Positions 1 through 64,000 of a DNA stretch of 64,000 bases are shown here, in pieces. Where the stretch lies: NCBI GenBank assembly GCA_030827475.1, contig JAUREJ010000002.1, positions 18,027 to 82,026 of the forward strand, written 5' to 3'. The notes beneath the pieces are model-generated. The model did no database searches. It saw only the letters and a list, made by a program, of their open reading frames with translations, and had not been told where the DNA came from. Numbering within the stretch: the stretch's first letter is position 1; every line of letters starts with the position of its first letter. The translations under genes and the position numbers were made by a program. The DNA comes from Poseidonia sp. GTDB lineage: Archaea; Thermoplasmatota; Poseidoniia; Poseidoniales; Poseidoniaceae.

Positions 1-6
1 GTTCGA

Positions 7-2205
7 GTGCAACACGACGTCACCTCCGGCGAATTTGTTGACGTTTCGGTCACCGTCACGGAGGGCGCGGCCTCCTACTTTGTGCTTAGCGGCTGCGAGG
101 GAACCGTCCCTGCAGGTGTATGGTGTGACATCACGGCCGACCTCTACGACCAGTTCGGCAACCCATTGTCGATCGATGACGCTGGAACGTTGACATGGAC
201 GACCACAAACGGAAACTATTCGGAAATCAACGAGCAATACTTCCCTGACCACGTCGGTCAGTGGTGGCTGAACCTCACTTCTGCATCCGGTGCATCGGAT
301 TCGCTGATGATCCGGGTTGGTCACGGGGCCATCGACCATCTTGAGCTCAATGTCTCGGCTTTGAGCATCACTGCCGACGACCGTATCTACATCAACACCA
401 CCCGAGTTGATGTACGAGGGAACCGTCTTCCCGTCGTCCTCCCATCGGACAACTGGACCAAAATCGCCGACGGTCAACTGACGGCCGGCGCTCCTGCAAT
501 TTGGGACCCTGTGGGCCAAGGCGCAAAGATCATCGAAGCCCGTTACGAAACCACGCTTGCCTCCGTCACCATCACCGTTGACCGGGGTGCCATCCAAACA
601 CTCCGAATCGAAGTTGACGATGTTGAATCAACCTGGGAGAACTTCGAATTAACAGCGGATGAAACGCTTGATGCCGAAGTATTCGCCATTGACCGGAAAG
701 GAAATCAGTGGGCCATCATCGCGAACTGGAGCCTTGATCATCCGAGCATGGGCGACTCGTCGTCCTTCCTTGAGGTGCAGTCCGGCGACGCTACAACGTT
801 CACGCCGTACTTTGCAAGTGACGAACCGTATGTCTTGACCGCTTCGTACAATGACGGGACCACCGTCCATGCCGTTTCCATCAACATGACCGTTGATCAC
901 GGGTTCCTCCACACGGTCAGCATTCGCGGAACGGCCAACAACCCTGATGCGAGTACGGGTGCCGTCATCGAGATGACCTCGGATTATGCCGTAGATTTCC
1001 TCTCCGACCTCTACGATGCCGACAACAATCGCATCGATGCTGGAACCCTCACGTGGGTTGAAGTTGACCTCTCGAACGGTGCTGTTCGCGACATCACGAC
1101 CGAGCTGCTGCTGAACGACATGCGCTGGGAAGCCACCACCGTTGGAGAGTGGACCATCGAGGCCTACAGCATCAGCGGAACCGGATTCAACATCTCGGAC
1201 AGTGTCTCCATCAAGGTGCTTCACGGCGTCGCCGTCAGGGTTTCCGCTGACGCCTCATTGACAAACCCAACAGCGGGCGACCGTGTTGACATTCAAGTGA
1301 CGGGTACCGATGCCGATGGAAACACCTTTGCTCAGAACGTGGAGTGGACCGAAAACGGTGGTTCGGTTGCAACCTTGGACATCAACACCACAACCGACGG
1401 TCGCTATCACTACACCGCCGAAGTCGCAGGTCTCCATACGCTCACCTACGCCGCCGGTGGTGCAACCTCCACGCTTGAAATCACCGTTGAGGCACAGAAG
1501 ATCGTTAACCGTCTTGAGGTCAATTTGAGCACGAAGACGGTCGACCAATTGGGAAGCCTTGACGTGACGATTCGAGCCTTTGACGCCTATGATAACGAAA
1601 TCGCCGTCCCGGGAAGCATCAAGGTTGACGCGACCGGTCGAGCCACGGCAACGATGATCGCCTCCAACTCCTGGACCATCAAGACCCTCGACGACGGACC
1701 TCAAACCATCACCATCAGCGTGGGTGCGGTCCGTGTAAACGAGGAGATCAACGTCGTTGGCAACCTCAACGGCTTCTTCGAAGCTGGCGGCACATTGTAC
1801 TACGTCGGTGCCGGTCTGTTGGCGCTTGTCGCCCTTGTCTTGCTCGTGCTCGGCGTGATGTTTTTGCGCTCAGGGGTCAACGATGATTGGGACGATGAGG
1901 ATGAAGATGACGATGATGCACCTTCCGGTCCAAGCGGCCCAGCGCCCGGTCCAAAGGGTCCTGCCTCGGGTCCAAGCGGCCCAGCGCCCGGTCCAAAGGG
2001 TCCTGCCTCGGGTCCAAGCGGCCCAGCGCCGGGTCCATCCGGCCCACCTGCAGAAGAAGTACCTCCAGAGGAAGATGTTGTTGAAGAGGCTGAACCTGAG
2101 ACCACGGTGGACGAAGACGGGACGGAATGGTACGAGGACGAAGCCGGTGTATGGTGGTACCGCAACGCAGGCGAAGAGGAATGGCACGAATATCACGACG
2201 AGTGA
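7..2205 (+). CDS. Large secreted/membrane-anchored protein with repeated Ig-like (invasin/Big-like) beta-sandwich domains, C-terminal TM helix, acidic Pro/Gly-rich tail; probably 5'-truncated by the window edge
   Basis: Beta-rich Thr/Val/Asp repeats with recurring DxxGN motifs (DQFGN, DVRGN, DRKGN, DADGN, DAYDN). Hydrophobic segment YVGAGLLALVALVLLVLGVMFL is followed by DDDWDDEDEDDDD. The frame is open to the window start and no signal peptide is visible. Confidence 0.75.
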   Translation: MQHDVTSGEFVDVSVTVTEGAASYFVLSGCEGTVPAGVWCDITADLYDQFGNPLSIDDAGTLTWTTTNGNYSEINEQYFPDHVGQWWLNLTSASGASDSLMIRVGHGAIDHLELNVSALSITADDRIYINTTRVDVRGNRLPVVLPSDNWTKIADGQLTAGAPAIWDPVGQGAKIIEARYETTLASVTITVDRGAIQTLRIEVDDVESTWENFELTADETLDAEVFAIDRKGNQWAIIANWSLDHPSMGDSSSFLEVQSGDATTFTPYFASDEPYVLTASYNDGTTVHAVSINMTVDHGFLHTVSIRGTANNPDASTGAVIEMTSDYAVDFLSDLYDADNNRIDAGTLTWVEVDLSNGAVRDITTELLLNDMRWEATTVGEWTIEAYSISGTGFNISDSVSIKVLHGVAVRVSADASLTNPTAGDRVDIQVTGTDADGNTFAQNVEWTENGGSVATLDINTTTDGRYHYTAEVAGLHTLTYAAGGATSTLEITVEAQKIVNRLEVNLSTKTVDQLGSLDVTIRAFDAYDNEIAVPGSIKVDATGRATATMIASNSWTIKTLDDGPQTITISVGAVRVNEEINVVGNLNGFFEAGGTLYYVGAGLLALVALVLLVLGVMFLRSGVNDDWDDEDEDDDDAPSGPSGPAPGPKGPASGPSGPAPGPKGPASGPSGPAPGPSGPPAEEVPPEEDVVEEAEPETTVDEDGTEWYEDEAGVWWYRNAGEEEWHEYHDE
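1927..2040 (+). repeat. 42-bp in-frame tandem repeat (GGTCCAAGCGGCCCAGCGCCCGGTCCAAAGGGTCCTGCCTCG), two exact copies plus a partial third, encoding GPSGPAPGPKGPAS
   Basis: Read directly: copies at 1927-1968 and 1969-2010, partial copy from 2011. Confidence 0.95.
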
Positions 2206-2218
2206 GCGGGGTGACAGC

Positions 2219-4822
2219 GTGTCCAAAGCAAGCATGGCCTTCGCTTTGACCGCCATCACGGTTCTTTGCTTGGTGTTACCCGCATCGACGGTCGTGTTGC
2301 CCGAACCTGCTCAGGTCCATCGCTCTGGAACCCCTGACCGTGTTGTCATCGATTCCCCGCCCGCTTCCATCTCCGCCGATGAAGTTGCAAGTTTCGTGGC
2401 CATCATTTATGACGCCGTCAACAACCCTGTTGAAGGCGAGGTCACCTGGTCTTCAACCAACGGGACCATCACCGATGACGGTGTCTTTTTTCCATGGTCA
2501 TCGGGTTTGATCAAGATCACGGCCGAACACAACGGCTTGCAAGCGAGTTACAACCTCACCGTTACTCCCGGTGTGGCGATTGGGGTTGAGGTCACCTCGC
2601 TCGTGCTGGGTGTGCTTGAGTCCAACACGCTCCAAGCGCAGATCACCGACGGGCGCGGGAACATCATCAATGACGATTCAGGGCTGGTTTGGGACATCGA
2701 TGGCGATTATGTCGGTCACGGTTCACCGATTTGGGTCCCTGAAGATACGGGGAACTACACCGTTCGGGTTCGTCTCAACCAACTCCAAGACCAAACCGTG
2801 CTGACGGTTCGAGCCGGACAACCACATGCCTTTGTGTTTGACGACCATCTTCAGGTGCGAGCCGGATCGTGGACGACCATTGTCCCTCAATTGATTGACA
2901 TCAACGGATACGAAATGCCGCTCTTGGAAGCTGGACCCATCGCATGGTATGCTGAAAACGGTTCGTTCAACGCAGCTGGCGCCTACCACGCTATCAACAC
3001 GGGTGCCTGGATGATCTCTGCCACTGCAGGCAACATCACGGGAAGCACCACCCTCTCGGTCATTCCTGGTGATGCCGTTGCATCGGAATTGATGTTTGCC
3101 CAATCCGTTGATGCGTACATGGCCGGAGAATCCTACGAACTCGTATTTGAGCGAAGAGATGCAAACGGGTACATTGGATTTGTTTCACCTTCCATCGGCT
3201 CGCTCTCCGCCACCTCCGGTGGCCTCTCGGTTGACGATGACGGCCGTGTGTTTTGGAACCCCTCCTCCGTCGGTCCGGTCACCCTATCTGGAACCGACGG
3301 TACGGTCGTCTCCTCGTTGGACGTCAACGTTGAACACGGTCGGGCCGTGGATTTGCGGTTCAAAATGACCCCTTCTCAGCCTTCAGCAGGCGACCAAGTC
3401 GTGGTTGAATTGCTCGCTGAGGACGTCAAAGGGAACCGATGGGTGGTGGAAGGCAACATCAACATGACCATGGGGGACGAAACGGAAATCACCTCTACGG
3501 ATTCCTACGCATTGGTTCAAGCAACCAGCGTTCGTTCCTGGCGTTTCGATGGGAGTTGGTTTGACAACACCACGGGCGTCATGTTTACTGCCGACGGTGA
3601 CTTTGATGTTCGGGCCGGGCGTTTGGCTTTCATCACGCTGGAAGGAGAGGGATCACGTGTCCCTGCCGACGGTGAACTTGACTTGAACCCTCAATTTTTT
3701 GATGCATACGGCAACGAACTGACGGAGATTGCCTTGAATTGGTCCATCAACGGCGAAGACATCACGCTTGAGATGTTGCTCAACGACGGGCGTTGGGTCG
3801 CCACCTCGCTTGGCGGGCATGAATTGCGCGTCAACGCAGACGGGGTCTTTGCCACCATTCGTTTGACCGTTGTGGCGGGCCAGGCCCATGCGCTTCAAAC
3901 CGATGTTGGCGAGGAGGGTTTGGTGGTTTACGCTGGAGAGCCGTACGATATTTTCATCCAAGTCGTCGATGTGAACGGTAATGTGGGCCCGTCGTCAAAC
4001 GTGGTCACGGACCTCAACACGTCTTTTGGGGTGTTGGAGGCCTCACCAAAGGGAATTGGTTTCTGGCAGTTCACGGGGAAGCGGGTTGGCACCTATGACC
4101 TCGTCCTTTCAGAATCGGGTGCAGAACACGTCGTGGCACTCACCATTGAATCCGGTTCACCCGTTCGCATTCAAGCCAGCATGAGTCGCCAAGGTCTTGC
4201 TGAAGGGGATGTGGTTCTCCTCAATGCGTTCGGCACCGATATGTACGGCAACAACTTGACCATTCCTCGAACCAACACCAGCGTCACATGCACGGCCGGC
4301 GATGTCAGTTTCGTGACCAACGGGACCTGGGAAGTGGATCTTGAGAACGGCGGTACCGATCGGTCTTGCACCGTCCGGTGGAACGGACTGCTCGCGCAGA
4401 CGTTCTTTGACGTGGACGAGGTTCTTTTGGGTGGAGCGGTCGGTTCGACCAACACGGCCATGGCCATGGCTGCGTTGTTGTTGGCCTTGATCCTCGCCGT
4501 GCTTGTTGTTCTTGCACGCAAAGCCTCAGAAGTCGAGAAGGATGTCTGGGTCGAGGACGTCTTCGATGAGGACGATGATGACGCTGAAGGGGATGAGGTG
4601 GCCATTGGCGCTCATCTTCCCTCGGACGACACGCCGCTTCACGAGCGTCATGGATTGACCGAGGCCTCCATCAAAGAACTGGCTGCTGAGGCCGGCAAAG
4701 TTGGCGTCATGCAGGCGACCCCGTCCACCGTTCAAGGCCAAACGGGATGGTATGTTGACGTCTCCGAAGAACTTCAGTATTGGGAAGTCACCCCTGAAGG
4801 GGAATGGATTCGTCACGAGTGA
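2219..4822 (+). CDS. Second Ig-like-repeat surface protein (paralog-like architecture to the upstream gene), signal peptide, C-terminal TM and acidic tail
   Basis: GTG at 2219 is preceded by GGGGTGA. Hydrophobic N-terminus MAFALTAITVLCLVLPAS. DxxGN/DxxNN repeats (DAVNN, DGRGN, DINGY, DVKGN, DAYGN, DVNGN, DMYGN). TM AMAMAALLLALILAVLVVLA. The ORF-track start at 1883 overlaps the upstream gene and is spurious. Confidence 0.75.
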   Translation: MSKASMAFALTAITVLCLVLPASTVVLPEPAQVHRSGTPDRVVIDSPPASISADEVASFVAIIYDAVNNPVEGEVTWSSTNGTITDDGVFFPWSSGLIKITAEHNGLQASYNLTVTPGVAIGVEVTSLVLGVLESNTLQAQITDGRGNIINDDSGLVWDIDGDYVGHGSPIWVPEDTGNYTVRVRLNQLQDQTVLTVRAGQPHAFVFDDHLQVRAGSWTTIVPQLIDINGYEMPLLEAGPIAWYAENGSFNAAGAYHAINTGAWMISATAGNITGSTTLSVIPGDAVASELMFAQSVDAYMAGESYELVFERRDANGYIGFVSPSIGSLSATSGGLSVDDDGRVFWNPSSVGPVTLSGTDGTVVSSLDVNVEHGRAVDLRFKMTPSQPSAGDQVVVELLAEDVKGNRWVVEGNINMTMGDETEITSTDSYALVQATSVRSWRFDGSWFDNTTGVMFTADGDFDVRAGRLAFITLEGEGSRVPADGELDLNPQFFDAYGNELTEIALNWSINGEDITLEMLLNDGRWVATSLGGHELRVNADGVFATIRLTVVAGQAHALQTDVGEEGLVVYAGEPYDIFIQVVDVNGNVGPSSNVVTDLNTSFGVLEASPKGIGFWQFTGKRVGTYDLVLSESGAEHVVALTIESGSPVRIQASMSRQGLAEGDVVLLNAFGTDMYGNNLTIPRTNTSVTCTAGDVSFVTNGTWEVDLENGGTDRSCTVRWNGLLAQTFFDVDEVLLGGAVGSTNTAMAMAALLLALILAVLVVLARKASEVEKDVWVEDVFDEDDDDAEGDEVAIGAHLPSDDTPLHERHGLTEASIKELAAEAGKVGVMQATPSTVQGQTGWYVDVSEELQYWEVTPEGEWIRHE

Positions 4823-4824
4823 GG

Positions 4825-6468
4825 TTACTCATCCTCAAGGGACTCGTAACTCTTGAAGAACTCGTCAATGTCGATGACGCCGTCTTCGTTCTCGTCGGCC
4901 TTGTGGAAAATGACCCGTGATTCGTCTCTGGTGAACGTGAAACCAAGGGCTTTGAGTGCGTTCTGGAACTCACGAAGCGTAAGGTGATTCTTGTCCCCGA
5001 AATCGGCAGCGTGAAACGCAGCAAGCCTTCGGTCGTGCTCTGTGGTGCTGGCGATCCCGAAGAGTTGCCGGAAGGTGGTGAAGGGCGTATCTTGGTGAGC
5101 GACGTAGTGCTTCCTACCGTAGAGCGCATAGGTGACGATGCCCGCTACCAGGGCGACGCCTCCGCCGATGTAGGCTTTTGAACCCATAAGTGAGATCAGG
5201 AAGGCCCCTGCAACGATTCCCCAAATGTTGAGGTACGGGTAGAGCGGGCCTTTGTAGGCCGGTTTCCAGTCGTGGACATGACTGGTTTGGCGCAAAACGA
5301 TGACACAGGAATTGATGAGCATGAAGATCATGATTTTGAATCCGGATGCGAGTTTCACCACGTCCTTTAGCGGCACGAAAACGATGGCAAGGCCCATGGC
5401 TAAGCCCGTGATAAGAATCGGAAAGTGAGGGGTTTCAAATCGAGCGTTCACTTCCTCCAACGGCTGTGGCAGGAGGTTGTCTCGTGACATGGCAAACAAG
5501 AATCTGGAAGAGGCGAGGATACCGGCCAAAGCCATGGAGATCATGGTCAACACCGAAATGATGGCGACGAGAACGCCAAACTCAGAGCCTGCGATGTGTT
5601 CTGCGAAGACCGAGATAGGATTTTCAATGACTTTGCCGTCTTTCATCCACCACTCGCCGGGAAGCACAGCCATCATCGCAAAAGCCAGCGCTGAGTAAAC
5701 CACCGTTGCGATGGCGAGGGACACCAAGATGCCTGCGGGCAGGTTCTTTTCGGGGTTTTTGACCTCGTCCCCGATGGCTGCCACTTTGGTGACCCCTGCA
5801 TAAGCAACGAAAACGAAAGCTGCGGTCTCTGCAAGCGTCCACATGTCGGTTGAGAAGGCCCCTTCGATGGGGACAGATGCGTCAAAATCAGCCGAAAACA
5901 ACGCCATGACGCACATGAGTACCAGCAAAGTAACCGTCACGAGCACGATGGGAGTTTGGATGGCTTTGACCTTGGACACGCCAAGAATGTTGACGAACGT
6001 GATGAGAACCAATGCCGATAACGAAAGGGTGTACATGCTCAGTTCGATGTCAAAATACGCCGTCACTACAGCGAAATAGGCCGAGAAACCGATGAGGGCG
6101 AAGGCGGATTTGAGCAGGAAAGACGACCAGAGGCCGAGCCCGCTGATGGTTCCAATCAAGGGGCCGTAGGTTCTTTCCAAGTACACGTACGACCCGCCGC
6201 TCGAGGGCATGCCCGAGGACAATTCAGATTTTGAAACGGCTCCCGGAAGCACCACGGAAGCGGCGAGCAAAAAGGCCAACCAGATTCCGGGTCCCATGAT
6301 TTCAGCGGCAAACGTCGGCGTGACAAAGATGCCGGGTAACATGGCCGAGAGGGAGATAATCACCACGCCTGCGAGTCCGATGGTCCGTGCGAACGTTGTT
6401 TTGAGTTCGGCACCTGCGGATTTGAGATCTCCTTTTGCGACGCTCTTGATGATGTTTTCAACGGCCAT
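4825..6468 (-). CDS. APC-family amino acid permease with C-terminal EF-hand pair
   Basis: About 12 TM helices; APC motifs GIFVTP, ELSSGMPSSGGSYVY, FVAYAG, EVKNPEKNLP, SRFLFAMSRD, TPH. Tail contains a canonical EF loop DENEDGVIDIDE (4861-4896). SD-like GGGGGTGA upstream. Confidence 0.9.
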   Translation of the reverse strand: MAVENIIKSVAKGDLKSAGAELKTTFARTIGLAGVVIISLSAMLPGIFVTPTFAAEIMGPGIWLAFLLAASVVLPGAVSKSELSSGMPSSGGSYVYLERTYGPLIGTISGLGLWSSFLLKSAFALIGFSAYFAVVTAYFDIELSMYTLSLSALVLITFVNILGVSKVKAIQTPIVLVTVTLLVLMCVMALFSADFDASVPIEGAFSTDMWTLAETAAFVFVAYAGVTKVAAIGDEVKNPEKNLPAGILVSLAIATVVYSALAFAMMAVLPGEWWMKDGKVIENPISVFAEHIAGSEFGVLVAIISVLTMISMALAGILASSRFLFAMSRDNLLPQPLEEVNARFETPHFPILITGLAMGLAIVFVPLKDVVKLASGFKIMIFMLINSCVIVLRQTSHVHDWKPAYKGPLYPYLNIWGIVAGAFLISLMGSKAYIGGGVALVAGIVTYALYGRKHYVAHQDTPFTTFRQLFGIASTTEHDRRLAAFHAADFGDKNHLTLREFQNALKALGFTFTRDESRVIFHKADENEDGVIDIDEFFKSYESLEDE

Positions 6469-6577
6469 TCATTCACCCCCGATTTCCGACTAGAAGACCG
6501 ATTGGTAGTGGTGCCAAACCTCCGTGTCATATTAGCCGTTGGTATGGTCGCGTTCGTATAGCGCCGGAATCCGGTAA

Positions 6578-7999
6578 TCATGCTGGCATGTGAACGATAA
6601 CCTTCATTTCCACTGCAATCGGCGTGGGCAACGCATCGATAGCGAGTGTCGTTCGGGTGGGACCCACCTTTCCGAGCGTTTCGGCCCATACTTCGTTGTA
6701 CCCTTGGAAGTCACGTTTCATGTCAACAAGGAACGTTGTGACGTCAACCACCTGCTCCATGGTCGCTCCGGCTTCCTCCACGATGCGTTTGACGTTCTCT
6801 ACAACGGCACGGGTCTGTGCCTTGATGTCGTAAGGCAGGGGTTCTCCGTTTTTGTCATGTATTGGCCCTCCGGGGATGGCGTTTGTTCCAGGTTGTCGCG
6901 GGCCAACGCCAGAGAGAAACAGCATGTCTCCAACTCGGCGAGCGTGAGGGTATGCTCCGACGGGTTTGGGAGCGGTGGTGGTGTTCACGGAACCCTTTGC
7001 TTCCGTTGGTTCCCACAAGTCCGGTCCGTTTGACGTTTCTTCGGTGACTTCGTCGTTTGTTTGACTCTGAACTTGGTCCTCTTCGACGATGTCCAGGACG
7101 TCCCGTTCGCCGTGGTAGTACTCAACGTCGTCTTCATCGTACTCCTTGTCGCCAACTCCGCTGGAGGCAGGGTCAAGATGAACGACGGCTCCACCTGCGC
7201 CGTGAATTGCTTCGTATGCCATCACACGACCCGTCAAGTCGTTCCGGTTTCCGTTCATGGCCGAAAGCCACCACATGGGCTTGAAAGCGACCACCTTCTG
7301 CACCCGAATTTGTTGGTGAATCGTTCGCGAGAGCTGGCCGACATCTTCAAGCCGCCCCTGTTTGAAGAATTCCAGAATTTTCCGGTTCCACTCGTCATCT
7401 TTGAGGGAGTGAATTTTGTCATCTTGAGGCGAGATGAAATCCGTAAACATCCGGTTGGAAAGCGACATGGCGGTGATGGCCACGGCGCGCCGTCCTTGGG
7501 CCTTGATGACGTCGAGACACGACTTTGCAAGAACCGTGGTTTCGCTTCGGTTGGCGTACATGTTTGAAGAAACGATGACAGCGGGGATGCTGTTGTCGGG
7601 GTTCAGCAGTGTCAACGCCACAACCGAACCGACATCGATGGGGAACCCTTTGTAGTTCACACAGCGGCTTTGTAACCCGCGTTTGCGATTCGCTTCGTCC
7701 CATGCATGGGCGAACTCAGCGTCAATGTTGAACGAGTAAGGTATGGAGCCCAAATCGTGAAAGTCATGGTCCACCATCACCCATTCCGGGTTCGGGTCGG
7801 ATTGAATCTGATGGCCGATGATGGACGGCCAGGTCGTCGAGTACACGATGAGCAAATCCGCTTCAAGATCTCGAATCGTTTGGGCCGCTTCATCAAATGC
7901 GTCCCGAAGCCTCTGCCAGCCGGGGTTTTGGTCCGGAGCGAGCACGGTGTGAGGGTGGACGGGCACGACAAACGAGGCCACGACTTCTCCAGAACTCAT
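6578..7999 (-). CDS. amnA-amnD: Fusion: 2-aminophenol 1,6-dioxygenase alpha subunit (LigB class III extradiol family) + acidic linker + RidA-family 2-aminomuconate deaminase
   Basis: The N-part matches the AmnA/CnbCa pattern (LIVYSTTW, VNYKGFPID.GS, SNMY, DDEWNRKILE, FKPMWW, GGAVV). The C-part matches the NbaF/AmnD-like RidA pattern (PKPVGAYPHARRVGDMLFLSGVGPRQ, FLVDMKRDF, PTRTT, IAVEMKV). Confidence 0.85.
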   Translation of the reverse strand: MSSGEVVASFVVPVHPHTVLAPDQNPGWQRLRDAFDEAAQTIRDLEADLLIVYSTTWPSIIGHQIQSDPNPEWVMVDHDFHDLGSIPYSFNIDAEFAHAWDEANRKRGLQSRCVNYKGFPIDVGSVVALTLLNPDNSIPAVIVSSNMYANRSETTVLAKSCLDVIKAQGRRAVAITAMSLSNRMFTDFISPQDDKIHSLKDDEWNRKILEFFKQGRLEDVGQLSRTIHQQIRVQKVVAFKPMWWLSAMNGNRNDLTGRVMAYEAIHGAGGAVVHLDPASSGVGDKEYDEDDVEYYHGERDVLDIVEEDQVQSQTNDEVTEETSNGPDLWEPTEAKGSVNTTTAPKPVGAYPHARRVGDMLFLSGVGPRQPGTNAIPGGPIHDKNGEPLPYDIKAQTRAVVENVKRIVEEAGATMEQVVDVTTFLVDMKRDFQGYNEVWAETLGKVGPTRTTLAIDALPTPIAVEMKVIVHMPA

Positions 8000-8904
8000 G
8001 CTTCGCTCACCTCATGGGCATGGCACGGCCATTCCACCACGGCGTTTCCCGTGCCGATGATGGTGCCGTACCCGTGAAGGATGGCGGGGTAATCCGGGAC
8101 GTCCAAGGTGGACAGAAGCCATGAGAGGCCCCCTCCGTCACTTTCCGCGATGGCCTGTTCGGTAAACTCCGGCATCTCATCGAGGATGCGTTGAGCCTGG
8201 CCGCTTCGCATGTAATCGATGATTCGCATGTCCCAAAGGTGCATGGCATGACTTGTGATGTGTTCTTTGCTCATGTCTTCGGGGACTTCGGATTCGGTGG
8301 TGAAATGCCGGTGGGAAAGGGAATTGCTGGCGAGGACGACCACGCGCTTTCCACTCGCTTCGATCGCCTTGCGCGTGACTTTGCCCAATTCGATCATGAT
8401 TTCCTGCATGACCTCGACCGAGTAGTACGCCGTTGAGCGGTTGCTTGAAATCACGACAAGGGGTTTGTCCCATTTGGGATTGAACAAATGGCCGGTGGTG
8501 ATGGTGCCGTAATCGACACGGAAGTCGGGGTTTTCCATCATCTTCACCGGCAATCCGGCGGCCTCTGCCTCGTCGTGAATCGCCTTTGCGAGTTCAACGT
8601 CCACGTTCATGTTGTAGTGGTAGCGAAACAGATTTGGGAAAATGGGGTCGACGGAGAGCCCTTCGAAGTGTTCCAAGCCCAAAAAATGGGTTCCGACATA
8701 CGTCTGCCAGTGCGGGGAGAGCAAAACGATGGCGTCGTAATCGATGTCGGCGAGTGAAGCACGAAGGCGTTCGTAGCCCCAGCGGAGTTGCTCCCATCCG
8801 CCTTCGGCTACAGGTTCGTTTTGGGGTGGGTTTTCCGCATACACCAGATGCGGTGGGTGAGGGGCGAGGCATCCTGCGACAATTTGCCCTTTGGCCATGC
8901 CCAT
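7996..8904 (-). CDS. amnB: 2-aminophenol 1,6-dioxygenase beta (catalytic) subunit
   Basis: Recognisable AmnB/CnbCb sequence: LAPHPPHLVYAENPPQNEP..GGWE.LRW.YER, SPHW, SVDPIFPN.FRY, DYGTITT.HL, SNSLSH.HF, PEDMSKE, YGTIIGTGNAVVEW. Fe ligands and catalytic His appear retained. ATGA overlap with the alpha gene at 7996-7999. Start may be the ATG two codons later. Confidence 0.9.
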   Translation of the reverse strand: MGMAKGQIVAGCLAPHPPHLVYAENPPQNEPVAEGGWEQLRWGYERLRASLADIDYDAIVLLSPHWQTYVGTHFLGLEHFEGLSVDPIFPNLFRYHYNMNVDVELAKAIHDEAEAAGLPVKMMENPDFRVDYGTITTGHLFNPKWDKPLVVISSNRSTAYYSVEVMQEIMIELGKVTRKAIEASGKRVVVLASNSLSHRHFTTESEVPEDMSKEHITSHAMHLWDMRIIDYMRSGQAQRILDEMPEFTEQAIAESDGGGLSWLLSTLDVPDYPAILHGYGTIIGTGNAVVEWPCHAHEVSEA

Positions 8905-8988
8905 CGCATGCCCCCGAGGTTTAATTCATCATCGCATTGAGGGCTTGCGACCTGCAACACCAAGGCCTAAACAGGGTGTGGTTCTCGC

Positions 8989-9486
8989 TTGGCCATGGAG
9001 GGAGAGGGTGGCGCAGTGGTGCTTCCTCTTGATGCACCGCTGCTTCCTTCTTCAGCAACCTGGAAGGAGACGTGGGACAACGTCGGTTTTCCCGCCTTCT
9101 TCGGCGCAGGTGTCGGAGCTGTGTGGCAGGTGGCGGTCCAACCTCGTCTAACCTACGACCTTCCCAACCCGGTTCAAGGAGCGTTATTGCTCATGTTGCT
9201 GCTCTCTCCTCTGTTTCATCGTTGGCTCACCGACCACGACCCTGCTCGCTGGAAAGAATACCTTGCCGGGGCATCGGTGCTCAGTGTTTTTTTTCTCGGC
9301 GTTTGGATGACGGGCTACGGGGCTTTGATTTGCGGAGGGTACGTGGCCATCGTCGTTTGGATCTGGGTCAGCACCTCGTGGTGGCGATTTCATCTCCCAC
9401 CGTTTCGCTCCGCTCTGTGGCACACCCTCGGAGTCAATGTTGGGGCCTTGGGGGGCTCATTGTTGGCGTACAACCTCTTCGGATGA
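8989..9486 (+). CDS. Hypothetical integral membrane protein (about 5 TM)
   Basis: Hydrophobic ORF filling the gap between amnB and panB; no recognised motif. Confidence 0.65.
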   Translation: MAMEGEGGAVVLPLDAPLLPSSATWKETWDNVGFPAFFGAGVGAVWQVAVQPRLTYDLPNPVQGALLLMLLLSPLFHRWLTDHDPARWKEYLAGASVLSVFFLGVWMTGYGALICGGYVAIVVWIWVSTSWWRFHLPPFRSALWHTLGVNVGALGGSLLAYNLFG

Positions 9487-10308
9487 TCACGACGTGTACG
9501 ATTCCTCGTCGCTGGGGAACGCTCCGGCGCGGACATCATCGCAGTATTGCTTGAGAGCGCCGTCAATCGATTCGGCGAGATTGAGGTAGCGCCGCAAAAA
9601 CCGAGGAGAGAAATCCATCGTGATGCCCAACAGGTCGTGCAGCACCAACACTTGGCCGTCAACGTCCGGGCCAGCACCGATACCGATGGTGGGAATGTTG
9701 AGGGCCTCGGAAACCCGCTTGGCGAGGTCACGGGGGATTTTTTCGAGCACGATGGCAAAACATCCGGCTTCTTCAAGCACCTTTGCATCGGCGATGAGTT
9801 TCTCGGCCTCTTCATCCTCCTTAGCCCGAACGGAATAGGTTCCAAATTTGTAGATGGATTGCGGCGTCAACCCCAAATGACCCATAACGGGGATGCCAGC
9901 GGTCAAAATGCGTTGAACGGACTCGACGATTTCTGCACCGCCCTCCAATTTGACGGCATGACCGCTCGATTCTTTCATGATTCGAATCGCTGACTCCAAT
10001 GCTTGGCGCGAGTTGCCCTGGTAGGTTCCAAAAGGCATGTCCACCACCAAGAGCGCCCGGTCAACAGCACGTTCCACGCACTGGGCGTGGTAGATCATGT
10101 GGTCAAGCGTCATCGGGACGGTCGTGACTTGGCCGGCCATCACGTTGGAAGCGGAATCGCCGACCAGGATGACGTCGACGCCAGCTTGGTCAACGAGTTT
10201 GGCCAACGAGTAATCATAGGCGGTGAGCATCGTGATTTTTTCACCGGCCCGCTTCATCTCCTGGAGGGTGTGCGTTGTGACCTTCCGGGCTGCGCCGTAA
10301 ACGGACAT
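9487..10308 (-). CDS. panB: 3-methyl-2-oxobutanoate hydroxymethyltransferase
   Basis: [46 protein letters not shown] motifs. ATG at 10308 with GGTGGAG upstream. Confidence 0.95.
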
Positions 10309-10350
10309 GGTTTCTCCACCGTCCATGGTGTTTTCAAATCCTCGCCCGAC

Positions 10351-11079
10351 TCAGTCGGTTTTGTCGTACAGGCCTACGAGTTGACTTTGCAGCTCGTTCA
10401 TCGCTTCTTCAGCCGTAGTGCAGGCGAGCAGTTGCTGTCGCCCTTCAAGGTCGTTCAGACAAAGGGCGGCGATGTTGTAAATCGAGGTGCGGGCCTCGCT
10501 GATCTGCTCCTCGCACAAGCGCTCAATCAAGTGGTCAAGCATGCTGCTATCGACGTTCATACCGTCCCCGGCCCGTCGTATGACCTCTGCGGCAAACCCC
10601 TCGAGAACGGTTTGGTCGGCATCGGTCAAGGCCCCCTCCTCCGGCAGGTAACGGACCTTTCCCGAAACGTACAGGCGTTGGTGCGGATGGTTTTCTGGCA
10701 CCCGCTCGAGCAAGGTGTGGACGTCGGGTGCAATGCCCCCTTCAATGAGGTCGGCAAGCGAGGGGTCGTGAAGTGGGGGAAGCGCGGGTTCAATCACCTG
10801 TTCAATGAAGAACCGACGGCCACCCTCAACGGTGATGAAGTGGTTCATGCCCCGGGTTTCATGGCGAACAATCACCGCTTCACAGCCGTGTCGCCGCGGA
10901 CCGTCCCAGCCGTTGGTGGGCTCAAACGGATCGTTGAGCACCAAACCGAAAGGGCGTTCGTCGAGGATGCAGGTGTCCAGCATTTGGCGGTAGCGAGGTT
11001 CGAAGACCCGCAACTCTTGGGTTTCTCCAGGGAAGAGGACCATGGGAAGGACAAACAACGGGAGCGTGTCTTCATCCAT
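10351..11079 (-). CDS. Stand-alone LON peptidase substrate-binding (LON N / PUA-like) domain protein
   Basis: LPLFVLPMVLFPGETQELRVFEPRYRQML..C...RPFGLV, G.RRF motifs. Start chosen at MDEDTLPLF; the ORF-track start overlaps the ALDH gene. Confidence 0.8.
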   Translation of the reverse strand: MDEDTLPLFVLPMVLFPGETQELRVFEPRYRQMLDTCILDERPFGLVLNDPFEPTNGWDGPRRHGCEAVIVRHETRGMNHFITVEGGRRFFIEQVIEPALPPLHDPSLADLIEGGIAPDVHTLLERVPENHPHQRLYVSGKVRYLPEEGALTDADQTVLEGFAAEVIRRAGDGMNVDSSMLDHLIERLCEEQISEARTSIYNIAALCLNDLEGRQQLLACTTAEEAMNELQSQLVGLYDKTD

Positions 11080-11117
11080 GCGCAAAGCAAACATCGGTGG
11101 CCTTTGAAGATGTGTTC

Positions 11118-12566
11118 TCAGGGTTGTTGAATACAGACGTTGGTCATCTCGGAGAAGAAGGCCATCGACCAGTCGCCCCCTTCCCGGCCGACGCCGGACT
11201 GCTTGACGCCACCAAACGGCGTACGCAGGTCTCGGTTCAGCCAAGTGTTTACCCAAACGATGCCCGTTTCCATCCGCTTTGCAAAAGCATGACCTCGCTC
11301 GATATCCGCAGTCCACACCGAGCCCGCCAGCCCGTATTCCGTGAGGTTCGCCATCTCCACCGCTTCGTCCTCGCTGGCGAACGTATGCAAGGTCACGACC
11401 GGGCCGAAAATCTCCTCGGTAGCCGTGCGGCAGGATGCAGGGAGGCCGGCAATCACGGTGGGGCGAAGGAAAGCACCTTCGGAGGAGACGCCGACGACAG
11501 GTGCCTGTTCGCTCAAACCTCCGGTGAGCACGGTGCCGCCTTCTTCGATACCGAGGCGAATGTAGGATTCCACCTTGGCCTTGTGGTCTTGGGAGATGAC
11601 CGTGCCCATTTGGGTCGCCTCGTCCCGGGGGTCTCCCAAGCGAAGTTCCTCCACTTTCTCCACGAATTTTGCGGCGAAGATGTCGTAAATCGTTTCATCC
11701 ACCAAAATGCGGGAGCCGCACAGACAGACCTGCCCTGAATTGGTGAAAGATGCCCGCACCAGGCTCTCCATGATGTCGTCGAGGGGCGCGTCATCAAGCA
11801 CCACCGTGGCGTTTTTGCCGCCCAATTCAAGAGAGAGTTTCTTGAACATGGGCGCAGCGGTCGCCGCAACCAAGCGTCCGGTTGCCGTTCCCCCGGTGAA
11901 CGAGATGCCGCGAATGTCGGGATGTTCGACGATGGCTTGGCCCACCTCCGGGCCGTACCCGTGAACAAGGTTGAACACGCCGGCGGGCAAGCCCAAGCCG
12001 TGAACGGTTTTGGCGAGGAAGTCCGCCGTGAGCGGGGTGAGCTCCGAGGGTTTGGCGACGATGGTGTTGCCCATCAACAAGGCCGGGGCAACTTTCCACG
12101 ACAGCAAATAGAGCGGAAGGTTCCAAGGCGTGATGAGCCCCACAACACCCACCGGTGAGCGATGGACGTGGTTCACGGCTCCGTGATCGGAAAACGTGGG
12201 GTCTTCGTGACCTTTGGCGTGGTGAGCGAAGAACCGAAAGTTAGCGACGGAGCGAGCAGCGTCCACTCGCCGAGCCAGTGAAATCGGTTTGCCGGTGTCG
12301 AGGCTTTCGAGTTGAGCGATGGTTTCCGCCTCCGCCTCCAAGGCGTCAGCAATGCGTTCCAGCCATGCGATGCGCTGCTCCATCGTCGTGCTGCCCCAAG
12401 CCGTCGCTGCTTCTTTGGCCGCCTCCGTGGCTCGTTTGACATCGATGGCCTCTGAACGGGCTACTGCGGTGATGACGGTGTTGGTCGCTGGGTTGATGGT
12501 GTCCAAGGTTTTGCCCGAAGCAGCCTCAACAAAGGCGCCGTTGATGTAGTTGCGGACAGGCTCCAT
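11118..12566 (-). CDS. amnC: 2-aminomuconate 6-semialdehyde dehydrogenase (ALDH8A1/AmnC-like)
   Basis: RSVANFRFFA, PWNLPLYLLSWK, KPSELTP, FTGGTATG, LELGGKN, GQVCLCGSR (catalytic Cys), EEIFGPV, RDLRTPFGG. These match the hydroxy/aminomuconate semialdehyde dehydrogenase subfamily. Confidence 0.85.
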   Translation of the reverse strand: MEPVRNYINGAFVEAASGKTLDTINPATNTVITAVARSEAIDVKRATEAAKEAATAWGSTTMEQRIAWLERIADALEAEAETIAQLESLDTGKPISLARRVDAARSVANFRFFAHHAKGHEDPTFSDHGAVNHVHRSPVGVVGLITPWNLPLYLLSWKVAPALLMGNTIVAKPSELTPLTADFLAKTVHGLGLPAGVFNLVHGYGPEVGQAIVEHPDIRGISFTGGTATGRLVAATAAPMFKKLSLELGGKNATVVLDDAPLDDIMESLVRASFTNSGQVCLCGSRILVDETIYDIFAAKFVEKVEELRLGDPRDEATQMGTVISQDHKAKVESYIRLGIEEGGTVLTGGLSEQAPVVGVSSEGAFLRPTVIAGLPASCRTATEEIFGPVVTLHTFASEDEAVEMANLTEYGLAGSVWTADIERGHAFAKRMETGIVWVNTWLNRDLRTPFGGVKQSGVGREGGDWSMAFFSEMTNVCIQQP

Positions 12567-13684
12567 CAGTTCACCTCTGGGTCAAAATGCCAGCGGTCTC
12601 TGTCGGGGTCCCATTCGTCCCACGTCGGCACGGTTTCCAAGATGTCAAGGTAGGCATCGGGCACGATGCCCGGCACGATGAAGGCTTTTTGCCGGTGCAA
12701 AGGGTAGGGGTTTCGCAGGTTGATGCCCAAGACTCCGAGCAGGGCTCGGGCGACGTACCATGTGGCTTGAGAGTTCCATCCGTGGGCGATCTTGACGACG
12801 ATACCCAGGCCTTTGGGGTAGTCGGGATGTTCAATGGCCATGCCGAGCAAGCCGTCCGCTCCTTCTTTGGCGATGACCCGACCTTCGCCGGCCTTGAGCA
12901 CCGTTGAATCGAGCCGGTTGAACCCTCCAACGAGGTCAGGATGGCGAACCATGGCCTCCCAAATCCAATCGTCGTCCTTGTCACGAACGAGCCCGGCATA
13001 GATTTGCGCAAGTTCGGAAACGGTGTTGGAAACGGTCGGCAAACCGCACCCGTCCTTGGCAATGCGCAACGGCTTCCAATCCTCGCCGAGGTAGGTTCGC
13101 AGTTGCTCCATGTAAGCGTGGAAGACCTCGTGGGTGGGCAGGGTGTAACCGGCGCGGTTCCAACCTTTCTTCCGACAGCCTCGGAGGATGGCGGCGTGCT
13201 CTCCCGAGCAGGTGTGGAACCAACGGCGAGGCCGCCGCACCTGTCGGCCAAACTGAATCAGCGGGACGTCGAGCGGCGTCAGCATCAAGGGCCATTCGGA
13301 TTCGTTCAAGAGCGACTGGGCGGCCGCAACGTGCTCCGTATCTCCGTTGTGCGACGCCACAGCGATGGCTTTCTGTTCCCACGAACAATCGGCGAGTTCT
13401 TCCGTGAAGGCCTTGAGCATGAAGGGCTTCATCATCGAACGACCGTAGCAGAGGACGTTACCTCCAAAGGAGTGGATCACCTCGTCACCGTGTGCCCAAG
13501 CCACGGCGCCGTGAATGGTGGTTTCCGATACGCCGTTTCGTCGGTAATCCACCAGCGGCTCCCAAGCCACTTCTCGCCCCGTGGGAATGCCCTCCACCTG
13601 CTCGCCAAGCGGTGAGGACGGATACATGGCCGAACCGGGTTTTCCGGGTTGAACGGCGGAGTAGGTGTCGTGATGGATGCCCAT
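12566..13684 (-). CDS. Class 3 (Rhizobium etli-type, asparaginase II family) asparaginase-like hydrolase, variant active site
   Basis: RSMMKPF, ASHNGD, TCSGEH (canonical NCSGKH), DGCGLP, AKEGADG (canonical AKLGADG), GIVVKI..G. TGA/ATG one-base overlap with the ALDH at 12566. SD GGGAGG upstream of the ATG at 13684. Confidence 0.85.
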   Translation of the reverse strand: MGIHHDTYSAVQPGKPGSAMYPSSPLGEQVEGIPTGREVAWEPLVDYRRNGVSETTIHGAVAWAHGDEVIHSFGGNVLCYGRSMMKPFMLKAFTEELADCSWEQKAIAVASHNGDTEHVAAAQSLLNESEWPLMLTPLDVPLIQFGRQVRRPRRWFHTCSGEHAAILRGCRKKGWNRAGYTLPTHEVFHAYMEQLRTYLGEDWKPLRIAKDGCGLPTVSNTVSELAQIYAGLVRDKDDDWIWEAMVRHPDLVGGFNRLDSTVLKAGEGRVIAKEGADGLLGMAIEHPDYPKGLGIVVKIAHGWNSQATWYVARALLGVLGINLRNPYPLHRQKAFIVPGIVPDAYLDILETVPTWDEWDPDRDRWHFDPEVN

Positions 13685-13685
13685 C

Positions 13686-14936
13686 TCACGACCTCCCCAA
13701 GAGGGCTTCAACGCGGGGAACGACGCGCTCCATGTAGGCCGTCATGTTTCGACACACGCGCTCGGAATCGTGGTTGAAGAAATCAAACCACGCCATGATG
13801 CGGTCGTCGGCGTGAAAGCGCTCAACCATCTGCCTCGCTACTTCCTCAACGTTGCCGATGAGGGCGTTGTCCGCAGCACGGTTCACTTTGTCGGGGTCGA
13901 TGGTGCCTTCAAGGGCGTTCCAGTACGCACTCAAGGCGCGCTGTGCCTCTTCCTGAGCAGCCTGAGATTGTTGCTCCGGTGTGAGCCCCGCCTCATCGTT
14001 GAGGAAAACAAAACTCGTTCGGGGCATGTCGGACCGTTTCCATTCACCGCCGTCGGCGTGGTACACTTCGGCCATGCGCTCGTGCGTGGCGTCGATGATT
14101 TCGGGCGACGTGATGGAGAGATTGAACACCTTGACGGGAAGAATGCTGTTGACGAAGGTCTGGGCCTTCGGGTCGTGCGTTCCTGCAACCAAGCCGAGCA
14201 GTTCTCTTCGGAAATGGCTTGGCACGATTTTCAGGTCTTCAAACACGTATCGTGAGGGGATGGCGATCGAGTTCGGGCGGTGTTCGAGGGCCTCGAACTC
14301 CACAGCAGCATCCTGCACGGCCAGCCAATCCTCGTCGCGTCGGAAGTTGCCCCGTGTGAGCACGGTGGACCGAATCATCTCGGAATTGATGACATCGCCC
14401 CTCAGCAAACGAAGGAAAATCTCGGCGGCTTCCATGAAAATTTGCCCTCGAAGCGCGGGCCAAGCCGCCTCTTCAACGGCGGTCCTCGGCACGACGCCAT
14501 AGGGGCGCGCCATGAACTCAAACCGGCCTGCGGAAAATCCGACGTGAAGCCGGCGATGTTCACTCGGCTCCAATCCGTGGAGGCTGAGAACGTTGGCGAT
14601 GCGTTCGGCTTGGGCGATCGGTCCACCCGATGCGAGGATGGAGATGACCGCACTGCCGATCTCGATGTTTCTCGTGCGGCGAAACGATTCCAAAGCGAGT
14701 TGGGGGAAATCCGTGCAGAGACCGACTTCACCTTTCCAATGCGGCACAACGGGTTGATGGTTGCTCTTTTGCGTCTCAGTTGAAAGGTGCGCTTGGGCGA
14801 TCCATCCCGTTTTGAACCCGAGTTGGTCTGCGCACACCAGTTGGTGGAAGTAGTTCCGTAGCATGGTGGCTTCGTCGGGAATGACCCCGTTTTCGTCAGG
14901 GGTCTGGGAAATGGAGAAGAAGATGTCATGTTCCAT
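13686..14936 (-). CDS. Luciferase-like (LLM class) flavin-dependent monooxygenase
   Basis: ADQLGFKTGWIAQAH, TRNIEIGSAV, AERIA, RLHVGFSAG..EF, and C-terminal ALIGNVEEVARQM...ERVVPRV; typical bacterial-luciferase TIM barrel. Stop lies 1 nt from the next start. Confidence 0.85.
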   Translation of the reverse strand: MEHDIFFSISQTPDENGVIPDEATMLRNYFHQLVCADQLGFKTGWIAQAHLSTETQKSNHQPVVPHWKGEVGLCTDFPQLALESFRRTRNIEIGSAVISILASGGPIAQAERIANVLSLHGLEPSEHRRLHVGFSAGRFEFMARPYGVVPRTAVEEAAWPALRGQIFMEAAEIFLRLLRGDVINSEMIRSTVLTRGNFRRDEDWLAVQDAAVEFEALEHRPNSIAIPSRYVFEDLKIVPSHFRRELLGLVAGTHDPKAQTFVNSILPVKVFNLSITSPEIIDATHERMAEVYHADGGEWKRSDMPRTSFVFLNDEAGLTPEQQSQAAQEEAQRALSAYWNALEGTIDPDKVNRAADNALIGNVEEVARQMVERFHADDRIMAWFDFFNHDSERVCRNMTAYMERVVPRVEALLGRS

Positions 14937-14989
14937 GCCCACGCACCGATTCCCGCCACGGCGCCATGGCTCATAATGGGTATGGCCCT

Positions 14990-15835
14990 TCAGGCTGAGC
15001 CTTCATCGCCGGGCGTATTTCTCAGTTCGGTCAAATCATGAATCCGCTGGCGAAGCTGCGCAGGTGCCGGAATGTCAACGGCCAGGAATTCATGTAGCGA
15101 ATCGGACAGCACGAGCATGGCGGTTTCGTAGTCCTGTTGGATTTCAGCGATATCGGCTAGACCCCAACGCGCCACGAGTTGACCCGAAAGGCTGCCGAGG
15201 TCTTGGGCTCGCTCAAGGGATTGGTTGAACAGGTCTTGAGCGGCACCAAACTCCCCGATGGTCGCTTGACAGTGAGCCAGGTCGGCGATGGCTTCCATCT
15301 GCCCTTCTTCGTCCTTGAGTTTGGTCAGCAATTCAAGCCGTTCGGTCCCGATGGCGATGGCGGTGTCCTCGTCGTGCTGCCGTTTTGCGATGCTCATCAA
15401 CAAGGCCATTCCGTACGCCATGCCCTGAAAGTCTTCGACCGCCGTCCGCAAACGCAGGGCGCGCTGAGCCGTAGCCCTCGCTTCGTCGAGGTGACCTTCG
15501 GACATTTGGACCAGGGCGACGTAGTGTTGAACGGCAGCGGTGAGCGATTGTACTCCCTCCATGCCCTCGGTTTCTTCGGCGAGCGCCAGAAAACTATCCA
15601 CCTTGGCGTTCATCCGTTTCAAACCTTCAAACCGGGCCCAACCTCGCTCCTCATCGTTCGTTGCCACCGAGGTTGCGTGGTCAAGCAGGCGTTCAACCAA
15701 CTCGGCTTCGCCGACGTCCTCTGCAAGGGGCATCAACCGGAGGGCCAGGGAGGTGTTGATGTGGTCCATGGATCCACCGGAGGTCAACACCTCGAGGATT
15801 TGGCGAGCCCGTTCGGGCGAAACTTCACCGTTCAT
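14990..15835 (-). CDS. TPR-like alpha-helical repeat protein
   Basis: Repeated helix pairs (A..HY..LV....GHLDEA...AQRAL; ADLAHCQA..GEFGAAQDLFNQSLE; WGLADIAE.QQDYETA). SD GAGGTGA; 9 nt downstream of the SDR stop. Confidence 0.75.
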   Translation of the reverse strand: MNGEVSPERARQILEVLTSGGSMDHINTSLALRLMPLAEDVGEAELVERLLDHATSVATNDEERGWARFEGLKRMNAKVDSFLALAEETEGMEGVQSLTAAVQHYVALVQMSEGHLDEARATAQRALRLRTAVEDFQGMAYGMALLMSIAKRQHDEDTAIAIGTERLELLTKLKDEEGQMEAIADLAHCQATIGEFGAAQDLFNQSLERAQDLGSLSGQLVARWGLADIAEIQQDYETAMLVLSDSLHEFLAVDIPAPAQLRQRIHDLTELRNTPGDEGSA

Positions 15836-15844
15836 GCGTTCACC

Positions 15845-16660
15845 TCAAATCGAGCGTAGTCGGCCGCCGTCAACGGCGAGGCTCACGCCACGTATACCGC
15901 CAGAGGCGGGCAGGCATAGGAAAGTGATGGCGCTGGCGGTTTCGAGCGGGTCAATGAGACGACCGATGGGGACTTGGTCCAGCCAACCTTTGCGAACATC
16001 GGTTGCGGATTTCCCCGTTCGCTCTTGGATCGATGCGGAAAGGTTGCCCAAGCGTTCGGTATCGGTAAAGCCCGGCAAGACGTTGTTGATCGTCACGCAG
16101 GGCGGCAATTCGTTGGACAAGGATTTCGCCCAGGACGCCATGGCTCCTCGCAACGTGTTGGAAAGGCCGATGTTCGGTATGGGCTCTTTCACGGAGGTCG
16201 AAATGATTTGGACGATGCGTCCGTATCCTTCGGCTTCCATACCGGGAACTGCGGCCTTCACGAGGGTGTGAGCGGCGTGGAGGTGGCGCTTGAAAGGGGC
16301 CTCAAAGTCGTTGACCTCGTTGCCCAAGAGCGGTCCACCCGGAGGGCCACCTGCGTTGTTGATGAGCACGTGAACCGGTCCGAGAACTTCCGTGGCCGAG
16401 GCAAAGGCGGGTGCGATGCTTTCGGTGTCTTCCAAATCGAGCATCAGGGCTTGATGCGTCCCGTCACCGAGGGTGGAGAGCGTTGCGCACAGTTCGGTAA
16501 GGGCCGCCCCGTTTCGTGCGCAAACGGTGACGTTGGCGCCCGCTTTTGCCAACATTTTGGCCGTCGCTTCACCGATGCCCTTGCTCGCACCGCAGACGAA
16601 GGCGTGTTTGCCTTTGAGCGCTGACGAAGCGTAGGGGAAGTCGTTGCCGAGCAGGTCCAT
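15845..16660 (-). CDS. Atypical SDR oxidoreductase (BKR-like subgroup; the type I recall adjacent to kynurenine-pathway genes)
   Basis: VCGASKGIG Rossmann motif, LINNAGGPPGG, ISTSVKEPI, SNTLR in place of YxxxK, NNVLPG.T.T.RL, DGG. Confidence 0.9.
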   Translation of the reverse strand: MDLLGNDFPYASSALKGKHAFVCGASKGIGEATAKMLAKAGANVTVCARNGAALTELCATLSTLGDGTHQALMLDLEDTESIAPAFASATEVLGPVHVLINNAGGPPGGPLLGNEVNDFEAPFKRHLHAAHTLVKAAVPGMEAEGYGRIVQIISTSVKEPIPNIGLSNTLRGAMASWAKSLSNELPPCVTINNVLPGFTDTERLGNLSASIQERTGKSATDVRKGWLDQVPIGRLIDPLETASAITFLCLPASGGIRGVSLAVDGGRLRSI

Positions 16661-16697
16661 GGTGACGGGATGGCTCCGTAGGTCATAGGCCTTGGCC

Positions 16698-17444
16698 TTA
16701 CAACCAATCGAGCACGGTGTTGAGTTGAACCAACCAATCGTCAGAGGCGACGTCGATGATGTCGTAATGGTCACCGGGCAGCCAAAGCTTCTGGACGTCG
16801 GCACCCTTGGCCTTCATGACCCTCGCATAGGTTTCCGATTGCTCAAGGGGAACGTCGACGTCGTGCTCGCCGTGGAAGAGCAGCACGCTGGTTTGCGGCG
16901 GGTGGTCCACCGGGTTGAGTTGGCGCCAGAGGGTTTCGTTCTCTTCAGGCGAACAACCGATCCACCTTCGGACGGCATCACCATCGTCGGACAGGCGAGC
17001 ACGGTCGGCACCGATGAGGTCCGTCAAGGGTGCTTGAGCAATCGCCAACCAGGGCCGGCGCTCGGCTTTCGCACTCATCAAGAGCGCCAGTTGGCCACCG
17101 GCGGAATGCCCCATGACCATCGAGCGGGTCATGTCGATGCCCGGGAGCAACGCCAACTGTCCCCATGCCCGCAACACGTCGGAGAGGGTGTCCATCCAAA
17201 CCCCTTCTTCGCCTTCCTCCCATCGCTTGAATTCGATGTTCCAAGCGGCGACACCCGCTTCGGCGAGGTCTTCTGCGATGGGTTGCATCAACTCAAGGGT
17301 GTACTTCGTTTTCCAGAAGCCACCGTGAATGAGCATGATGCATGGGATGCCTTCGTCCTTTTGAAACGGCGACGGGTCATCGGGCATGTGGAGGTCAGCG
17401 AACTGCCACGCTTCTGCACCCCACTGCATCCGGTCAACGGCCAT
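16698..17444 (-). CDS. Alpha/beta hydrolase, HGGxW (HSL/arylformamidase-like) family
   Basis: IHGGFW oxyanion motif, GHSAGG nucleophile elbow, D.DVP acid, GDH His. Confidence 0.85.
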   Translation of the reverse strand: MAVDRMQWGAEAWQFADLHMPDDPSPFQKDEGIPCIMLIHGGFWKTKYTLELMQPIAEDLAEAGVAAWNIEFKRWEEGEEGVWMDTLSDVLRAWGQLALLPGIDMTRSMVMGHSAGGQLALLMSAKAERRPWLAIAQAPLTDLIGADRARLSDDGDAVRRWIGCSPEENETLWRQLNPVDHPPQTSVLLFHGEHDVDVPLEQSETYARVMKAKGADVQKLWLPGDHYDIIDVASDDWLVQLNTVLDWL

Positions 17445-17475
17445 GATTCAAACAGGAGAGGTTGGGCTATGATGC

Positions 17476-18207
17476 TTGTGCCGCCTCATGGGAAAGGGCT
17501 TACAAACCCCAAGGCGTAGTGACATTGTGCGTCGTTTTGCGTGGTTGGCTTTTCTCCTTGTTGGCCTGGCCCCCACCGCTTCCATTCTTGCGTCGTTTGG
17601 TACCGGCGAGGGGTTGTTGGGGCAGTTGGTTTGGCTTCTGTCCAAGGCTTGGATGCTTGGGTTGCCGTTGTGGTGGCATCTCAAGGTGGATCGGAAACCA
17701 TGGTCGTGGTCTCCGGTGCGAAGCGGTGGCTACGCCGCTGCGACGGGTCTTGGCCTTGTTTTTTCTGTCGTCATGTTACTGGCGTGGTTTTTCTTCGGCG
17801 AATCACGGGTTGACCGTCAAACATTCCGAGCAACCCTCGAACCCTTTGGACTGACCAACGTCAACACCTACCTCGCCGCTGCGGTGTTCTGGACGGTTGG
17901 AAATTCGGTTTTGGAGGAGTATGTTTTTCGTTGGTTCCTCGTTGAGAAAGGCGAGGTGGTGTTTGGGCCCGGCTGGCCAACCATCTTTGCCTCGGCTTTC
18001 GTTTTCGTGCTCCATCACTTCTTTGCCTTGTGGTTCCTTGGTTTCTCCCAGTTGGCCATCCTCTTCGCCTGCATCGGGTTATTCGTCGGCGGAGCTGCTT
18101 TCAGTTGGCTTTACGTTCGCTATCGGAGTATTTGGATTCCTTACATCACCCACGCGATGTGCGATGTGGTGGTCTTTGGCGTGGGTTATGCTCTGCTCTT
18201 TGGTTGA
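17476..18207 (+). CDS. CPBP (CAAX/Abi) family intramembrane metalloprotease
   Basis: EEYVFR, FVLHH and HAMCD motifs in a multi-TM protein. The true start is probably slightly downstream. Confidence 0.85.
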   Translation: MCRLMGKGLQTPRRSDIVRRFAWLAFLLVGLAPTASILASFGTGEGLLGQLVWLLSKAWMLGLPLWWHLKVDRKPWSWSPVRSGGYAAATGLGLVFSVVMLLAWFFFGESRVDRQTFRATLEPFGLTNVNTYLAAAVFWTVGNSVLEEYVFRWFLVEKGEVVFGPGWPTIFASAFVFVLHHFFALWFLGFSQLAILFACIGLFVGGAAFSWLYVRYRSIWIPYITHAMCDVVVFGVGYALLFG

Positions 18208-18220
18208 GAAGGCCTTGTGC

Positions 18221-19627
18221 TCAAGGGCAATACCGGCGGAGGTCGCGGGGGAACAACACCGTTTCCCGGACGTTTTTTGCACCGGTCAGCTTCATCAAAA
18301 TGCGTTCAACACCGAGTCCCCATCCGGCGTGCGGGGGCACGCCGTGCCGGAATCCTGCCACGTAAAACTCGAATTCATCGGGGTTGAGGTCCATGGTTCG
18401 GAGGTTGTCCACGAGCACGTCGATGCGATGCTCACGTTGGCCACCGGAAGTCATTTCATCTCGGCCGAAGTTGAGGTCAAAGCCCCGGGAAAGTTGCTTC
18501 CCAGTGCTTCCAATCTCGCCTTCGATTTGATGGATGTAAAACGGCTTGAGGGACATCGGCCATCGTGGTAAGAAATAGAACTGCGGGAGATCTTCAGCCA
18601 GCAGGTCGGAGTTTTCGGCATCGATATCGTCGCCCCACTCAATCTTCCCGCCTTTTTCTTTGATGATGCGAATGGCATCGTCGTATTCAACGCGGGGAAA
18701 CGGAAGTTCGGGCACGATCACCTCGACCAATTCCTCGCCCTGTTCAGCCCGGAAGGTGTTGATGGTGGCGATGAGGTCTTGCGACTCCTCCTCTTCAGCC
18801 ACCGACTTCCAAATGTGGTGAAGCATGCGCTCAAGCACACCCATCACGTCGTCGTCGTTGGCCCATGAACACTCGATATCAAAGGAGATGAACTCGGCCA
18901 GATGTCGGTAGGTGTCGCTCTTTTCAGCACGGAATGCCGGCCCGATCTCAAAGACGCGCTCCAACCCTCCGCTCATGCACAACTGCTTGAACAATTGAGG
19001 CGATTGGTTGAGGAAGGCAGGGCGGTCAAAATATTGCATCGGAAACAGGTCGGCGCCTCCTTCGGTGGCGGTAGCGACAATTTTCGGCGTGTGGGTTTCG
19101 ATGAATCCCTCGGAAATAAGGTGCTGTCGCCCAAATTGAAGCACTTTCCCACGCAGCTTGAACATGGCGTTGACGTGCGCGCGGCGCAGATCGAGGAAGC
19201 GGTTGTCGAGTCGAGTGTCCAATTCAGCGTTGACGGTATCGGTGACGCCCAAAGGTAAGGGCGCTTCTGCCCGGGCGATGACGTTCACTGAAGTCGCCAG
19301 CACCTCATACGCAGGAGGTGGGGTAGGTTCACCTTCCTTGACCTTGGGTGGACGCTTGAGGGCCACGGTGCCGGTGAATTGCAAGGTGGATTCTCGGGTC
19401 ATCCGCTGAACAGTGTCGAGGGCTTCTTCGCCGATGATGTCACCCTTGAGGAAAATCTGGGTCTTGCCCGTGCCGTCCCGGAGGTCCACAAAGCAAATGG
19501 CGCCCTTGCCTCGATTGGTTTCCATGAAACCGATAACGGTGACTTCGCTGTTGATCAGGTCGGCCCCGTTGGCTTGGAGTTCGCCAAGGGTGTGCGTTCG
19601 GTAAGCGGTGGGGACCCAAGTGGTCAT
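18221..19627 (-). CDS. aspS: Aspartyl-tRNA synthetase, archaeal/eukaryal type (possibly non-discriminating)
   Basis: OB-fold N-domain (FVDLRDGTG), [54 protein letters not shown]. Confidence 0.95.
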
Positions 19628-19798
19628 GCTCCGTGGGCAGCGGTGAAGAACATGAAGCATTCGCTGAGTTCGCTTGGAGAGGCGAAGAGGTGAGGGACTT
19701 TCCCTGATTGCTGGCTCCCTCCTCTCTGCTGGGGGAAGCATGAGCATTCGGCCGTGGACGGCCCGAAATCTCTTGAAGAGCATCGTCTTGGTTCACCC

Positions 19799-22700
19799 AT
19801 GTCCAGCCAGCGGGCTCGTGCGGTTTCATGCGTTGTGGTTCTGGTGTTGATGAGTCTCGCACCGTTGGCGATGACGGTCGGTGCATCGTCTTCCATCCTG
19901 CTCTCCAGCGATGTCCGTCACGTCGTTCTTGAGCCAGGTCAGTCCACCAACGTCACCTTGACCATTGAAAACAACGGGTCGAGCATCACCTCCTATAACC
20001 TCACCCTCAACAACAGCGGTCTGAGCAGCGTTTGGGACATTGTTCCCGTCGATAGCGTGGTGAGCAACGTCTTTCCCACTTGGTCAAAGAACACCACGAT
20101 CGTGGTTCGTCTGCTCGAGGGTGCCACGGTCGCCGACAGCGGTTCCTTCACGCTCACCGCTACGGACACGTCCACCAATGCCAGCGAATCCCACGAAGTC
20201 CATGTTTCGGTTGCCCCATGGTATCAACCCTCCCTGAGTGCGGCCTCTTCGTCCCGCGTGGACATGGCTGCAGGTGCGAGTGTCAACCTCACCTACACGG
20301 CAACCAACTATGGAACCGTAACGGACACGTTCTTGCTCGATGTTGAAGTTGAACCCGACCTCTCCGGCTGGTGGTCCAATCAAACGAACAACACCTCCGG
20401 GAACACCAGCGGAAACACCACAACATCGCCCTCGATGAACGTCCTCATGTATGGGAACAGCTACACTGCAGGGAACAATCTCGGTTCAGTGGTCGAGTCC
20501 ATCCTCGATGCAGACGGCTACAACGGAAGCGTGACCCCGCTCTCGGGAGGTGGCATGATGCTCGATGACCACTGGCAGAACGTCAACACCACCGGGCATC
20601 AATGGAACACGAGCCTTCGAGGCAACACATGGGACTACGTCGTTTTGCAAGACCAGAGTCAGGTGCCCTCCTTGCCCACCAACGATTCCTCTTGGCAGGC
20701 CAGCAAAAACGCATCAATTCACCTCAGCGGTTTCATTGAGGACGAGGGTGCTGAGGCCGTGCTCTTCATGACATGGGGGCGGCGAAGCGGAGAATCCGGG
20801 GCGCAGTGGCATCAATATGCCAACATCAATCAAAATTTCACCTCGATGCAGGAACGCCTCACGGAAGGTTATGTTCGGTTTGCTGAGAACATCACGTCTG
20901 CCGGCCACACCGTTTGGATTGCGCCCGTTGGGTTGGCCTACAAAACCGTCCATGACGGTGTCGTCGCTGCAGGCGGTGACCCAACCGCTTCAGGCAACCT
21001 GTTCTACGACCTTTACACCTCGGACGGAAGTCACCCCTCCCTTTCGGGCTCGTACTTGGCCGCATGCGTGTTGCATTCGACCGTGACGGGCGAAACATGC
21101 GTTGGGAGCAACGATTCCATCAACCTGTCTGCGAGCGTCAAACTCGAACTCCAACAGGCAGCCGACGACACCGTGTTCAATCAAACCGCAGGCATGTCCT
21201 ACTACCCTTGGGAAGTTGGCGGGACCGCCGCTTTTGGCTTGGGCGCATCCGTGCCGTCAGGCTGGTACCTTCAGTGGGTTGATGACGAAGTGACGAACCT
21301 TGCTGCAGGGGCCTCCCAAATAGCTACCCTCTCCGTGACCGTACCCGCTGATGCAGCCCCAGATTTCTACGGATACAGGCTGACCGTGGGATCGACCAAT
21401 GGGAACATCACGTCTTCAACCGTCCTTGTCATCGAAGTCCTCCCCGACGCTGATGTTGCGCTTGCCTTCCTCGACCAAGATGCTGATTTCCTTCCAGGGC
21501 AGAGCACCCTGACCTCGGTGCAGGTGACCAACACCGGGAACACCCCCCTCGATATCGATTGGACGGTGGAAACCCCCGTTGGCGAGATGTGCAGTGCTGC
21601 ATTGCAAGATGCTCAAACCCTGGACCTTCTGCCCGAAGCGCAATCCACCGTGGCCTTGCAGGTGGACGTGGCTTCCGATGCCTCCAGTGCGGACACCTGC
21701 GAAGTGACCCTCTCCGCTCATGTTCCCGTCGACGACAGCACGCAAATGCTTGAGCAACTCGTCTTCGTCATCAATGTGGACGAGCGGGTCAATTTTTCGC
21801 TTTCCGGACCTGCAACCTCGCTCTCGTTCGAGCCAACCACTGGAGCGACCTATGAGGTGCGCGTTGACAACGACGGAAGCGATGAAGTGACATTTTACCT
21901 GAATGTTGAACCTGCAAGCGGCTTGACAACCGTCCTCGTGACCGCCTCAGGCGTCACGGTGGCCCCCGGGGAGACCGGCATCTGGTCGGTCAACACCAAA
22001 GGCGACGCTGGAACGGCGGGCGCCTTTGCTCAGGCGTTCACCGCAACTCACGCAGGCGTCACCAACGGCGTTTCCGTAGAAGTTCGTCTCCTCGAGGTGC
22101 CCGAGGTCGCGCTGACGGGCCCGGGCGAAGACCGTTTGCTTGTGACCCCCGGCGGTGTTTCGTCGATGAACCTCACCCTCACCAACACCGGTACCGCAAA
22201 CCTCAGCCTCGCCTCGTTGCTCTCGGGCCTTCCTGCTGGCATCACGGCGAGCGTCTCTCCTTCTTCGTTGACCCTCAACACCTCCTCCTCGGTGGTGGTG
22301 GTGCTCGCCGTTGAAGCTGCGGTAAGCGCTGCACCGTCGTCTCATGAGGTGGGCTTGACCTTCAGCGGCGATGGGGTTTCGGCCGTCTTTGGATTTGATC
22401 TGATCATCGTTGAGCGCAGCGATGTTATCGCCAATGGAGTGGGGAGTGTGCTGCTTGCGACGCCAACTCAAACCACCCAATACATGGTGGATGTCACCAA
22501 CCTTGGTACGCAATCTGATGTTTACATCGTGGATTGGTCAACGGAATCGGAAGGTTCATGGTACGAATTTACGGTCAGCCCAACCACATTCCAGCTGAGT
22601 GCCGGGAGCACACAAACCGTTGCTATCAGCGTACGTGAAGTAGGTCAAGGGGCGCCGATTGGTGGCGTGAAACACGTCTTCACGGTCACTTCGACGAGCG

Positions 22701-23773
22701 ATGCAACCAGCACCGATTCACTCGAGATCACGGTTCTGTCCGTGGTGGCAAATGCCAACCTCACCGTGTTTGCTGAACAAGCATCGGCAAAGCCGGGCGA
22801 GACCGTCTACGGTGTGGTTGTCCTCACCAACACCGGGGCCAGTGAAGACACCTTTACGGTCACCACGGTCGGTACGGATTGCGGCCTTGATGCATCGGTC
22901 ACCCTTGCACCTGGACTCTCTTCCTCGGCGCTTGGGTGGTCGTGCGTCGTCCCCAACGATGCCGAAGCGGGTCAGCGAGGGTTGGTGTTCCGTGCCGTCA
23001 GCACGGTGCGCAGCAACATCGCAGTTGAGCACACCACATTCTACACGGTTAAAACGGACTTCCCCAGCAACACGCTCGTCGCCTTGGCCTTTGAGGAGAC
23101 CTCGTTGTCCCTTGGCGTTGACAGTTCTTCCTCTACGGTGCTCAAAGTCCAAAACCTGGCCAACGCTGAGGTTTCGGGTTCCCTCGAGGTTCTTGGTGAA
23201 GAAACGGGTCTTCTGCTCTTCGAGTGGACCCGACTTTCCGACCAAGCCTCCACAAATTCGTTCACGCTGTCACCTGGCTCGACGGTTGAATTCAAATTGA
23301 CGCTCATTTCCAACACCGCCCGCACAGCATCGGCCGAGGTTGTGGTGCGTTCAACAGCGACCGGTGCAGGCGTGACGACCTCCGACCAAGCCCTTCCTCT
23401 CAGCGTCTCCATCGACGGTCCCGCTCTCCCGCCCAACGGTCTTGCCCTCCCTCTGGGGCTCACGGTAAGCCAACCCGTGACGCTTGGTGTCATGGGCCTG
23501 GGGTGGCTCGTCGCCGTCCTTGCGGTGCGACAGCTGCGAGGTCGACAGGACGCTGAAGAAAGTGAGAAACACTTCGAAGAGGAGGTAGAAGATGATGTGG
23601 ATGAGGGCGCCGAAGAGGCTCCCGCCTTGGGTTATAACGAATGCCGATTGGACGGCGAGAGCAAGGTGAACTGTCCGACTTGTGATGCTCGTCTTGGTGT
23701 TCCACGAGGCAGCACGCCTCCGTTCCGATTTACGTGCCCGCAGTGCGAGAACAAGATTCGAGTTGTCGAATGA
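19799..23773 (+). CDS. Large membrane-anchored surface protein: signal peptide, NEW3/CARDB-like Ig repeats, inserted SGNH hydrolase (DUF4886-like), C-terminal TM, cytoplasmic zinc ribbon
   Basis: Signal VSCVVVLVLMSLAPLA. Repeats of the N.G...D.F/Y type. SGNH motifs GNSY, VVLQDQS, FMTWG, APVG.A and DGSHPS..GSYLAAC. TM LGVMGLGWLVAVLAV. Tail CPTC...CPQC. Confidence 0.85.
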   Translation: MSSQRARAVSCVVVLVLMSLAPLAMTVGASSSILLSSDVRHVVLEPGQSTNVTLTIENNGSSITSYNLTLNNSGLSSVWDIVPVDSVVSNVFPTWSKNTTIVVRLLEGATVADSGSFTLTATDTSTNASESHEVHVSVAPWYQPSLSAASSSRVDMAAGASVNLTYTATNYGTVTDTFLLDVEVEPDLSGWWSNQTNNTSGNTSGNTTTSPSMNVLMYGNSYTAGNNLGSVVESILDADGYNGSVTPLSGGGMMLDDHWQNVNTTGHQWNTSLRGNTWDYVVLQDQSQVPSLPTNDSSWQASKNASIHLSGFIEDEGAEAVLFMTWGRRSGESGAQWHQYANINQNFTSMQERLTEGYVRFAENITSAGHTVWIAPVGLAYKTVHDGVVAAGGDPTASGNLFYDLYTSDGSHPSLSGSYLAACVLHSTVTGETCVGSNDSINLSASVKLELQQAADDTVFNQTAGMSYYPWEVGGTAAFGLGASVPSGWYLQWVDDEVTNLAAGASQIATLSVTVPADAAPDFYGYRLTVGSTNGNITSSTVLVIEVLPDADVALAFLDQDADFLPGQSTLTSVQVTNTGNTPLDIDWTVETPVGEMCSAALQDAQTLDLLPEAQSTVALQVDVASDASSADTCEVTLSAHVPVDDSTQMLEQLVFVINVDERVNFSLSGPATSLSFEPTTGATYEVRVDNDGSDEVTFYLNVEPASGLTTVLVTASGVTVAPGETGIWSVNTKGDAGTAGAFAQAFTATHAGVTNGVSVEVRLLEVPEVALTGPGEDRLLVTPGGVSSMNLTLTNTGTANLSLASLLSGLPAGITASVSPSSLTLNTSSSVVVVLAVEAAVSAAPSSHEVGLTFSGDGVSAVFGFDLIIVERSDVIANGVGSVLLATPTQTTQYMVDVTNLGTQSDVYIVDWSTESEGSWYEFTVSPTTFQLSAGSTQTVAISVREVGQGAPIGGVKHVFTVTSTSDATSTDSLEITVLSVVANANLTVFAEQASAKPGETVYGVVVLTNTGASEDTFTVTTVGTDCGLDASVTLAPGLSSSALGWSCVVPNDAEAGQRGLVFRAVSTVRSNIAVEHTTFYTVKTDFPSNTLVALAFEETSLSLGVDSSSSTVLKVQNLANAEVSGSLEVLGEETGLLLFEWTRLSDQASTNSFTLSPGSTVEFKLTLISNTARTASAEVVVRSTATGAGVTTSDQALPLSVSIDGPALPPNGLALPLGLTVSQPVTLGVMGLGWLVAVLAVRQLRGRQDAEESEKHFEEEVEDDVDEGAEEAPALGYNECRLDGESKVNCPTCDARLGVPRGSTPPFRFTCPQCENKIRVVE

Positions 23774-24556
23774 TCAGAGCCGCTGCGCCACGAGCAAAAA
23801 AGCCGTGTGCCCAAACGGGCCGTTGACGGGTCGCATGCCACCCTTCGAAGCACGCCCCCACTCTCTTTCCATCAATTCGCCGGCCCATTCCACGGAAAGA
23901 CCTGCCTCTTCACATGCTTCCCAAGCGCGTTCCAGTTGGGAGCTGACCGGACAGTAGCAGGCAAGACGACCGCCTGAATTGAGGAGGCCGGCCGTGGCAG
24001 CGATGGCGGGGGGGTGGTCGGGCAAGTCCAAAACGATGGCGTCCACTGCCTCAACAAGCTTCTCGATTTCCTCCACCGTTTCTTCGATCAGCCCGGTGAG
24101 GTGGTGGTGGGTCGGGAACGCTGCCCAACATTGCTTCGCCCGTTCAAGGTTTTCAAGCCCAACTTCGGCGTGCTCTTCCCGGGGTTCCACGGTGATGTGC
24201 ACCCCTTTTTCGCCGAGCACCCGAGCGATGTAGAGGGATAAACCCGCACTTCCGATGCCGGCTTCAAGAACGGTATCGCCAGGGCCCAGGCCAAGTCGAG
24301 TGAGGAAGAATCCGGCGTCTTTGCTTCCGATGGTTTGTGCTCTTCGCACCATGCCCCGGGCGAGTTCAGGAACACGTGGGGCGAGCCGCTGCAGTTCCTT
24401 TTGTCCAATCGCCACATGCTGACCGATGTCGATGTTGCGGAGGACTTCGGTCGCATTGAACACACCAAGACCCTTGACCTTTTGCGGCTCATCCACCAGG
24501 GCGACGACGTAGGTTTTCCCGTTGCTTTCGCCCAGAACAGCCCATGCATCGGTCAC
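23774..24556 (-). CDS. trmI: tRNA (adenine-N1)-methyltransferase (TrmI/GCD14 family)
   Basis: AQTIGSKD, VLEAG.GS.GLS, VLDLPD, CYCP...Q, and C-terminal MRP...GHTAFL. Confidence 0.85.
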   Translation of the reverse strand: MTDAWAVLGESNGKTYVVALVDEPQKVKGLGVFNATEVLRNIDIGQHVAIGQKELQRLAPRVPELARGMVRRAQTIGSKDAGFFLTRLGLGPGDTVLEAGIGSAGLSLYIARVLGEKGVHITVEPREEHAEVGLENLERAKQCWAAFPTHHHLTGLIEETVEEIEKLVEAVDAIVLDLPDHPPAIAATAGLLNSGGRLACYCPVSSQLERAWEACEEAGLSVEWAGELMEREWGRASKGGMRPVNGPFGHTAFLLVAQRL

Positions 24557-24685
24557 GCTCCGCCGAAACCGGGCGAGGTGTTAAGGTTCTCTTTTCCCCT
24601 CCACAGGCCAACCCAACGGAGCCCGGACTGGAGGATGACTCGCAAGAGCGAGTGTTTCATATACCCTCCAAAGACTGGTGAAATT

Positions 24686-27600
24686 ATGAAACACGCAGTG
24701 CGTACGCTCTCCCTCGCGATTGTCACCATCTTCCTCGGGAGTTTGATGTCCGGCATGATGATCGAATTGTACCAACCTCCAACGGAGACCCTCGATGACG
24801 AGCCCCTGCTGCAACGTGCATCTTCGGCCACCAGTCCCGGTCACGTCGTGTTCGCACAATACATCTCTTCAGACAACTGCGGCCACTGTTCCAAGACTGG
24901 CGGTGGCTCAGATACCCATCACCTGCTCAAGGGGAACTTCCCAGATGAATATGTGTACGTCACCTACATGTCCTCGTCCTACGGCGACACCGATACGGCA
25001 CGAGCCGGCGCTGTCGCCCCATACAACTGGGCGTGGAGCACCGGTGGCGCACCGGATGCGTATTTTGGTGATCGCACCGACCAGCGTAAATCCGGCGCCT
25101 CGGCCAACTACGATACCTACGACCAACTCTTCTCGAGCGGCGGTGGCATGCACTCCACGGTCAACGACTACGGCATGTCCGCTGCAGTCTCTCAAAACGG
25201 GAACAACTACGACATCTCCATCTCCTACAAATACACGGGCTCCGGCACTCCCGCCTCCAACATGAAGCTCTACGCCGCCCTTGTGGACAAGGATTGCACC
25301 GGATACTCCTACTCCTCTGGCATTCCCCACGGTTACAACTGCTGGATGGCTTGGCTCACCGCCGGTGACACGTACAAATCCAAGAGCGGTGGGTCGGGTT
25401 CAGCCTTCCACAGCGTGACGGTCTCCTCTACCGAAACCAGCCAATACTGGACGTCGGTGCCCACCTCCGTTGTCCCCGGCGGCCTGAACAAGGCCGTTGT
25501 TGTCGCTGCTCTCATGAGCGGGAACCAAGTCTCCGTGGGTGGCTCTTCACCGCACGTCTACCACGCTATTGACTCCACCATGGGTCCCAAGATGGACATC
25601 GGGGTCTCCGGTCTCCAGGTGAGCAATTCCCAAGGGACCTCGTCCTACATGCGAGGCGACACCATCACCCTGCAAGCCGATGTCAAGAACACAGGCGATT
25701 TGGATTACGCCGATGGTGGTCAACTCCAATTTTTCTACAAGAACGGGGCGACCTCAACGGCCATCGATTCGGTCAACATCCCTACCCTCAACGTCGCAGC
25801 AGGATCCACCTACCTCTCCGGCTCGGCAACGTTTGACACGTCCTCCCTCCCAGCCAACGCTTGGTCCACGACCTTCGGGGCTCGTCTCGTCGGCCTTACC
25901 GGCGACATGGCCGCTGGGAACAACGTCGCCGAGACCTTGGTCGACCACGACCGACCTCCGGTCGTCATGTCTCCCGAAGTCCTCGGTTCCATGACCGTTC
26001 AGCGCGGCGAGTATGTGACGCTCCTCGCCAAGGGCGACGCCGACGACAACGTCGACACCATTGATTCGATGACCTTTGACGTGGAAGTTTCGCCGTCTGG
26101 ACAGGGCGCTTGGGACGCTAGCATCGTGTCCGGCGGTGAGAACATCTTGTTCCGTGGCTTGGCTTCAGAGGGACGCGAATACATCCTCACGCCCTCCATG
26201 AGCATGAGCGCTGGCGACTACGATGTGCGAACACGTGCCGTTGATGCCCGCGGCCAAAGCAGTGCTTGGATGGAGTTCTCCGATGCGTTCACCCTCGCCA
26301 ACGGCCGCCCCACAGTGATCGCTGACCCCGTGCCCACCGTGATGTGCGACATCAGCACAAAGGTCAGCATGGCCGGACACATCGTCGACCCTGAAACACC
26401 GCTTACCGAATTGGTCGTTACGTCCACCAGCGACTACTTCGTCGCCTGGCATGCAGCCAACGAAGAAATCGAAGTTCTCTTCCCGTACGAATCGGGTTGC
26501 GACGGTCAGAAAGGCATTGAAGTCAAGGTTGACGACGGTGGCGATTACAGCGAAACCGGGGAATTGCCGTACGGCACCCTCCTGTTCAACATCATCGAGA
26601 ACGGACAGCCCCGCTGGCAAGGTTTGCCCATTCAAACCGTGGAGGAAGGCGGGAGCGGCATTCTCTCGCTCAACACCTTCCTTTCCGACACGGACGACAC
26701 CGGCGAGGCCGTTGATGCCTCCGGATTGACTCTCCAAATCATGGATAACACCAACCCCGAAGCCATCTCGGTGGAACTTCGAGGCTCCACGCTCGGCTTC
26801 GAGACCGTGGACGACGATGTCAACGGCGAAACCACGGTGACCCTGCGGGCCAGCGACGGCGAGCAGTACTCCGACCAAACCGTGACCATTCGCATCACTC
26901 CGGTCAACGACGCCCCGCGCATCGACATGACGGAAATCGAAAGCTTCTCGCTCAAGAGCGGCAAGCAGATGGTCATCAATCTGAAGAACCGCATGACCGA
27001 TGTTGACAACTCCATTGACCAGGCGTTCATCTCGGTGACGCCATCGGAACCCGGTGCAGCCCGCTACAACATCCTCGACGGCAACATGATTCTGTTGTTC
27101 GAAGAGGTTGGCGAACAAACCGTCACGGTTTCGGCCACCGACGGTTTCGCCACGAACACCTACATCATCACCGTTGATGTGTTTGACTCGCTCCCGTTCT
27201 ACATCTCCAAAACCGATGACGGTAGCGGTCACCTTTACGTCGACATGCAGGACACCTACGAGACGCAAACCCCAACGGCTTCGTTCTTCTTTACCGAAAG
27301 CGCCCCCAGTTTCAACATCGTGACCGTGACCTGGTCCTTGTGCAACGATCTTTCCGGAACCTGCGATGGATTCTGGGAATATGACCTTGACCTGTCCCGC
27401 TCGAACATGGGCTGGACCGAGGAGATGAACATCCCCTCCGCATACGGTGACGGCGGATACGCCCGAACCAACGGCATGCGAAACATGGACTACATCTCCC
27501 TGACCGTGAAGGCCGTTGATGCCTCGGGTCAAGAGTACAAGACCCCGGACCAAACCAAGTGGTACACCACCGAAGCCCTCCCGGCGCCCGCTGAGATGGA

Positions 27601-28150
27601 CGACGCCCTCATTGATTGGTATGTCGCTGACCTGCTCGCTGAGATTGAAGAGGTTGAATTGGCGCTCACCGAGAGCGGAGCGGACACGACCAACCTCAAT
27701 GCCCGCTTGAGCGAACTTGAGACAAAACTCGGCCTCGCCTGCGAAGATCCACGTGCTGATTGCCCAACGGAAGAAGTGCAGTCCAGCGGTGGAGACGCAG
27801 AGACCGGTTTGAACACCAACGTGATTCTCATCGTGCTCGGCGTGCTGATTGTCGCTGCCCTGCTTGGCTTGATGTTCATGCGTGGCGGCGGTGGTTCAGA
27901 GGGTGAAGACATGAAGTGGAACGAGGGCTCTTTGCCCTTCCATGACACCGTGGCCAACTCGATGTACGGCGGTGCTCAGGAACTCTTCCAGCAGCCGGTT
28001 GTTCCCATTGCAGCCGTTGCTCCACCCCCCGCTCCTGTGGCGTCTCCAGCAGGCCCCCCCCTTCCCCCTGGCGGTCTGCCAGCGGGCTGGAGCATGGAGC
28101 AGTGGGTCTATTACGGACAACAATACCTTGACCAAATGGGTCAACAGTGA
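24686..28150 (+). CDS. Large surface protein: N-terminal TM/signal, thioredoxin-like Omp28-like domain (CGHC), CARDB-like and cadherin-like repeats, coiled coil, TM, Pro-rich tail with GLPAGWSMEQW..YG motif
   Basis: ATG at 24686 with GGTGA upstream. Motifs SDNCGHCS, NGRPTV/NGQPRW/TPVNDAP (cadherin-like boundaries), TM VILIVLGVLIVAALLGLMFM. Confidence 0.8.
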   Translation: MKHAVRTLSLAIVTIFLGSLMSGMMIELYQPPTETLDDEPLLQRASSATSPGHVVFAQYISSDNCGHCSKTGGGSDTHHLLKGNFPDEYVYVTYMSSSYGDTDTARAGAVAPYNWAWSTGGAPDAYFGDRTDQRKSGASANYDTYDQLFSSGGGMHSTVNDYGMSAAVSQNGNNYDISISYKYTGSGTPASNMKLYAALVDKDCTGYSYSSGIPHGYNCWMAWLTAGDTYKSKSGGSGSAFHSVTVSSTETSQYWTSVPTSVVPGGLNKAVVVAALMSGNQVSVGGSSPHVYHAIDSTMGPKMDIGVSGLQVSNSQGTSSYMRGDTITLQADVKNTGDLDYADGGQLQFFYKNGATSTAIDSVNIPTLNVAAGSTYLSGSATFDTSSLPANAWSTTFGARLVGLTGDMAAGNNVAETLVDHDRPPVVMSPEVLGSMTVQRGEYVTLLAKGDADDNVDTIDSMTFDVEVSPSGQGAWDASIVSGGENILFRGLASEGREYILTPSMSMSAGDYDVRTRAVDARGQSSAWMEFSDAFTLANGRPTVIADPVPTVMCDISTKVSMAGHIVDPETPLTELVVTSTSDYFVAWHAANEEIEVLFPYESGCDGQKGIEVKVDDGGDYSETGELPYGTLLFNIIENGQPRWQGLPIQTVEEGGSGILSLNTFLSDTDDTGEAVDASGLTLQIMDNTNPEAISVELRGSTLGFETVDDDVNGETTVTLRASDGEQYSDQTVTIRITPVNDAPRIDMTEIESFSLKSGKQMVINLKNRMTDVDNSIDQAFISVTPSEPGAARYNILDGNMILLFEEVGEQTVTVSATDGFATNTYIITVDVFDSLPFYISKTDDGSGHLYVDMQDTYETQTPTASFFFTESAPSFNIVTVTWSLCNDLSGTCDGFWEYDLDLSRSNMGWTEEMNIPSAYGDGGYARTNGMRNMDYISLTVKAVDASGQEYKTPDQTKWYTTEALPAPAEMDDALIDWYVADLLAEIEEVELALTESGADTTNLNARLSELETKLGLACEDPRADCPTEEVQSSGGDAETGLNTNVILIVLGVLIVAALLGLMFMRGGGGSEGEDMKWNEGSLPFHDTVANSMYGGAQELFQQPVVPIAAVAPPPAPVASPAGPPLPPGGLPAGWSMEQWVYYGQQYLDQMGQQ

Positions 28151-28226
28151 TTTGAAAACTATATCACCCCTTGGCACGGCTTACTCAAAAGCATAGCCCT
28201 AAAGGGGAGTGAGGAGAGGAAGATTC

Positions 28227-30302
28227 GTGGCCGAAGAATTCGCTGAGCCGACCGAGGTGCCCGATGAGGCCCCGCTCGTTGAAGCGGATGTTGACGCTCT
28301 GCAGACCGGCAACGATGAGACCGTGACGGTGTGGTCACCCGAACCTTCTGGCGCCGACGAGGTTCTTTCCACCTCGGTTGAGGAATGGATCTCAACAGTT
28401 GAGTTTGAAACCACGGCCGACGTTCCCATCCCCGAGCGACTGGTCGACCAAGTGATTGGTCAGGAAGCCGGTTCGGTCGTCATCAAAAAAGCGGCTGAAC
28501 AACGCCGCCACATGTTGATGATCGGCGACCCTGGAACGGGCAAGTCGATGCTCGCAAAATCGATGACCGATTTGCTTCCTAAAGACGCCCTTGAGGACGT
28601 CTTGGTTTACCCAAACGAAGACGACGAAAACGTTCCGAGGGTCCGAACGGTGCCCGCTGGACGCGCAGAACGCATCGTCAAGGTTCAGAAAGAAGCGATT
28701 CGCCAACAGCGGGAAAAATCCCAACGCATGCTGTTCATCGCTTTTGCCGCCATCGGCTTTTTGCTCCTCATCGCAGCCCTCCAATCCGGGGACCTGTTCA
28801 CCCTGCTGTTTGGTGGATTTTTGCTCGCCTTCGGATACATGTTCATCCGAAGCCGGCTCGGTGCTGTCGACGACAGCCGCATTCCGAAAGTGCTCGTCAA
28901 GCACGACCTGAACGAACGCCCCCCGTTTGTGGACGCCACGGCAACCTTGTCAGGTTCCCTGCTTGGCGATGTCCGCCACGATCCGTTCCAGTCTGGGGGT
29001 ATGGAAACGCCCGCTCACGACCGTGTTGAACCCGGCGCCATCCACCGTGCCCACAAAGGGGTGCTCTACATTGACGAGATCAACCTCTTGCGCTTGGAAG
29101 AACAGCAAGCTTTGCTGACGGCCATGCAAGACCGTGCTTTCCCCATTTCAGGCCGCTCGGAGCGCTCCAGCGGTGCGCTGACAAAGACGGAACCCGTCCC
29201 GTGCGACTTCATTCTCATCGCTGCAGGAAACCTCGATGCCATCCAAGGCATGCACCCGGCTCTTCGAAGCAGAATTCGTGGCTACGGCTACGAGGTTTAT
29301 GTGAACTCGGAAATGCCCGATACCTCTCGCAATCGCCGTCGCTTGATTCGTTTCATCGCTCAAGAAGTCCTGCGGGACCAGGATACGGTTCGTGAAATTC
29401 CCCACTTCGACAAGAGTGCCGTGGCCATCATTCTCCGAGAGGCACAGCGCCGGGCGGGTCGCCGAGGAAAACTCTCGCTACGCCTTCGTGAACTCGGCGG
29501 GTTGGTTCGCATCGCCGGCGATCTCGCCGTCGAAGCCGGTGCGCCCTTCACTTCCGCAGAACATGTTCTTGGCGCTCGTCAAATTGCAAAGCCGCTCGAG
29601 CAACAGGTCGCCGACCGGATGATCGAACGCCGTCAAGACTACGCCATGTTGGTCAACAGCGGTGAGCGTGTCGGACGTGTGAACGGCTTGGCCGTTCTCG
29701 GGGCCAACTCGGGTCTTTCCGACTTCAGCGGCATCATGCTCCCCGTGGAAGCCTTGGTGACGCCTTCCCAAGGCGGAGGCGGGAAGATTCACGCCACCGG
29801 TGGTCTCTCGGACCTCGCCAAAGAAAGCGTGACCAACGTCAGTGCCGTCATCAAGAAATTGACCGGAAAGGACATTTCCGACTATGACATCCACATTCAA
29901 TTTGTCGACACGCACGGTGTTGACGGGGACTCAGCCTCCATCACCATCGCCACCGCCATCATCTCTGCGCTTGAGAACATCCCCATCCGGCAAGACCTGG
30001 CCATGACAGGTTCGCTCTCGGTTCGGGGAGAGGTGCTTCCCATCGGTGGTGTGACGGCCAAGATTGAGGCCGCTGCCCGTTCCGGTGTCAAGACCATCGT
30101 TGTTCCTCGGGCCAACATGCAAGATGTTTTGCTCGATGACCGATTTGAGAACATGGTCGAGGTCGTGGCGGTTGATACGCTCGATGAAGTCATGAAGTAC
30201 GCCCTCATCAAGCACGACCAAAAAGCAGGCTTGGTTGAACGGCTGGAAGCCGTCATCGATCGCTTGACACCGGAGATCCAAAGCAAGATTTCGCTCGTGT
30301 GA
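28227..30302 (+). CDS. lonB: Archaeal membrane-anchored ATP-dependent Lon protease (LonB)
   Basis: DQVIGQE, Walker A GDPGTGKS, two TM helices inserted in the AAA+ domain, Walker B LYIDEI, Ser-Lys dyad GDSAS / [10 protein letters not shown]. Confidence 0.95.
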
Positions 30303-30326
30303 ACCGTCCAGCAAGACGACGGTTTT
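30302..30326 (+). terminator. Possible hairpin/T-tract terminator after lonB
   Basis: AACCGTC-N9-GACGGTT inverted repeat running into TTT, directly after the stop codon. Confidence 0.35.
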
Positions 30327-30385
30327 GATGAGTTCATTGTGGTGGGTTAGAAAAGGGGTCGGGCGTTGCCCAACACGGTGAGGGC

Positions 30386-31747
30386 ATGTCTTCGACGGTG
30401 AACGATGCGAGTAAGGGAGCTTTGTTGGTCCTTTTCTTGGTCACCATGATCGACATGATTGGATTTGGAATCATCATCCCCTTTCTCACCTATCTCGTCA
30501 AGGATTTGGCAGACGCTCAAGGCGTGGTCCAAATCGGCCTGTGGGTTGGCTTGTTGATGACTTCGTATTCCGCTGCACAATTCCTCTTTTCTCCGTTTTG
30601 GGGTGCCCTGTCGGACCGCATCGGTCGGCGACCGGTTTTGATGGTGGGCTTGGTCGGCAACACGGTCTTCTTCACAGCCTTTGGCTTTTCGAACACCCTG
30701 CTCTTTGCGCTGGCCATGCGCTTTTTGGCGGGAGTTTTCAACGGCAACATCGCCGTGGCCCGGGCTTACATTGGGGATGTCAGTACGCCAAAACAACTGG
30801 CGACACGGATGGGGCTCATCGGCGCTGCCTTTGGCCTTGGATTCACCATTGGCCCCTTCATTGGCGGGGAATTTTCGAGCCCAGCAGAGCGATGGGGTAT
30901 CTTTGTCGGTACGGTTTTCGACACCTACCCGTACCTCCTCCCCTGTGTAATCGCCAGTGTCCTTTCGGCCGGCTCGCTCGTGCTGGCCTCTTTCAAACTC
31001 CCTGAATCGGTGCAGTTCAAGGAGGACACAGAATCAACCCCTCGTCGTTCGTGGCGATCTCACATGGGGGGCATGGTGAAGAATTCTGCCGCCATGTTGC
31101 GGACATCCAGCATTGGAGCGATGATTTGGGTGTCCATGCTGTTCATCTTTGGCTTCACCGTCATGCATGCCGTGTTCATTCTTTACACCGAGATGAACGT
31201 TGACCTTGGAGGTCTTGGCTTTTCAGAACAAGACAACGGACGCGTGTTTGCCATGATCGGTCTTCTCGGCATTCTCACCCAAGGCGTCCTCATCGGCCCG
31301 TTGACACGAAAATTTGGAACCCGCCGCCTCATTCCCATTTCCATTCTCGTCACCGGTACGGGGCTCACCCTTCTCCCCTATACACAGGCTTCCATGGCCT
31401 GGTTGCAGTTGCTGGTTGTCACCAGTTGCATCGCCGTGGGCAACGGTCTCTTCCAGCCTTCCTCCAGCACCTACCTTACCCGAATTGCCCGAGAGGAAGG
31501 TTACGACCTTGGTGTGGTCATGGGCGCTCAAGAATCCCTCGGGGCGTTTGCGCGCATTCTTGGACCACTCTCGGGCGGTCTCGTATGGGAATTGACATCG
31601 GGCGGCACATACCCTTGGGATTACCACACGGCTTTCCATTTGTGCGGACTGTTGATGGTGGTCTCTGCAATCCTTACCCTCCGATTACCTCCTCTTTCCA
31701 TGATCGTCGAGGATACCGAGGCCCCGAAGACTGAAGAGAAGTCTTGA
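30386..31747 (+). CDS. MFS transporter, DHA1/TetA-like drug:H+ antiporter family
   Basis: DMIGFGIIIP, G.LSDRIGRRPV (motif A), RFLAG, AYIGD, GLIGAAFGLGFTIGP.IGG (antiporter motif C). Confidence 0.9.
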   Translation: MSSTVNDASKGALLVLFLVTMIDMIGFGIIIPFLTYLVKDLADAQGVVQIGLWVGLLMTSYSAAQFLFSPFWGALSDRIGRRPVLMVGLVGNTVFFTAFGFSNTLLFALAMRFLAGVFNGNIAVARAYIGDVSTPKQLATRMGLIGAAFGLGFTIGPFIGGEFSSPAERWGIFVGTVFDTYPYLLPCVIASVLSAGSLVLASFKLPESVQFKEDTESTPRRSWRSHMGGMVKNSAAMLRTSSIGAMIWVSMLFIFGFTVMHAVFILYTEMNVDLGGLGFSEQDNGRVFAMIGLLGILTQGVLIGPLTRKFGTRRLIPISILVTGTGLTLLPYTQASMAWLQLLVVTSCIAVGNGLFQPSSSTYLTRIAREEGYDLGVVMGAQESLGAFARILGPLSGGLVWELTSGGTYPWDYHTAFHLCGLLMVVSAILTLRLPPLSMIVEDTEAPKTEEKS

Positions 31748-31772
31748 AGAAGCCATCGGGCGTGTCACCGCT

Positions 31773-33206
31773 ATGGAAGAGGACGCCATTGCATGGAACG
31801 CTCAGCAGTTCCGTAACCGGTTGACGGTTTTCTCACACGCCGCCATCATCATGACCTTGGTGACGGTTTGGCTGATTCAACTCATCGATGTGCTCCAACC
31901 CTTCTTCATTGCGCTTGGCATGTACTTTGTTCTCAAACCGGGTGCGGACTTCCTCTCAAAGAAGGGTTTTCCGCTCATGCTCTCGTACATCACGATGCTG
32001 TTGCTTGCCATCCTTATCGTGCTCAGCGCCGGTTTCTTCGCCTACCAACAAACCGCTTCCTTCCTCGACGATGACGAGCGCATGAGCGAATATACGGACA
32101 AACTCAACGAACGTTGGGCCGATGTGAAGGGTCTCCCGCTCATCGGAAAAAGCATCCTCGATTCTGGTGCAACCCCCAACGGGACATTGGACGACGATCT
32201 CGCCAGCATGGGTGTGCTCTCAGAAGGATCGGCCCTGACCGATGCGATAGGAAGCCTTCTTTCCAGCGTCGGCCTGTTCTTTGTGACCGGCATCACGGTG
32301 TTGTTCTTTTTGTTGTTCATCATCTTCGAAGCCAGTTTACTTCCCGGTCGCATCGAACGGGCCTATCCGGGCGGTGCGAGCGAACGCGTTCATATGATAC
32401 GAGACCAAATTGAAGCAAGCGTCAACACATACGTGGTCGTGAAAACGGGCGTCGGTTTTGGAACCGGTGTCTGTGCGGGCATCATCATGCTCGCGTTTGG
32501 TATCGATCTCTGGTTTACCTGGGCGCTGCTGACCTTTTTGCTCAATTACGTCCCCTACATCGGTTCGCTCCTGGCGACCATCCCGCCGCTTCTTCTGGGC
32601 TTTATCCTCCTTGACCCTTCGCTGCTCATTTTCCTCACGGTTTTGCTCTTGACGAATCAACAACTGTGGGGGAACGTCATCGAGACTCGCTGGGCCGGTC
32701 GTGCACTCGACATCTCTCCCGTGCTCCTTCTCGTGGTGACGGCCTTTTCGTTCTGGGTCTGGGGCATCATCGGCATGATCCTCTCCATCCCTTTGGTTGT
32801 CATTCTGAAAATCGTTCTGGAAAACATCGATGCAACCCGCCCCCTCGCCATTCTGCTCTCCGAGCGCGCTCCGACCCTCGATGAAGCCTGGCGTGAGGCC
32901 ATCAAGGACGGTCGTATTACGGCGTACGAAGAGCGGATGTTGGACGAGCTGCAGGTCGTGCTTGGGTACAGCGACGTCGAGGTCAAGTTGCTCTCCGCCC
33001 GTATTGCAGCTGAATATGCGCTCCGTCGCGGCCGATTGACCGTCGACCAAATCTCTCTCATACGAATTGGTATCGACGCTATGAGAGTACCCCAAAAATG
33101 GCGAACTCAATTTGAGGACATCGTGACCGAAGGGAAACTCAGCGTCATGGAACGGTTGTTCCTCGGGAAACTCGTCTTTGCTCTTGACCTCTCCGAAGAA
33201 GAGTGA
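31773..33206 (+). CDS. AI-2E (PerM/TqsA) family transporter with C-terminal soluble extension
   Basis: LLNYVPYIGS, Q..GNVIE.R..G..L.ISP, WG..GMILSIPL motifs; about 110-aa helical tail. Confidence 0.9.
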   Translation: MEEDAIAWNAQQFRNRLTVFSHAAIIMTLVTVWLIQLIDVLQPFFIALGMYFVLKPGADFLSKKGFPLMLSYITMLLLAILIVLSAGFFAYQQTASFLDDDERMSEYTDKLNERWADVKGLPLIGKSILDSGATPNGTLDDDLASMGVLSEGSALTDAIGSLLSSVGLFFVTGITVLFFLLFIIFEASLLPGRIERAYPGGASERVHMIRDQIEASVNTYVVVKTGVGFGTGVCAGIIMLAFGIDLWFTWALLTFLLNYVPYIGSLLATIPPLLLGFILLDPSLLIFLTVLLLTNQQLWGNVIETRWAGRALDISPVLLLVVTAFSFWVWGIIGMILSIPLVVILKIVLENIDATRPLAILLSERAPTLDEAWREAIKDGRITAYEERMLDELQVVLGYSDVEVKLLSARIAAEYALRRGRLTVDQISLIRIGIDAMRVPQKWRTQFEDIVTEGKLSVMERLFLGKLVFALDLSEEE

Positions 33207-33214
33207 GGTGTCGT

Positions 33215-33481
33215 TCAAAGAACTTCGGTCAAAATACGTTCAAGTTCGGTGTTGATGGTCAAGATCAATGTACCAAACTCAGGTGGAATGTTGGGGTCTT
33301 CGTAGAGTTCTTCGAGTTTTGATTGGGCCATGGCAATGCGGACGTCCAATTTTTTGCCTTTGTTGAGCAACCACTGGTCGCATGCTTCTTTCGCTTGACG
33401 GCGAATGTTTCGGGGGACTTTAGGGTCGTCAATTTGGTTGATGACGGTAGCAACTTGTTCCAATCGTTCTTCGATATCCAT
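33215..33481 (-). CDS. UPF0147 family archaeal protein
   Basis: I.DP.VPRNIRRQAKE...L and DPNIP motifs; GGTGA upstream of the ATG at 33481. Confidence 0.85.
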   Translation of the reverse strand: MDIEERLEQVATVINQIDDPKVPRNIRRQAKEACDQWLLNKGKKLDVRIAMAQSKLEELYEDPNIPPEFGTLILTINTELERILTEVL

Positions 33482-33555
33482 GTTCTTCACCTACAAGCAC
33501 GCATTTCACCCTAACCGGTGGCCGTCTTTAAGTTCATGGCTGGAGTGGTTTGACC

Positions 33556-34551
33556 ATGGAGGCGACCAACGAGGCCATCTTGGGATGGACCCGTGTGGCT
33601 GTGCTTCTCCTCGGTATGGGATGGGCCGCTTGGATGGACCACAAAGCCCGTCGCGTTCCGAACGAACATTGGGTGGTTTGGGCCAAACCTGCCGTTTTCA
33701 TCTGGGCGTTGGACCTGATGGTCCAAGGTGCCGACTGGACGATTTACCTCACCGCTGCGGGGGTGGTTGCCTATGCGAGCGTCGCCGTCTTTGGTCGACC
33801 CACGGTACGCGACGCCATCGCAGGTTCGTGGATTGACCGAGTGTTCTTGCTATGGTACCTGTTTGCATTCGTCGGCGTCGTCACCGGGGCGTTGCGCTAC
33901 CAATCCACATCTCCCATGGACGTCTTGCTCGGGGAGGGCGACCCCTTGGGTGTGCTTTGGTGGCAGACCTTCGGTGTGTTCTTCATCGTCTTCTTTATCG
34001 ACGCTGCTTGGCGTTTGCGCCTTCTCCACGGCGGAGCCGATGCCAAGGCGTTGATGTGGGTCACGTTGGTCTTCCCCTCGTGGGCCACCGTGCCGCTGCC
34101 CTTCGCTTCAATCGATGCGGCATCGGTGGTTACGCTACCCGTGAGCGTAGCGTTGCTGATCTGGGGAGGTTTGGCTTTCTTGGCGATTCCATTCATCATG
34201 TTGGCTCGCAACGGTCGGCGCGGGTTCATCCGTGGCTTTGGCGATTTAAAACTGGCCTGGCACGCTTCAATGCTGCCCTTGGACGAGGTCGAGCAACGTC
34301 ATGTGTGGCTCCTCTCCGACACGATGGAGATGCCCGACGGGAGCGTGCGCGTGGTCCATCACGCACGGGCACCACGCACCACACCCAGCGGCGATGAACT
34401 CGCTGAACACGTCCACCGTCTGAGGGAACTCGGGGTCGAGCGCGTTTGGGTCAGCTTCAAGATGCCGTTGCTGGTTTTTTTGTTCCCGGCCGTGCTTCCG
34501 CTCGTCCTGTTGGGTGACCCAACCGCCTTGATTTTGGCGTGGTTGATGTAA
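33556..34551 (+). CDS. Archaeal prepilin/preflagellin peptidase (A24, FlaK/PibD-like)
   Basis: D..ARRVPN (first Asp), GGADAK (GxGD-type second Asp), C-terminal VWVS..MP motif; multi-TM. Confidence 0.85.
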   Translation: MEATNEAILGWTRVAVLLLGMGWAAWMDHKARRVPNEHWVVWAKPAVFIWALDLMVQGADWTIYLTAAGVVAYASVAVFGRPTVRDAIAGSWIDRVFLLWYLFAFVGVVTGALRYQSTSPMDVLLGEGDPLGVLWWQTFGVFFIVFFIDAAWRLRLLHGGADAKALMWVTLVFPSWATVPLPFASIDAASVVTLPVSVALLIWGGLAFLAIPFIMLARNGRRGFIRGFGDLKLAWHASMLPLDEVEQRHVWLLSDTMEMPDGSVRVVHHARAPRTTPSGDELAEHVHRLRELGVERVWVSFKMPLLVFLFPAVLPLVLLGDPTALILAWLM

Positions 34552-34556
34552 GCGGA

Positions 34557-34706
34557 TCAGTTGCCCTTCCGCTCGATGTTCTTTGGACGAAGCCCCTTGT
34601 AACTGCACTTTCGGCAGCGAACGGCTCGGACAGCGTTGCGCGCATTGCAACGCATGCAGATTTTGCGGTGAAGCATGCGTGCTTCCGCTTCGGGGAACCG
34701 TGCCAT
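34557..34706 (-). CDS. rpl40e: 50S ribosomal protein L40e (49 aa; absent from the ORF track)
   Basis: Manual translation: [49 protein letters not shown], the classic L40e zinc finger. Confidence 0.97.
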
Positions 34707-34788
34707 GAAGCGTGCGACAAAATCCCCCTATTTAATCGCAACCGCCCCGTTTGACTATCTTCAAGGACGAGGAGTCTCTCGGTCAGCC

Positions 34789-35550
34789 GTGAAGGTGACC
34801 CGACTCCCCGGCATCCACCACGACGGCAACGTCGTTTTGGTTTCAGGGAAGGCCGGTCATGTTCTCATCGATGCGGGGACCTCGTGGTACCAAGCCCTCC
34901 AAGTGGAGCGGGTTGAGGGGTTGCTTAACGGAGCAAGGCTTGACCGCATTCTTCTGACTTCTCGTCGTTTTCCAGTCTCGGGAGGGGCTGCCCATCTTTC
35001 TGAAGCCTTTGACGGGGCGCCGGTTCACATTCATCCCGAGGGGCAGGCCAGCCTTGAGACGGGGGACTTTTTCACGACCTGGGCCAGCCGGTACGACTCG
35101 GACATGCCTCGAACGCCAACATCTCCTGTTTTGCCCGATGAAGTGTTCCCCCTTGGCGACGGTGAAATCCAAGCCTTCCCTCTCCCCGGTCATGCTTCAG
35201 AGGGTTTGGGCTATCATTTGCCACATCTCGGAACGATGGTCGTGGGCGCCCTTCTGCCTCGGGCTGACCGGCCGACTCGATGGGATCTACCGGGCGGTTC
35301 CTTGGTTGATGTCGTCGCCAGTCTTCAAATGCTGAAGGCGTTGAACCTTCGCTCGCTCGTTCCGCTTCAAGGCCCCGCAATCCGGGGGAAATCCCACATT
35401 AGGGACGTGCTCGACCGCCATCTCTCTTTTTTCCAAACCGCCGTTGACAACGACGGAAAAGCACCGACTTCCTGGCACCGACCCGCTCCGACGGCCTTGT
35501 GGCTTACCCCGATCTCGGCATGGCCGCTTGAAGAACACGAACAGGTCTAG
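34789..35550 (+). CDS. Metallo-beta-lactamase-fold protein with degenerate metal site
   Basis: NVVLV, VLIDAG, I.LT...GG, PGH, then GxL motifs follow the MBL order, but HxHxDH is replaced by SRRFPV. Start is uncertain. Confidence 0.75.
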   Translation: MKVTRLPGIHHDGNVVLVSGKAGHVLIDAGTSWYQALQVERVEGLLNGARLDRILLTSRRFPVSGGAAHLSEAFDGAPVHIHPEGQASLETGDFFTTWASRYDSDMPRTPTSPVLPDEVFPLGDGEIQAFPLPGHASEGLGYHLPHLGTMVVGALLPRADRPTRWDLPGGSLVDVVASLQMLKALNLRSLVPLQGPAIRGKSHIRDVLDRHLSFFQTAVDNDGKAPTSWHRPAPTALWLTPISAWPLEEHEQV

Positions 35551-36110
35551 GCCGGATTTGGAAGACCGTAACTCCGGTCGAGCCGCTTGTAACGTTTGAC
35601 ATGAAACGCCTCGGAGGTGTTGATGACGTTGTGGTGACTTCCGTCCCATGAGCGGACGTGGTGCACCCAGCCGCTCCGGACATGCACCAAGTCGCCTTCA
35701 AGATGCAAACTCGAGACGGGCCCGTCGATGCTGAACACCATGCGTGTTCGTTCCGTTGAACGTTCGTCAAGCGACCAGACCGCACCGTGCTGTGTGCCAA
35801 CCAAAAAATGCATGCTGCCCTCAGCGACCAAGCACACGGCCCGGATGCTCCCGGAGGCCAAGGTGTATTTGGCGACGGTTTCCAACCGAGGGATGGTGAG
35901 CACGTGGAGCTCGCCATCTGCGCACCCGATCACGACCGTGTCCACCGGCCCCATGGGCCCGCGGACTGCAAGAAGGACCGTCGGCAAGCCTTCCAATTTG
36001 GCTCGATGGGGTCGTCCGTCAATGGGCTTCCAAGAGACGGTCCCGTCGTTCATGGCGGCGAGGAGCCCGTCTGAAGTTGTCAAACTGCGAACGATACTGC
36101 GTTGGTTCAT
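35547..36110 (-). CDS. Hypothetical WD40/beta-propeller-like protein
   Basis: Repeating blades (LLAAMNDGTVSW, VVIGCADGELHV, FLVGTQHGAVW). Start chosen at MNQRS. Confidence 0.6.
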   Translation of the reverse strand: MNQRSIVRSLTTSDGLLAAMNDGTVSWKPIDGRPHRAKLEGLPTVLLAVRGPMGPVDTVVIGCADGELHVLTIPRLETVAKYTLASGSIRAVCLVAEGSMHFLVGTQHGAVWSLDERSTERTRMVFSIDGPVSSLHLEGDLVHVRSGWVHHVRSWDGSHHNVINTSEAFHVKRYKRLDRSYGLPNPA

Positions 36111-36178
36111 GTGTGGACAGGTGAGCAGGGGGTACAGGGTTGTTTTGCAGACCCTTGGGCTGAAGGTAAAAGTGAACT

Positions 36179-36454
36179 TCAGTACATTTCTTCGTTCTTG
36201 TTTTCCTTCTTCCACTTACGGTAACAGGACTTGCAGACTCGAACCCGGCCTTTACGCGCTTGGTAACCGCTCGATCCCCACACATCAATGGCGTCATCAA
36301 TGGACAACGAGCGCCCTCCAATGGCTTTATCGGCGAAGTTTTCGCATCCGCGAACGCCGCAGGGCTGTTCGCCCTCAAACTTCGTGGCTTTCTTTTCCGA
36401 GTCGTCTTCACCTGCATCGCTGCGGTGCTTGCGGACCTTCGCCTTGAATCCCAT
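36179..36454 (-). CDS. Small conserved archaeal zinc-finger protein
   Basis: C-x4-C ... RSL ... C-x2-C-Y-x-x-WKK pattern; GAGG upstream; directly downstream of tfb. Confidence 0.7.
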   Translation of the reverse strand: MGFKAKVRKHRSDAGEDDSEKKATKFEGEQPCGVRGCENFADKAIGGRSLSIDDAIDVWGSSGYQARKGRVRVCKSCYRKWKKENKNEEMY

Positions 36455-36495
36455 GCCAGTCCCTTTCCTCGGCTTGTTCATCAAGGTTGGGTCGC

Positions 36496-37509
36496 TCACT
36501 GAAGGTTTTGGTAGGTCTGGATTTTCTCAAGCAGGTCGTCGAAGAGCCGAAGCAAGCCTCGCAGCGTCACCTCGGAGACGTTGGCGATGGCACAAACCTC
36601 AGATTGGGTGCGTGGCGAGTCGGTTTCGTTGGAGGCTTTGTAAATCAGAGCTGCGGCGACGCCCATCGGTTTCTTGCCCTGCCAGACGTCGTCGTGAGGC
36701 TTGATGCTGCTCCACAGTGCGTCCAACGGGGTACGGATGCTGGGCTCAAGGCCGAGGTCGGAAATGAACTTGTCAAAGTACTCGTCTGGTCCGGTGATTT
36801 TGTGCATGTTAAGGCGACGTGAGACTTGGCGAATCAATCGGGACAGGTCCTTTTCGGTGATGTCAAACGCCTCAGCGATTTCAGGGATTTGCCGAGGCAG
36901 TTCTTCTTGTCGTGCCACCAAATAGGTACAGGCTGCCGTGACCCCGGCGATGGAGCGGCCGGTGACGAAGCCTTCGCCGGACAACCGGCGGTAGAGACGA
37001 GCGGCCTCTTCCTGCAGCGGCGCTGGAAGGCCGGAGCGGTCGCGGATGAATTGGTTCGCCTTCACGAGGTTACGCTCTCGACTTTTTCGAGTCTTGGAGC
37101 GTTCGTCGATGACCCGTCGCCGCCGCCAATCTCGGCGGGCCTGCGAACTCATGCCGTGACGGGAGGCGATTCCCGTGTTGAGGTCGCGTACGTCAATGGT
37201 GGTGTTCAGGCCCTTGTCGGCCAGGGTGTAGGTCATGGGGCGGCCAACACGAGATCGGTCCTCGCCGTTGTCACGGTTGGTCCATTCTGCACCTGGGTCG
37301 GGAACATTTTCCTCGACCACCAGTCCGCAATCCCCGCAGGTGATTTCGCCTCGAGAGAGATCGAGGTTCCAGTTGACAGCACCGCAATCCTCGCATGGGC
37401 GAGTGTGTCCCTCGAGCGTACGCCGTGAGGGGCGTTCTGCTCCAATACCACGGTGAGCGGTGGTGGGTCCGGGAGCGGCGTTCGTTTTCGATGTGTTCGT
37501 TTGCTTCAT
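36496..37509 (-). CDS. tfb: Transcription initiation factor IIB (TFB) homolog
   Basis: Zn ribbon CEDC...GEITCGDCGLV, EW, RSRVG, DKGL.T.I, two cyclin repeats (GRSI...AAC.Y; GKKP.GVAAA.IY), RTQ.EV...A.VSEVTLR. Confidence 0.9.
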   Translation of the reverse strand: MKQTNTSKTNAAPGPTTAHRGIGAERPSRRTLEGHTRPCEDCGAVNWNLDLSRGEITCGDCGLVVEENVPDPGAEWTNRDNGEDRSRVGRPMTYTLADKGLNTTIDVRDLNTGIASRHGMSSQARRDWRRRRVIDERSKTRKSRERNLVKANQFIRDRSGLPAPLQEEAARLYRRLSGEGFVTGRSIAGVTAACTYLVARQEELPRQIPEIAEAFDITEKDLSRLIRQVSRRLNMHKITGPDEYFDKFISDLGLEPSIRTPLDALWSSIKPHDDVWQGKKPMGVAAALIYKASNETDSPRTQSEVCAIANVSEVTLRGLLRLFDDLLEKIQTYQNLQ

Positions 37510-37540
37510 CTTCTCAACTCCTTGTTTACTAGTGGGTCCT

Positions 37541-37655
37541 TTTACAATTTAAATCTATGGTTTCTCTGCTAACACCAAGTTCTTCTCAAGCCATCGCTTT
37601 TTCGTTTGGTCCCCTCGGCTTGATTTGTCTTGACTTCTCACGAGTCAATATAAAG
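37541..37655. promoter_or_regulatory. AT-rich divergent promoter region between tfb and purA with TATA-like elements
   Basis: TTTACAATTTAAAT at 37541-37554 and AATATAAAG at 37647-37655, within an AT-rich gap in a GC-rich genome. Confidence 0.5.
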
Positions 37656-37764
37656 CGTCGTTCTCCTTCATGCTTGTTTGTTCGGTTTTCCGGACGGTTG
37701 TTTTCAAATCCCTTCAACACAGGGTTCAAGGACGGCCTGCTTCGCCGGATGGTCGGAGAATATC

Positions 37765-39066
37765 ATGCCAGCGACCGTGATTCTCGGGGCTCAATGGGGC
37801 GACGAAGGCAAAGGGAAACTCGTTGACCGTTTGGCCGAGCAAGCCACATGGGTTGCCCGATTTCAAGGGGGAAATAACGCCGGGCACACCGTTGTGTTGG
37901 GCGACCAAGTGCTCAAATTCCATCTCCTTCCCTCCGGGATCACCCGGAAAGAATGCCATCTTGTCCTCGGTGACGGCATGGTCATTGACCCGTGGGTGCT
38001 CGACACCGAACTCACGGGCTGGATGAAATCCTCTGGAGAAGACCCAAGAGGTGAACGCCTCTTCATCAGCGAGCGCGCCCACATCATCCTGCCCTACCAC
38101 CGCTTCATGGACAGTCTGGACACCAAAATCGGGACCACGGGGAGGGGCATCGGCCCAACCTATGCCGACAAAATCAACCGCGTGGGACTTCGGTTTGGTG
38201 ATGTTGCCGAGGTGCTCGGCGATGCGGGATGGGCGGCCTCAACCGCAGCACGCATGAACGCCTCCCTCGAGGCAGCCGGCTCCTCTGAGCGCATCACCGA
38301 GGAAGGGCTGGCAGCGGACATCGCTTGGATTCATGCAACCTACACCACCTCCATCGGCAACACCGGTTTGATGTTGGACAACGCCCTAAAACTGGGCGAA
38401 CACGTCATTCTTGAAGGCGCTCAGGGGTGTTTGCTGGACATCGACCAGGGCACGTTCCCGTTCGTCACCTCTTCGGTGACGTCCAGAGGCAACGCCACCC
38501 ACGGTGCAGGCATCCATCCCGGTCACGTGAACGACGTCATCGGCATCACCAAGGCCTACATCACGCGCGTCGGCAACGGTGCCATGCCGACGGAACTTGA
38601 CGACGAAGCGGGCCAACACATGGGCAAGGTCGGTCACGAATTCGGAACCACCACCGGACGACCGCGTCGTTGCGGCTGGTTTGATGCCGTGGTCATGCGC
38701 CATGCTCAGCGCATCAACGGTTTCACCGGCTTAGCGCTCACGAAATTGGACGTTTTGGGAGGCCTGGACGAGTTGAAAATTTGCGTCGCCTACGAGTTGG
38801 ACGGCAAGGAAATCACCGAATTACCCTCCACGGCTTCTGCTTTGGCCCGTTGCAAACCGATTTACATCTCCATGCCCGGTTTCCCAGCCCTCTCCCTTTC
38901 GGAATGGTTGGCCATGGCGGTTCATGCCAACGAATCGGGGAAGGGCATCTCGGTCCTTCCTACGGCGGCGCAGCACTACATCGCAAAACTCGAAGCCTTG
39001 GTGGGCGTCCCTTGCACGAGCGTTGGGGTTGGACCGGATCGAGACGCCACCATCGACTGCCTCTGA
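37765..39066 (+). CDS. purA: Adenylosuccinate synthetase (long, bacterial-like form, about 433 aa)
   Basis: GAQWGDEGKGK, RFQGGNNAGHT, IGTTGRGIGPTY.DK, EGAQG, FPFVTSS, EFGTTTGRPRRCGW, TKLD. Confidence 0.97.
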   Translation: MPATVILGAQWGDEGKGKLVDRLAEQATWVARFQGGNNAGHTVVLGDQVLKFHLLPSGITRKECHLVLGDGMVIDPWVLDTELTGWMKSSGEDPRGERLFISERAHIILPYHRFMDSLDTKIGTTGRGIGPTYADKINRVGLRFGDVAEVLGDAGWAASTAARMNASLEAAGSSERITEEGLAADIAWIHATYTTSIGNTGLMLDNALKLGEHVILEGAQGCLLDIDQGTFPFVTSSVTSRGNATHGAGIHPGHVNDVIGITKAYITRVGNGAMPTELDDEAGQHMGKVGHEFGTTTGRPRRCGWFDAVVMRHAQRINGFTGLALTKLDVLGGLDELKICVAYELDGKEITELPSTASALARCKPIYISMPGFPALSLSEWLAMAVHANESGKGISVLPTAAQHYIAKLEALVGVPCTSVGVGPDRDATIDCL

Positions 39067-39148
39067 AGTGCAGGCTTCTCGTGGGGTTGGACGGCTGGCC
39101 CGTGGAGGTGAAGGCTCAAAAGGGAGCGGCTCACCGCTCGGTTTACAA

Positions 39149-39221
39149 GGGCGCTTAGCTCAGTTGGAAGAGCGTCTGGTTTGCAACCAGAAGGCCGGGG
39201 GTTCAAATCCCCCAGCGTCCA
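39149..39221 (+). tRNA. tRNA-Ala (UGC), CCA not encoded
   Basis: Cloverleaf GGGCGCT/AGCGTCC-A with G3:U70 Ala identity pair, D arm GCTC/GAGC, anticodon stem TCTGG/CCAGA with loop TTTGCAA, T arm GGGGG-TTCAAAT-CCCCC. Confidence 0.98.
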
Positions 39222-39293
39222 TGTAAAATCGATTGCAGTCCGACGGTTGCTAATCTTAGAGTCCAAACCCCTCAAGGTTCAGACTCACAAGGG

Positions 39294-41816
39294 TCAATCT
39301 TTGTCTTCGGAAATCTCAGCATCAAGCACCAAGTCAACGGCGTATTCTTTGCGTTCCCGAAGAGCGTAGCCGGCTCCGCCAGCCCCCAAAAGAATGAGGA
39401 GCATGAAGAACATCACCGCAAACGGATGGTCGGCGAGCAGGTCGCCCAACGACGTGAAGAATCCGTCGCTGTTGCCGTCGTCGCCCGTTGCCTTGGGTTG
39501 AATCAGTCCGACCACGGTTTGCTGGTCGTAGGCGAGGCGGGTAAAGGTCAGCATGCCGTCCATCGAATCGTCGTAATCATCCGAGGGTGGCGCAGGGTCA
39601 AGGTCCGAGTAGAAGTCCGGCCGTTGCTCAAAGGCGATGTCCACCGGCGAAGCGAGGTCGAGCGTGAGCATCACGTCGACGGTGTAGGGGATGTGCGATT
39701 CAAAGAATTCAGGGTCGTCAAGAATGCCGAACAAGGTTACGGCTTGACCGGTGGTATCGAAATGAGCCCATTTGCCCCATGAGGATTCATCAACGTCGAT
39801 TTCGTAGAACCAAGAATCGGCTACACGGACGCCCTGGCCACTACCGTCGTTGCTGCCGTCATCGCCCAGGTCGATGGAAAGTTGGAGCGTCCCAACTTGA
39901 CCCGTGTCAAGGTCTGCTTCGGTGGCGGTTAGGGTCGCCTGCAGGAGGGTCGTGCCGTTGGGTATCCACACATAATGCGAATCCTCGGTGTAATACAACG
40001 CTCCGGTTTGGCCGTTGTTGAAGTGGTTCCAATCGCCTTTCCAAGCGTGCCGTACTCGGTCCGTGTTGACCGGAATGGTGGTGGTCGTCATCATGTTCTC
40101 GTAGATGTCATATGCATCCCACACGTTGTATTCCGGGTGGTCAACAATGCCGTCGTTGTCCTGGTCCCGCATCAATTGAAGGGTGCGAGCAAGCGCGACT
40201 GCGGCGTCAACATCAGTGAGCCCGTGACCGACTCGCCAATCGTGACAGCCACCGGTTGCGCTTCGATAGCATTCGGCGGGAATGTCGTTGCAGGAATCTT
40301 CGTCGTTGCCGGCTTCGCAGGAATTGTCCATGGCCTCGTAACGAGCGGTGAGTTCCAAAATGAGCTCCACTTCATGTACCCGGCTGAAGTTGGCGGTGTC
40401 CCAATCTTCGAACTGTCCGTAGGCAGCGGTTCCTTCGCCGCCCACAAGGCTGTCCCCGAAATCGTGGTCATCGCGGTGATAGTCTGCTACGCCCAAGGAG
40501 GGGGCGGCATCGAGCAGAAGGCCGGCCATGCCGCCGACGTGCGGCGTGGCCATGGACGTTCCTGAAATGGACATGTAGTACAGGTCACCTTGGGTTCGGG
40601 TTGAAGCGTCAATGGCGGTTCCACGAGGAGCGGTCGCCCAAATGTCCCGGCCGGGTGCGCCGACATCGGGCCATGTGTGCTGCTGGTTCATGCAGCCGCG
40701 GGAGGAAAAGGAGGTGACAGCTGTTCCGTCGTGGGTGAGAGCGGCGACGGAAATGGCCGATGGGGTGTTGGCGTACACGTTCGTGCGCAACCCTCCAGAG
40801 CATTCAGCGCCCGAGCCGCCGCTGTTGGAGGCTGCGAAAATAACGGCTACACCGTTCTCGTAGGTCAGGCGATCGGTGAGTTGGGCGATTACGCCGTTTG
40901 GGTCGTAATCCCCGTCGGTTCCCCACGAGTTGGAGACCACGCGAATGTGGTAGGGGTTTTGGCCAGGTCTCGAATGGGCATAGGTCCACTCCAGTCCCTG
41001 TTCAGCGGCAAAGATTGAGGCGCCATCACCGGTTCCCAACGCCACCAATTGGCCGCCCTTCGCCACCCCTGCACGGCGACCCGAGGAAGCGTCGCCGTTC
41101 CCAGCGATGGTGCCGCCGACGTGCGTACCGTGTCCGGATGAAGTATCGGAGTTGCGGGTTTCGACCCAGCCGGTCGGTCCGAATTTCGCCGAGTACAGGG
41201 TTTTTTCTCCGGTCCAAGGTTCAAGGTAATCGTAGTCGGGGTGTCCAGCATCGACACCGGTGTCCAAATCGACGATGGCGGTACCGTCACCGTCCCATTC
41301 GGTGAACGAGAGGTCGGTTTCGCGTTGGATTTCGCCGTTAGGCTGGACGATGACCCGGGTCCAAGCATCCGTGGCACCGACGATGTGGGTGGTTTCGTGC
41401 ATCATGATACCGGCATTGAACAGGTCGCCACCCCATTCCGAGGGGAGGTAGAAGAAATCCAGCGGCTTGTCAAGTTCAAGGTAAGCTACCCTCTCCCAAG
41501 ACGACAGGTGGCGAACGGCAATCGATGTCCCTTCGACCAAACCGCCGTTCACGAGCGGTGCGTCACCCAAATGGCTCAGGCCCAAGCCGTCCATGTAGGT
41601 GAGGTCGTGGGCGGTGACGGGGGACGTGAGTTGATAGATCACCGGGTGAACATCGTTGTCGTTTGACGAGGCCAACCGTTCAACCAAGTCGGTGTTCATT
41701 CGGCTTTCATCACCGAGCGGATTGACGCCTTCTGCCAAGGGTGAGGCGGTTGCACCAACCATGAGGAGTTGGAGCACAACAGCAGTGAGCAAAAGCGCAC
41801 GACGATGGCTTACCAT
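39294..41816 (-). CDS. Membrane-anchored extracellular subtilase (peptidase S8, AprX-like)
   Basis: Signal peptide and propeptide; catalytic D (DLDTGVD), H (HGTHVGG), oxyanion N (AASNSG), S (GTSMATP); C-terminal TM VMFFMLLILLGAGGAGYAL. Confidence 0.93.
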   Translation of the reverse strand: MVSHRRALLLTAVVLQLLMVGATASPLAEGVNPLGDESRMNTDLVERLASSNDNDVHPVIYQLTSPVTAHDLTYMDGLGLSHLGDAPLVNGGLVEGTSIAVRHLSSWERVAYLELDKPLDFFYLPSEWGGDLFNAGIMMHETTHIVGATDAWTRVIVQPNGEIQRETDLSFTEWDGDGTAIVDLDTGVDAGHPDYDYLEPWTGEKTLYSAKFGPTGWVETRNSDTSSGHGTHVGGTIAGNGDASSGRRAGVAKGGQLVALGTGDGASIFAAEQGLEWTYAHSRPGQNPYHIRVVSNSWGTDGDYDPNGVIAQLTDRLTYENGVAVIFAASNSGGSGAECSGGLRTNVYANTPSAISVAALTHDGTAVTSFSSRGCMNQQHTWPDVGAPGRDIWATAPRGTAIDASTRTQGDLYYMSISGTSMATPHVGGMAGLLLDAAPSLGVADYHRDDHDFGDSLVGGEGTAAYGQFEDWDTANFSRVHEVELILELTARYEAMDNSCEAGNDEDSCNDIPAECYRSATGGCHDWRVGHGLTDVDAAVALARTLQLMRDQDNDGIVDHPEYNVWDAYDIYENMMTTTTIPVNTDRVRHAWKGDWNHFNNGQTGALYYTEDSHYVWIPNGTTLLQATLTATEADLDTGQVGTLQLSIDLGDDGSNDGSGQGVRVADSWFYEIDVDESSWGKWAHFDTTGQAVTLFGILDDPEFFESHIPYTVDVMLTLDLASPVDIAFEQRPDFYSDLDPAPPSDDYDDSMDGMLTFTRLAYDQQTVVGLIQPKATGDDGNSDGFFTSLGDLLADHPFAVMFFMLLILLGAGGAGYALRERKEYAVDLVLDAEISEDKD

Positions 41817-41912
41817 GACCGGTTTCGACGGTCGGACCGCTATAAGAATGATGGTCTTCTGAACCAAACTTGTACAGAGGTACTCAACAAAGATAACAAC
41901 GGTACTCTCAAC

Positions 41913-42203
41913 ATGCGATTGAATCCATCAACGACCCTCTCCATCATGAACGGAGCTCGTGCCTTGTGGAAATGGCTTCGCCGTCCTTCAAGCGAAGAAC
42001 AGGACCGAATGGTTCGGGGCGTTGAACTCGATGTTGAGCGGGAGAGGCTTCGCATCCACCTTGAACACCAGCGGGCGCTGAACCGTCTTCATACTGAAGA
42101 GCGAGAAGAGCGTATGGCGAGCATCATGGGCATGTTTGCGTCGGTTCAAGCCAACAAACAACGACGTTTGGGCCAAGTGGGGGACGCCGAGGGCGAACGT
42201 TGA
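41913..42203 (+). CDS. Small hypothetical helical/coiled-coil protein
   Basis: Protein-like charged heptad sequence filling the gap between the S8 and GST genes. Start could be 41913 or 41946. Confidence 0.5.
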   Translation: MRLNPSTTLSIMNGARALWKWLRRPSSEEQDRMVRGVELDVERERLRIHLEHQRALNRLHTEEREERMASIMGMFASVQANKQRRLGQVGDAEGER

Positions 42204-42208
42204 GAACT

Positions 42209-43153
42209 TCAACCAACATGAGGTCCCTCTGCGGGTCCTGCAGGCACGATGCGGTACGGGTTGAGGCTCTCGTGTGACCAAAAGTAATGCGCTTTGATGT
42301 GGTCCCAGTTGCACGTCTCGCGAACACCGGGAAGAGCGAGCATTCGGTCGATGTAAGCGGTGAGGTTCGGGTAGTCGAGAATGCGTCGCATATTGCATTT
42401 GAAGTGGACAACATACACCAAATCAAACCGAACGAGCGTTGGAAACAGGCAGATATCGGCTTCCGTGAGCACACCGGCTCCCTTTCCAACCAACCAGTCC
42501 CTTCCCTCGAGGTGGGCCTCAAGTTCGTCCAATCGTTGGAAAAGAGCGTTGACGGCGGTGTCGTAGGCCGACTGGGTTCGTGCAAACCCGGACTTGTAAA
42601 CGCCGTTGTTGACCGATTCGTAGTTGGCGTCGATCATTTCGTCGATGTCGTTCTTGAGGTGTTCGGGACACAGGGTTGTCCCGTTTCCTAGACCCGCGTC
42701 CGTCAGCGTCGCGAACATTCGGATGATTTCTCGGCTCTCGTTGTTGACGATGGTGTGCATCTTCTTGTCCCAAAGAACGGGAACGGTTCCCACCTTTCCG
42801 CTCCGTGTCCATCCTTCAAAGGCCCGATTGTAAACACCTTCCAGACTTTGTTCGTCGTGAAGGGATTCGTTGGTCGCTCCAGGTTCGGAGGGATTGAACG
42901 TCCACGAACCGTCCGATTCCATTCGCCAATCCACGACATCGTACGTGATGCAGTCTTCCAATCCCAAGAGGAGCCGTGTGAGAAGGGTCCGATGGGCCCA
43001 TGGGCAAGCGTGGGAGACATAGAGGTGGTAGCGTTCGGCCTCCGCTGAGAACAAGCCGTCGGCCACGATGAAGTCGCGGAATTCACTTTGCTTTCTCACA
43101 AATGCGCCTTCTTTGAACGCCTTGGTCCAAGCGCCTGATTGATCGGTTGTCAT
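42209..43153 (-). CDS. Glutathionyl-hydroquinone reductase (Xi-class GST, YqjG/ECM4 family)
   Basis: RYHLYVS.ACPWAHR, TVPVLWDKK, IVNNES.EI, NNGVYK.GFA, LTEAD..LFPTL.RFD.VY..HFKCN, IK.HY..SH...NP. Confidence 0.93.
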   Translation of the reverse strand: MTTDQSGAWTKAFKEGAFVRKQSEFRDFIVADGLFSAEAERYHLYVSHACPWAHRTLLTRLLLGLEDCITYDVVDWRMESDGSWTFNPSEPGATNESLHDEQSLEGVYNRAFEGWTRSGKVGTVPVLWDKKMHTIVNNESREIIRMFATLTDAGLGNGTTLCPEHLKNDIDEMIDANYESVNNGVYKSGFARTQSAYDTAVNALFQRLDELEAHLEGRDWLVGKGAGVLTEADICLFPTLVRFDLVYVVHFKCNMRRILDYPNLTAYIDRMLALPGVRETCNWDHIKAHYFWSHESLNPYRIVPAGPAEGPHVG

Positions 43154-43274
43154 AGCGCTCCGTTCCTCCAATCGTATATGAGTAGTGGTTAAGGCTCGTC
43201 GCAGCACCTCTCATGATAGATTGGTAATTCAAATACCCAAAAATCGTTTTATGCTGGATGGGGCTGGGAGGGAC

Positions 43275-46200
43275 GTGAAAGCCAAAGCCATCCTTCTTGT
43301 GACTCTTTTCCTCACCAGCTTGGTGCCGCTTGCCCAAAGCAACGCAACGCTGCCGTCCTCGCCTGCACTGTCCTTCTCGCCGATGACTTGCGGCGGACAA
43401 ACCATGTGGGATACCGTAGCCGACGTGAACAACGCCGCGCTCGACATCGTGGGCAACGAAACATACCCTGCGATCTCAACGGCCTCCAATGCGACCAATC
43501 TTTACATCCGGATGCTCCTGGATGAGAGCCCACTTCAAACCTCAACCAACCTGAAATCCTTCTCGTGGGGTTTGGAGTTTGACACTGACGGCAACCTCTC
43601 CACCTACGAGCACCTGATCATCATGAACGGGGCGGGCCAAGACACCCTCTACATCAAAAACAACACCGTGACGACCAGTCCGGACGACCCGACCGACTCC
43701 ACCGAATCAACGTCCGTGACCTTCTCGAACACGGCTTCCTGGTGGAACGTCACGGCGGCTAACTCCGCTTTCGCCGGTTCCACCGATTACTGGCTCACCT
43801 TCATTCTGCCGTGGACGGTGCTTGCCGACCACAACATCACCCGTGAAGCCACGGCGGCGTATTGGTTTGGAACATCAACCCAATCCTCCAACATCAACGG
43901 TGATTTTGTCTGCCATGACGGGCTTTCAAACGACCCTGTGACCCTGCAGGCCCTCGCTTCCGACACGGGTTCGCTCGATCCGACCACTCGGTTGAGTTAC
44001 CCCAATGCGGTCGATACGGCCCTTGGGAAGACGGTATACGCCTCAGTCGTCAACACCTCAACACTCACCATCAATCCCATCGCCGTGCCTCCCTCTGCCA
44101 CCTTCGAGGTCGGGGCCTCCACCAACGGGAACGTCAATGCCACCGTGACGAGTTCCGGTGTTGTGCACCTCACAGGATTGGCCGTTGGCCTTCAAGACGA
44201 GGTGATGGTCTTTGCAAACACAACCTTCGGCACCGACGTTGTGAGCGTCAACACGACCTTCGTCGTCAACGTCACCGAGTACTTAGCCGCAGCTGACCAC
44301 GTTCTAACGGTCGCAGCAGGTTCGCAGTTTGCCAATGTCGTGGGTGTCGGTGCGACTTGGGTGCCGCAAGGCACCACCGTTGAAGCTGAAGGGCTTCCGT
44401 CCAACGTGACCTATGTCCCGCCCCGCTCTGGCATCGTCGAGGTTGCCAACGGCCCACAATCGCTGGTGTGTACCCTGACTGAAAACGGAAGGTTGTTCTG
44501 TCAAGGATATGCCCAGCCCTATTACCAAAGTCCTGATCATGAAAATGCAAATTACTACTACTACTACACCAACAGAGCACCCTCGGAGGTCATGCAGGAA
44601 GGCGGCGAGGCTTGGACGCATGTTGCGGGAACCGCAAACGAAGTGTGCGCCAGCAACGAAGCCAACGAAGTTTGGTGCTGGGGGTCGAACTACGGCTCGG
44701 GCAACATGGGAAGCATCACGCACACCGCTTCGGGCAATCTTACCCAAATGGTCTCTGTCCGCAGCGGGACCTTTTGCGCGCTGTTCGACGAAAGCCTCGA
44801 TTCCGTAACGTGCTGGGGCCGAAACTACGACGGTGTGCTCGGCTCTTCTATCACGAGCGGTTGGACTTCAACCGCCACGACTCACTCGCTGGGTACGGGG
44901 GTCGAGGCCACTGCGCTGTACACCGGAAAGCAAGTCCTCTGTATCGACACGGCCGGAGGCGACCTCTCCTGTATGGGGAGACTCCCCACCTCAACCGGTA
45001 TAACCACCACTTCATCGCCGAGCACGTCCAACACCCTGTCTGACCTCCACGGCCAAAGCGCCATCGTCGACATGGCGAGCGAACCCTACGGCACAACCTG
45101 TGTGGTACTGACCAACGGTAGCGTGGCGTGTTACGGATCCACGGCCAGTTCTTCTTACGTAGCATTCCGGGGCCTCGGCGCCAACGGAACGGCTCCCGTT
45201 GATGCGCACGTCCTGTCCTACGTCGACCTCCCCAACGGAATGAACGCAGAAATGATCGCCGGCCCCGACCTTGAATCAAATGGAGATGCCAACCACTTTT
45301 GCGTTGGGACGGACAGCGCAGAGGCATGGTGCTGGGGCTTCAATCGTACAGCGTACAACTCCTCGCAAGCGGACCCGTACAGTGCACCAGCGCCCACGGC
45401 CTTCTTCAGCGAGGACCTTCCGAGCGGAACGGTAGAGCTCCTCTCCCGAGGTTATAACCACGACGATTCAAACGGTGTCGACCTCGTCCTGACGTCGTCC
45501 AACGAACTCTTGACGCGTTACAATTCGAGCAGTTTGTCGTACTACGACCGCGGAAACACCCAGAACAAATCCGCATCGTATTGGACGGGTAACGATGGTT
45601 CCTACAATTCCTCGGCTCGGTGGCACGGTTGGGATTTGCCGAGCCACGTGTTGAAGGGTGAAGCGCCAGACCAGGAGGGCACGTCGAGAATCGTGCTGCA
45701 TTACAACACGTCAACGACTTCGAGCCGCGTTTTGGTGGACCTTGTGGTAACCGATCCCTTCCGATTCACCGCACCGATTTACGAGTATGAAATAGACACG
45801 CCCGTGAATCAGCCAATCGATATCCGTGACCTCTGCGATAACAGCGTTGCAGGCCAGCGATGCGATGTGTTCTTCGCCCCCGAACAACCCCGTGGGCTCG
45901 ACCTTGTGAACGGGATGAGCAGCAACATTGGGGTCTATTCCTTTGAAGGAACCGCTCAGGCCAACGTGATCAACACCACCTTTTCGATCGTTGCGCAGCA
46001 GTGGGTCGACGCCTACGAAACGGCCACGATACCCGCCTTCAACAGCGGTGCGATGGTTACGACCTTCGAGAACGTGGTCACCATGCGACCGAGCCTTCGC
46101 TCCTACGGAACCTTCCCTGTTGTTGCGAACGGCTTCCCCTTCGACGCCAAACTTGACCGTCTGCTGCCTTTGATGGTGGCGTCGGAATCCTTCTCGTTTG

Positions 46201-49200
46201 AAGGGACCGTTCCCAACTTTAATTTTACCTTGCAGGTCGAAGACCGACGGTTTGAGACACTCGGCGAGGTCAACAACATGTTCTGTGCGGATGGCGACGA
46301 TGGGTTGTCCTGCTGGGGACGTTACTACTCAAACGAGGACTACCCATGGCAGGCCCTCGATAACCAACCCTACGTTTTCCCCAACACAACCACCATTGAC
46401 AACACCTTCAGCCGGCCGGTCCCCGCCCGGTTGAGCGGGGACTTCAATCTTCAGGACTTGGAAGGGGAATGCACGCTCAACAGCACAAGCGTGGTCGTTT
46501 GCCCGCAGCGCGTCGGATTATATTCGCCGAGCATTCAATGGAACACGAAGTTGAACGGCGCAACGGTACAGCACAAGGCGGACAGCGGGAGTTGTGTTGT
46601 TTTGACGAACGGTTCTGTGGGCTGCTGGAGCGATTACAGCCAATATGGTTTGACTCAAAGCAACGGCGTGTACTGGCGTTCCTTGCCTGGCGGGGCGGCG
46701 GCCACCGAAGTGGTTGCGTTTGGCAACAACCTGTGTGCCATCCTGACCAACGGCAGCATTGCTTGCACGTACTACAAAGACATCTACAACTCCGAGTGGA
46801 TTCTCGAATCGCAATTTGACGTCGCTCCCGGCACCTTGCAAAACGGCGACATGGCGCTTCTGGAAATGCCAGCGGGGCGCACCGCTGTTCGAGGAATTGG
46901 GCCATACACTTCCGGCCTCACCTGTTTCCAACTCGACGACGATTCGGTGTACTGCACCGGTCGGTACGTCCCGGACTTGGATGATACAAGCAGCAGTTAC
47001 GACCCGCACAAGACGGTGGCCGGCCTCGGAACGGTGATCAACTCATCGTCCTCAACCGGTTCGTGGCCTACTTGCGTTGTGGATGACAATCACGACCTCT
47101 ATTGCGCTACCTACCCGCATTGGACTGAAACCAGTAGTGAGGGAACGATTCGAAATCTTGCCGGCGCTGCATCAGAACAATTCAGTTCCCAACTCACCAC
47201 ATTCATGCCCGTTGACACGAACGGACCCGTCGTGGACATCGCCATGACGTGGAACACGATTTGCGTGCTGTACGAGAACGGAACGGTGTCGTGTGCGGGC
47301 ATGGATAAGACGATCATGGGTATCGGTGAGAAGGAGATTTACTTCGGCGTCAACCAAAACTGGGTGCCAAACTTCGTGAACTTCACCAAGATTTTGGACA
47401 CGGCAGTCGGTCTCATCGTCCAAACGGCCTCTACGCCCTCGCAGTACGGTCAGAGCCAGGAACTGGACTTGTACGTCAACACCTCCTACGGGGTGAAGGA
47501 CATCTCTTCGGACCCGCCCATCGTTTGGGACGGCGAGTATTCCGTCAACTACCCCTTCCGGTTTGACTACGTTCATGCGGTTGAATTCGATTCCTGGACG
47601 GTAGAAATCGTAAACACGACCTCGTTCACCATCCCGGGGACAACCTACTGTACATGGTGCACGAACTTCACCTTCACGCCGCCGCTGCCCCAGAACTGGC
47701 AATTCAATCCTACGACCGGCGACATCACGGGCTACGCCAGTCAAGAGTTCTCAGCCACGACCTATACCCTCAACGCCTCGGCGTCCAACGGTTCGGACGA
47801 AGTTCAAATCGAAATTGCCGTGGTCAAGGACCTGACCGTTCCGATCATCGTGAAGTCCAACCCGTACTCGCACATCGAGGTCCTGGTGAACCAAAGCATG
47901 ACGGTCATCGACTTTAACGACACCACCGGCAAGGCCACCTCTTGGTCGATTTCCCCCAGCCCGCCAACCGGCGTCTACTTCGAGACGCTAAACGGTACCA
48001 TGTGGGGCACCCCTGCTTTCATTGAATACTTCCCAAGAAATTACACCGTAACGGCCACCACGGCCGCTGGCATGACCTCCACGATGTCCTTCTCGATGCA
48101 AGTGATGTCCACCTTCACGCCCATTGATTCGGACAACGACGGATTGCCCGACGACCGGGACCCTGATGACGACAACGACGGCTACAACGACACGTTGGAC
48201 CCGTTCCCGCTTGACCCGAACGAATGGGAAGACACGGATGCCGACGGCACGGGTGACAACGCCGATGCGGATGATGACAACGACGGCGTTGAGGACACCA
48301 GCGACCTGTGGCCTTACGACGGCACCGAATGGTCGGACAACGACGGTGACGGCACCGGCGACAACGCCGACACGGACGACGACAACGATGGGTTTGCCGA
48401 CACCTTGGAGGAAACATGCGGTTCCAGCTCCACCGACAACGCTTCGTTGCCGACGGACTTTGACAACGATGGCGACGGTGTTTGCGACGCTGTTGATACG
48501 GACGACGACGACGATGGATGGTCCGATGCTGACGAATCAACGTGTGGCACAAACCCCTTGTCGAACCTTTCCGTTCCCGTTGACTTCGACGGCGACAACG
48601 TTTGCGATTTCATGGACGATGATGATGACAACGACGGCGTGGACGATGTGAACGATGAGTTCCCCTACGACGCCAACGAATCGGATGATACTGACGGCGA
48701 CGGCGTTGGTGACAACGCTGACCGCTTCCCCAACGACCCCAATGAATCCGGAGACCAAGACGGCGACGGTGTGGGTGACAACAGCGACCTTTTCCCCGAC
48801 GATGCGAACGAGACCGTCGATACGGACGGCGATGGCGTTGGCGATAACGGCGATGCTTTTCCCTCGGACGCAAACGAATCCGCTGACTCCGATGGCGACG
48901 GCGTTGGTGACAACAGCGACCTCTTCCCCGGCGATGCGAACGAGACCATTGATACGGACGCTGATGGTGTTGGTGACAACGGCGACTTCCTGCCCTTTGA
49001 CCCCTCGCAATCCGCTGATAGCGATGGCGACGGTTGTGGTGACAACGCCACGGGAACCAACGGTGACCAATTCCCCAACGATTCCACGGAATGCCCTGAC
49101 AGCGACGGTGACGGCGTTGGCGACAACGGGGACCTCTTCCCGAACGACGCTAATGAATCAGCAGACAGTGACGGTGACGGGGTTGGCGACAATGCCGATG

Positions 49201-49910
49201 CGTTCCCCAACGATGCTTCTGAATCGGATGACGCAGACGGTGACGGGGTTGGCGACAACGCCGACTTCCTGCCCAACGATGCGACGCAGACCGTTGACAC
49301 CGACGGCGATGGCTGCGGTGACAACCCAGAGGGCACGGTCGGCGACCGTTTCCCCAACGATGCAAGCGAATGCGGCGATGCTGACGGCGACGGAATTGGT
49401 GACAATTCGGATCTGTTCCCCAACGACGCCGGTGAATCCGTGGACAGCGATGGCGATGGTTACGGCGACAACGGGGACTTCTTGCCCAACGATGCATCTC
49501 AATGGCTCGACAGCGATGGCGACGGTTGCGGCGATAACGCCGAGGGCACGAACGGCGATTTGTTCCCGAACGATGCCTACGATTGCACGGATATTGACGG
49601 GGATGGCATTGGTGACAGGGCCGACGACGACGATGACAACGACGGTGTTCGAGACACCGTCGACGCCTTCCCTTACGACGCCAATGAATCCGTCGACACC
49701 GACGGTGATGGCTTGGGCGACAACGCCGATGAAGACGACGACGGGGACGGTGTGGACGACGCCGACGATTACGACAGCTTGAATCCTCTCGTTTGGGATG
49801 AACCGGGCTTCTCGGTCTCCTTTGGCCAATACTTCACCAGCATTGTTGTCGTGCTCTTCTTGCTGGTGTTCCTCACCCGTGAAAAGGATGAAGACGAACC
49901 CGATGCCTGA
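43275..49910 (+). CDS. Giant (about 2200 aa) surface adhesin-like protein: signal peptide, RCC1/BLIP-II-like repeats, putative Ig (He_PIG) domains, thrombospondin type-3 repeats, C-terminal TM
   Basis: GTG at 43275 after GGGAGG. Repeated [F/T]C.l...G.v.CWG units; P.G..F....G.I.G.P Ig repeats; many D.D.DG.GD/D.FP.D units; TM FTSIVVVLFLLVFL. Confidence 0.9.
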   Translation: MKAKAILLVTLFLTSLVPLAQSNATLPSSPALSFSPMTCGGQTMWDTVADVNNAALDIVGNETYPAISTASNATNLYIRMLLDESPLQTSTNLKSFSWGLEFDTDGNLSTYEHLIIMNGAGQDTLYIKNNTVTTSPDDPTDSTESTSVTFSNTASWWNVTAANSAFAGSTDYWLTFILPWTVLADHNITREATAAYWFGTSTQSSNINGDFVCHDGLSNDPVTLQALASDTGSLDPTTRLSYPNAVDTALGKTVYASVVNTSTLTINPIAVPPSATFEVGASTNGNVNATVTSSGVVHLTGLAVGLQDEVMVFANTTFGTDVVSVNTTFVVNVTEYLAAADHVLTVAAGSQFANVVGVGATWVPQGTTVEAEGLPSNVTYVPPRSGIVEVANGPQSLVCTLTENGRLFCQGYAQPYYQSPDHENANYYYYYTNRAPSEVMQEGGEAWTHVAGTANEVCASNEANEVWCWGSNYGSGNMGSITHTASGNLTQMVSVRSGTFCALFDESLDSVTCWGRNYDGVLGSSITSGWTSTATTHSLGTGVEATALYTGKQVLCIDTAGGDLSCMGRLPTSTGITTTSSPSTSNTLSDLHGQSAIVDMASEPYGTTCVVLTNGSVACYGSTASSSYVAFRGLGANGTAPVDAHVLSYVDLPNGMNAEMIAGPDLESNGDANHFCVGTDSAEAWCWGFNRTAYNSSQADPYSAPAPTAFFSEDLPSGTVELLSRGYNHDDSNGVDLVLTSSNELLTRYNSSSLSYYDRGNTQNKSASYWTGNDGSYNSSARWHGWDLPSHVLKGEAPDQEGTSRIVLHYNTSTTSSRVLVDLVVTDPFRFTAPIYEYEIDTPVNQPIDIRDLCDNSVAGQRCDVFFAPEQPRGLDLVNGMSSNIGVYSFEGTAQANVINTTFSIVAQQWVDAYETATIPAFNSGAMVTTFENVVTMRPSLRSYGTFPVVANGFPFDAKLDRLLPLMVASESFSFEGTVPNFNFTLQVEDRRFETLGEVNNMFCADGDDGLSCWGRYYSNEDYPWQALDNQPYVFPNTTTIDNTFSRPVPARLSGDFNLQDLEGECTLNSTSVVVCPQRVGLYSPSIQWNTKLNGATVQHKADSGSCVVLTNGSVGCWSDYSQYGLTQSNGVYWRSLPGGAAATEVVAFGNNLCAILTNGSIACTYYKDIYNSEWILESQFDVAPGTLQNGDMALLEMPAGRTAVRGIGPYTSGLTCFQLDDDSVYCTGRYVPDLDDTSSSYDPHKTVAGLGTVINSSSSTGSWPTCVVDDNHDLYCATYPHWTETSSEGTIRNLAGAASEQFSSQLTTFMPVDTNGPVVDIAMTWNTICVLYENGTVSCAGMDKTIMGIGEKEIYFGVNQNWVPNFVNFTKILDTAVGLIVQTASTPSQYGQSQELDLYVNTSYGVKDISSDPPIVWDGEYSVNYPFRFDYVHAVEFDSWTVEIVNTTSFTIPGTTYCTWCTNFTFTPPLPQNWQFNPTTGDITGYASQEFSATTYTLNASASNGSDEVQIEIAVVKDLTVPIIVKSNPYSHIEVLVNQSMTVIDFNDTTGKATSWSISPSPPTGVYFETLNGTMWGTPAFIEYFPRNYTVTATTAAGMTSTMSFSMQVMSTFTPIDSDNDGLPDDRDPDDDNDGYNDTLDPFPLDPNEWEDTDADGTGDNADADDDNDGVEDTSDLWPYDGTEWSDNDGDGTGDNADTDDDNDGFADTLEETCGSSSTDNASLPTDFDNDGDGVCDAVDTDDDDDGWSDADESTCGTNPLSNLSVPVDFDGDNVCDFMDDDDDNDGVDDVNDEFPYDANESDDTDGDGVGDNADRFPNDPNESGDQDGDGVGDNSDLFPDDANETVDTDGDGVGDNGDAFPSDANESADSDGDGVGDNSDLFPGDANETIDTDADGVGDNGDFLPFDPSQSADSDGDGCGDNATGTNGDQFPNDSTECPDSDGDGVGDNGDLFPNDANESADSDGDGVGDNADAFPNDASESDDADGDGVGDNADFLPNDATQTVDTDGDGCGDNPEGTVGDRFPNDASECGDADGDGIGDNSDLFPNDAGESVDSDGDGYGDNGDFLPNDASQWLDSDGDGCGDNAEGTNGDLFPNDAYDCTDIDGDGIGDRADDDDDNDGVRDTVDAFPYDANESVDTDGDGLGDNADEDDDGDGVDDADDYDSLNPLVWDEPGFSVSFGQYFTSIVVVLFLLVFLTREKDEDEPDA
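48124..49780 (+). repeat. Array of thrombospondin type-3 (DxDxDG) Ca-binding repeats, degenerate tandem units at DNA level
   Basis: Recurrent GACGGCGACGG(T/C)GTTGG(T/C)GACAAC-like units encoding DSDGDGVGDNxDxFPND. Confidence 0.9.
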
Positions 49911-50001
49911 TTCGGACGCTTCTGAAAAACGCCCGAGCACGGCGCGTTTTCGGAGAAACGGCTAAGTGCGTGGCTCCAAGGTGGCATCGAGAGCGGAAGC
50001 A

Positions 50002-50784
50002 ATGAAACTGCGATTGCACCAATTCCTCTCCAAGACGGGGCATTTCACCTCCAAACGTGAGGTCAAAGAAGCGATTTGGTCGGGTGAGGTCACGGTCAAC
50101 GGCTCGGTGGTCAAGGACATCGCTTTTCAATTCAATGCGACGAAAAAAGATGTTGCTTTCAGAGGTGAAACGCTTCGTTTGCCGTCCGTGGAGCGGACGT
50201 TTTTGCTCAACAAACCCCGAGGTGTCGTCTGCTCACGTCTGAATTCACAGGAGGCGGCGTTGGGAAAACGTTCGGTGTTTGAGGTCTTTCGCCCTCACGT
50301 CACCCCCAACGAATTTGAACGCCTGGTTTCGGTCGGTCGCCTCGATGAAGACACGACTGGCCTCTTGCTGGTGACGACCAACGGGGATCTGGTTCATCGT
50401 ATCGCCTCTCCAGAAAAGCAGGTGACGAAACGCTACCGCGTGACGACGGCTGCTCCGCTCAATTCGGCTGACGGTGCACGGTTCGCCGAGGGCATCGGCA
50501 TTGAGTTGGAGGTCAATGGCGACATTGAGAGGTATCTCACCCTTCCGGCAGAACTGGTCGTTGAGTCTCCCAACATCGCTTTGGTCAGCGTGACCGAGGG
50601 GAAAAAGCGGCAGGTGCGTCGCATGTTTGCAGCACTTGGCCATGAGGTTATCGCTCTTGAACGGTTGGCGATTGGGGGCTTGAATTTGGCGGCCTTCAAC
50701 GTCAAAGAAGGTGCCTTCGTTGACCTGAGCGATAGGGATGTTGAGGCGTTTGTGCACCAAGACGAAGCAGACAAAAGACCTTGA
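50002..50784 (+). CDS. RsuA-family (RsuA/RluB/E/F) rRNA pseudouridine synthase with S4 domain
   Basis: S4 (RLHQFLS..G..S.RE...I..G.V.VNG), LLNKPRG, GRLDEDTTGLL (catalytic Asp), KRY.V, EGKKRQVRRMF, L.R..IG. Confidence 0.9.
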   Translation: MKLRLHQFLSKTGHFTSKREVKEAIWSGEVTVNGSVVKDIAFQFNATKKDVAFRGETLRLPSVERTFLLNKPRGVVCSRLNSQEAALGKRSVFEVFRPHVTPNEFERLVSVGRLDEDTTGLLLVTTNGDLVHRIASPEKQVTKRYRVTTAAPLNSADGARFAEGIGIELEVNGDIERYLTLPAELVVESPNIALVSVTEGKKRQVRRMFAALGHEVIALERLAIGGLNLAAFNVKEGAFVDLSDRDVEAFVHQDEADKRP

Positions 50785-50817
50785 ACACCCTTTGCTAAGG
50801 GTGCATGAGGAAGCCCT

Positions 50818-51999
50818 ATGCCCGGTGACATGTCGTGGATGAAAGCGCGTTACGACGAACTCAACGAGATGTCTCTGCTTTGGGAGCCGCCCACGCTTGA
50901 GGGCCCAAATCAACCTCGTTGTCAAATGGATGGAAAACCCACCATCATGCTCTCGGCGAACAATTACCTCAACCTCACCACGCACCCCAAAGTGGTCACT
51001 GCGATGCAACAAGCCACCACCAAGTACGGAGCCGGGAGCGGGTCGGTTCGAGCCATCGCAGGAACGATGGACATTCACTTGGAAGCGGAGAAAAAAGTCG
51101 CCGAATTCAAAGGCGTTGAAGCCTCGCTCATCTATTCGGCAGGTTACACGGTGAACGTTGGCCTCATCCCCTCGTTGGTAGCCGGTCCGCAAGACGTGAT
51201 CATCTCCGATGAACTCAACCACGGCTCCATCATCGACGGCGTCCGCCTGACCAAAGCCTCCAGAGCGGTTTACGCCCACAACGACATGGGCGAATTGGAA
51301 GCCGTGCTCAAGGCGAACGAAGATGCAGATCGGAAACTCATCATTACCGACGGCGTCTTCTCCATGGACGGGGACATCGCACCGCTCGATGAGGTGACCG
51401 CTCTTGCTGAAGAGCACGGAGCGATGGTGTATGTTGACGACTGCCACGGTGAAGGTGTTTTGGGTGACGGAGGTGCCGGTATTGTCGACCACTTCAAGCT
51501 TCAAGGCAAGGTCGACTTCGAGACCGGTTCGTTTTCCAAGGCGCTCGGCGTGCAGGGTGGTATTCTTGCCGGGACGGAAATGACCCGCACCCACGCCCTC
51601 AATCATTCTCGGTCGTGGTTGCTTTCCGGCTCCCAACCCCCTGGCGTTGCTGCAGCCCAAAAAGCAGCGATTGAGGTGTTGATGGAAGAGCCAGAGCACC
51701 ACGCTCGTTTGTGGGAGAACACGAATTATTTCCGCAAGGAACTCCAATCCATGGGTTTCGACACGGGCGATTCGGTCACGCCCATCATTCCCGTGATGTG
51801 CGGCGAATCCAGCACGGCCAAAGCCATGACGCAAGCGCTTGGCCACGAAGGGGTGATGGCAGGCGCCATCGTCTTCCCGATGGTCGCTCGAGACAAAGCC
51901 CGCATCCGAACCCAAATGTCGGCGGGTTTGTCCCGTCAGGACCTTGACGATGTCTTGGCCGTGTTTGAGAAAGTTGGGCCGCAAATCGGCGTGATCTAA
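50818..51999 (+). CDS. kbl: Glycine C-acetyltransferase / AONS-family PLP enzyme
   Basis: SANNYL, GAGSGSVR.I.GT, DELNHGSIIDG, TDGVFSMDGD, DDCHG.G, SFSKALG (PLP Lys), ARIRTQ. Confidence 0.85.
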   Translation: MPGDMSWMKARYDELNEMSLLWEPPTLEGPNQPRCQMDGKPTIMLSANNYLNLTTHPKVVTAMQQATTKYGAGSGSVRAIAGTMDIHLEAEKKVAEFKGVEASLIYSAGYTVNVGLIPSLVAGPQDVIISDELNHGSIIDGVRLTKASRAVYAHNDMGELEAVLKANEDADRKLIITDGVFSMDGDIAPLDEVTALAEEHGAMVYVDDCHGEGVLGDGGAGIVDHFKLQGKVDFETGSFSKALGVQGGILAGTEMTRTHALNHSRSWLLSGSQPPGVAAAQKAAIEVLMEEPEHHARLWENTNYFRKELQSMGFDTGDSVTPIIPVMCGESSTAKAMTQALGHEGVMAGAIVFPMVARDKARIRTQMSAGLSRQDLDDVLAVFEKVGPQIGVI

Positions 52000-52002
52000 C
52001 CT

Positions 52003-52614
52003 TCACTCCGCTTCAAAGGCGTCCACGACTTCGAGCATTTCGGCGTCCTCGCCGACCATATCTTCAGCGTCCCCGGTGCCCTCGTTTTTGGCTTCCAAAC
52101 CAACAAAGGGGTCGTTGCCGTCTTCGACCATGCAAAGCAATCGCCATCGGGGCGCCCAGGATAGGTGGACGTAGACCGGTCCAGGAAGCAAGAGCAGGGT
52201 CCAAACCAAGAGCGCCGGCATGCCGAGCAAACCGGTTCGGTCAACGGTCAGCAGTGCCAAGCCCAGGAAGGGCATCGGGTAGAGGAACGCACGCGGCGGG
52301 GTGACGGGGTGCCGCTTGGAAAAGGCGACAAGGACCAAGGAAATGAAGCCCAGGAAGGCACAAGCAACGAGCAGGAGCGAGGTGTGATAGAGCCACTGGA
52401 CGGCCCAGACTTCGTTGCCCTCCTCGCCAAATGCATAGGGGAGAAGAAGCGCCAACGCCACGAGCATACCGTAGAAGGCGCCGATGTTGGCAGGATGATT
52501 CAACCAAAGCGGAAGGCGTGCAAAACGCCTGGAGAGCGACGTGCCGAGCAAGGTTTCCTGCTCACTGGAAGCCAATTGCTCAACCTTTGACATCCAAGTT
52601 TCGTTGGTAGGCAC
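52003..52614 (-). CDS. Hypothetical membrane protein (about 4 TM)
   Basis: Hydrophobic helices with acidic tail; closely packed between neighbours. Confidence 0.65.
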   Translation of the reverse strand: MPTNETWMSKVEQLASSEQETLLGTSLSRRFARLPLWLNHPANIGAFYGMLVALALLLPYAFGEEGNEVWAVQWLYHTSLLLVACAFLGFISLVLVAFSKRHPVTPPRAFLYPMPFLGLALLTVDRTGLLGMPALLVWTLLLLPGPVYVHLSWAPRWRLLCMVEDGNDPFVGLEAKNEGTGDAEDMVGEDAEMLEVVDAFEAE

Positions 52615-52671
52615 GGACCCTCGTCGGGCGAACGGGTTTTCAAGGTAAGGGCTGAAATCAGGCGGAAACCT

Positions 52672-53352
52672 TCATTCTTTCTTCCTAAAAAACGACACCA
52701 GCGGGCTTTCAACCTCCACGCTCTCCTCTTCTTCCAACCAAGAACGCTCGAGCAAACCGGTGTCCATCGCTTCGCGTTCCCGGGCGGCCTCGATGGGGTC
52801 GGGGACATCGTTCACGGCGTCGCGCAGGGCGATGGCTTGGTTGATCAAGGTCAGGTGGCGGGTGAGGGTTGGCGTGCGCTCCTTGGCTTCGCTGAAGTGG
52901 CCGAGAACGGGGAAATCAAATGTGTCATGAGCGAGGTTGAACCCTCCAATCAGTTCGTCGGGGACAAGACGAACCCGGTGTGCACCGGGGTCTCGCCAGG
53001 TTCCGTCGGCAAAGCGAACGAGCAAGGCGGCCTCGCCAAGCGGCTCACCGTCCATGAACGGGTGATTCATGTTCACGGCAAGCGGCGTGGTCACATGTCC
53101 TCGGTAACGAAGCAGCACCACGGTCACGTTCATTCCGGCCACTGCGGCGGCGACGAGGCCGGCGATAGGGGCCGAGAACGCAAACAGGGAAAGCAGAGCA
53201 AAAAGCACGACGGCAAGCCCAGCACTCGCTCCGAGTCCCGCATTGCGCCCGTTGATGAACGGTTGAGCCACCGAGGTTTGGATGAACGGGAGCATGTCAG
53301 GTGGCAGCGCTGAAGATGCTCCACCCATGGTCCCGAGAGGGGAAGCGTCCAC
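52672..53352 (-). CDS. Hypothetical membrane protein (2 TM + soluble acidic C-domain)
   Basis: TM pair LAVVLFALLSLF / LVAAAVAGMNVTVV. Start moved to the GTG just after the DUF309 stop; uncertain. Confidence 0.6.
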   Translation of the reverse strand: MDASPLGTMGGASSALPPDMLPFIQTSVAQPFINGRNAGLGASAGLAVVLFALLSLFAFSAPIAGLVAAAVAGMNVTVVLLRYRGHVTTPLAVNMNHPFMDGEPLGEAALLVRFADGTWRDPGAHRVRLVPDELIGGFNLAHDTFDFPVLGHFSEAKERTPTLTRHLTLINQAIALRDAVNDVPDPIEAAREREAMDTGLLERSWLEEEESVEVESPLVSFFRKKE

Positions 53353-53353
53353 T

Positions 53354-53746
53354 TCAATCCCTCGTTCGAGGGAATTGGTGTTCGGCTGCGACGAGCTTCC
53401 AACTGCCGTTATCTTCTGCATAGTTGGCGATGGTCTCGAGATGAAGGGCGACATCAAGGCCCCATGCAGTGGACCAACCTTCAAGTTTGGAGTGGACCTT
53501 CGTCCACTGTTTCTCGACGCCTGCTTGGTTTCGTCGTTGGTGATGGAGTAACAAGGCTGCAGTTTGAATGAAGCCTTGGACGAGGAGAATCTCCTCGGGC
53601 GGAGCCTGCCGTTGCTTCAGTCGGTTCCACAACGCCTCCCAAGCCTCGTGTGCATGCCAAAATCGGCCTTCGTCAAACAGTGCCAAGCCGTCGTGCAGCT
53701 CCTTTTCTTCGTCACCGTCGAGCGGCCCGGCGCTGAACGGTTCCAT
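53354..53746 (-). CDS. DUF309 family protein
   Basis: G..LF..G.FW.AHE.WE..W and QG.IQ.A...H motifs. The ORF-track N-terminal extension is antisense to the next gene. Confidence 0.85.
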   Translation of the reverse strand: MEPFSAGPLDGDEEKELHDGLALFDEGRFWHAHEAWEALWNRLKQRQAPPEEILLVQGFIQTAALLLHHQRRNQAGVEKQWTKVHSKLEGWSTAWGLDVALHLETIANYAEDNGSWKLVAAEHQFPRTRD

Positions 53747-53823
53747 GGTGGTAAGAGAGCGATGAGGTTTGAAAGCCTTCGTCTTCAAGAAATCAGCATC
53801 GATATTCGCCTTTCCAAGCAGAG

Positions 53824-55893
53824 GTGGCGAGGTCGGCAGCGCCGAAGAGCATCCCAAACCAAGGACGAACGGAATCCGGACGCCGCACTCTTCAAGAGGG
53901 GGTTTGGCGAAGAGGGCGTGTAGGGTGCGGACGCGTGGTTGAGTTTGAGCACGGTGATTTGCTGGAGGAACGCCGAGGAGGCGTTGATGTCCTGCGGGTT
54001 TTGGTTCGGAACTTAGCGGTCCACGAACAATCGGGTGCTGTCGAAATCCGAGCATCTGCGGGTGAAGGAGGACGACAAGGGTGGCTCCTGTTTCGGCTTG
54101 GTCATCCCGTCATGGCGTTTCACAACGGTGACGTGGCCTCGGTGGGTCTCAATGCACTCATGGCCATCGAGGACGATGCTCTGAACGTTGACAACGATGT
54201 ACGGTTGTACGAACTCACCATGAACGCTCTGCGAACCACGATGTCCAACCACCCCGAAAGCGTCCTGCATCTCGAGCATCAACCCTCCGAAGGGGATGGG
54301 GATTCATGGTGGTCCTCGGTGCAACTACCAGCGGCCTCCTGGCGAAGAGCTGCCAGGTTGGAGGACATTGAAGAAATCGCACTCTCCTCAGAACATCGCC
54401 GTCGGTCGTCCACAGGCACGACGGACAAGCAGGCGCTTTCCCCCGGAGGCGTGTATCTCCTCGACACCCCAGACCCGCACCCGATGATTCACCTCGCCGT
54501 AGAACTGGCGGAACGAGGGATTCCGGTGTTGGGGTTGTTCGGGCTACCGCATGCATCCACAGAAGTGACCCAACGTTTGCCACGCCCCCAATGCTATGCA
54601 CTTCTCTCTCCACACGGGGGGTATGAGGTGGTGGAGGACCGAGCCTCCCTGCTCGCAACGGTGAACGGATTTCAATGGGGCAACGAACGCAGCGTCCTCG
54701 TCATCGATGGGTTGGATCGGCTTGGGAACGCCTTTGGTGACGATGTGATGCTCAACCTCTTCCGCTCTCTGTGCGACGGAGCACGCTTCAACGACCATGC
54801 CGTGTTGTGCTCAACCGACCTGGAGATGTTTGACACCTCGATTCGCCATGGCCTGCTCAGCGAGTCAACCGAACTCTCTCGTGGCGTTTTGGATGCTTGG
54901 CTTGACGAGCCCGATTTGCTTTGGGATGAACCCTTTTTGCTTGCTCCTGACGAGGAGGAAGAGCAGTGGTTGGCCGCTCAAATTCAACACCAAGGCGCAA
55001 AATTGGGAGCCGGTTCATCGTCGGTTGAGCCCGTCCTTGAAGGCGGGAGTTCTCACGTCGGTGACGAGGCTAGGGCCGAGGCCACCGCAGCCCTCAGCGA
55101 CGTCGTTGAGGGCTGGCAGAACCCCGGCCAACCTCCTGCCTCAGCACGACTTCTCAGCGATGAACTCCAGCCTCCAACGACCATTGGTGCCACGACATGG
55201 CGCCCCCAAACCGAAGCCTCATTCAACGAAGGTCGGTACATCACCGAATCACCTCGCTTCAAAGCAGGTGAGAAAGATGCGGTTCAACCGACCCGGCGCC
55301 GCTCCACACCATCATTAAAGGCACCCACTCCAGCAAGCATTCCCAAAATGCGGAAAGCGCAGCGGCTCCCAAGTCGGAAAAAAAATCCGGGTTTGCCTCA
55401 ACCTGAAGTCAGCGGCCATCAGCGACAGACCGCTGCGCTTGCGCACACGAGTGCATCGCTTCCCCCCTGGCCAGAAAAGCCCCGTCCAACCGATGCCTTC
55501 AGAAAAGAAAACATGGATGCCTTTACCCTTCGTCAAACCGAAGCGGTTGAACGGCAAGGTTCTCGTCATTTGGCGGGGCCTTCGCCCGAACTTCGTGATG
55601 TTGTGGCGGCGTCGCCGAATGTCGATTCGGGAGGTTTTCCCGGCCCCACTTCGTTCCAAACCGTGACCTTGCCGGCGAGCAACAACGGGCAACCGCTCTC
55701 AAGCAGTCTGATGCCCGTTCACCGTGACGAGGCAAAACCTGCACGGGAAACCGCAAGTTACGAGCAAAAAACGCTTGACATGGAGGAGGTTTACCGTGAA
55801 TGGACCACCTACGACGAGAAGGACATGGAGTCAAGTGCTCTTTACAACGAGAAGGGCGAGGCCCTCAAGCGCTACCAAGGTGATGCGTCTTGA
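53824..55893 (+). CDS. Multidomain hypothetical: N-terminal DUF2226/PATAN-like domain, central DUF835 (inactive RecA/KaiC-like) domain, long disordered C-terminus
   Basis: GWLLFRLGHPVMAF (PATAN/DUF4388-like). GVYLL...LVIDGLDRL..AFG.D..L.LFRSL.D......LCSTD matches the DUF835 pattern. Pro/Ser/Arg-rich tail. Confidence 0.6.
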   Translation: MARSAAPKSIPNQGRTESGRRTLQEGVWRRGRVGCGRVVEFEHGDLLEERRGGVDVLRVLVRNLAVHEQSGAVEIRASAGEGGRQGWLLFRLGHPVMAFHNGDVASVGLNALMAIEDDALNVDNDVRLYELTMNALRTTMSNHPESVLHLEHQPSEGDGDSWWSSVQLPAASWRRAARLEDIEEIALSSEHRRRSSTGTTDKQALSPGGVYLLDTPDPHPMIHLAVELAERGIPVLGLFGLPHASTEVTQRLPRPQCYALLSPHGGYEVVEDRASLLATVNGFQWGNERSVLVIDGLDRLGNAFGDDVMLNLFRSLCDGARFNDHAVLCSTDLEMFDTSIRHGLLSESTELSRGVLDAWLDEPDLLWDEPFLLAPDEEEEQWLAAQIQHQGAKLGAGSSSVEPVLEGGSSHVGDEARAEATAALSDVVEGWQNPGQPPASARLLSDELQPPTTIGATTWRPQTEASFNEGRYITESPRFKAGEKDAVQPTRRRSTPSLKAPTPASIPKMRKAQRLPSRKKNPGLPQPEVSGHQRQTAALAHTSASLPPWPEKPRPTDAFRKENMDAFTLRQTEAVERQGSRHLAGPSPELRDVVAASPNVDSGGFPGPTSFQTVTLPASNNGQPLSSSLMPVHRDEAKPARETASYEQKTLDMEEVYREWTTYDEKDMESSALYNEKGEALKRYQGDAS

Positions 55894-57977
55894 GCACGCC
55901 GACGAAACTGCGCTCGGTGCTCGACGACGCCAAGCGACACCTCGGTGATCATGGAGTTTCTCCTGCCCCTTCAGCGGGCGTATCGCCGCACCACAGCGAG
56001 GGAACGAACCATGAACCTGCTCGGTCGAAGTTGAACACCCTTCGTGGCGTCACATCGGTTGAACAGCGCCCTCTCTCGGTGTTTCAGCGCGTCGGGGTCC
56101 CTCAACGACCAACGTATGACCTCATCGCCGAACGTGTCCTCGGACCGAATGTCCCCCAACACCGGAATTTTCTCGAGGAGGGGTCAACCTATGCCGACCA
56201 CGTCGCTCAGCGTTTACGTCAATTGCAACAGCGACTCAATTCACAACCTGTTGACGAAAACGACCACGGGGTCCCATCCGCTTACATCGGGGTTGAAGAT
56301 GACGGGCGGCCCGTTTGGAGCCAAGTTTTGGAACAACAACGCGGTCGAGCATCGTACGCCCTGCATGGCCTCAGCGACACCGAGGATTCATCTCCATCGG
56401 CCCACGTCTCGGCCCTTAAGCGCGGTCCGATTCCCGATTTTCCTTCTCGCTTAGCGTGGTCCAACGAACGGACCTTCAAACGGTGGTTCGTCGCTGAAGA
56501 GAATTTCGATGCCACGCGCCTGTGCGAAGCGGTTGTGGATGCGCCCGGTCAACGATTCAACCCGCTTTTCCTTCAGGGCGATGCCTCGTCCGGAATCTCG
56601 CTCCTGCTCCATGCCACCGGTCAAGCACTGTTGCGTCGCAACGAAGGCCATGTTCTCGCTGTCTCGGCAGCCGACCTTCACGGTGTGGACCCGACGGGTG
56701 CACACTGGCAGGAAGCCTTGCCGGGAGCAACAGCGCTGATGGTTGATGACCTTCATCTGTTTGCAACCGAGGAACATTGGAAACATCAGATGGGCGTGCT
56801 GATTGACAGAGCATTGAATCTTGGAGTTCACGTGGTGGTGGGCTGTCGCTTACCCCTTGATGCCCTTCCTTCCTCCCGCTTGAAGGAGGTCTTGCTTCAA
56901 GCCACCGTTGCCTCCCTGTTGCCTCCTTCTGTTGGAACGATGATGGCGTACGCACGGTGGCGCTGTGCGCAAAAGAATCTGCTCCTTGCAGACCCTCATC
57001 TCGCCCAAATCGCAAGGGAGTACCCGGCCGGGTGGGCAGCTGTCGACGGTCGCCTCGAGCGGGTCGCCCTCGCTTTGGAAAACGGCGGTGTTCTGCTGGA
57101 GCAAGACGATTTGACAACCTTCCTCCAAGGAGGTCCATCAACGACCTCGAACGCTCTTGAAAGCAAGCGGATTGAAGACGTCGCCGCCTCTATGGTCGGT
57201 GAAGTGCTCGACAGCGTCTACTCAAGCGTTCAACCCGGCGGAATTGACCTGCGTGCGAACGTGGAGCCGTGGGAGGACGACGATTACCTTCCTCCTTCGT
57301 TTGATGAGGACCTCACTGCGGCGGCCCACACGGCGAGGTTTGAGCAAAATGTGCGCGAGACCATCGAACACATCACCCCCGGTCGACCATCGGTGCTGGA
57401 CGTTCACGAGCGAGAGAAGTATTTGATCTCCAACCGGGAACCCTTGAATTTCGAAGACGTCGAACGTGCGGTTGATGTGCTGATCGATCTCGATGAAGAG
57501 ATAGAGTCCCGTCTGGTGCGGACCGAGCAATCCGCCGCTGCGACATCCAACGAACTGAACCGTCTGGAAGACCAGATGGTGATGCTGGGACAACGGGCCT
57601 TGGAAGCGGACATCGATGAACTCATCACCATCGCAGATGAGTTGCGAAGCATCGAAGAACGTCTCGTTGAACTCGACCCTGAACGAGGACCTCTGCCGCC
57701 GTTTGAAGCCCTTGAACCGGCCAACGCCCGACGGAAGGTTGGCCGACGTCGCTCCCCCCTACGCAATCTTGACGCTGAGCTGGCCTCGGAAACGGAAGTT
57801 GGAACAGCATCCAACCCTGCCTCTTCGTTTGATTCCTACGAACCCGAAGGCGAATGGAACGTTGACGAGGTTGGTATTTCTGCGACCGACCTTCTCAACG
57901 AAGAGGATAAGCCTCGCTCCCCGGTACGTCTCTCCAGAATCACTCCACGAACCGTCTTGGTTGGTGAAGAGGAATGA
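55890..57977 (+). CDS. DnaA/Hda-like AAA+ domain protein with degenerate Walker A, acidic coiled-coil C-terminus, no DnaA domain IV
   Basis: TF..W.V...N, FNPLFLQGDASSGISLLLHA.G, LMVDDLH, then LLPP, following the bacterial DnaA domain III order. TTG start overlaps the upstream TGA; AAGGTGA SD. Confidence 0.75.
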   Translation: MSTPTKLRSVLDDAKRHLGDHGVSPAPSAGVSPHHSEGTNHEPARSKLNTLRGVTSVEQRPLSVFQRVGVPQRPTYDLIAERVLGPNVPQHRNFLEEGSTYADHVAQRLRQLQQRLNSQPVDENDHGVPSAYIGVEDDGRPVWSQVLEQQRGRASYALHGLSDTEDSSPSAHVSALKRGPIPDFPSRLAWSNERTFKRWFVAEENFDATRLCEAVVDAPGQRFNPLFLQGDASSGISLLLHATGQALLRRNEGHVLAVSAADLHGVDPTGAHWQEALPGATALMVDDLHLFATEEHWKHQMGVLIDRALNLGVHVVVGCRLPLDALPSSRLKEVLLQATVASLLPPSVGTMMAYARWRCAQKNLLLADPHLAQIAREYPAGWAAVDGRLERVALALENGGVLLEQDDLTTFLQGGPSTTSNALESKRIEDVAASMVGEVLDSVYSSVQPGGIDLRANVEPWEDDDYLPPSFDEDLTAAAHTARFEQNVRETIEHITPGRPSVLDVHEREKYLISNREPLNFEDVERAVDVLIDLDEEIESRLVRTEQSAAATSNELNRLEDQMVMLGQRALEADIDELITIADELRSIEERLVELDPERGPLPPFEALEPANARRKVGRRRSPLRNLDAELASETEVGTASNPASSFDSYEPEGEWNVDEVGISATDLLNEEDKPRSPVRLSRITPRTVLVGEEE

Positions 57978-58438
57978 GGGCACCGTGGTGGATGGAGGGC
58001 GTTGCTTTCCAATGCCAGCCAAATTGTGGACGATGCTGCGACCAACCAGGCGGTATCGTTTACCTCTCACCCGATGATGCTGAGCGACTCGCCGAGCATG
58101 CCGGCCTAGACGTTGGTTCGTGGTTGGAACGTGACACTCGGAAAACCTTTGACGGCCGTTACGTGCTCAAAAGTCGCGAGGAGGATGGGGTTTGCATTCA
58201 TTTGAACGAACACAAGCAATGCTCAATCTACGACGTTCGACCCCAACAATGCAAGGCCTTCCCGTGGTGGGGGGAGAACCTCGTAACACCCGCGGCATGG
58301 GACAAAACCAAGGCCGCATGTCCGGGGATCGATGCTGAAAACGCCATCGTGGTGGACGGGCAAACCATCCGTCTCCATGTGTTCGCCGACCGAACCTCAA
58401 CCAAAGGCTTCAGAACGTGGCCGGTTGAAAAAAGATGA
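57974..58438 (+). CDS. YkgJ-family (CxxCxxCC) cysteine-cluster protein
   Basis: CQPNCGRCC, CIHL, CSIY..RP.QC..FPWW, CPG; ATGA overlap with the upstream gene. Confidence 0.9.
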   Translation: MRAPWWMEGVAFQCQPNCGRCCDQPGGIVYLSPDDAERLAEHAGLDVGSWLERDTRKTFDGRYVLKSREEDGVCIHLNEHKQCSIYDVRPQQCKAFPWWGENLVTPAAWDKTKAACPGIDAENAIVVDGQTIRLHVFADRTSTKGFRTWPVEKR

Positions 58439-58508
58439 TTCAACCGATAGCCTGCGGCGGTGTTGTTAGGCACACCGTTTGAACCGGGCGATTTTTGCAT
58501 GAGCCGCC

Positions 58509-58516
58509 TTTATACG
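58509..58516 (+). promoter_or_regulatory. TATA-box-like element upstream of citrate synthase
   Basis: TTTATACG about 35-40 nt upstream of the ATG at 58551, consistent with archaeal promoter spacing. Confidence 0.5.
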
Positions 58517-58550
58517 AAACATGGCTGTCGGCCCTTTTGGAGGGCGAGGG

Positions 58551-59717
58551 ATGACTGGAGATGAACCGATGTTCACCGTCAACCGCTCCCATCTCAACAC
58601 TGGACTTCGGGGGATTCCCGTCGGCACCTGCCGCACATCGTTTGTGACGCCCACCGAGGGTGTTCACTACTGCGGGTACCCCATCGCGGAACTCGCCCAT
58701 TTCTCCCCGGAAGACATCGTCTACCTGCTGTTCAACAAGGAACTCCCAACCCCTGCGCAAGCTGAGGCCTTTCGTACCGATTTGGGGTCTCGGGGCGCCG
58801 TTCCAAACAGCGTCGCCGCCGTCTTCCACACCCTTCCTCGAGACGGTCACCCCATGGACTGGCTGAGCATCGGCATTCACACCCTCGGAATGCTGGACAC
58901 CACGGGGGATTGGCGGGAGGACGCTCTCAACCTCATCGCTCGTATGCCTCGGATGATGGCGCTTCTCTTCCGCATTCGTGAAGGTCGGGGCGAGAACATC
59001 CCAGAAGACGATCTTTCGGCTTCTATGGTTCAGCGGTTCGTACACACCCTCGACCTTGACGGGGTCGACCGAGACTTGATGGAACGCATTCTTGCCACTT
59101 ATCTCGTCCTTCACATGGACCACGGCGGCGGAAACCTCTCCACCTTTACTGGGAAAGCCGTCGCTTCCGGCCACGCCACGGTTTACGCCTCCATCGCAGG
59201 AGCGATGAACGCTCTTTCCGGCCCACTTCACGGACGAGCGAACCAATCTTGCCTTGAGTTTGTCCTCCGCATCGGAACGAGCGATCCCGACGAAGTGGAA
59301 GCCTTCGTTCGCGGTGAACTCGCTGCGAAACGCCCGGTGTTTGGTTTCGGCCATGCTGTTCTTCGAGCGGAGGACCCGAGGGCAACCGTTCAATTTGCCC
59401 TTGGGGAGGAACTTTGCCCGGACGATGAGAATTTCAAAATCATTCGCACGCTTCGCGAAGTCGCGCCGCGGGTGCTGTCCGAGAATCCAAAAATCTCGAA
59501 TCCAAACGCCAACGTTGACATCGCAAGCGGGGCGCTGCTCCACCACATCGGTTTCACCGACCCCACCTACTACACGACCTTCTTTGGTTGGGCTCGCGTC
59601 GCCGGCATCGGTGCACAAATCCTTGACGAACGCACCGTCATGCGAGGTGGAAAAGGTACGCCCATTTACCGGCCAAAATACATCGCCGAAGAACAGTCTC
59701 TGCGTCACCTTGAGTGA
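58551..59717 (+). CDS. gltA: Citrate synthase (or 2-methylcitrate synthase)
   Basis: GLRG, LHMDHGGGN.STF, ALSGPLHGRANQ, GFGHAVLR.EDPR, NVD, R..G. Confidence 0.9.
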   Translation: MTGDEPMFTVNRSHLNTGLRGIPVGTCRTSFVTPTEGVHYCGYPIAELAHFSPEDIVYLLFNKELPTPAQAEAFRTDLGSRGAVPNSVAAVFHTLPRDGHPMDWLSIGIHTLGMLDTTGDWREDALNLIARMPRMMALLFRIREGRGENIPEDDLSASMVQRFVHTLDLDGVDRDLMERILATYLVLHMDHGGGNLSTFTGKAVASGHATVYASIAGAMNALSGPLHGRANQSCLEFVLRIGTSDPDEVEAFVRGELAAKRPVFGFGHAVLRAEDPRATVQFALGEELCPDDENFKIIRTLREVAPRVLSENPKISNPNANVDIASGALLHHIGFTDPTYYTTFFGWARVAGIGAQILDERTVMRGGKGTPIYRPKYIAEEQSLRHLE

Positions 59718-60880
59718 GGGTGCAGGACCGGCCGTGATGTCTTGCCGCTTCCACGGTGACCGATGAGTCGGGGTGCAGACCACGGCGGTGTTGTTCCGTT
59801 GGCGGAAGCCAAAACCGATTCAAGGCTGCCCGACCATGACCAAGCCGACCTCCATTCTTCCACAAGTTGCCTTCGGCGCGCCACGTCGGCCTCGGCCCAC
59901 GTCGGGGTCTCGTTTTGCAGCTCTGCAAGAATGGTTTGATGGTCGTCATGTTCGGCCGATGCAAGCCGGTTCCATTGCTCATCGTCCAGGGGACGTGTTC
60001 CCGGTTGGTTCCATCTCGGATGTCCTGAGGGAAGCCATGTCAACGTTGGATCTGCATGGTCCGTCAATCCCGTCAATCCCGCTCGAAGCAGGTCGTGTTC
60101 AATCTGAGGTCGTGTCGGCCAAACATAGGTCGCCATGCCGTTGCGGTGACGGTCCAAACGTTGCCTTCCACCATCCCGGAGGCCAACCGCCCGTCCGAGC
60201 GATAGATGGCGGGTCCGTGAATGGAAATATTCCACGGCACACGGGAGCATTGAACTCCCCTGTTGTTCATGACGTCGAACGAGTCGCCGAAACGGCGTGG
60301 TCAGGTATTGCGGGAAGGCTTGCAACCGCTGTGTCGTGCGATTCCCGTAGGGCGGGATGTACGGTATCAACGCCGCCCACGGGCGTGAGGTTCCGGCCAG
60401 TGCAGCGGATTCGGGCATGCCTTTGTGAAAAGCATAGAACACCGTGTTTTCAACGGGTATGGCCCGTTGTTCCAACGCGTCTTCAGCGAGTCGCATGGCC
60501 AGAGCGATGTGTTCGTTGTGGCGTTGACGGCCAAAATAGCCTCCTCCTGGGGTGGCTTTGGGATGGGGTCGCTTGATTTCGATGCACCCCATCTTCCCCT
60601 TTTCCACCCATTGGCGTTGAACTTCAGCATCGTCAAGCAGGTCGTCGAAGGCAAGGAAGCCGAGGCCAACGAGGTCATCCAACGTCCATTCCTCCACCCA
60701 AGGCGATTTGTCGCTCAAATGAACCTTGGGAACCGAAACATCTCGATCGTGGTGGACGACGAGTTGGCGGTCCGCCGTCACCCGGATGTCAAACTCGATG
60801 CCGTCGAAGTGGACGATTCCATGCCGGAGGCTATTAAGCGTGTTTTCGGGGGCCTGGACCCACGCTTCAACCTCCTCCAT
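59705..60880 (-). CDS. Glycerophosphodiester phosphodiesterase (GDPD), circularly permuted
   Basis: N-terminus APENTL...DGIEFD.R.T.D..LVVHHD, IEIK, G..TD; the beta1 motif LIGHRG lies at the extreme C-terminus. Confidence 0.85.
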   Translation of the reverse strand: MEEVEAWVQAPENTLNSLRHGIVHFDGIEFDIRVTADRQLVVHHDRDVSVPKVHLSDKSPWVEEWTLDDLVGLGFLAFDDLLDDAEVQRQWVEKGKMGCIEIKRPHPKATPGGGYFGRQRHNEHIALAMRLAEDALEQRAIPVENTVFYAFHKGMPESAALAGTSRPWAALIPYIPPYGNRTTQRLQAFPQYLTTPFRRLVRRHEQQGSSMLPCAVEYFHSRTRHLSLGRAVGLRDGGRQRLDRHRNGMATYVWPTRPQIEHDLLRAGLTGLTDHADPTLTWLPSGHPRWNQPGTRPLDDEQWNRLASAEHDDHQTILAELQNETPTWAEADVARRRQLVEEWRSAWSWSGSLESVLASANGTTPPWSAPRLIGHRGSGKTSRPVLHPHSR

Positions 60881-60998
60881 GCGTTTGCATCCCGGCCTGC
60901 TTTCTCAAGGTTTGCTAGCGGCCGAGGGTGACGGAATCGGCCCGTGGCCAAACGCTCTTGCCCGAACGCATAAAACCGACATGTCCCGCCTCATCGCC

Positions 60999-62453
60999 AT
61001 GGACCCCTATGAAATCATGATGGGGATGATTTTGGTCCTCACGCCGGTTATTTGCTGGTATTTCACCCGCCATCAACCCGGCGAACGCATTCCATGGCGG
61101 GCTTGGGCGCAGGAATTTCATGACAAGCGCTACTACCTCCATGCCATGGGTTACATCGTTATTATTCGGTGGAAATCCATCACCGACAAACTGAACGAGC
61201 CCATGAAAACACGTACGGGACATTGGACCTCGTGGGTGTATGGCCTTGAAGGAGAATTCACGAAATGGGTTCAAGATGCCTTCGCCAATGACACCCTAAC
61301 GGAGTTCCTGAATTTTCATTACCTCTTTGTCTATCTTTTCCTGATCTATGTCACCACGGTCTATTTTGCGTTCACGGGCGACCGGGACATGACCGACAAA
61401 GTCACGTTGAACTATTTGCTCATTTATGCGCTCGCCGTCCCCTATTACCTGTTTTTCAACGTCGAGGTGACGTCTTCGTGGATTCCAGGCATGGACGCCT
61501 TGCTCTACCAAGAGGGCTGGTACACCGTCTTCTACGCCCTGCATGACCCGTTGGACAACGCCGTTCCGAGTTTGCACGTGGCCATCCCCTTCGGGATTCT
61601 TATGCTCAATTACCTCCATGTCAAAGAATCCGGGGAAACCCTGCGCACCTGGCGTCATTGGCCCTACCATCTCTTCGTTTTGCTCAATACGGCGTTGTTC
61701 ATGTTCACCATTCTCTATCTTGGAATTCACTGGGTCGTTGATATCCCCCTCGGCATCCTCATCGGTGCCATCGGAGCCTTGTTCATTCACCATCTTCAAC
61801 CGCGCCTTCGAAACGACTACGGTTCCTTCATCAAGGGATTCACGAAGGAAAAGATTCGTCGCCACATCTTTGTCGAAGGTGTGGTCATGTTGCTGTTGTT
61901 GACCACGATGCTGATGGCGGTCAACTATCAAGAGGAAACCGTTGACGACCGTGTTTCGTTCCGGCTCGGTTCTGGAGACAGCACGTTTGAAATCATCCAA
62001 AAGTTCGAGCCTGGTGACTTCGTCGTTTCAAACATCACCAATTTGAACGAGGGCGGGTTGCTTGAGGTCGTCGTCGTGATGGTTGAAACCAGCGTGCCTG
62101 CCATGGAAACCGGGAGCATCGATTGGGAGGTGATGCGGTCGTTGGGAGAACACCATACCGTCGCACCCCAAACCACCTTGAGTTTGAACATCACCTCGCC
62201 GAAAATCTACCACTTCATCGTGATGCACTACGAGGCGAACGAAGACCAAGACTCGGTGATGGAGGTCCGAATCATGAACGATTATGGCGATGATCGGATG
62301 TGGCAGGCGATGTTGCTGAGCCTTCCTTCCCTATGGATGACCGGCTTTGTTGTGTATCGCCTCTATCGCTTGAAGAAAGAAGGGCGAAGTTTCATTGATT
62401 CTACGCCTTCATATGTGTGGGCATCTCCCCCTTCCTTGGGAGAAGAGGCGTAA
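60999..62453 (+). CDS. PAP2 superfamily membrane enzyme (PAP2_3 / Aur1-IPC-synthase-like) with extra C-terminal domain
   Basis: NAVPSLH (C2) and YLGIHWVVD (C3) motifs; multi-TM; soluble beta domain flanked by TMs. Start could be 60981. Confidence 0.8.
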   Translation: MDPYEIMMGMILVLTPVICWYFTRHQPGERIPWRAWAQEFHDKRYYLHAMGYIVIIRWKSITDKLNEPMKTRTGHWTSWVYGLEGEFTKWVQDAFANDTLTEFLNFHYLFVYLFLIYVTTVYFAFTGDRDMTDKVTLNYLLIYALAVPYYLFFNVEVTSSWIPGMDALLYQEGWYTVFYALHDPLDNAVPSLHVAIPFGILMLNYLHVKESGETLRTWRHWPYHLFVLLNTALFMFTILYLGIHWVVDIPLGILIGAIGALFIHHLQPRLRNDYGSFIKGFTKEKIRRHIFVEGVVMLLLLTTMLMAVNYQEETVDDRVSFRLGSGDSTFEIIQKFEPGDFVVSNITNLNEGGLLEVVVVMVETSVPAMETGSIDWEVMRSLGEHHTVAPQTTLSLNITSPKIYHFIVMHYEANEDQDSVMEVRIMNDYGDDRMWQAMLLSLPSLWMTGFVVYRLYRLKKEGRSFIDSTPSYVWASPPSLGEEA

Positions 62454-62457
62454 ACGT

Positions 62458-63255
62458 ATGACCTACGATGCCATTGAGGACACCGTACAACGGTTGACGG
62501 ATTCATCCGGTGGCCAAATTCTGCTTGCGCTAAAGGACGGTCTTCAACGCTCACTCCCCGTGTACCTCGGCTTCTTTGTGCTTGGGTTTGTGAGCGCTTT
62601 TCCTGCCTCAAGTCGCCTCATTGCGTGGTTGATCGATGCAGACCGCCTTCCCTCCGACGTTGACATCATCGTGGTTTCCCCGGTGGAGTTCCTGTTCCTG
62701 CAACTTCGAATTGCGGGTTCCTTTGGTCTGATGCTGGTGGTGATGTTCATGGTGACGCAGGTGGCGCGGCACGGCGCACGCCATCAGGCCATCCAAACTC
62801 GCCTTCAGGAACTGGATGTCCGGTTGCCTCGACCCGGGCCTACAGTCATCTTGGCCGTGGTGGCGGCAAGCACCTTGATGCTCATGGGACTGCTTTACGC
62901 TTGGTACGCCCTCATCCCGATGTTGCTTGACTACTTGACCAACGATGCCCAACAAGCGGGCCTCTCAACCGAATGGCGGCTTTCAAGCTACGCCGGATTC
63001 ATCGTCAATCTGCTCGCAGCCTCAGCCGTTGGATTTCAAGCGCCCCTTGTCACCACAGTGGTGCTTCGTTCGGGCCTTGTCAGCCGAGGACAACTCGCTC
63101 AATCTCGACGAGGGATTTGGTTTGGTGCCTTTGTTCTTGGTGCTTTGATGTCACCACCTGACCCGCTCTCCTTGTTTTTGGTGGCGGTCCCCGTCATCGT
63201 GCTGTTTGAAGCGGCGATGCTTGCTGACCGATTTACTCGGGCCGAAGGGGCTTGA
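62458..63255 (+). CDS. tatC: Twin-arginine translocase subunit TatC (divergent)
   Basis: SP.EF...LRIA, GFQ.PLV, R...W...FV.GA..SPPDP.S....VP...LFE. Confidence 0.8.
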   Translation: MTYDAIEDTVQRLTDSSGGQILLALKDGLQRSLPVYLGFFVLGFVSAFPASSRLIAWLIDADRLPSDVDIIVVSPVEFLFLQLRIAGSFGLMLVVMFMVTQVARHGARHQAIQTRLQELDVRLPRPGPTVILAVVAASTLMLMGLLYAWYALIPMLLDYLTNDAQQAGLSTEWRLSSYAGFIVNLLAASAVGFQAPLVTTVVLRSGLVSRGQLAQSRRGIWFGAFVLGALMSPPDPLSLFLVAVPVIVLFEAAMLADRFTRAEGA

Positions 63256-64000
63256 GAAGACGGTCGTTGGGCACCGGCATATGGCCCGGTCTCGGCTGAT
63301 AATCCAAGCCGTGGAAATCCGATCCGACGGTGACGCCCAACCCGCGTTCGTGTGCTCCTTCCATCAGAGCCTGGCGATAGGCATCGTCGTGACTTCGGTG
63401 GACCGCTTCCACGCTGTCCACCTGATGTTCAACAAGGGCGTCCAAGAGGACTTCGGTGGGAACGCCGTAGTACAACGGATGGGCAAGCGATGTCAAGCCT
63501 CCTGCGTCATGAACGGCCTGTACCGCTTCCGAAATGGTCGGCTTGATGTGGGCCACAAAGCCCGGCAAACCGTCGCCAATCCAAGTCTCAAAGGCTTCGG
63601 ATTTTGAGGAAACATATCCGAGGTGCACCATTTCTTCGGCGAGGTGGGGCCGCCCTACGGAACCGGTGGCCCGTTTCATGACGGCATCCACATCAACGGG
63701 CATGCCAAGTTCGGTGAGACGAGCACACATGGCTCGCATCCTCGGCCCTCTCCCGTCTTGCTTTGGAGCGAGCCACGCCTTGAACGCCTCCATGCGGACA
63801 TCATGCTGGGTGGGGTCGTGGTCGGGAAAGAGAGCCAACAGATGCCATGAGGAGGAAGCCCGTTCTCTCCCCTGTTTCGCCATGTGTGCGGCGTTGGGCA
63901 TCAGCGCTGGCTCGCAGGTGATTTCAACACCTGGAACAAAGCGGATGCCGTTTTTGAAAGCCTCCTTCTTGGCCTCCTTCCAGCCGTCGGTGGTGTCATG
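63233..64000 (-). CDS. PHP domain phosphoesterase (TrpH/YciV-like), 5' end beyond the window
   Basis: The frame stays open to 64000 (HDTTDG...PGVEIT); WHLLA, GRPH.A, LAHP, VEA.H, GSDFHG motifs. Confidence 0.9.
   Translation of the reverse strand, partial: HDTTDGWKEAKKEAFKNGIRFVPGVEITCEPALMPNAAHMAKQGRERASSSWHLLALFPDHDPTQHDVRMEAFKAWLAPKQDGRGPRMRAMCARLTELGMPVDVDAVMKRATGSVGRPHLAEEMVHLGYVSSKSEAFETWIGDGLPGFVAHIKPTISEAVQAVHDAGGLTSLAHPLYYGVPTEVLLDALVEHQVDSVEAVHRSHDDAYRQALMEGAHERGLGVTVGSDFHGLDYQPRPGHMPVPNDRLLKPLRPE

Follow-up and report, generated by a model that had tools for sequence, protein, structure and literature searches.

Here, we propose that two adjacent genes of the archaeon Poseidonia sp., designated g1 and g2, probably encode the two halves of one machine, a scaffold or adaptor acting independently of nucleotide, with a third gene, g3, as its accessory. 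The proposal draws on stop and start codons that overlap between the genes, on g1 joining a PATAN-like domain to an inactive KaiC-like domain (DUF835), on g2 carrying a degenerate version of the AAA+ core (domain III) of the bacterial initiator DnaA, and on the fusion of these same modules in other Thermoplasmatota. The genes lie in a window of 64,000 nucleotides (contig JAUREJ010000002.1 of assembly GCA_030827475.1), from whose first letter all positions are counted, and each is single copy in the genome. A sequence-only reading of the window had suggested a signalling or scaffolding role as opposed to a metabolic one; such a role would remain our reading, now backed by the three-module fusions.

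Three open reading frames on the forward strand make up the operon (53824-55893, 55890-57977 and 57974-58438). The first exists as originally delimited, but the true g1 start is most likely the GTG at 53935, because the aligned orthologs begin with MV(E/D)(I/L)xHGDL, which gives a protein of 652 and not 689 residues (53935-55893). The longer frame from 53824 was ruled out, since the points where the orthologs begin, and where the gene is called on a contig of 86% identity, correspond to 53935. With this start, g1 no longer seems to overlap the divergent DUF309 gene, whose own start is probably at 53746. The g2 protein has 695 residues and the g3 protein 154.

Both overlaps claimed by the sequence-only reading are there: the DNA reads cTTGAg at 55890-55893, where the TTG start of g2 overlaps the TGA stop of g1, and aATGAg at 57974-57977. 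Shine-Dalgarno (SD)-like motifs precede all three starts, namely a putative GGGTG at 53923-53927 (7 nt 5' of the probable g1 start), GGTGAT at 55879-55884 (in the g1/g2 junction, 55879-55893) and GGTGA/GAGGA at 57963-57973. In the latter case the g2/g3 junction (57963-57977) consists of GGTGAAGAGGA, which codes for a conserved C-terminal GEEE, followed by ATGA. The 4-nt NTGA overlap of g1 and g2 is found again in three families of Poseidoniales (f1, f2 and f3), and the ATGA overlap of g2 and g3 in 25 of the 26 loci where g3 is co-directional (the exception being L039), usually with GGTGA or GGAGG 6-12 nt 5' of the conserved overlap. Even where g3 is inverted, at locus L013, a relic GAAGAGGAATGA is still present at the end of g2. 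Since the overlaps recur across families and loci, the junctions are not due to chance, and the same strand, the start/stop overlaps, the SD motifs inside the upstream genes and their retention in relatives together point to translational coupling of g1, g2 and g3. A T5 tract at 58492-58496 (forward strand), 54 nt past the g3 stop, is a possible archaeal terminator, weakly indicated because a second T5 tract sits inside g1 at 54934.

The only gene of its type in the genome, g1 has no match in Pfam or NCBIfam and none in a sequence search of the PDB. Its N-terminal domain (residues 1-112; 53935-54270), predicted to fold as alpha-beta4-alpha-beta-alpha (AlphaFold2 pLDDT 68-81), had been called PATAN-like, and homology to the PATAN/DUF4388 superfamily is borne out by profile comparison. 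The Pfam DUF4388 model (PF14332) gives no match to five such N-domains even at E<=10, and no significant match over 151 Thermoplasmatota genomes. A profile of the N-domain (A3) retrieves 545 relatives, in almost all of which the domain is N-terminal; 12 of 100 such relatives carry Pfam DUF4388 above cut-off, and hhalign of A3 against Pfam-DUF4388 regions (A6) returns 98% probability (E 1.9e-13, 75 columns). DUF835 occurs in 44 and Bac_DnaA in 25 of 100 proteins surveyed with this profile.

The DUF835, or inactive KaiC-like, domain of g1 spans residues ~166-335 (54430-54939). Its model, PF05763, finds no match in the Poseidonia sp. protein at E<=1, matches 10 of 24 close homologs (best 2.1e-5) and scores 33.5-62.8 bits in the orthologs of families f2 and f3 (cut-off 33.1). 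Foldseek places the modelled region near RecA, KaiC CI and PH0284 (E 1.6e-4 to 2e-3), and GxxxxGK[ST] is absent from the sequence after strand 1; the ortholog matches and a predicted RecA/KaiC-like fold lacking the P-loop thus support the DUF835 assignment already made by the sequence-only reading. Residues 401-652 (55135-55890) form a Pro/Ser-rich tail, predicted to be disordered (pLDDT mostly <50) and punctuated by short motifs with invariant columns (PQRLPxRK, LPxWP, FRKENMD and ALYNEKGE). The tail is basic (pI 9.1), while the C-terminal half of g2 is strongly acidic (net charge -38), so that the long linkers of the operon, first described as acidic, are not all so.

What links g1 to g2 is the fusion of PATAN, DnaA domain III and DUF835 in other Thermoplasmatota. 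All three modules (with a PATAN-like N-domain) share one chain at loci L030, L045 and L063, the first scoring 7.9e-57 for Bac_DnaA and 2.3e-25 for DUF835. DnaA domain III is fused to DUF835 at L029, L058, L060 (two copies) and L064, and to a PATAN-like domain and coiled coil at L026, L046, L047, L049 and L050. At L052, L055, L057 and L061 a DnaA domain III gene is followed by a separate DUF835 gene, whose product at L052 bears a SAP DNA-binding motif. The ATP site is intact in all 28 archaeal sequences from outside Poseidoniales in our motif table. A search for relatives with the fused-protein alignment returned mostly true bacterial DnaA genes, which served as outgroups. In the AAA+ tree g2 is monophyletic, on a branch of ~4 substitutions per site that is too long for the tree to place it relative to the fused archaeal proteins or to bacterial DnaA; it is the shared partner domains that argue for descent of g2 from the fused family. 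Clustering of neighbours at about 27 related loci gave no widely recurrent partner other than DUF835, and the neighbours of the fused relatives are mixed (a Ras-like GTPase, an MreB-like protein, KaiC/RadA-like ATPases, GNAT and T2SSF) and point to no single process.

In the Poseidonia sp. genome, g2 is the only Bac_DnaA match (PF00308, 30.5 bits; cut-off 23), and it is similar to domain III of Bacillus subtilis DnaA (8btg; phmmer E 1.5e-9). Behind an N-region, residues ~191-400 (56460-57089; pLDDT 80-92) are modelled as an AAA+ base and lid with the DnaA domain III fold, Foldseek matching the model to 8bv3 (E 5.9e-12, TM 0.77) and 2z4r (TM 0.81). The Walker B aspartates (D286, D287; 56745-56750) are kept; they are invariant in the A2 alignment, and in the motif table Poseidoniales g2 retains Walker B. 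In alignments, Walker A reads GDASSGIS (56577-56600), the lysine of the canonical GxxGxGKT being replaced by isoleucine, and the box VII and sensor II arginines are gone (RLKEVLLQA and GWAAVDG). None of the 15 Poseidoniales g2 sequences examined has the second arginine of box VII; families f2 and f3 and two f1 genera retain the Walker A lysine (GKS or GKT), which this genus has lost. The earlier description of a DnaA-like pseudo-ATPase is therefore upheld in sequence, fold and motifs, but the dead site marks this and a few other genera and not the family as a whole. That the Walker A lysine survives in g2 from other families of the order implies a late loss of ATP binding. Outside residues 187-395 there is no Pfam or NCBIfam match, and neither DnaA_N nor domain IV was found; towards the C-terminus the model shows a long acidic helix or coiled coil (residues 521-595; 57450-57674; helices 521-572 and 575-595, pLDDT 78-88; net charge -16) and then a disordered acidic tail. 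The loss of both the arginine finger and the Walker A lysine suggests that g2 is a scaffold or adaptor with no need of nucleotide, neither an ATPase nor an initiator.

Could g2 nonetheless regulate replication or another DNA transaction, as DnaA and Hda do, by binding single-stranded or distorted DNA or Orc1/Cdc6-MCM, with g1 as signal input? We consider this unlikely. Its homology to DnaA domain III is true homology, pipelines label it a 'DnaA/Hda family protein', and the SAP motif at L052 and the basic tail of g1 also speak for such a role. However, besides lacking domain IV and DnaA_N, g2 has a shortened initiator-specific motif, the insert of two helices that follows strand 2 and precedes Walker B, and the loss of its Walker A lysine and of its box VII and sensor II arginines counts against this role as well. 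In addition, two Orc1/Cdc6 genes are present elsewhere in the genome, on other contigs, and the whole g1-g2-g3 module is dispensable in several genera of Poseidoniales. With its ATP site dead, the g1/g2 protein pair is most likely an assembly scaffold and not a factor for starting replication.

The third gene, g3 (57974-58438), was recognised from the outset as encoding a YkgJ-type cysteine-cluster protein, and this is confirmed by a PF03692 score of 44.3 bits (cut-off 23) and by eight cysteines (C14, C18, C21, C22, C74, C83, C93 and C116) conserved in 33 orthologs. It adjoins g2 in all 34 loci examined, inverted in 8 of them, whereas in other Thermoplasmatota no CxxCxxCC gene lies in the surroundings of about 27 related loci with a DnaA core. 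Because of the inversions and because the fused relatives have no such counterpart nearby, we regard g3 as a lineage-specific accessory of Poseidoniales and not a core part. The same two observations weigh against the converse reading, to which we give little credence, that g3 is the functional centre, with g1 and g2 as the assembly or chaperone platform of an Fe-S or Zn protein, or with g3 modifying g1 and g2 post-translationally. In its favour, g3 is the most constrained of the three genes, its cysteines are invariant, it always stays beside g2 and is gone whenever g1 and g2 are, its ATGA coupling is retained at nearly all co-directional loci, and PF03692 probably counts a lysine methylase, FliB, among its members. 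A partnership of g3 with the nearby citrate synthase was also considered and ruled out: g3 tracks g2 in either orientation and vanishes with g1 and g2, while citrate synthase stays.

Across Poseidoniales, 32 loci from three families reach far enough upstream to show the gene before g2, and in every one it is g1; the order g1-g2-g3 recurs in 34 of 34 loci. In streamlined genera all three are jointly missing as a clean block, the locus reading kbl-up203-DUF309-CitSyn; over about 45 genomes their presence and absence match perfectly. The sequence-only reading had staked the operon on such co-conservation, and as a unit it survives. Outside the order, the PATAN, DnaA domain III and DUF835 modules again occur together in other Thermoplasmatota; g3 has no counterpart near the fused relatives. 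The whole kbl-to-GDPD neighbourhood is collinear across Poseidoniales. Because of this collinearity, conserved adjacency alone is weak evidence. The joint loss of g1, g2 and g3 could be one contiguous deletion. Four-nucleotide overlaps, moreover, are common in compact prokaryotic genomes. It could thus be argued that the three genes are functionally unrelated and packed together by genome compaction, the overlaps being mere economy, and that g3 can be inverted without being lost fits this argument too. We find it hard to credit, since the g1 and g2 modules share one polypeptide in distant lineages, the overlaps and SD motifs are maintained over three families, and the three genes come and go in perfect register.

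Purifying selection acts on each of the three genes (dN/dS 0.13 for g1, measured against an 86%-identical ortholog, 0.14 for g2 and 0.05 for g3). Within g1, the DUF835 domain has a dN/dS of 0.03 and the tail 0.21. The stepwise decay of its catalytic motifs, its very long branch and the absence of the module from streamlined genera might suggest that g2 is what remains of an acquired DnaA gene on its way to loss, with only g1 and g3 functional. This reading is already disfavoured and very improbable, given an intact reading frame of constant length (~580-740 aa, with no internal stops in >40 genomes), a dN/dS of 0.115 for the AAA+ core and many invariant residues away from the catalytic sites.

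In light of g1 and g2 being two halves of a scaffold, how might it work? In the ancestral state, assembly may have been gated by ATP binding to the DnaA core. In Poseidoniales this core is a gene of its own, g2, coupled in translation to the PATAN-DUF835 gene g1; the arginine finger is lost in all Poseidoniales g2, and in this genus the Walker A lysine as well. We infer that g1 and g2 form a physical complex, in which g2 would self-associate by means of the DnaA-type core together with the long coiled coil, and g1 would dock on g2 by its DUF835 domain, as within the single chain of the fused relatives. The PATAN domain of g1 would be an output surface offered to another partner, and further contacts may come from the two tails, basic in g1 and acidic in g2. 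In Synechocystis, PATAN serves as the output domain and has as binding partners PilB1 and PilC, proteins of the pilus motor (PMC11181946), and in archaeal response regulators DUF835 has been assigned to the output domains as an inactivated form of KaiC (PMC5847659). The cysteine-rich product of g3, a putative Fe-S or Zn protein made in step with g1 and g2, may provide redox or metal input or act as a modifier. A bolder possibility, about which we are doubtful, is that Marine Group II archaea have domesticated the filament-forming core of bacterial DnaA as a nucleotide-independent derivative. With its PATAN/inactive-KaiC partner and an Fe-S protein, it would build a redox- or signal-gated structural assembly for organising the chromosome, the site of division, or a surface or pilus apparatus. 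If true, archaea would possess cell-organising machinery of a new class, with a replication initiator as its ancestor.

Our findings also bear on the biology of the Poseidoniales, which are uncultured and among the most abundant archaea of the surface ocean. An operon that is single copy, under purifying selection, kept in larger-genome Poseidoniales and cleanly dropped by streamlined ones marks a real, optional cellular function. In addition, it records how the ATPase core of a bacterial initiator has been altered inside archaea, from the full motifs of the fused proteins, through the absence of the arginine finger in Poseidoniales g2, to the absence of the Walker A lysine in this genus. Automatic annotation calls the fused relatives 'chromosomal replication initiator protein DnaA' and places g2 in the 'DnaA/Hda family', labels that are misleading for archaeal genomes and for origin prediction. 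A literature search on DUF835 and on archaeal DnaA-like proteins of Poseidoniales, Thermoplasmatota and Marine Group II found no study of this family.

How does the operon compare with known systems? With DnaA domain III (8BV3/8BTG, 2Z4R, 2HCB/3R8F; PF00308), g2 shares the AAA+ base and lid fold (TM 0.77-0.81) and several sequence blocks (TF..(F/W).V...N, NPLF, L.HA.G, h-h-DD and a ..PP block). Unlike DnaA, it lacks domain I and the DnaA-box helix-turn-helix of domain IV, has the altered Walker A, lost arginines and shortened insert described above, trails an acidic coiled coil and tail behind the core, and resides in an archaeon with Orc1/Cdc6. Hda, the second-best fold match (3BOS, 5X06), is likewise a DnaA-family AAA+ core devoid of a DNA-binding domain. 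It is an AAA+-only protein of about 230 residues that has an N-terminal clamp-binding motif, binds ADP and targets DnaA-ATP by way of the beta-clamp, whereas g2 has 695 residues with different flanks and matches the Hda model (TIGR03420, NCBIfam) weakly, at 33 bits against a cut-off of 195; to our knowledge, archaea have neither a beta-clamp nor DnaA.

Among signalling proteins, profile-profile comparison puts the N-domain of g1 in the same superfamily as the PATAN domains of cyanobacterial PixE, PixG and PatA. PATAN is a protein-binding output domain in PatA-type proteins (PMC11181946), from which g1 differs in having no REC domain and no direct score with Pfam DUF4388. The archaeal REC-DUF835 ('iKaiC') response regulators have DUF835 in common with g1, and in them it is a signalling output with no P-loop (Galperin et al. 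2018, PMC5847659); g1, by contrast, has no receiver domain, and its DUF835 is paired with PATAN and a DnaA-type core. The g3 protein has the full cysteine pattern of the YkgJ/UPF0153 family (PF03692, CxxCxxCC) and scores over the Pfam cut-off. We know of no established function for this family, and among the sequences compared the translational coupling of a member to a DnaA-core gene is specific to Poseidoniales.

The fused proteins of other Thermoplasmatota (L030, L045 and L063) resemble g1 and g2 in all three modules, in the N-terminal position of the PATAN-like domain, and in their long coiled coils and acidic tails. In these relatives the modules lie on one chain, or a DnaA domain III gene precedes a DUF835 gene, and the AAA+ core, in which all the ATPase motifs are intact, shares 60-66% identity with DnaA of Bacillota. 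In Poseidonia sp., by contrast, the core is separate, highly diverged and, judging by its motifs, catalytically dead, while PATAN is joined directly to DUF835 and a YkgJ gene has been appended.

We propose that the products of g1 (PATAN-like and DUF835 domains) and g2 (a DnaA domain III core) most likely form a complex, encoded in a predicted operon whose third gene, g3, is of the YkgJ/CxxCxxCC type. In this complex, g2 would oligomerise through its DnaA-type core and coiled coil and g1 would dock through DUF835, leaving PATAN exposed as the output; in cyanobacteria PATAN has this output role, binding PilB1 and PilC of the pilus motor (PMC11181946). Because an ancestral ATP gating would have been lost in the window's g2, this protein would serve as a scaffold or adaptor, with g3 as a co-produced accessory that possibly supplies redox or metal input. 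A literature search found no study of the g1/g2 DnaA-core family. New here are its Poseidoniales form, split over two coupled genes, the stepwise degeneration of its ATP site across the order, the placement of the g1 N-domain in the PATAN superfamily, and the membership of a coupled YkgJ gene in the cluster.

The source genome of the window is 1.82 Mb and 87% complete. Where homologs of its proteins carry an organism name, this is Poseidonia sp. or Candidatus Poseidoniales archaeon, which makes the source a Marine Group II archaeon, probably within Poseidoniaceae. In the ORF listing, the longest g1 ORF (53824-55893), g2 (55890-57977) and g3 (57974-58438) lie on the forward strand, and the overlaps reported in the sequence-only reading, TTGA for g1/g2 and ATGA for g2/g3, are present exactly. 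The true start of g1 is most likely the GTG at 53935, giving 652 aa, since it agrees with about 75 homologs (length ~650 aa, N-terminus MV(E/D)(I/L)xHGDL) and with the start called on a contig of 86% identity. Each of the three starts has upstream of it, on the forward strand, a Shine-Dalgarno-like motif that could pair with the 3' end of archaeal 16S rRNA: GGGTG (53923-53927) for g1, GGTGAT (55879-55884) for g2 and GGTGA/GAGGA (57963-57973) for g3. A T5 tract 54 nt 3' of g3 is a candidate terminator on weak evidence, because g1 contains a second such tract. The divergent DUF309 gene most likely starts at 53746, leaving 188 nt to g1; the longest-ORF rule gives it 233 aa (53354-54055, reverse strand), and both orthologs and a 130-aa gene call on a close contig indicate the 53746 start. 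It adjoins g1 in most of the order. The C-terminal GEEE of g2 (57963-57977; G692 and E694 invariant) is encoded by GGTGAAGAGGA, which doubles as the g3 Shine-Dalgarno motif, so the ribosome-binding site, rather than a function of the protein, may be what keeps it conserved; likewise for the K-G-D close to the C-terminus of g1, encoded by AAGGTGAT.

Annotation pipelines label these proteins "DnaA/Hda family protein" or "chromosomal replication initiator protein DnaA", and g2 does score 30.5 bits against Pfam Bac_DnaA (cut-off 23), with weak NCBIfam DnaA and Hda matches over residues 187-395 and an alignment of residues 161-393 to Bacillus subtilis DnaA domain III (phmmer, E 1.5e-9). One alternative is accordingly a replication or other DNA role. 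Set against bacterial DnaA, however, g2 lacks both domain IV and domain I; beyond the lid, helices lead into a long coiled coil of acidic character (residues 521-595), and the tail is acidic and disordered. The genome also has two Orc1/Cdc6 genes, on contigs other than the window's.

A second alternative is that the genes are unrelated and merely packed together. Our survey of 34 loci, drawn from searches of relatives and of the phylum, covers three families of the order (f1, f2 and f3): g1 is the immediate 5' neighbour of g2 in each of the 32 loci that reach far enough upstream, and g3 its immediate 3' neighbour in 34/34. The co-conservation on which the sequence-only reading had staked its operon therefore holds, with the three genes adjacent across all three families. 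Nearly all f1, f2 and f3 loci have a 4-nt NTGA overlap at g1/g2, in most cases preceded at a distance of 6-12 nt by GGTGA or GGAGG, and g3 is co-directional in 26 loci, 25 of them with the ATGA overlap (including one f3 species, L041). In the other eight (L013-L019 and L040) g3 has the opposite orientation and converges on g2; the coupled arrangement looks ancestral and the inversions secondary, because the end of g2 at L013 still reads GAAGAGGAATGA despite its inverted g3. Searches of the streamlined f3 genera (1.3-1.6 Mb) found no g2, g3 or any DUF835; their syntenic locus reads kbl-up203-DUF309-CitSyn or kbl-CitSyn, a clean block deletion. Three genomes tested from the sister family f4 likewise lack g2, and g3 except for one weak match. 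The entire kbl-to-GDPD region is collinear, so adjacency and co-loss taken alone are only moderate evidence for a functional link. Between kbl and DUF309 (52003-53484, reverse strand) lie two conserved genes of 203 and 270 aa with no Pfam match, apparently encoding membrane proteins, the longer of which is absent along with g1-g3 in one streamlined genus (g7). The GDPD-family protein (59705-60880, reverse strand, 391 aa) matches Pfam only over residues 10-74 (model 8-69 of 244).

Joint action of g1 and g2 is supported by a Rosetta-stone argument, since elsewhere in Thermoplasmatota the modules of g1 are joined to DnaA III. In many further families of the phylum, the g2 profile and PF00308 find 1-10 proteins per genome, combining PATAN-like, DnaA III and DUF835 (loci L030, L045, L063), DnaA III and DUF835 (L029, L058, L064 and, in two copies, L060), or PATAN-like, coiled coil, DnaA III and zinc ribbons (L026, L046, L047, L049, L050); at L052, L055, L057 and L061 a DnaA III gene is followed by a separate DUF835 gene. 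In the window's genome g1 and g2 are each single-copy. Descent of g2 from this fused family is inferred from shared partners and not from the AAA+ tree, which does not place the very long branch of the single Poseidoniales g2 clade.

Neighbours of the fused relatives (Ras-like GTPase, MreB-like protein, KaiC and RadA-like ATPases, SAP-DUF835, GNAT, T2SSF) are suggestive but inconsistent as to process. An 821-aa DnaA-core protein (L051:6942-11153) is flanked by a DUF7289 protein on one side and a T2SSF (pilus/archaellum platform) protein on the other; an MreB/actin-like gene lies upstream at L045 and a Ras-family GTPase downstream at L030. The DUF835 protein adjoining the DnaA-core gene at L052 (6361-7182, reverse strand) carries SAP (PF02037, E 1.3e-10), which is putatively DNA-binding, at its N-terminus. 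At L049 (3824-10893, reverse strand), tandem paralogs pair a PATAN-like/coiled-coil/zinc-ribbon protein without the AAA+ core with one that includes DnaA III. Short DnaA-core proteins (~430-500 aa) of L027, L028, L032, L052, L055 and L059 begin MG(L/F)(L/I)D(W/R/F)(F/L)K and continue into a segment rich in Lys and Arg and then a coiled coil, an N-terminus that looks like an amphipathic membrane-targeting helix. The DnaA core on a 4-kb contig labelled "uncultured Thermoplasmatales archaeon" (L075, CAZVNH010000270.1) nests within Bacillota DnaA in the tree, and this is probably a bacterial contaminant in an archaeal bin.

The AF2 model of g1 has two ordered domains. The first (residues ~14-110; alpha-beta4-alpha-beta-alpha) matches no Pfam family, and a search of 151 genomes of the phylum with Pfam DUF4388 gave nothing significant. 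Against 1.84 billion representatives, a profile built from the domain (A3) found 545 relatives, the domain being nearly always N-terminal; among 100 that were annotated, DUF835 occurred in 44, Bac_DnaA in 25, DUF4388 in 12 and DUF2226 in 7. Since A3 relatives carry DUF4388, with copies in tandem-domain proteins scoring above the Pfam cut-off, and A3 aligns with Pfam-recognised DUF4388 regions (hhalign, 98% probability, E 1.9e-13), transitive evidence assigns the domain to the PATAN superfamily. Five proteins of ~330-360 aa (P0248, P0270, P0280, P0283, P0311) start MxLPKG, like the g1 N-domain, and have two tandem PATAN-like domains and a conserved C-terminal FLDPFAxEFEY; related three-copy forms match DUF2226. 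The second domain (~166-335) is assigned to DUF835, a family matched by 10/24 close homologs and, at 33.5-62.8 bits, by f2 and f3 orthologs. It has no P-loop, Foldseek matches to RecA and KaiC, and a dN/dS of 0.03; DUF835 has been classed as an inactivated KaiC output domain (Galperin et al., PMC5847659). The remaining ~300 residues are disordered, a short acidic stretch preceding a basic Pro/Ser-rich tail (pI 9.1) with conserved short motifs.

In a motif table aligning g2 sequences against bacterial DnaA, the window's g2 has Walker A GDASSGIS (Lys to Ile), retains the Walker B Asp-Asp and has lost the sensor I Asp, the box VII second Arg (absent from all Poseidoniales g2 in the table) and the sensor II Arg. 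In the window's genus, the L020/L021 branch and L037, Cys, Ile, Thr or Gly takes the place of the Walker A lysine, which is intact in f3 (L013, L015, L040, L041), f2 (L014) and two f1 genera (L038, L039). The pseudo-ATPase state is therefore late, with probably more than one origin. Such losses are also what a third alternative, that g2 is a decaying relic, would describe; the AAA+ domain is nonetheless under purifying selection (dN/dS 0.115).

g3 matches PF03692 (44.3 bits) and has eight cysteines invariant in the full-length sequences among 33 orthologs and a dN/dS of 0.05. A fourth alternative, a system centred on this gene, is unlikely: the g3 HMM found no relative near any of the ~27 DnaA-core loci in other Thermoplasmatota, which makes the association specific to Poseidoniales.

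Among known systems, the nearest to g2 is DnaA itself: the AF2 model (pLDDT 80-92 over residues 200-400) superposes on DnaA domain III structures with TM 0.77-0.81, Hda being next best. The DnaA-core proteins of Thermoplasmatota outside Poseidoniales have a canonical domain III (Pfam E 1e-57 to 1e-75), which shares 60-66% identity with Bacillota DnaA and keeps every ATPase motif. They lack domain IV and combine the core with the same modules as g1.

Follow-up and report, generated by a model that had tools for sequence, protein, structure and literature searches.

A DnaA-type AAA+ protein with a degenerate ATP site, paired with a DUF835 protein in Poseidoniales archaea

A gene pair at a fixed chromosomal place

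The window, by which we mean the whole 64,000-nucleotide stretch of Poseidonia sp. DNA analyzed here, contains a gene for a DnaA-like protein, directly preceded by a partner gene with a DUF835-like domain and followed by a CxxCxxCC gene (Table 1). We recovered 83 full-length homologues of the DnaA-like protein, about 660 to 690 aa in length, from Poseidonia and Poseidoniales MAGs, and each genome has one copy of the gene. The N-terminal residues 1 to 189 match no Pfam family and have low pLDDT in the AF2 model, their fold being mostly unpredicted, and they contain the short motifs SKLNTL, RPTYD and DGRPVW, which are conserved in the family alignment. Much of the C-terminal half is likewise without a confident AF2 model or a Pfam family, and a separate Pfam search with the C-terminal 295 residues returned zero matches. 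In the AF2 model this half has disordered stretches besides the coiled coil, and in the majority of the loci inspected order-wide the C-terminal tail runs from a hydrophobic stretch into an acidic end. For neither the N-terminal 189 nor the C-terminal 295 residues were relatives detected in Pfam or in the DnaA-III proteins of other Thermoplasmatota.

The start of the partner was placed where its homologues begin, at residue 38 of the long open reading frame. From there the protein comprises an N-terminal alpha/beta domain (N-domain), DUF835, a disordered region that is long and basic, and, at the C terminus, a conserved "ALYNEKGEALKRY" motif. Pfam DUF835 (PF05763) is matched by 7 of 16 members of the partner family (best E value, 2.1e-5), with the window's copy alone falling below threshold, and the AF2 model of the partner gives weak matches to RecA-like folds. 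DUF835 has been listed as an inactivated-KaiC (iKaiC) output domain of archaeal response regulators (PMC5847659).

In each of the 23 Poseidoniales loci compared, the partner lies directly upstream of the DnaA-like gene and reads in the same direction. In addition, the 15 genera (of 22) that have one gene also have the other, and the streamlined genera have neither. This obligatory partner, with its N-domain and DUF835, was not part of the original prediction for this protein. The CxxCxxCC gene also adjoins in 23 of 23 loci, although most f2 and f3 loci have it in the opposite orientation; its membership in the unit is uncertain. The chromosomal place of these genes is fixed throughout the order, with housekeeping genes (aminotransferase, citrate synthase) on the flanks. 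Since the entire neighborhood keeps its synteny across the order, adjacency by itself argues only weakly for an interaction.

Table 1. Features of the DnaA-like gene and its neighbors (positions are those of the window)
Feature	Position	Strand	Basis or remark
Partner gene (P0002 family)	53935..55893	+	~652 aa from orthologue-supported start
Partner N-domain, residues 1-112	53935..54270	+	Common to N terminus of L019 protein; PATAN-like by eye only
DUF835-like (iKaiC) domain of partner, without P-loop	54412..54969	+	Order-wide HMM
DnaA-like gene	55890..57977	+	695 aa; TTG start overlaps partner stop (TTGA)
Family-specific N-terminal region, residues 1-189	55890..56456	+	Alignment; low pLDDT; no Pfam match
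DnaA/Hda-type AAA+ domain III (base and lid), residues 190-400	56457..57089	+	Bac_DnaA profile; Foldseek
Degenerate Walker A GDASSGIS, Lys to Ile	56577..56600	+	Direct sequence read; genus comparison
Walker B Asp-Asp (D286, D287), retained	56745..56750	+	Invariant in family alignment; nearly universal order-wide
R330	56877..56879	+	Aligns with first box VII Arg of DnaA (E. coli R281)
Coiled-coil hairpin, residues 521-595	57450..57674	+	AF2 helices 521-572 and 575-595, pLDDT 80-88
Conserved C-terminal tail VLVGEEE	57954..57974	+	G692 and E693 invariant in family alignment
CxxCxxCC (YkgJ-type Zn/Fe-chelating) gene	57974..58438	+	PF03692, 44 bits; start overlaps DnaA-like stop (ATGA)

The DnaA-type domain and its relatives

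In the accepted view, bacteria initiate replication with DnaA, and archaea employ Orc1/Cdc6. A DnaA domain III had been predicted from the letters alone at 56460-57080 (residues 191 to 397), and profile searches agree with this placement. Pfam Bac_DnaA (PF00308; cut-off, 23 bits) matches residues 194 to 319 of the window protein (E value, 4.8e-7; 30.5 bits), and TIGR00362 DnaA matches residues 187 to 395 with 46.7 bits, far under its equivalog cut-off of 343.9. TIGR03420 Hda is also below its equivalog cut-off (33.4 versus 194.8 bits). All 10 orthologues searched from other genera also exceed the Bac_DnaA cut-off (28 to 61 bits), with no competing family, and a family profile compared with the sequences of solved structures matches DnaA as the sole family (E value, 3.5e-12). 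The core of the AF2 model has pLDDT of 80 to 92, and its top 16 Foldseek matches are all DnaA-III or Hda, with target-normalized TM-scores of 0.79 to 0.80. Other AAA+ clades match no better. The IstB_IS21 profile is unmatched in the window protein and the 10 orthologues, Pfam gives no Cdc6_C or ORC match in the window protein, and Orc chains are absent from the profile search of solved structures. In our tree no sequence is more distant than E. coli DnaC, and nSTAND_NTPase5 yields a weak, sub-threshold match (14.8 bits versus a cut-off of 34). We conclude that the domain is a DnaA-clade AAA+ domain III and not a Cdc6 or IstB domain.

By both profile and fold, the best match is domain III of bacterial DnaA (B. 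subtilis 8bv3/8btg, T. maritima 2z4r, A. aeolicus 1l8q/2hcb/3r8f). Common to both are the AAA+ base and lid, the pre-P-loop segment (TF..W.V..eN..A...., NPL), and the "HLLHA" helix, and in the window protein also the Walker B Asp-Asp and the first box VII Arg. Unlike bacterial DnaA, the window protein is without domains I, II, and IV: in the Pfam searches, DnaA_N domain I (PF11638) is unmatched and Bac_DnaA_C domain IV (PF08299) is absent at E <= 1. The predicted replacement of domain IV by a coiled coil at about 57450-57700 is thus borne out by the profile search and by the AF2 hairpin. Further differences from bacterial DnaA are the initiator-specific motif, which is 6 to 8 residues shorter, the arginine finger, found in no family member, the Walker A Lys, gone in the clade of the window protein, and the host itself, an archaeon with Orc1/Cdc6. 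Hda (E. coli; Shewanella 3bos, 5x06) resembles the window protein in having a domain III without domain IV and a truncated initiator-specific motif (target-normalized TM-score, 0.80), and the GxGRS P-loop of E. coli Hda is seen in some sister genera. However, the window protein lacks the arginine finger and the clamp-binding N terminus of Hda, exceeds Hda by about 450 residues, with additional regions at both ends, and has a DUF835 protein as its partner.

All Poseidoniales proteins fall into one clade in the tree (support, 100/99), which is left unplaced among bacterial DnaA, tandem DnaA-III proteins, and Thermoplasmatota DnaA-III proteins. The original prediction of a bacterial domain in an archaeon is right as to the archaeal host, but the protein is not a lone case, as other Thermoplasmatota contain intact Bac_DnaA domains (190 to 220 bits), also without domain IV. 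One such protein, L019 from another Thermoplasmatota archaeon, combines the N-domain, Bac_DnaA (192 bits), and DUF835 in a single chain. When the whole partner alignment was compared with this fusion protein, a weak DUF835 match alone was obtained (probability, 31%), so that single-domain, order-wide HMMs were needed for a clear result: the N-domain HMM scores 33.4 bits on residues 33 to 132 of the L019 protein, and the DUF835 HMM scores 81 bits on its DUF835 domain, residues 463 to 609. The two systems therefore have the same three modules, a Thermoplasmatota host, and the absence of domain IV in common. In contrast to L019, the Poseidoniales modules are split over two genes, with the DnaA module outside the N-domain/DUF835 protein, and the window AAA+ domain is far more divergent (30 versus 192 bits on Bac_DnaA), with an apparently dead ATP site and with a coiled coil and long disordered regions added. 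No description of the L019-type single-chain protein was found in the literature searched, and the family itself was not found in the literature on DnaA-type proteins in Marine Group II, Thermoplasmatota, or archaea or in that on DUF835.

Beyond the Poseidoniales family, the family profile matches most closely a set of bacterial proteins of ~585 to 656 aa with DnaA-III in tandem, e.g., from a WOR-3 bacterium (E values of 1e-27 to 1e-17). Domain IV is absent from these proteins too. Unlike the Poseidoniales proteins, they contain two intact DnaA-III domains per chain, and the gene that follows theirs, in 3 of 3 loci, encodes a PatA_N (PATAN) and TPR protein rather than a DUF835 protein. The N-terminal domain of that bacterial partner is of the PATAN type, and a PATAN identity was considered for the Poseidoniales N-domain as well. 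Pfam PatA_N (PF14332) gives no match to it at E <= 5, HMMER comparison with two bacterial PatA_N proteins yields ~1 to 2 bits per domain, and hhalign aligns it with bacterial PatA_N in register, but with an E value of 0.017 and a probability of 2.7%. All three results are non-significant, and the PATAN identity stays a lead.

The ATP site and selection on the domain

A direct read of the Walker A bases (GGC GAT GCC TCG TCC GGA ATC TCG) confirms the predicted change of Lys to Ile. The region of the arginine finger had been called divergent, which is correct for the position of E. coli R285, four residues past R330: the window protein has Val there, and Arg is found in no member. The first box VII Arg is nevertheless kept. 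This residue, the conserved Arg within "SRLKEV", stands opposite E. coli R281 when the profile is aligned to B. subtilis DnaA, and it is widely kept in the family. P-loop residues G235 and S237 are invariant in the family alignment, and the basic residues past Walker B vary among members. In the clade of the window protein, sensor-1 "TS" has become "GG" or "GC", and in the window protein itself the sensor-2 Arg has become Ala.

Most Poseidoniales genera present a Walker A of the form GxxGxGK[ST] or GxxxxGRS, together with Walker B and a sensor-1-like Thr/Ser. Archaeal orthologues that keep the Lys are thus found in most genera of the order, and since Walker A, Walker B, and sensor-1 are all retained there, the ancestral protein most likely bound ATP. 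Walker A is lost only in one clade, that of the window protein (support, 100/100), where the Lys is replaced by Cys, Ile, or Thr, and by its distribution on the tree this loss is a single derived event. The prediction of a dead ATPase accordingly holds for this clade and does not extend to the order, most genera of which keep the site.

Across the DnaA-like gene the reading frame is intact and dN/dS is 0.09 to 0.14, with the lowest values (about 0.06 to 0.11) in the AAA+ region. The dead AAA+ domain is still under strong purifying selection. Because the ATP site is dismantled and yet no part of the protein is more constrained than this domain, we infer from these sequences that the window protein is a pseudo-ATPase, in which nucleotide binding has probably been lost.

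Possible roles of the gene pair

An explanation by artefact, be it chimerism or contamination of the contig or a decaying gene recently acquired from bacteria by horizontal transfer, might appeal to two related contigs assigned to bacterial bins (Verrucomicrobiales and Phycisphaerae) and to the bacterial tandem DnaA-III proteins as nearest non-archaeal relatives. However, G+C is uniform along the window, the same gene order is found in all 23 loci, which span three families and include a closed genome, and the remaining listed related contigs are all archaeal (Poseidonia, Poseidoniales, or broader archaeal labels). Together with the single Poseidoniales clade (support, 100/99) and with dN/dS of ~0.1 in an intact frame, this leaves practically no probability for such an origin, which the synteny and selection results refute; the contig is not chimeric. 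A role as helper ATPase in some mobile element or defense system, IstB/DnaC-like or STAND-like, is very improbable. The sub-threshold nSTAND_NTPase5 match would fit it, but the IstB search and PADLOC matched neither protein, the gene has a fixed place between housekeeping genes order-wide, and it is single copy in each genome. We also rejected a defense system in general, given the PADLOC result, and a link to the archaellum, as the pattern of archaellin (PF01917) departs from that of the gene: g10, g11, and g19 have the gene without archaellin, and g17 and g22 have archaellin without the gene.

A link to replication deserves closer weighing. An Hda-like regulator or accessory protein contacting Orc1/Cdc6 or single-stranded DNA could control origin firing, and membership of the DnaA/Hda clade, the Hda-like lack of domain IV, the shortened initiator-specific motif, and the GxGRS Walker A of some genera are all in keeping with this. 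So is the widely kept box VII Arg, whose equivalent in DnaA, R281, contributes to oligomer stability. Against it, the gene is far from either orc1/cdc6 gene in a closed genome (G003), where it lies at 1.52 Mb and they lie at 0.70 and 1.83 Mb, at least 300 kb away, and we rejected linkage to an origin on this ground. The gene is absent from seven genera, and the closed genome checked among them (G027) still has two orc1/cdc6 genes. In addition, the arginine finger that Hda needs is in no member, no PCNA-binding motif was seen by eye at either terminus in the family alignment, the basic residues past Walker B are not conserved, and the constant partner has a signaling-type iKaiC domain. We therefore consider a replication-linked function unlikely. 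Two Orc1/Cdc6 genes are present in the genome from which the window comes, in agreement with the original prediction, which takes archaea to initiate replication by Orc1/Cdc6. With the gene far from orc1/cdc6 and absent from the streamlined genera, a role other than replication initiation is likely, as that prediction had proposed in calling the protein repurposed.

There is also a small chance that the window protein is a working NTPase whose non-canonical P-loop binds nucleotide via another basic residue or via the partner protein. The invariant Walker B Asp-Asp, G235, and S237 and the strong constraint on the AAA+ region could be read in this way, as could the Lys-to-Arg variants of sister genera, which resemble Hda, a protein that binds ADP. 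But Walker A Lys and sensor-1 have degenerated together in the clade, with sensor-2 also degenerate in the window protein, the differing replacements of the Lys (Cys, Ile, and Thr) fit relaxed constraint at this site, and no member has an arginine finger.

With moderate confidence, we favor a DnaA-derived subunit of a two-protein Poseidoniales module, i.e., a signaling or scaffolding assembly and not an initiator. The two proteins would be made together through the 4-nt gene overlap. The DnaA-like protein most likely binds the upstream protein with its N-domain and DUF835 (inactivated KaiC), because the same three modules share one chain in another Thermoplasmatota archaeon; gene order, co-occurrence, and this one type of fusion point to a physical interaction of the pair. 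The DnaA-type domain would mediate self-assembly or assembly of the partner, presumably by oligomerization. Such assembly may have been nucleotide gated ancestrally and may have become a constitutive, nucleotide-independent scaffold in the clade of the window protein, with the coiled coil, short linear motifs, and tails recruiting other factors.

A joint reading, which we regard as doubtful, would make DnaA-III-only ATPases and a PATAN-like domain parts of an old bacterial and archaeal assembly machine. Its bacterial form would be the tandem DnaA-III protein with the PatA_N-TPR protein, and its Thermoplasmatota form the N-domain, DnaA-III, and DUF835. In Poseidoniales it might still act on the chromosome, e.g., as a DnaA-type filament working with or gating Orc1/Cdc6, and in the Poseidonia clade its ATP switch would have become a permanent scaffold.

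The favored two-protein module would be an unstudied system, to judge from the constancy with which an inactivated KaiC domain accompanies the DnaA-like protein and from the single-chain form seen elsewhere in Thermoplasmatota. Marine Group II is among the most abundant archaeal groups of the surface ocean, and in most of its genera a DnaA ATPase core without the DNA-reading domain is a conserved chromosomal gene. This one family appears to record the conversion of an ATP-binding AAA+ protein to a pseudo-ATPase, and its Lys-bearing and Lys-less orthologues offer a natural comparison for the role of the nucleotide in the module. The NCBI label of the protein is "DnaA/Hda family protein" and nothing more, a name that could mislead predictions of replication origins in archaeal MAGs.

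A DnaA domain III in the window protein

The original prediction of a DnaA domain III in which the Walker A Lys is replaced by Ile, and which is not followed by a domain IV, holds. Residues 194 to 319 of the window protein match Pfam Bac_DnaA with 30.5 bits (curated cut-off, 23 bits), and no match to Bac_DnaA_C, DnaA_N, IstB, or Cdc6 was obtained in the Pfam search. Since Bac_DnaA also rises above its cut-off in six-frame control searches of the Methanocaldococcus jannaschii, Haloferax volcanii, and Methanosarcina acetivorans genomes, the Pfam cut-off alone is insufficient evidence for DnaA identity. The nearest NCBIfam models are DnaA (46.7 bits) and Hda (33.4 bits), both far under their equivalog cut-offs, and in all 10 of 10 orthologues of other genera Bac_DnaA is the sole significant family (28 to 61 bits). 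Among all solved-structure sequences, a family profile built from 24 members retrieves DnaA chains only, including Bacillus subtilis DnaA (8btg; E = 3.5e-12) and the Thermotoga and Aquifex proteins (E ~5e-4), with Orc, Cdc6, RFC, and IstB chains absent even at E <= 1. The DnaA profile match spans the base and lid of domain III. Residues 200 to 400 are confident in the AF2 model (pLDDT, 80 to 92), and the best 16 Foldseek matches, at target-normalised TM-scores of 0.79 to 0.80, are all to DnaA domain III or Hda, ahead of generic AAA+ proteins. A better match to another AAA+ clade, such as Cdc6 or IstB, emerged neither from Pfam nor from the structure profile.

The TTG start of the DnaA-like gene overlaps the stop of the upstream ORF (TTGA), and its own stop is overlapped by the ATG of the downstream ORF (ATGA). 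E. coli residue numbers for the ATPase motifs were taken from an alignment with the E. coli dnaA and hda genes; the initiator-specific motif of E. coli Hda lacks 11 residues, compared with the smaller reduction in the window protein.

Features of the gene pair, its surroundings, and the ATPase motifs of the window protein
Feature	Coordinates	Strand	Remarks
Partner gene	53935-55893	+	Upstream of DnaA-like gene; ~652 aa from orthologue-supported start
DnaA-like ORF	55890-57977	+	695 aa
Originally noted segment	56460-57080		Within DnaA-like ORF; residues 191-397
Walker A	56577-56600	+	GDASSGIS; Ile in place of Lys
Walker B			DD retained
Sensor 1			GCR instead of DnaA TSD
Box VII			First Arg (E. 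coli R281) retained as R330; arginine-finger position (R285) is Val
Sensor 2			Ala instead of Arg
Initiator-specific motif			6-8 residues shorter than in DnaA
DUF309 gene and two genes without Pfam match	53354-53746, 52672-53328, 52003-52614	-	Divergent from partner gene
Pseudouridine synthase gene	49966-50784	+	S4 and PseudoU_synth_2; ~3 kb upstream of gene pair

Distribution of the family and loss of the Walker A lysine

We recovered 83 full-length homologues of the window protein, some of which carry the NCBI name "DnaA/Hda family protein [Poseidoniales / Poseidonia sp.]". The contigs bearing the gene are Poseidonia, Poseidoniaceae, or Poseidoniales MAGs, apart from two in bacterial bins. 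These two (loci L058 and L094, in the bins Verrucomicrobiales ARS100 and Phycisphaerae MED703) probably represent archaeal contigs that were mis-binned. Of the 151 genomes of the order, 98 carry the gene, and so do 15 of its 22 genera, comprising every genus in the family of the window and those genera of the sister family that have larger genomes; genera without it include streamlined ones, with genomes of 1.3 to 1.6 Mb. A genome search did not find it in the sister family of the class.

Archaeal orthologues that keep the Walker A Lys do exist. In a motif table of 23 fetched loci from three families of the order, most genera retain GxxGxGK[ST], a few show GxxxxGRS, which is also the form of E. 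coli Hda, and replacement of the Lys by Cys, Ile, or Thr is confined to one clade. A maximum-likelihood tree of 72 domains unites the Lys-less proteins in a single clade (support, 100/100), which is nested within the Poseidoniales clade (100/99), and the data fit a single loss of the Lys. The genome-derived members of this clade (L032 and L033) belong to the window's genus, and the sensor-1 Thr/Ser is lost in the clade as well. Measured against four relatives, dN/dS of the gene is 0.09 to 0.14 overall and lowest in the AAA+ region (0.06 to 0.11); the gene is not decaying.

A conserved gene pair and its possible role

In each of the 23 loci the partner gene immediately precedes the DnaA-like gene in the same orientation, and its distribution across genera equals that of the DnaA-like gene (15/22), both being absent from streamlined genera. 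Searched alone, the partner protein has no Pfam match; DUF835 is matched by 7 of 16 members of its family, and the AF2 model shows weak matches to RecA-like folds. DUF835 has been listed, as an inactivated KaiC, among the output domains of archaeal response regulators (PMC5847659). On the other side, a gene encoding a CxxCxxCC protein always adjoins the DnaA-like gene. Its place in the unit is uncertain, since most loci from the other two families have it in inverted orientation and order-wide synteny extends over the entire region, citrate synthase included. Of the divergently transcribed genes, the two unassigned ones are syntenic in most Poseidoniales loci examined, and the DUF309 gene is syntenic in roughly half of them.

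In a phylum-wide search, many Thermoplasmatota outside the Poseidoniales match the domain III (DnaA-III) part of the family profile, and four proteins that were checked contain a strong and intact Bac_DnaA (192 to 221 bits) without domain IV. One type, of ~415 aa, has at its N terminus a "MGLFDWFKKG" segment, which may be an amphipathic membrane anchor, together with a coiled coil and DnaA-III. In both loci of this type (L016:1575-2834(-) and L017:5077-6321(+)) the next gene encodes an RDD-family membrane protein, and DnaA-III is fully intact with both box VII arginines. Another, of ~1212 aa, has zinc ribbons at its end. In a 611-aa protein at locus L019, DnaA-III and DUF835 are joined in one chain, on which order-wide HMMs for the N-domain and the DUF835 domain of the partner score 33.4 bits (residues 33 to 132) and 81 bits (residues 463 to 609), respectively. 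By sequence, this single chain is equivalent to the Poseidoniales gene pair in domain content, and it provides our strongest evidence that the two products of the pair work together. Its locus (L019:2232-4853(-)) continues with two genes for small GTPases of the Ras family and one for a zinc-ribbon protein.

A role as replication initiator was rejected: the window protein has no DNA-binding domain, its genome carries two Orc1/Cdc6 genes on other contigs, in the closed genome G003 the DnaA-like gene, at 1.52 Mb, lies apart from orc1/cdc6 (0.70 and 1.83 Mb), and the closed streamlined genome G027 is without the gene pair and retains two orc1/cdc6 genes. A link to the archaellum was ruled out by presence patterns, and a defence role was likewise rejected. 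The original reading as a repurposed pseudo-ATPase was right in spirit and is amended here in three respects. The dead Walker A is a derived state of one clade, the rest of the family appearing, from its motifs, able to bind ATP; Thermoplasmatota contain a wider set of DnaA-III-only proteins, to which the family belongs; and the window protein forms part of a conserved pair, the other member being an inactivated-KaiC protein. We infer that it functions as an assembly switch or scaffold. No paper on this Poseidoniales family was found in the literature searched.

Bacterial tandem DnaA-III proteins

Among 1.84 billion representative proteins, the 62 matches below 1e-30 are members of the family or fragments of them. 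They are followed by proteins of ~585 to 656 aa in which two Bac_DnaA domains stand in tandem (E = 1e-27 to 1e-17), and true bacterial DnaA, with domains N, III, and IV, is reached at ~1e-16. Tandem proteins P0226, P0228, P0235, P0236, P0245, and P0256, of ~520 to 656 aa, are bacterial and lack domain IV; the loci include L121:1774-5213 and L122:1717-4910. All three that were looked up lie in bacterial contexts, one being a WOR-3 bacterium with the gene beside parB. A PatA_N (PATAN) and TPR gene follows the tandem gene in 3 of 3 loci checked, and the two look like an undescribed bacterial two-gene module. The N-domain of the archaeal partner resembles PATAN by eye, and no test of this homology was significant. 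A pseudouridine synthase of the same kind as that near the Poseidoniales pair lies directly upstream of the tandem gene in two of three loci, which may be a coincidence.

Follow-up and report, generated by a model that had tools for sequence, protein, structure and literature searches.

A probable circularly permuted glycerophosphodiester phosphodiesterase-like barrel conserved across the archaeal order Poseidoniales

Gene, termini and catalytic motifs

The window analyzed here, a stretch of 64,000 nucleotides from a Poseidonia genome, carries on its minus strand an ATG-initiated gene for a protein of 391 aa (59705..60880, with the stop codon at 59705-59707; ORF list). The N-terminus of the protein is MEEVEAWVQAPENTL, in which only 10 residues precede P11-E12-N13-T14 (60839..60850, minus strand), the PENT motif that opens helix alpha1 of canonical glycerophosphodiester phosphodiesterases (GDPDs) and that is aligned by Pfam from profile position 8 onward; N13 is nearly invariant. 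Direct reading of the sequence places an in-frame TGA nine codons before the ATG (60905..60907, minus strand), with the residues E-S-R-P-G-C-K-R in between, and no HRG is encoded in this upstream stretch, either in the frame of the gene or in the other upstream frames; an N-terminal HRG strand would not fit into this interval. In most orthologues, likewise, the frame is open for only about 8 aa upstream of the start. At its other end the protein runs ...PRLIGHRGSGKT..., and its C-terminus is read as ...PPWSAPRLIGHRGSGKTSRPVLHPHSR. An earlier note on this DNA had proposed that the protein begins just before PENT without an N-terminal HRG, that a stop lies nine codons before the ATG with no HRG between the two, and that the first catalytic His stands at the C-terminus; the ORF and the sequence bear out all of these readings, the His being His375 (CAC, codon 59758-59756).

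The protein matches the Pfam GDPD family (PF03009) with 44.8 bits, where the gathering cut-off is 23.6, and nothing else in the genome matches PF03009. The aligned part runs from residue 10 to residue 74 and takes up profile positions 8-69, only 62 of the 244, so that it begins directly past the HRG of the profile. Comparison of a 31-sequence alignment with a canonical GDPD (hhalign, 98% probability) extends the homology over query columns 13-278 and template positions 14-230 of 245, and the barrel body accordingly comprises residues 8-275 (60056..60859, minus strand; hhalign and Foldseek), corresponding to canonical beta2 to beta8 without beta1. Within this body the alignments identify E29-F-D31 (60788..60796, minus strand), predicted metal ligands on beta2, which show at least 90% conservation across 31 diverse sequences and occur in 160 of 162 sequences of a larger set; H43-H44-D45 (60746..60754, minus strand), in which H44, the predicted second catalytic histidine, is invariant in the diverse set and present in 161 of 162 sequences of the larger one; and the ExK motif E101-I-K103 (60572..60580, minus strand), a predicted metal ligand and phosphate-binding lysine that are both invariant in the 31 sequences. 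As anticipated in the earlier note, the catalytic residues other than the first His are all in place, and the full GDPD set (two His, Arg, the Glu/Asp/Glu metal ligands and Lys) can be accounted for, each residue being kept in 160-162 of the 162 sequences. The protein departs from the canonical order, in which the HRG strand is N-terminal and lies 5-9 residues before PENT, but this displacement of HRG is a topological variant and the GDPD homology is unbroken.

The relocated beta1 and its catalytic motif, R371-L-I-G-H375-R376-G377-S-G379, occupy 59744..59770 (minus strand; alignments, AF2 and rotation) and are followed by a C-terminal tail, K380-R391 (59708..59743, minus strand), which in the alignments continues the canonical post-HRG loop. 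The tail motif KT.RPV is conserved in MGIIa and variable in MGIIb, and the distance from HRG to the C-terminus is 14-17 residues across the family. Body and strand are connected by a linker of residues 276-366 (59783..60055, minus strand; DSSP of the AF2 model, pLDDT 89-98), with four predicted helices (300-307, 311-324, 333-347 and 353-359), an abundance of conserved Trp and Arg (R289, W290, W328, W343 and W349) and no matching Pfam family. Previously put at about 70 aa, this helical insertion in fact measures about 90-100 aa from ...GLTD274 to the HRG strand, and orthologues range from 53 to 103 aa. The bridging of alpha8 to beta1 would need far fewer residues, a hint of some further role for the linker.

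Structure models and rotation of the sequence

AF2 models of both the 391-aa window protein (pLDDT 91.6, pTM 0.91) and a 316-aa short-linker orthologue (pTM 0.90, linker about 53 aa) yield a GDPD barrel of the same topology, in each of which the C-terminal LIGH is a hydrogen-bonded, paired beta-strand (pLDDT 95-97). In the window model, strand 372-375 lies within a beta-ladder at a pLDDT of about 97, and residues 276-391 hold no other multi-residue strand, so its partner is predicted to lie in the barrel body, which by itself offers only seven barrel strands plus the beta2 hairpin. This strand count and the DSSP pattern would make beta2 and beta8 the neighbors of the strand and bring H375 next to H44; AF2 is possibly biased toward closing a fold it has learned, and its monomer models are blind to the difference between insertion into the same chain and insertion into a partner subunit. 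The suggestion in the earlier note that a model should seat the C-terminal strand in the barrel beside HHD was borne out as regards a confidently paired strand, while the position next to H44 is deduced from the strand pattern. All significant Foldseek matches in the PDB belong to the GDPD superfamily; the top hits are GDPDs at a probability of 1.0, and lysophospholipase-D relatives and the GDPD-like domain of a glucanase entry are also among the matches.

Rotation of the sequence in silico points in the same direction. Once rotated, the protein is matched by Pfam over profile positions 1-69 rather than 8-69, with a rise from 44.8 to 52.9 bits, and the hhalign score increases from 135.9 (E 7e-19) in the native order to 160.3 (E 1e-22) for a trimmed rotated alignment. 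In the latter, RlIGHRG joined to W.q.PENT falls without gaps on the canonical iiaHRG.....PENt, such that the C-terminal strand, when attached to the N-terminus, reproduces the canonical HRG-x5-PENT spacing; the gapless HRG-PENT alignment came only from the trimmed junction, since with a plain head-to-tail rotation the local hhalign alignment stops short of the junction of about 20 residues. Judged by sequence, rejoined termini give an alignment collinear with the homologues, as is the mark of a circular permutation.

Conservation and genomic context in Poseidoniales

Of 41 relatives, 39 have a full-length orthologue, as do about 100 of 103 Poseidoniales genomes and all 48 Poseidoniales of a sample of the phylum. 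Both Poseidoniales families share the permuted architecture, at 30-75% identity. An HRG before PENT is absent from all 132 family members, and a C-terminal HRGxG is present in 135 of 136 full-length matches, a set chosen without regard to the motif. H375, R376, G377 and G379 never vary in an alignment of 162 sequences, the members of which were picked for having the C-terminal motif, and are equally invariant among 31 sequences reaching down to 30% identity; only 18 columns are invariant, with H375, R376 and G377 among them. Such invariance rules out a chance occurrence of HRG at the C-terminus. The natural permutation of the TIM barrel suspected in the earlier note is supported by this order of motifs among orthologues, for which that note had called, as well as by the paired strand of the AF2 models and the rotation scores. 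A search for covariation of the C-terminal strand with the barrel strands (mutual information with APC correction; 162 sequences, Neff about 74) was uninformative: the strand is too conserved, and the top-scoring pairs resemble phylogenetic noise.

Outside Poseidoniales, matches in the phylum sample were confined to short N-terminal stretches of canonical GDPDs and none was full-length, and full-length searches of 1.84 billion proteins and of 251 genomes of the phylum found no permuted protein beyond the order. Canonical GDPDs surface only at E values of about 1e-4 in the search of 1.8 billion proteins.

The convergent neighbor of the gene, citrate synthase, is conserved throughout the order. 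The divergent neighbor, a PAP2 phosphatase, is confined to MGIIa, its position in MGIIb being taken by an ORF of about 650-700 aa that is membrane/MFS-like by eye. Neither operon logic nor a clue to the substrate was found in the neighboring genes of MGIIa and MGIIb.

Interpretation, alternatives and comparison with known systems

The permuted GDPD is a real, order-wide protein, and the reading preferred here (probability roughly 0.8) is that of a cytoplasmic metal-dependent GDPD or PLC-like TIM-barrel phosphodiesterase whose barrel is circularly permuted, with the C-terminal strand closing the barrel of its own chain. The chain would start in the loop past canonical beta1, at W7...PENT, and proceed through beta2-beta8 (residues 8-275) and a mostly helical linker of 50-100 aa, after which the terminal strand R-L-I-G-H375-R376-G would slot between beta2 and beta8. 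His375, as general acid/base, and phosphate-binding Arg376 would thereby come to lie beside E29/D31/E101 (the predicted divalent metal ligands), H44 (the second catalytic His) and K103. The protein is probably active as an enzyme, and its likeness to canonical GDPDs suggests a chemistry of the glycerophosphodiester type, in which a glycerophosphodiester or lyso-phospholipid head-group diester would be hydrolyzed to glycerol phosphate and an alcohol. The permutation may have arisen once, in the ancestor of Poseidoniales; most likely, a canonical GDPD was duplicated in tandem, the two copies fused and the outer parts were then lost. Strong purifying selection would since have kept the permuted protein as the sole GDPD of these small genomes.

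Several other explanations deserve to be weighed. That a wrong start, frameshift, sequencing error or misassembly removed a true N-terminal HRG is scarcely credible; a few orthologue gene calls do have long N-terminal extensions (P0087, P0108), but these lack an HRG and appear to be ORF calls over-extended into the divergent neighbor gene, and the in-frame stop upstream of the ATG, together with an architecture that recurs unchanged in over 100 independent genomes and on many metagenome contigs, refutes such an origin. The same order in orthologues excludes a frameshift or assembly error as well. It is also highly improbable that the C-terminal HRG stays outside the barrel of a seven-stranded or otherwise altered, possibly non-catalytic protein, either as the remnant of a truncated second GDPD copy or as an unrelated motif of, for instance, Walker-A-like form. 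In favor of this idea, the placement of the strand in the barrel is drawn from models, and GHRGSGKT, 11 residues from the C-terminus, matches GxxxxGK[ST] in MGIIa only (as G374-HRGS-G379-K-T). Nevertheless, a relic would not be expected to stay invariant over an order-level radiation at 30% identity, the AF2 models pair the C-terminal segment as a strand, and the invariance of the remaining GDPD catalytic residues speaks for a working enzyme, one that depends on its first His and Arg. The Walker-like Lys and Thr, moreover, are lost in many MGIIb orthologues (GAGDTD, GCGESH, GSGASS, GTGSSH), whereas His, Arg and Gly are kept, and no P-loop domain or NTPase family is matched; the possibility of a P-loop NTPase with GHRGSGKT as its Walker A motif was rejected on these grounds.

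Two further proposals concern the destination of the strand. The helical arm could deliver the HRG strand into the barrel of a neighboring subunit and complete the active site in trans, in which case a protein with a permuted sequence would exist as an obligate domain-swapped dimer or oligomer. The linker (53-103 aa) is well beyond the need of one barrel, its good conservation and many invariant Trp and Arg are interface-like, and monomer AF2 runs do not separate cis from trans; even so, AF2 puts the strand in the same chain (pLDDT about 97, pTM 0.91), and does so too for the 316-aa orthologue with its linker of about 53 aa, and such an oligomer is considered quite unlikely. Unlikely, too, is a functional device in which the strand, borne on its Trp/Arg-rich helical arm, would insert reversibly or into a partner subunit and so couple barrel closure and the delivery of His375/Arg376 to oligomerization or to membrane or lipid docking; if true, the enzyme would be a GDPD with a switch, its substrates being archaeal membrane-lipid head groups.

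The same-chain permuted barrel, for its part, looks like a natural and undescribed rearrangement, not an error, of a well-known enzyme fold; full-text literature searches found no paper on a permuted GDPD or on a Marine Group II GDPD. Natural circular permutations of TIM barrels are, to our knowledge, few, and the present one, in which a cut between HRG and PENT shifts a single active-site strand by about 370 residues along the sequence, offers a clean natural experiment on the folding order of barrels and the evolution of permutations. Because the catalytic His and Arg escape the domain models, which span only about one quarter of the protein, automated annotation labels it a partial GDPD or a hypothetical protein. 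Poseidoniales are among the most abundant archaeal groups of the surface ocean. The permuted GDPD constitutes a single-copy, near-universal marker of the order and its only GDPD, and hence likely matters for phospholipid or organic-phosphorus metabolism.

The canonical GDPDs of PF03009 (UgpQ-type 2OTD, T. maritima 1O1Z, B. subtilis GlpQ 5T9B, O. antarctica 3QVQ, and archaeal 7E0V and 4OEC) share with the Poseidoniales protein the TIM-barrel fold (Foldseek probability 1.0, TMt 0.5-0.67), the motifs HRG, PENT, ExD, HD and ExK, and the terminal ..TD strand. They are about 150 aa shorter, their sequence similarity to it is low, and their beta1/HRG is N-terminal, whereas that of the Poseidoniales protein is C-terminal, behind the 50-100-aa helical linker. 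In the sister order, as in the phylum outside Poseidoniales generally, the GDPDs are ordinary proteins of about 240 aa that begin with HRG. The sister-order proteins (L030, L033, L034), which belong to the same class and are the nearest taxonomic neighbors with a GDPD, likewise have EFDVR..HHD/FHD, but they start with ...IISHRG(x7-9)P[ED]N and have neither a C-terminal HRG nor a linker. Their similarity to the Poseidoniales family is weak (E 1e-6 to 1e-9, profile positions 6-52), so a direct ancestor-descendant link is not demonstrable.

A natural circular permutation of the (beta/alpha)8 barrel relates the GH70 glucansucrases to the GH13 alpha-amylases. Another relates transaldolase to the class I aldolases (PMC2213659). 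Both resemble the permuted GDPD in that barrel and active site are conserved and the termini have moved, but they belong to other superfamilies and moved at least two beta/alpha units rather than a single strand, beta1. Unlike either, the permuted GDPD is cut inside the active-site loop, between HRG and PENT, and has gained a large new linker domain.

Sequence architecture of a permuted GDPD

The minus-strand ORF at 59705-60880 encodes a 391-aa protein (N-terminus MEEVEAWVQAPENTL, C-terminus ...PPWSAPRLIGHRGSGKTSRPVLHPHSR), and its HMM and profile matches, its fold, and its catalytic residues mark it as a homologue of the glycerophosphodiester phosphodiesterase (GDPD) family. An in-frame TGA (60905-60907) lies nine codons 5' of the ATG, and in the window sequence no HRG occurs between the two or in the other upstream frames. 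E29-x-D31, H43-H44-D45, and E101-I-K103 are all present, and the motif G-H-R-G-S-G-K-T occupies residues 374-381 (59738-59761), with His375 encoded by CAC at 59758-59756. The Pfam GDPD profile (PF03009) scores 44.8 bits against a cut-off of 23.6 over residues 10-74 only; these align with positions 8-69 of the 244 in the profile, so the match starts exactly past the profile's HRG, and the window's genome holds no second PF03009 match. Likewise, NCBIfam and PDB sequence searches aligned canonical GDPDs over the PENT...HHD region only, the matched canonical chains having ~20 residues ahead of the aligned part. Since ORF, upstream stop, Pfam start, and catalytic motifs all agree, the earlier note was correct in describing a chain that starts near PENT without an N-terminal HRG, carries the His codon at its far end, and retains the other catalytic residues.

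When the C-terminal segment was moved ahead of the N-terminus, the Pfam match reached profile position 1; its score rose to 46.5 bits after plain rotation and to 52.9 bits once the junction was trimmed. The profile-profile score against a small canonical GDPD alignment was 135.9 (E 7e-19) in native order and 160.3 (E 1e-22) for the trimmed rotated alignment, in which a.RlIGHRG followed by W.q.PENT pairs without gaps with ..iiaHRG.....PENt and the canonical spacing of HRG, five residues, and PEN is restored. Over the rest of the barrel, as far as the GLTGLTD strand at its end, the alignment to a canonical GDPD takes in residues 14-230 of its 245 (98% probability).

Predicted barrel and linker

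An AF2 model built from a 31-sequence family alignment without templates has a mean pLDDT of 91.6 and a pTM of 0.91. DSSP assigns strands to residues 27-34 (ExD), 40-42 (the hairpin before HHD), 97-102 (ExK), 146-150, 168-170, 212-215, 251-256, 270-273, and 372-375 (the C-terminal L-I-G-H); the last stops at the His, like canonical beta1, and block 371-380 averages pLDDT 97. Four helices fall within residues 300-359. Because a four-residue strand needs a partner run and residues 276-391 otherwise offer isolated single-residue bridges only, the partner of strand 372-375 should lie in the GDPD body, in keeping with the earlier note's expectation that the strand would pack in the barrel. That body, taken without the C-terminal strand, comprises seven barrel strands and the beta2 hairpin, so its free edges would be beta2 and beta8, between which strand 372-375 appears to fill the canonical beta1 slot. 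The model of P0137, a 316-aa orthologue whose linker is some 53 aa long, has the same topology (pLDDT 91.6, pTM 0.90; C-terminal strand 305-307, block 301-310 at pLDDT 95). For both models, all significant Foldseek matches in the PDB are GDPD-superfamily structures, including 5T9B, 2OTD, 1O1Z, 3NO3, 3QVQ, and the archaeal 7E0V and 4OEC (probability 1.0, TMt up to 0.67).

The linker, counted from the ...TD of the last barrel strand to His375, spans 53-103 aa across the family; in the window protein it measures about 90-100 aa, rather than the roughly 70 aa first estimated for the insertion. In several Poseidoniales lineages (loci L029 and L035 of genus g13, L031 of g18, and P0137) it is 20-50 aa shorter, and these proteins of 316-350 aa retain the C-terminal HRG strand; such natural deletion variants may guide the design of minimal-linker constructs.

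Distribution, conservation, and alternative readings

Of 41 related genomes, 39 have a full-length match (30-76% identity, about 316-400 aa). Among the Poseidoniales (Marine Group II archaea), such matches are present in about 100 of the 103 genomes in a class-level sample, covering both families, and in all 48 of those in a phylum-level sample. Outside Poseidoniales, the profile gave only short matches in these two samples, to ordinary GDPDs at profile positions about 6-80. Three GDPDs from one genus of the sister order in the same class (L030, L033, L034) are canonical, ~240 aa long, and start ...IISHRG(x7-9)P[ED]N; further genera of this order produced no match. Searched with HMMER, 1.84 billion representative proteins yielded just 161 hits, among which about 25 are full-length clusters, every one with the permuted architecture, and canonical GDPDs surfaced only at E of about 1e-4. 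Orthologues share the segment order: HRGxG stands at the C-terminus in 135 of 136 full-length family hits, the sole exception having a scrambled C-terminus, and in the 132 members whose PENT motif could be recognised, none has HRG upstream of it.

The permuted architecture is not an artefact, and the contrary reading carries a negligible probability. That the C-terminal HRG is vestigial or unrelated, for example a Walker-A look-alike, is very improbable: only 18 columns are invariant among 31 sequences whose identity reaches as low as 30%, including H44, E101, and K103 together with the C-terminal H375, R376, G377, and G379, and no stretch of the protein is more strongly conserved than the C-terminal strand (E29, D31, N13, and D45 reach 90% conservation or more). 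In a set selected on the C-terminal motif, all 162 sequences carry H375, R376, and G377, and 160 carry R371. Against the Walker-A reading, orthologues of the Marine Group II subgroup MGIIb do not conserve the K and T, whereas they do conserve H, R, and G. GHRGSGKT matches the Walker A pattern GxxxxGK[ST] by chance and could mislead motif-based annotation. Insertion of the strand in trans into a partner subunit is unlikely, although the AF2 models, being monomers, do not tell insertion in cis from insertion in trans.

Proposed function, origin, and known systems

As the GDPD catalytic residues are invariant (E29 and D31 nearly so), the permuted protein most likely works as a phosphodiesterase that depends on a divalent metal, in which H375 and H44 would act as general acid/base pair, R376 and K103 would bind phosphate, and E29, D31, and E101 would bind metal. 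Inspection of the N-terminus by eye revealed no signal peptide or transmembrane segment, so the location is probably cytoplasmic; speculatively, the Trp/Arg-rich helical linker might bind lipid, act at an interface, or hold subunits of an oligomer together. At the C-terminus, the tail (HRG-SGKT.RPV) runs on as the canonical loop that follows HRG, and the second half of that loop comes from the N-terminus (W.QAPENT). Such a pattern suits a history in which a canonical GDPD may have been duplicated and fused and then lost sequence from each end, the cut falling within the beta1-alpha1 loop. No intermediate with HRG at both termini was found.

Gene context gives no help on substrate. A convergent citrate synthase gene (58521-59717, plus strand) overlaps the GDPD gene by 13 bp at its 3' end (59705-59717), a pairing conserved across the whole order. 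The divergent plus-strand neighbour (listed ORF 60726-62453, taken here as 60981-62453) encodes a large membrane protein in which a PAP2 (lipid phosphate phosphatase) domain is followed by a long C-terminal extension; to judge by the point at which orthologues become conserved, its true start is likely M86 or M92 of the listed ORF (60981 or 60999). It adjoins the GDPD gene in MGIIa only, its position in MGIIb being taken by a ~650-700-aa ORF, membrane/MFS-like as judged by eye; TatC lies beyond the neighbour position, and the window's genome has two more PAP2 matches. On a single ENA metagenome contig, the conserved position beside the convergent citrate synthase holds a 439-aa protein (P0243; L036, 270-1589). 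Of the permuted GDPD it has kept no more than the C-terminal ~90 aa (linker plus ...PRIIGHRGAGSTHGV), fused to an N-terminal region of LRR_5 type. This protein reflects either a gene remnant left by rearrangement or a chimeric assembly.

Databases label the orthologues 'glycerophosphodiester phosphodiesterase (family protein)' or 'hypothetical protein', and full-text literature searches turned up no account of a permuted GDPD, nor of any GDPD from Marine Group II. Natural permutations of the TIM barrel occur in other superfamilies. One distinguishes GH70 from GH13. Another relates transaldolase to class I aldolase (PMC2213659). The Poseidoniales protein departs from the canonical GDPD family in segment order, and this mismatch defines it as a permuted variant.
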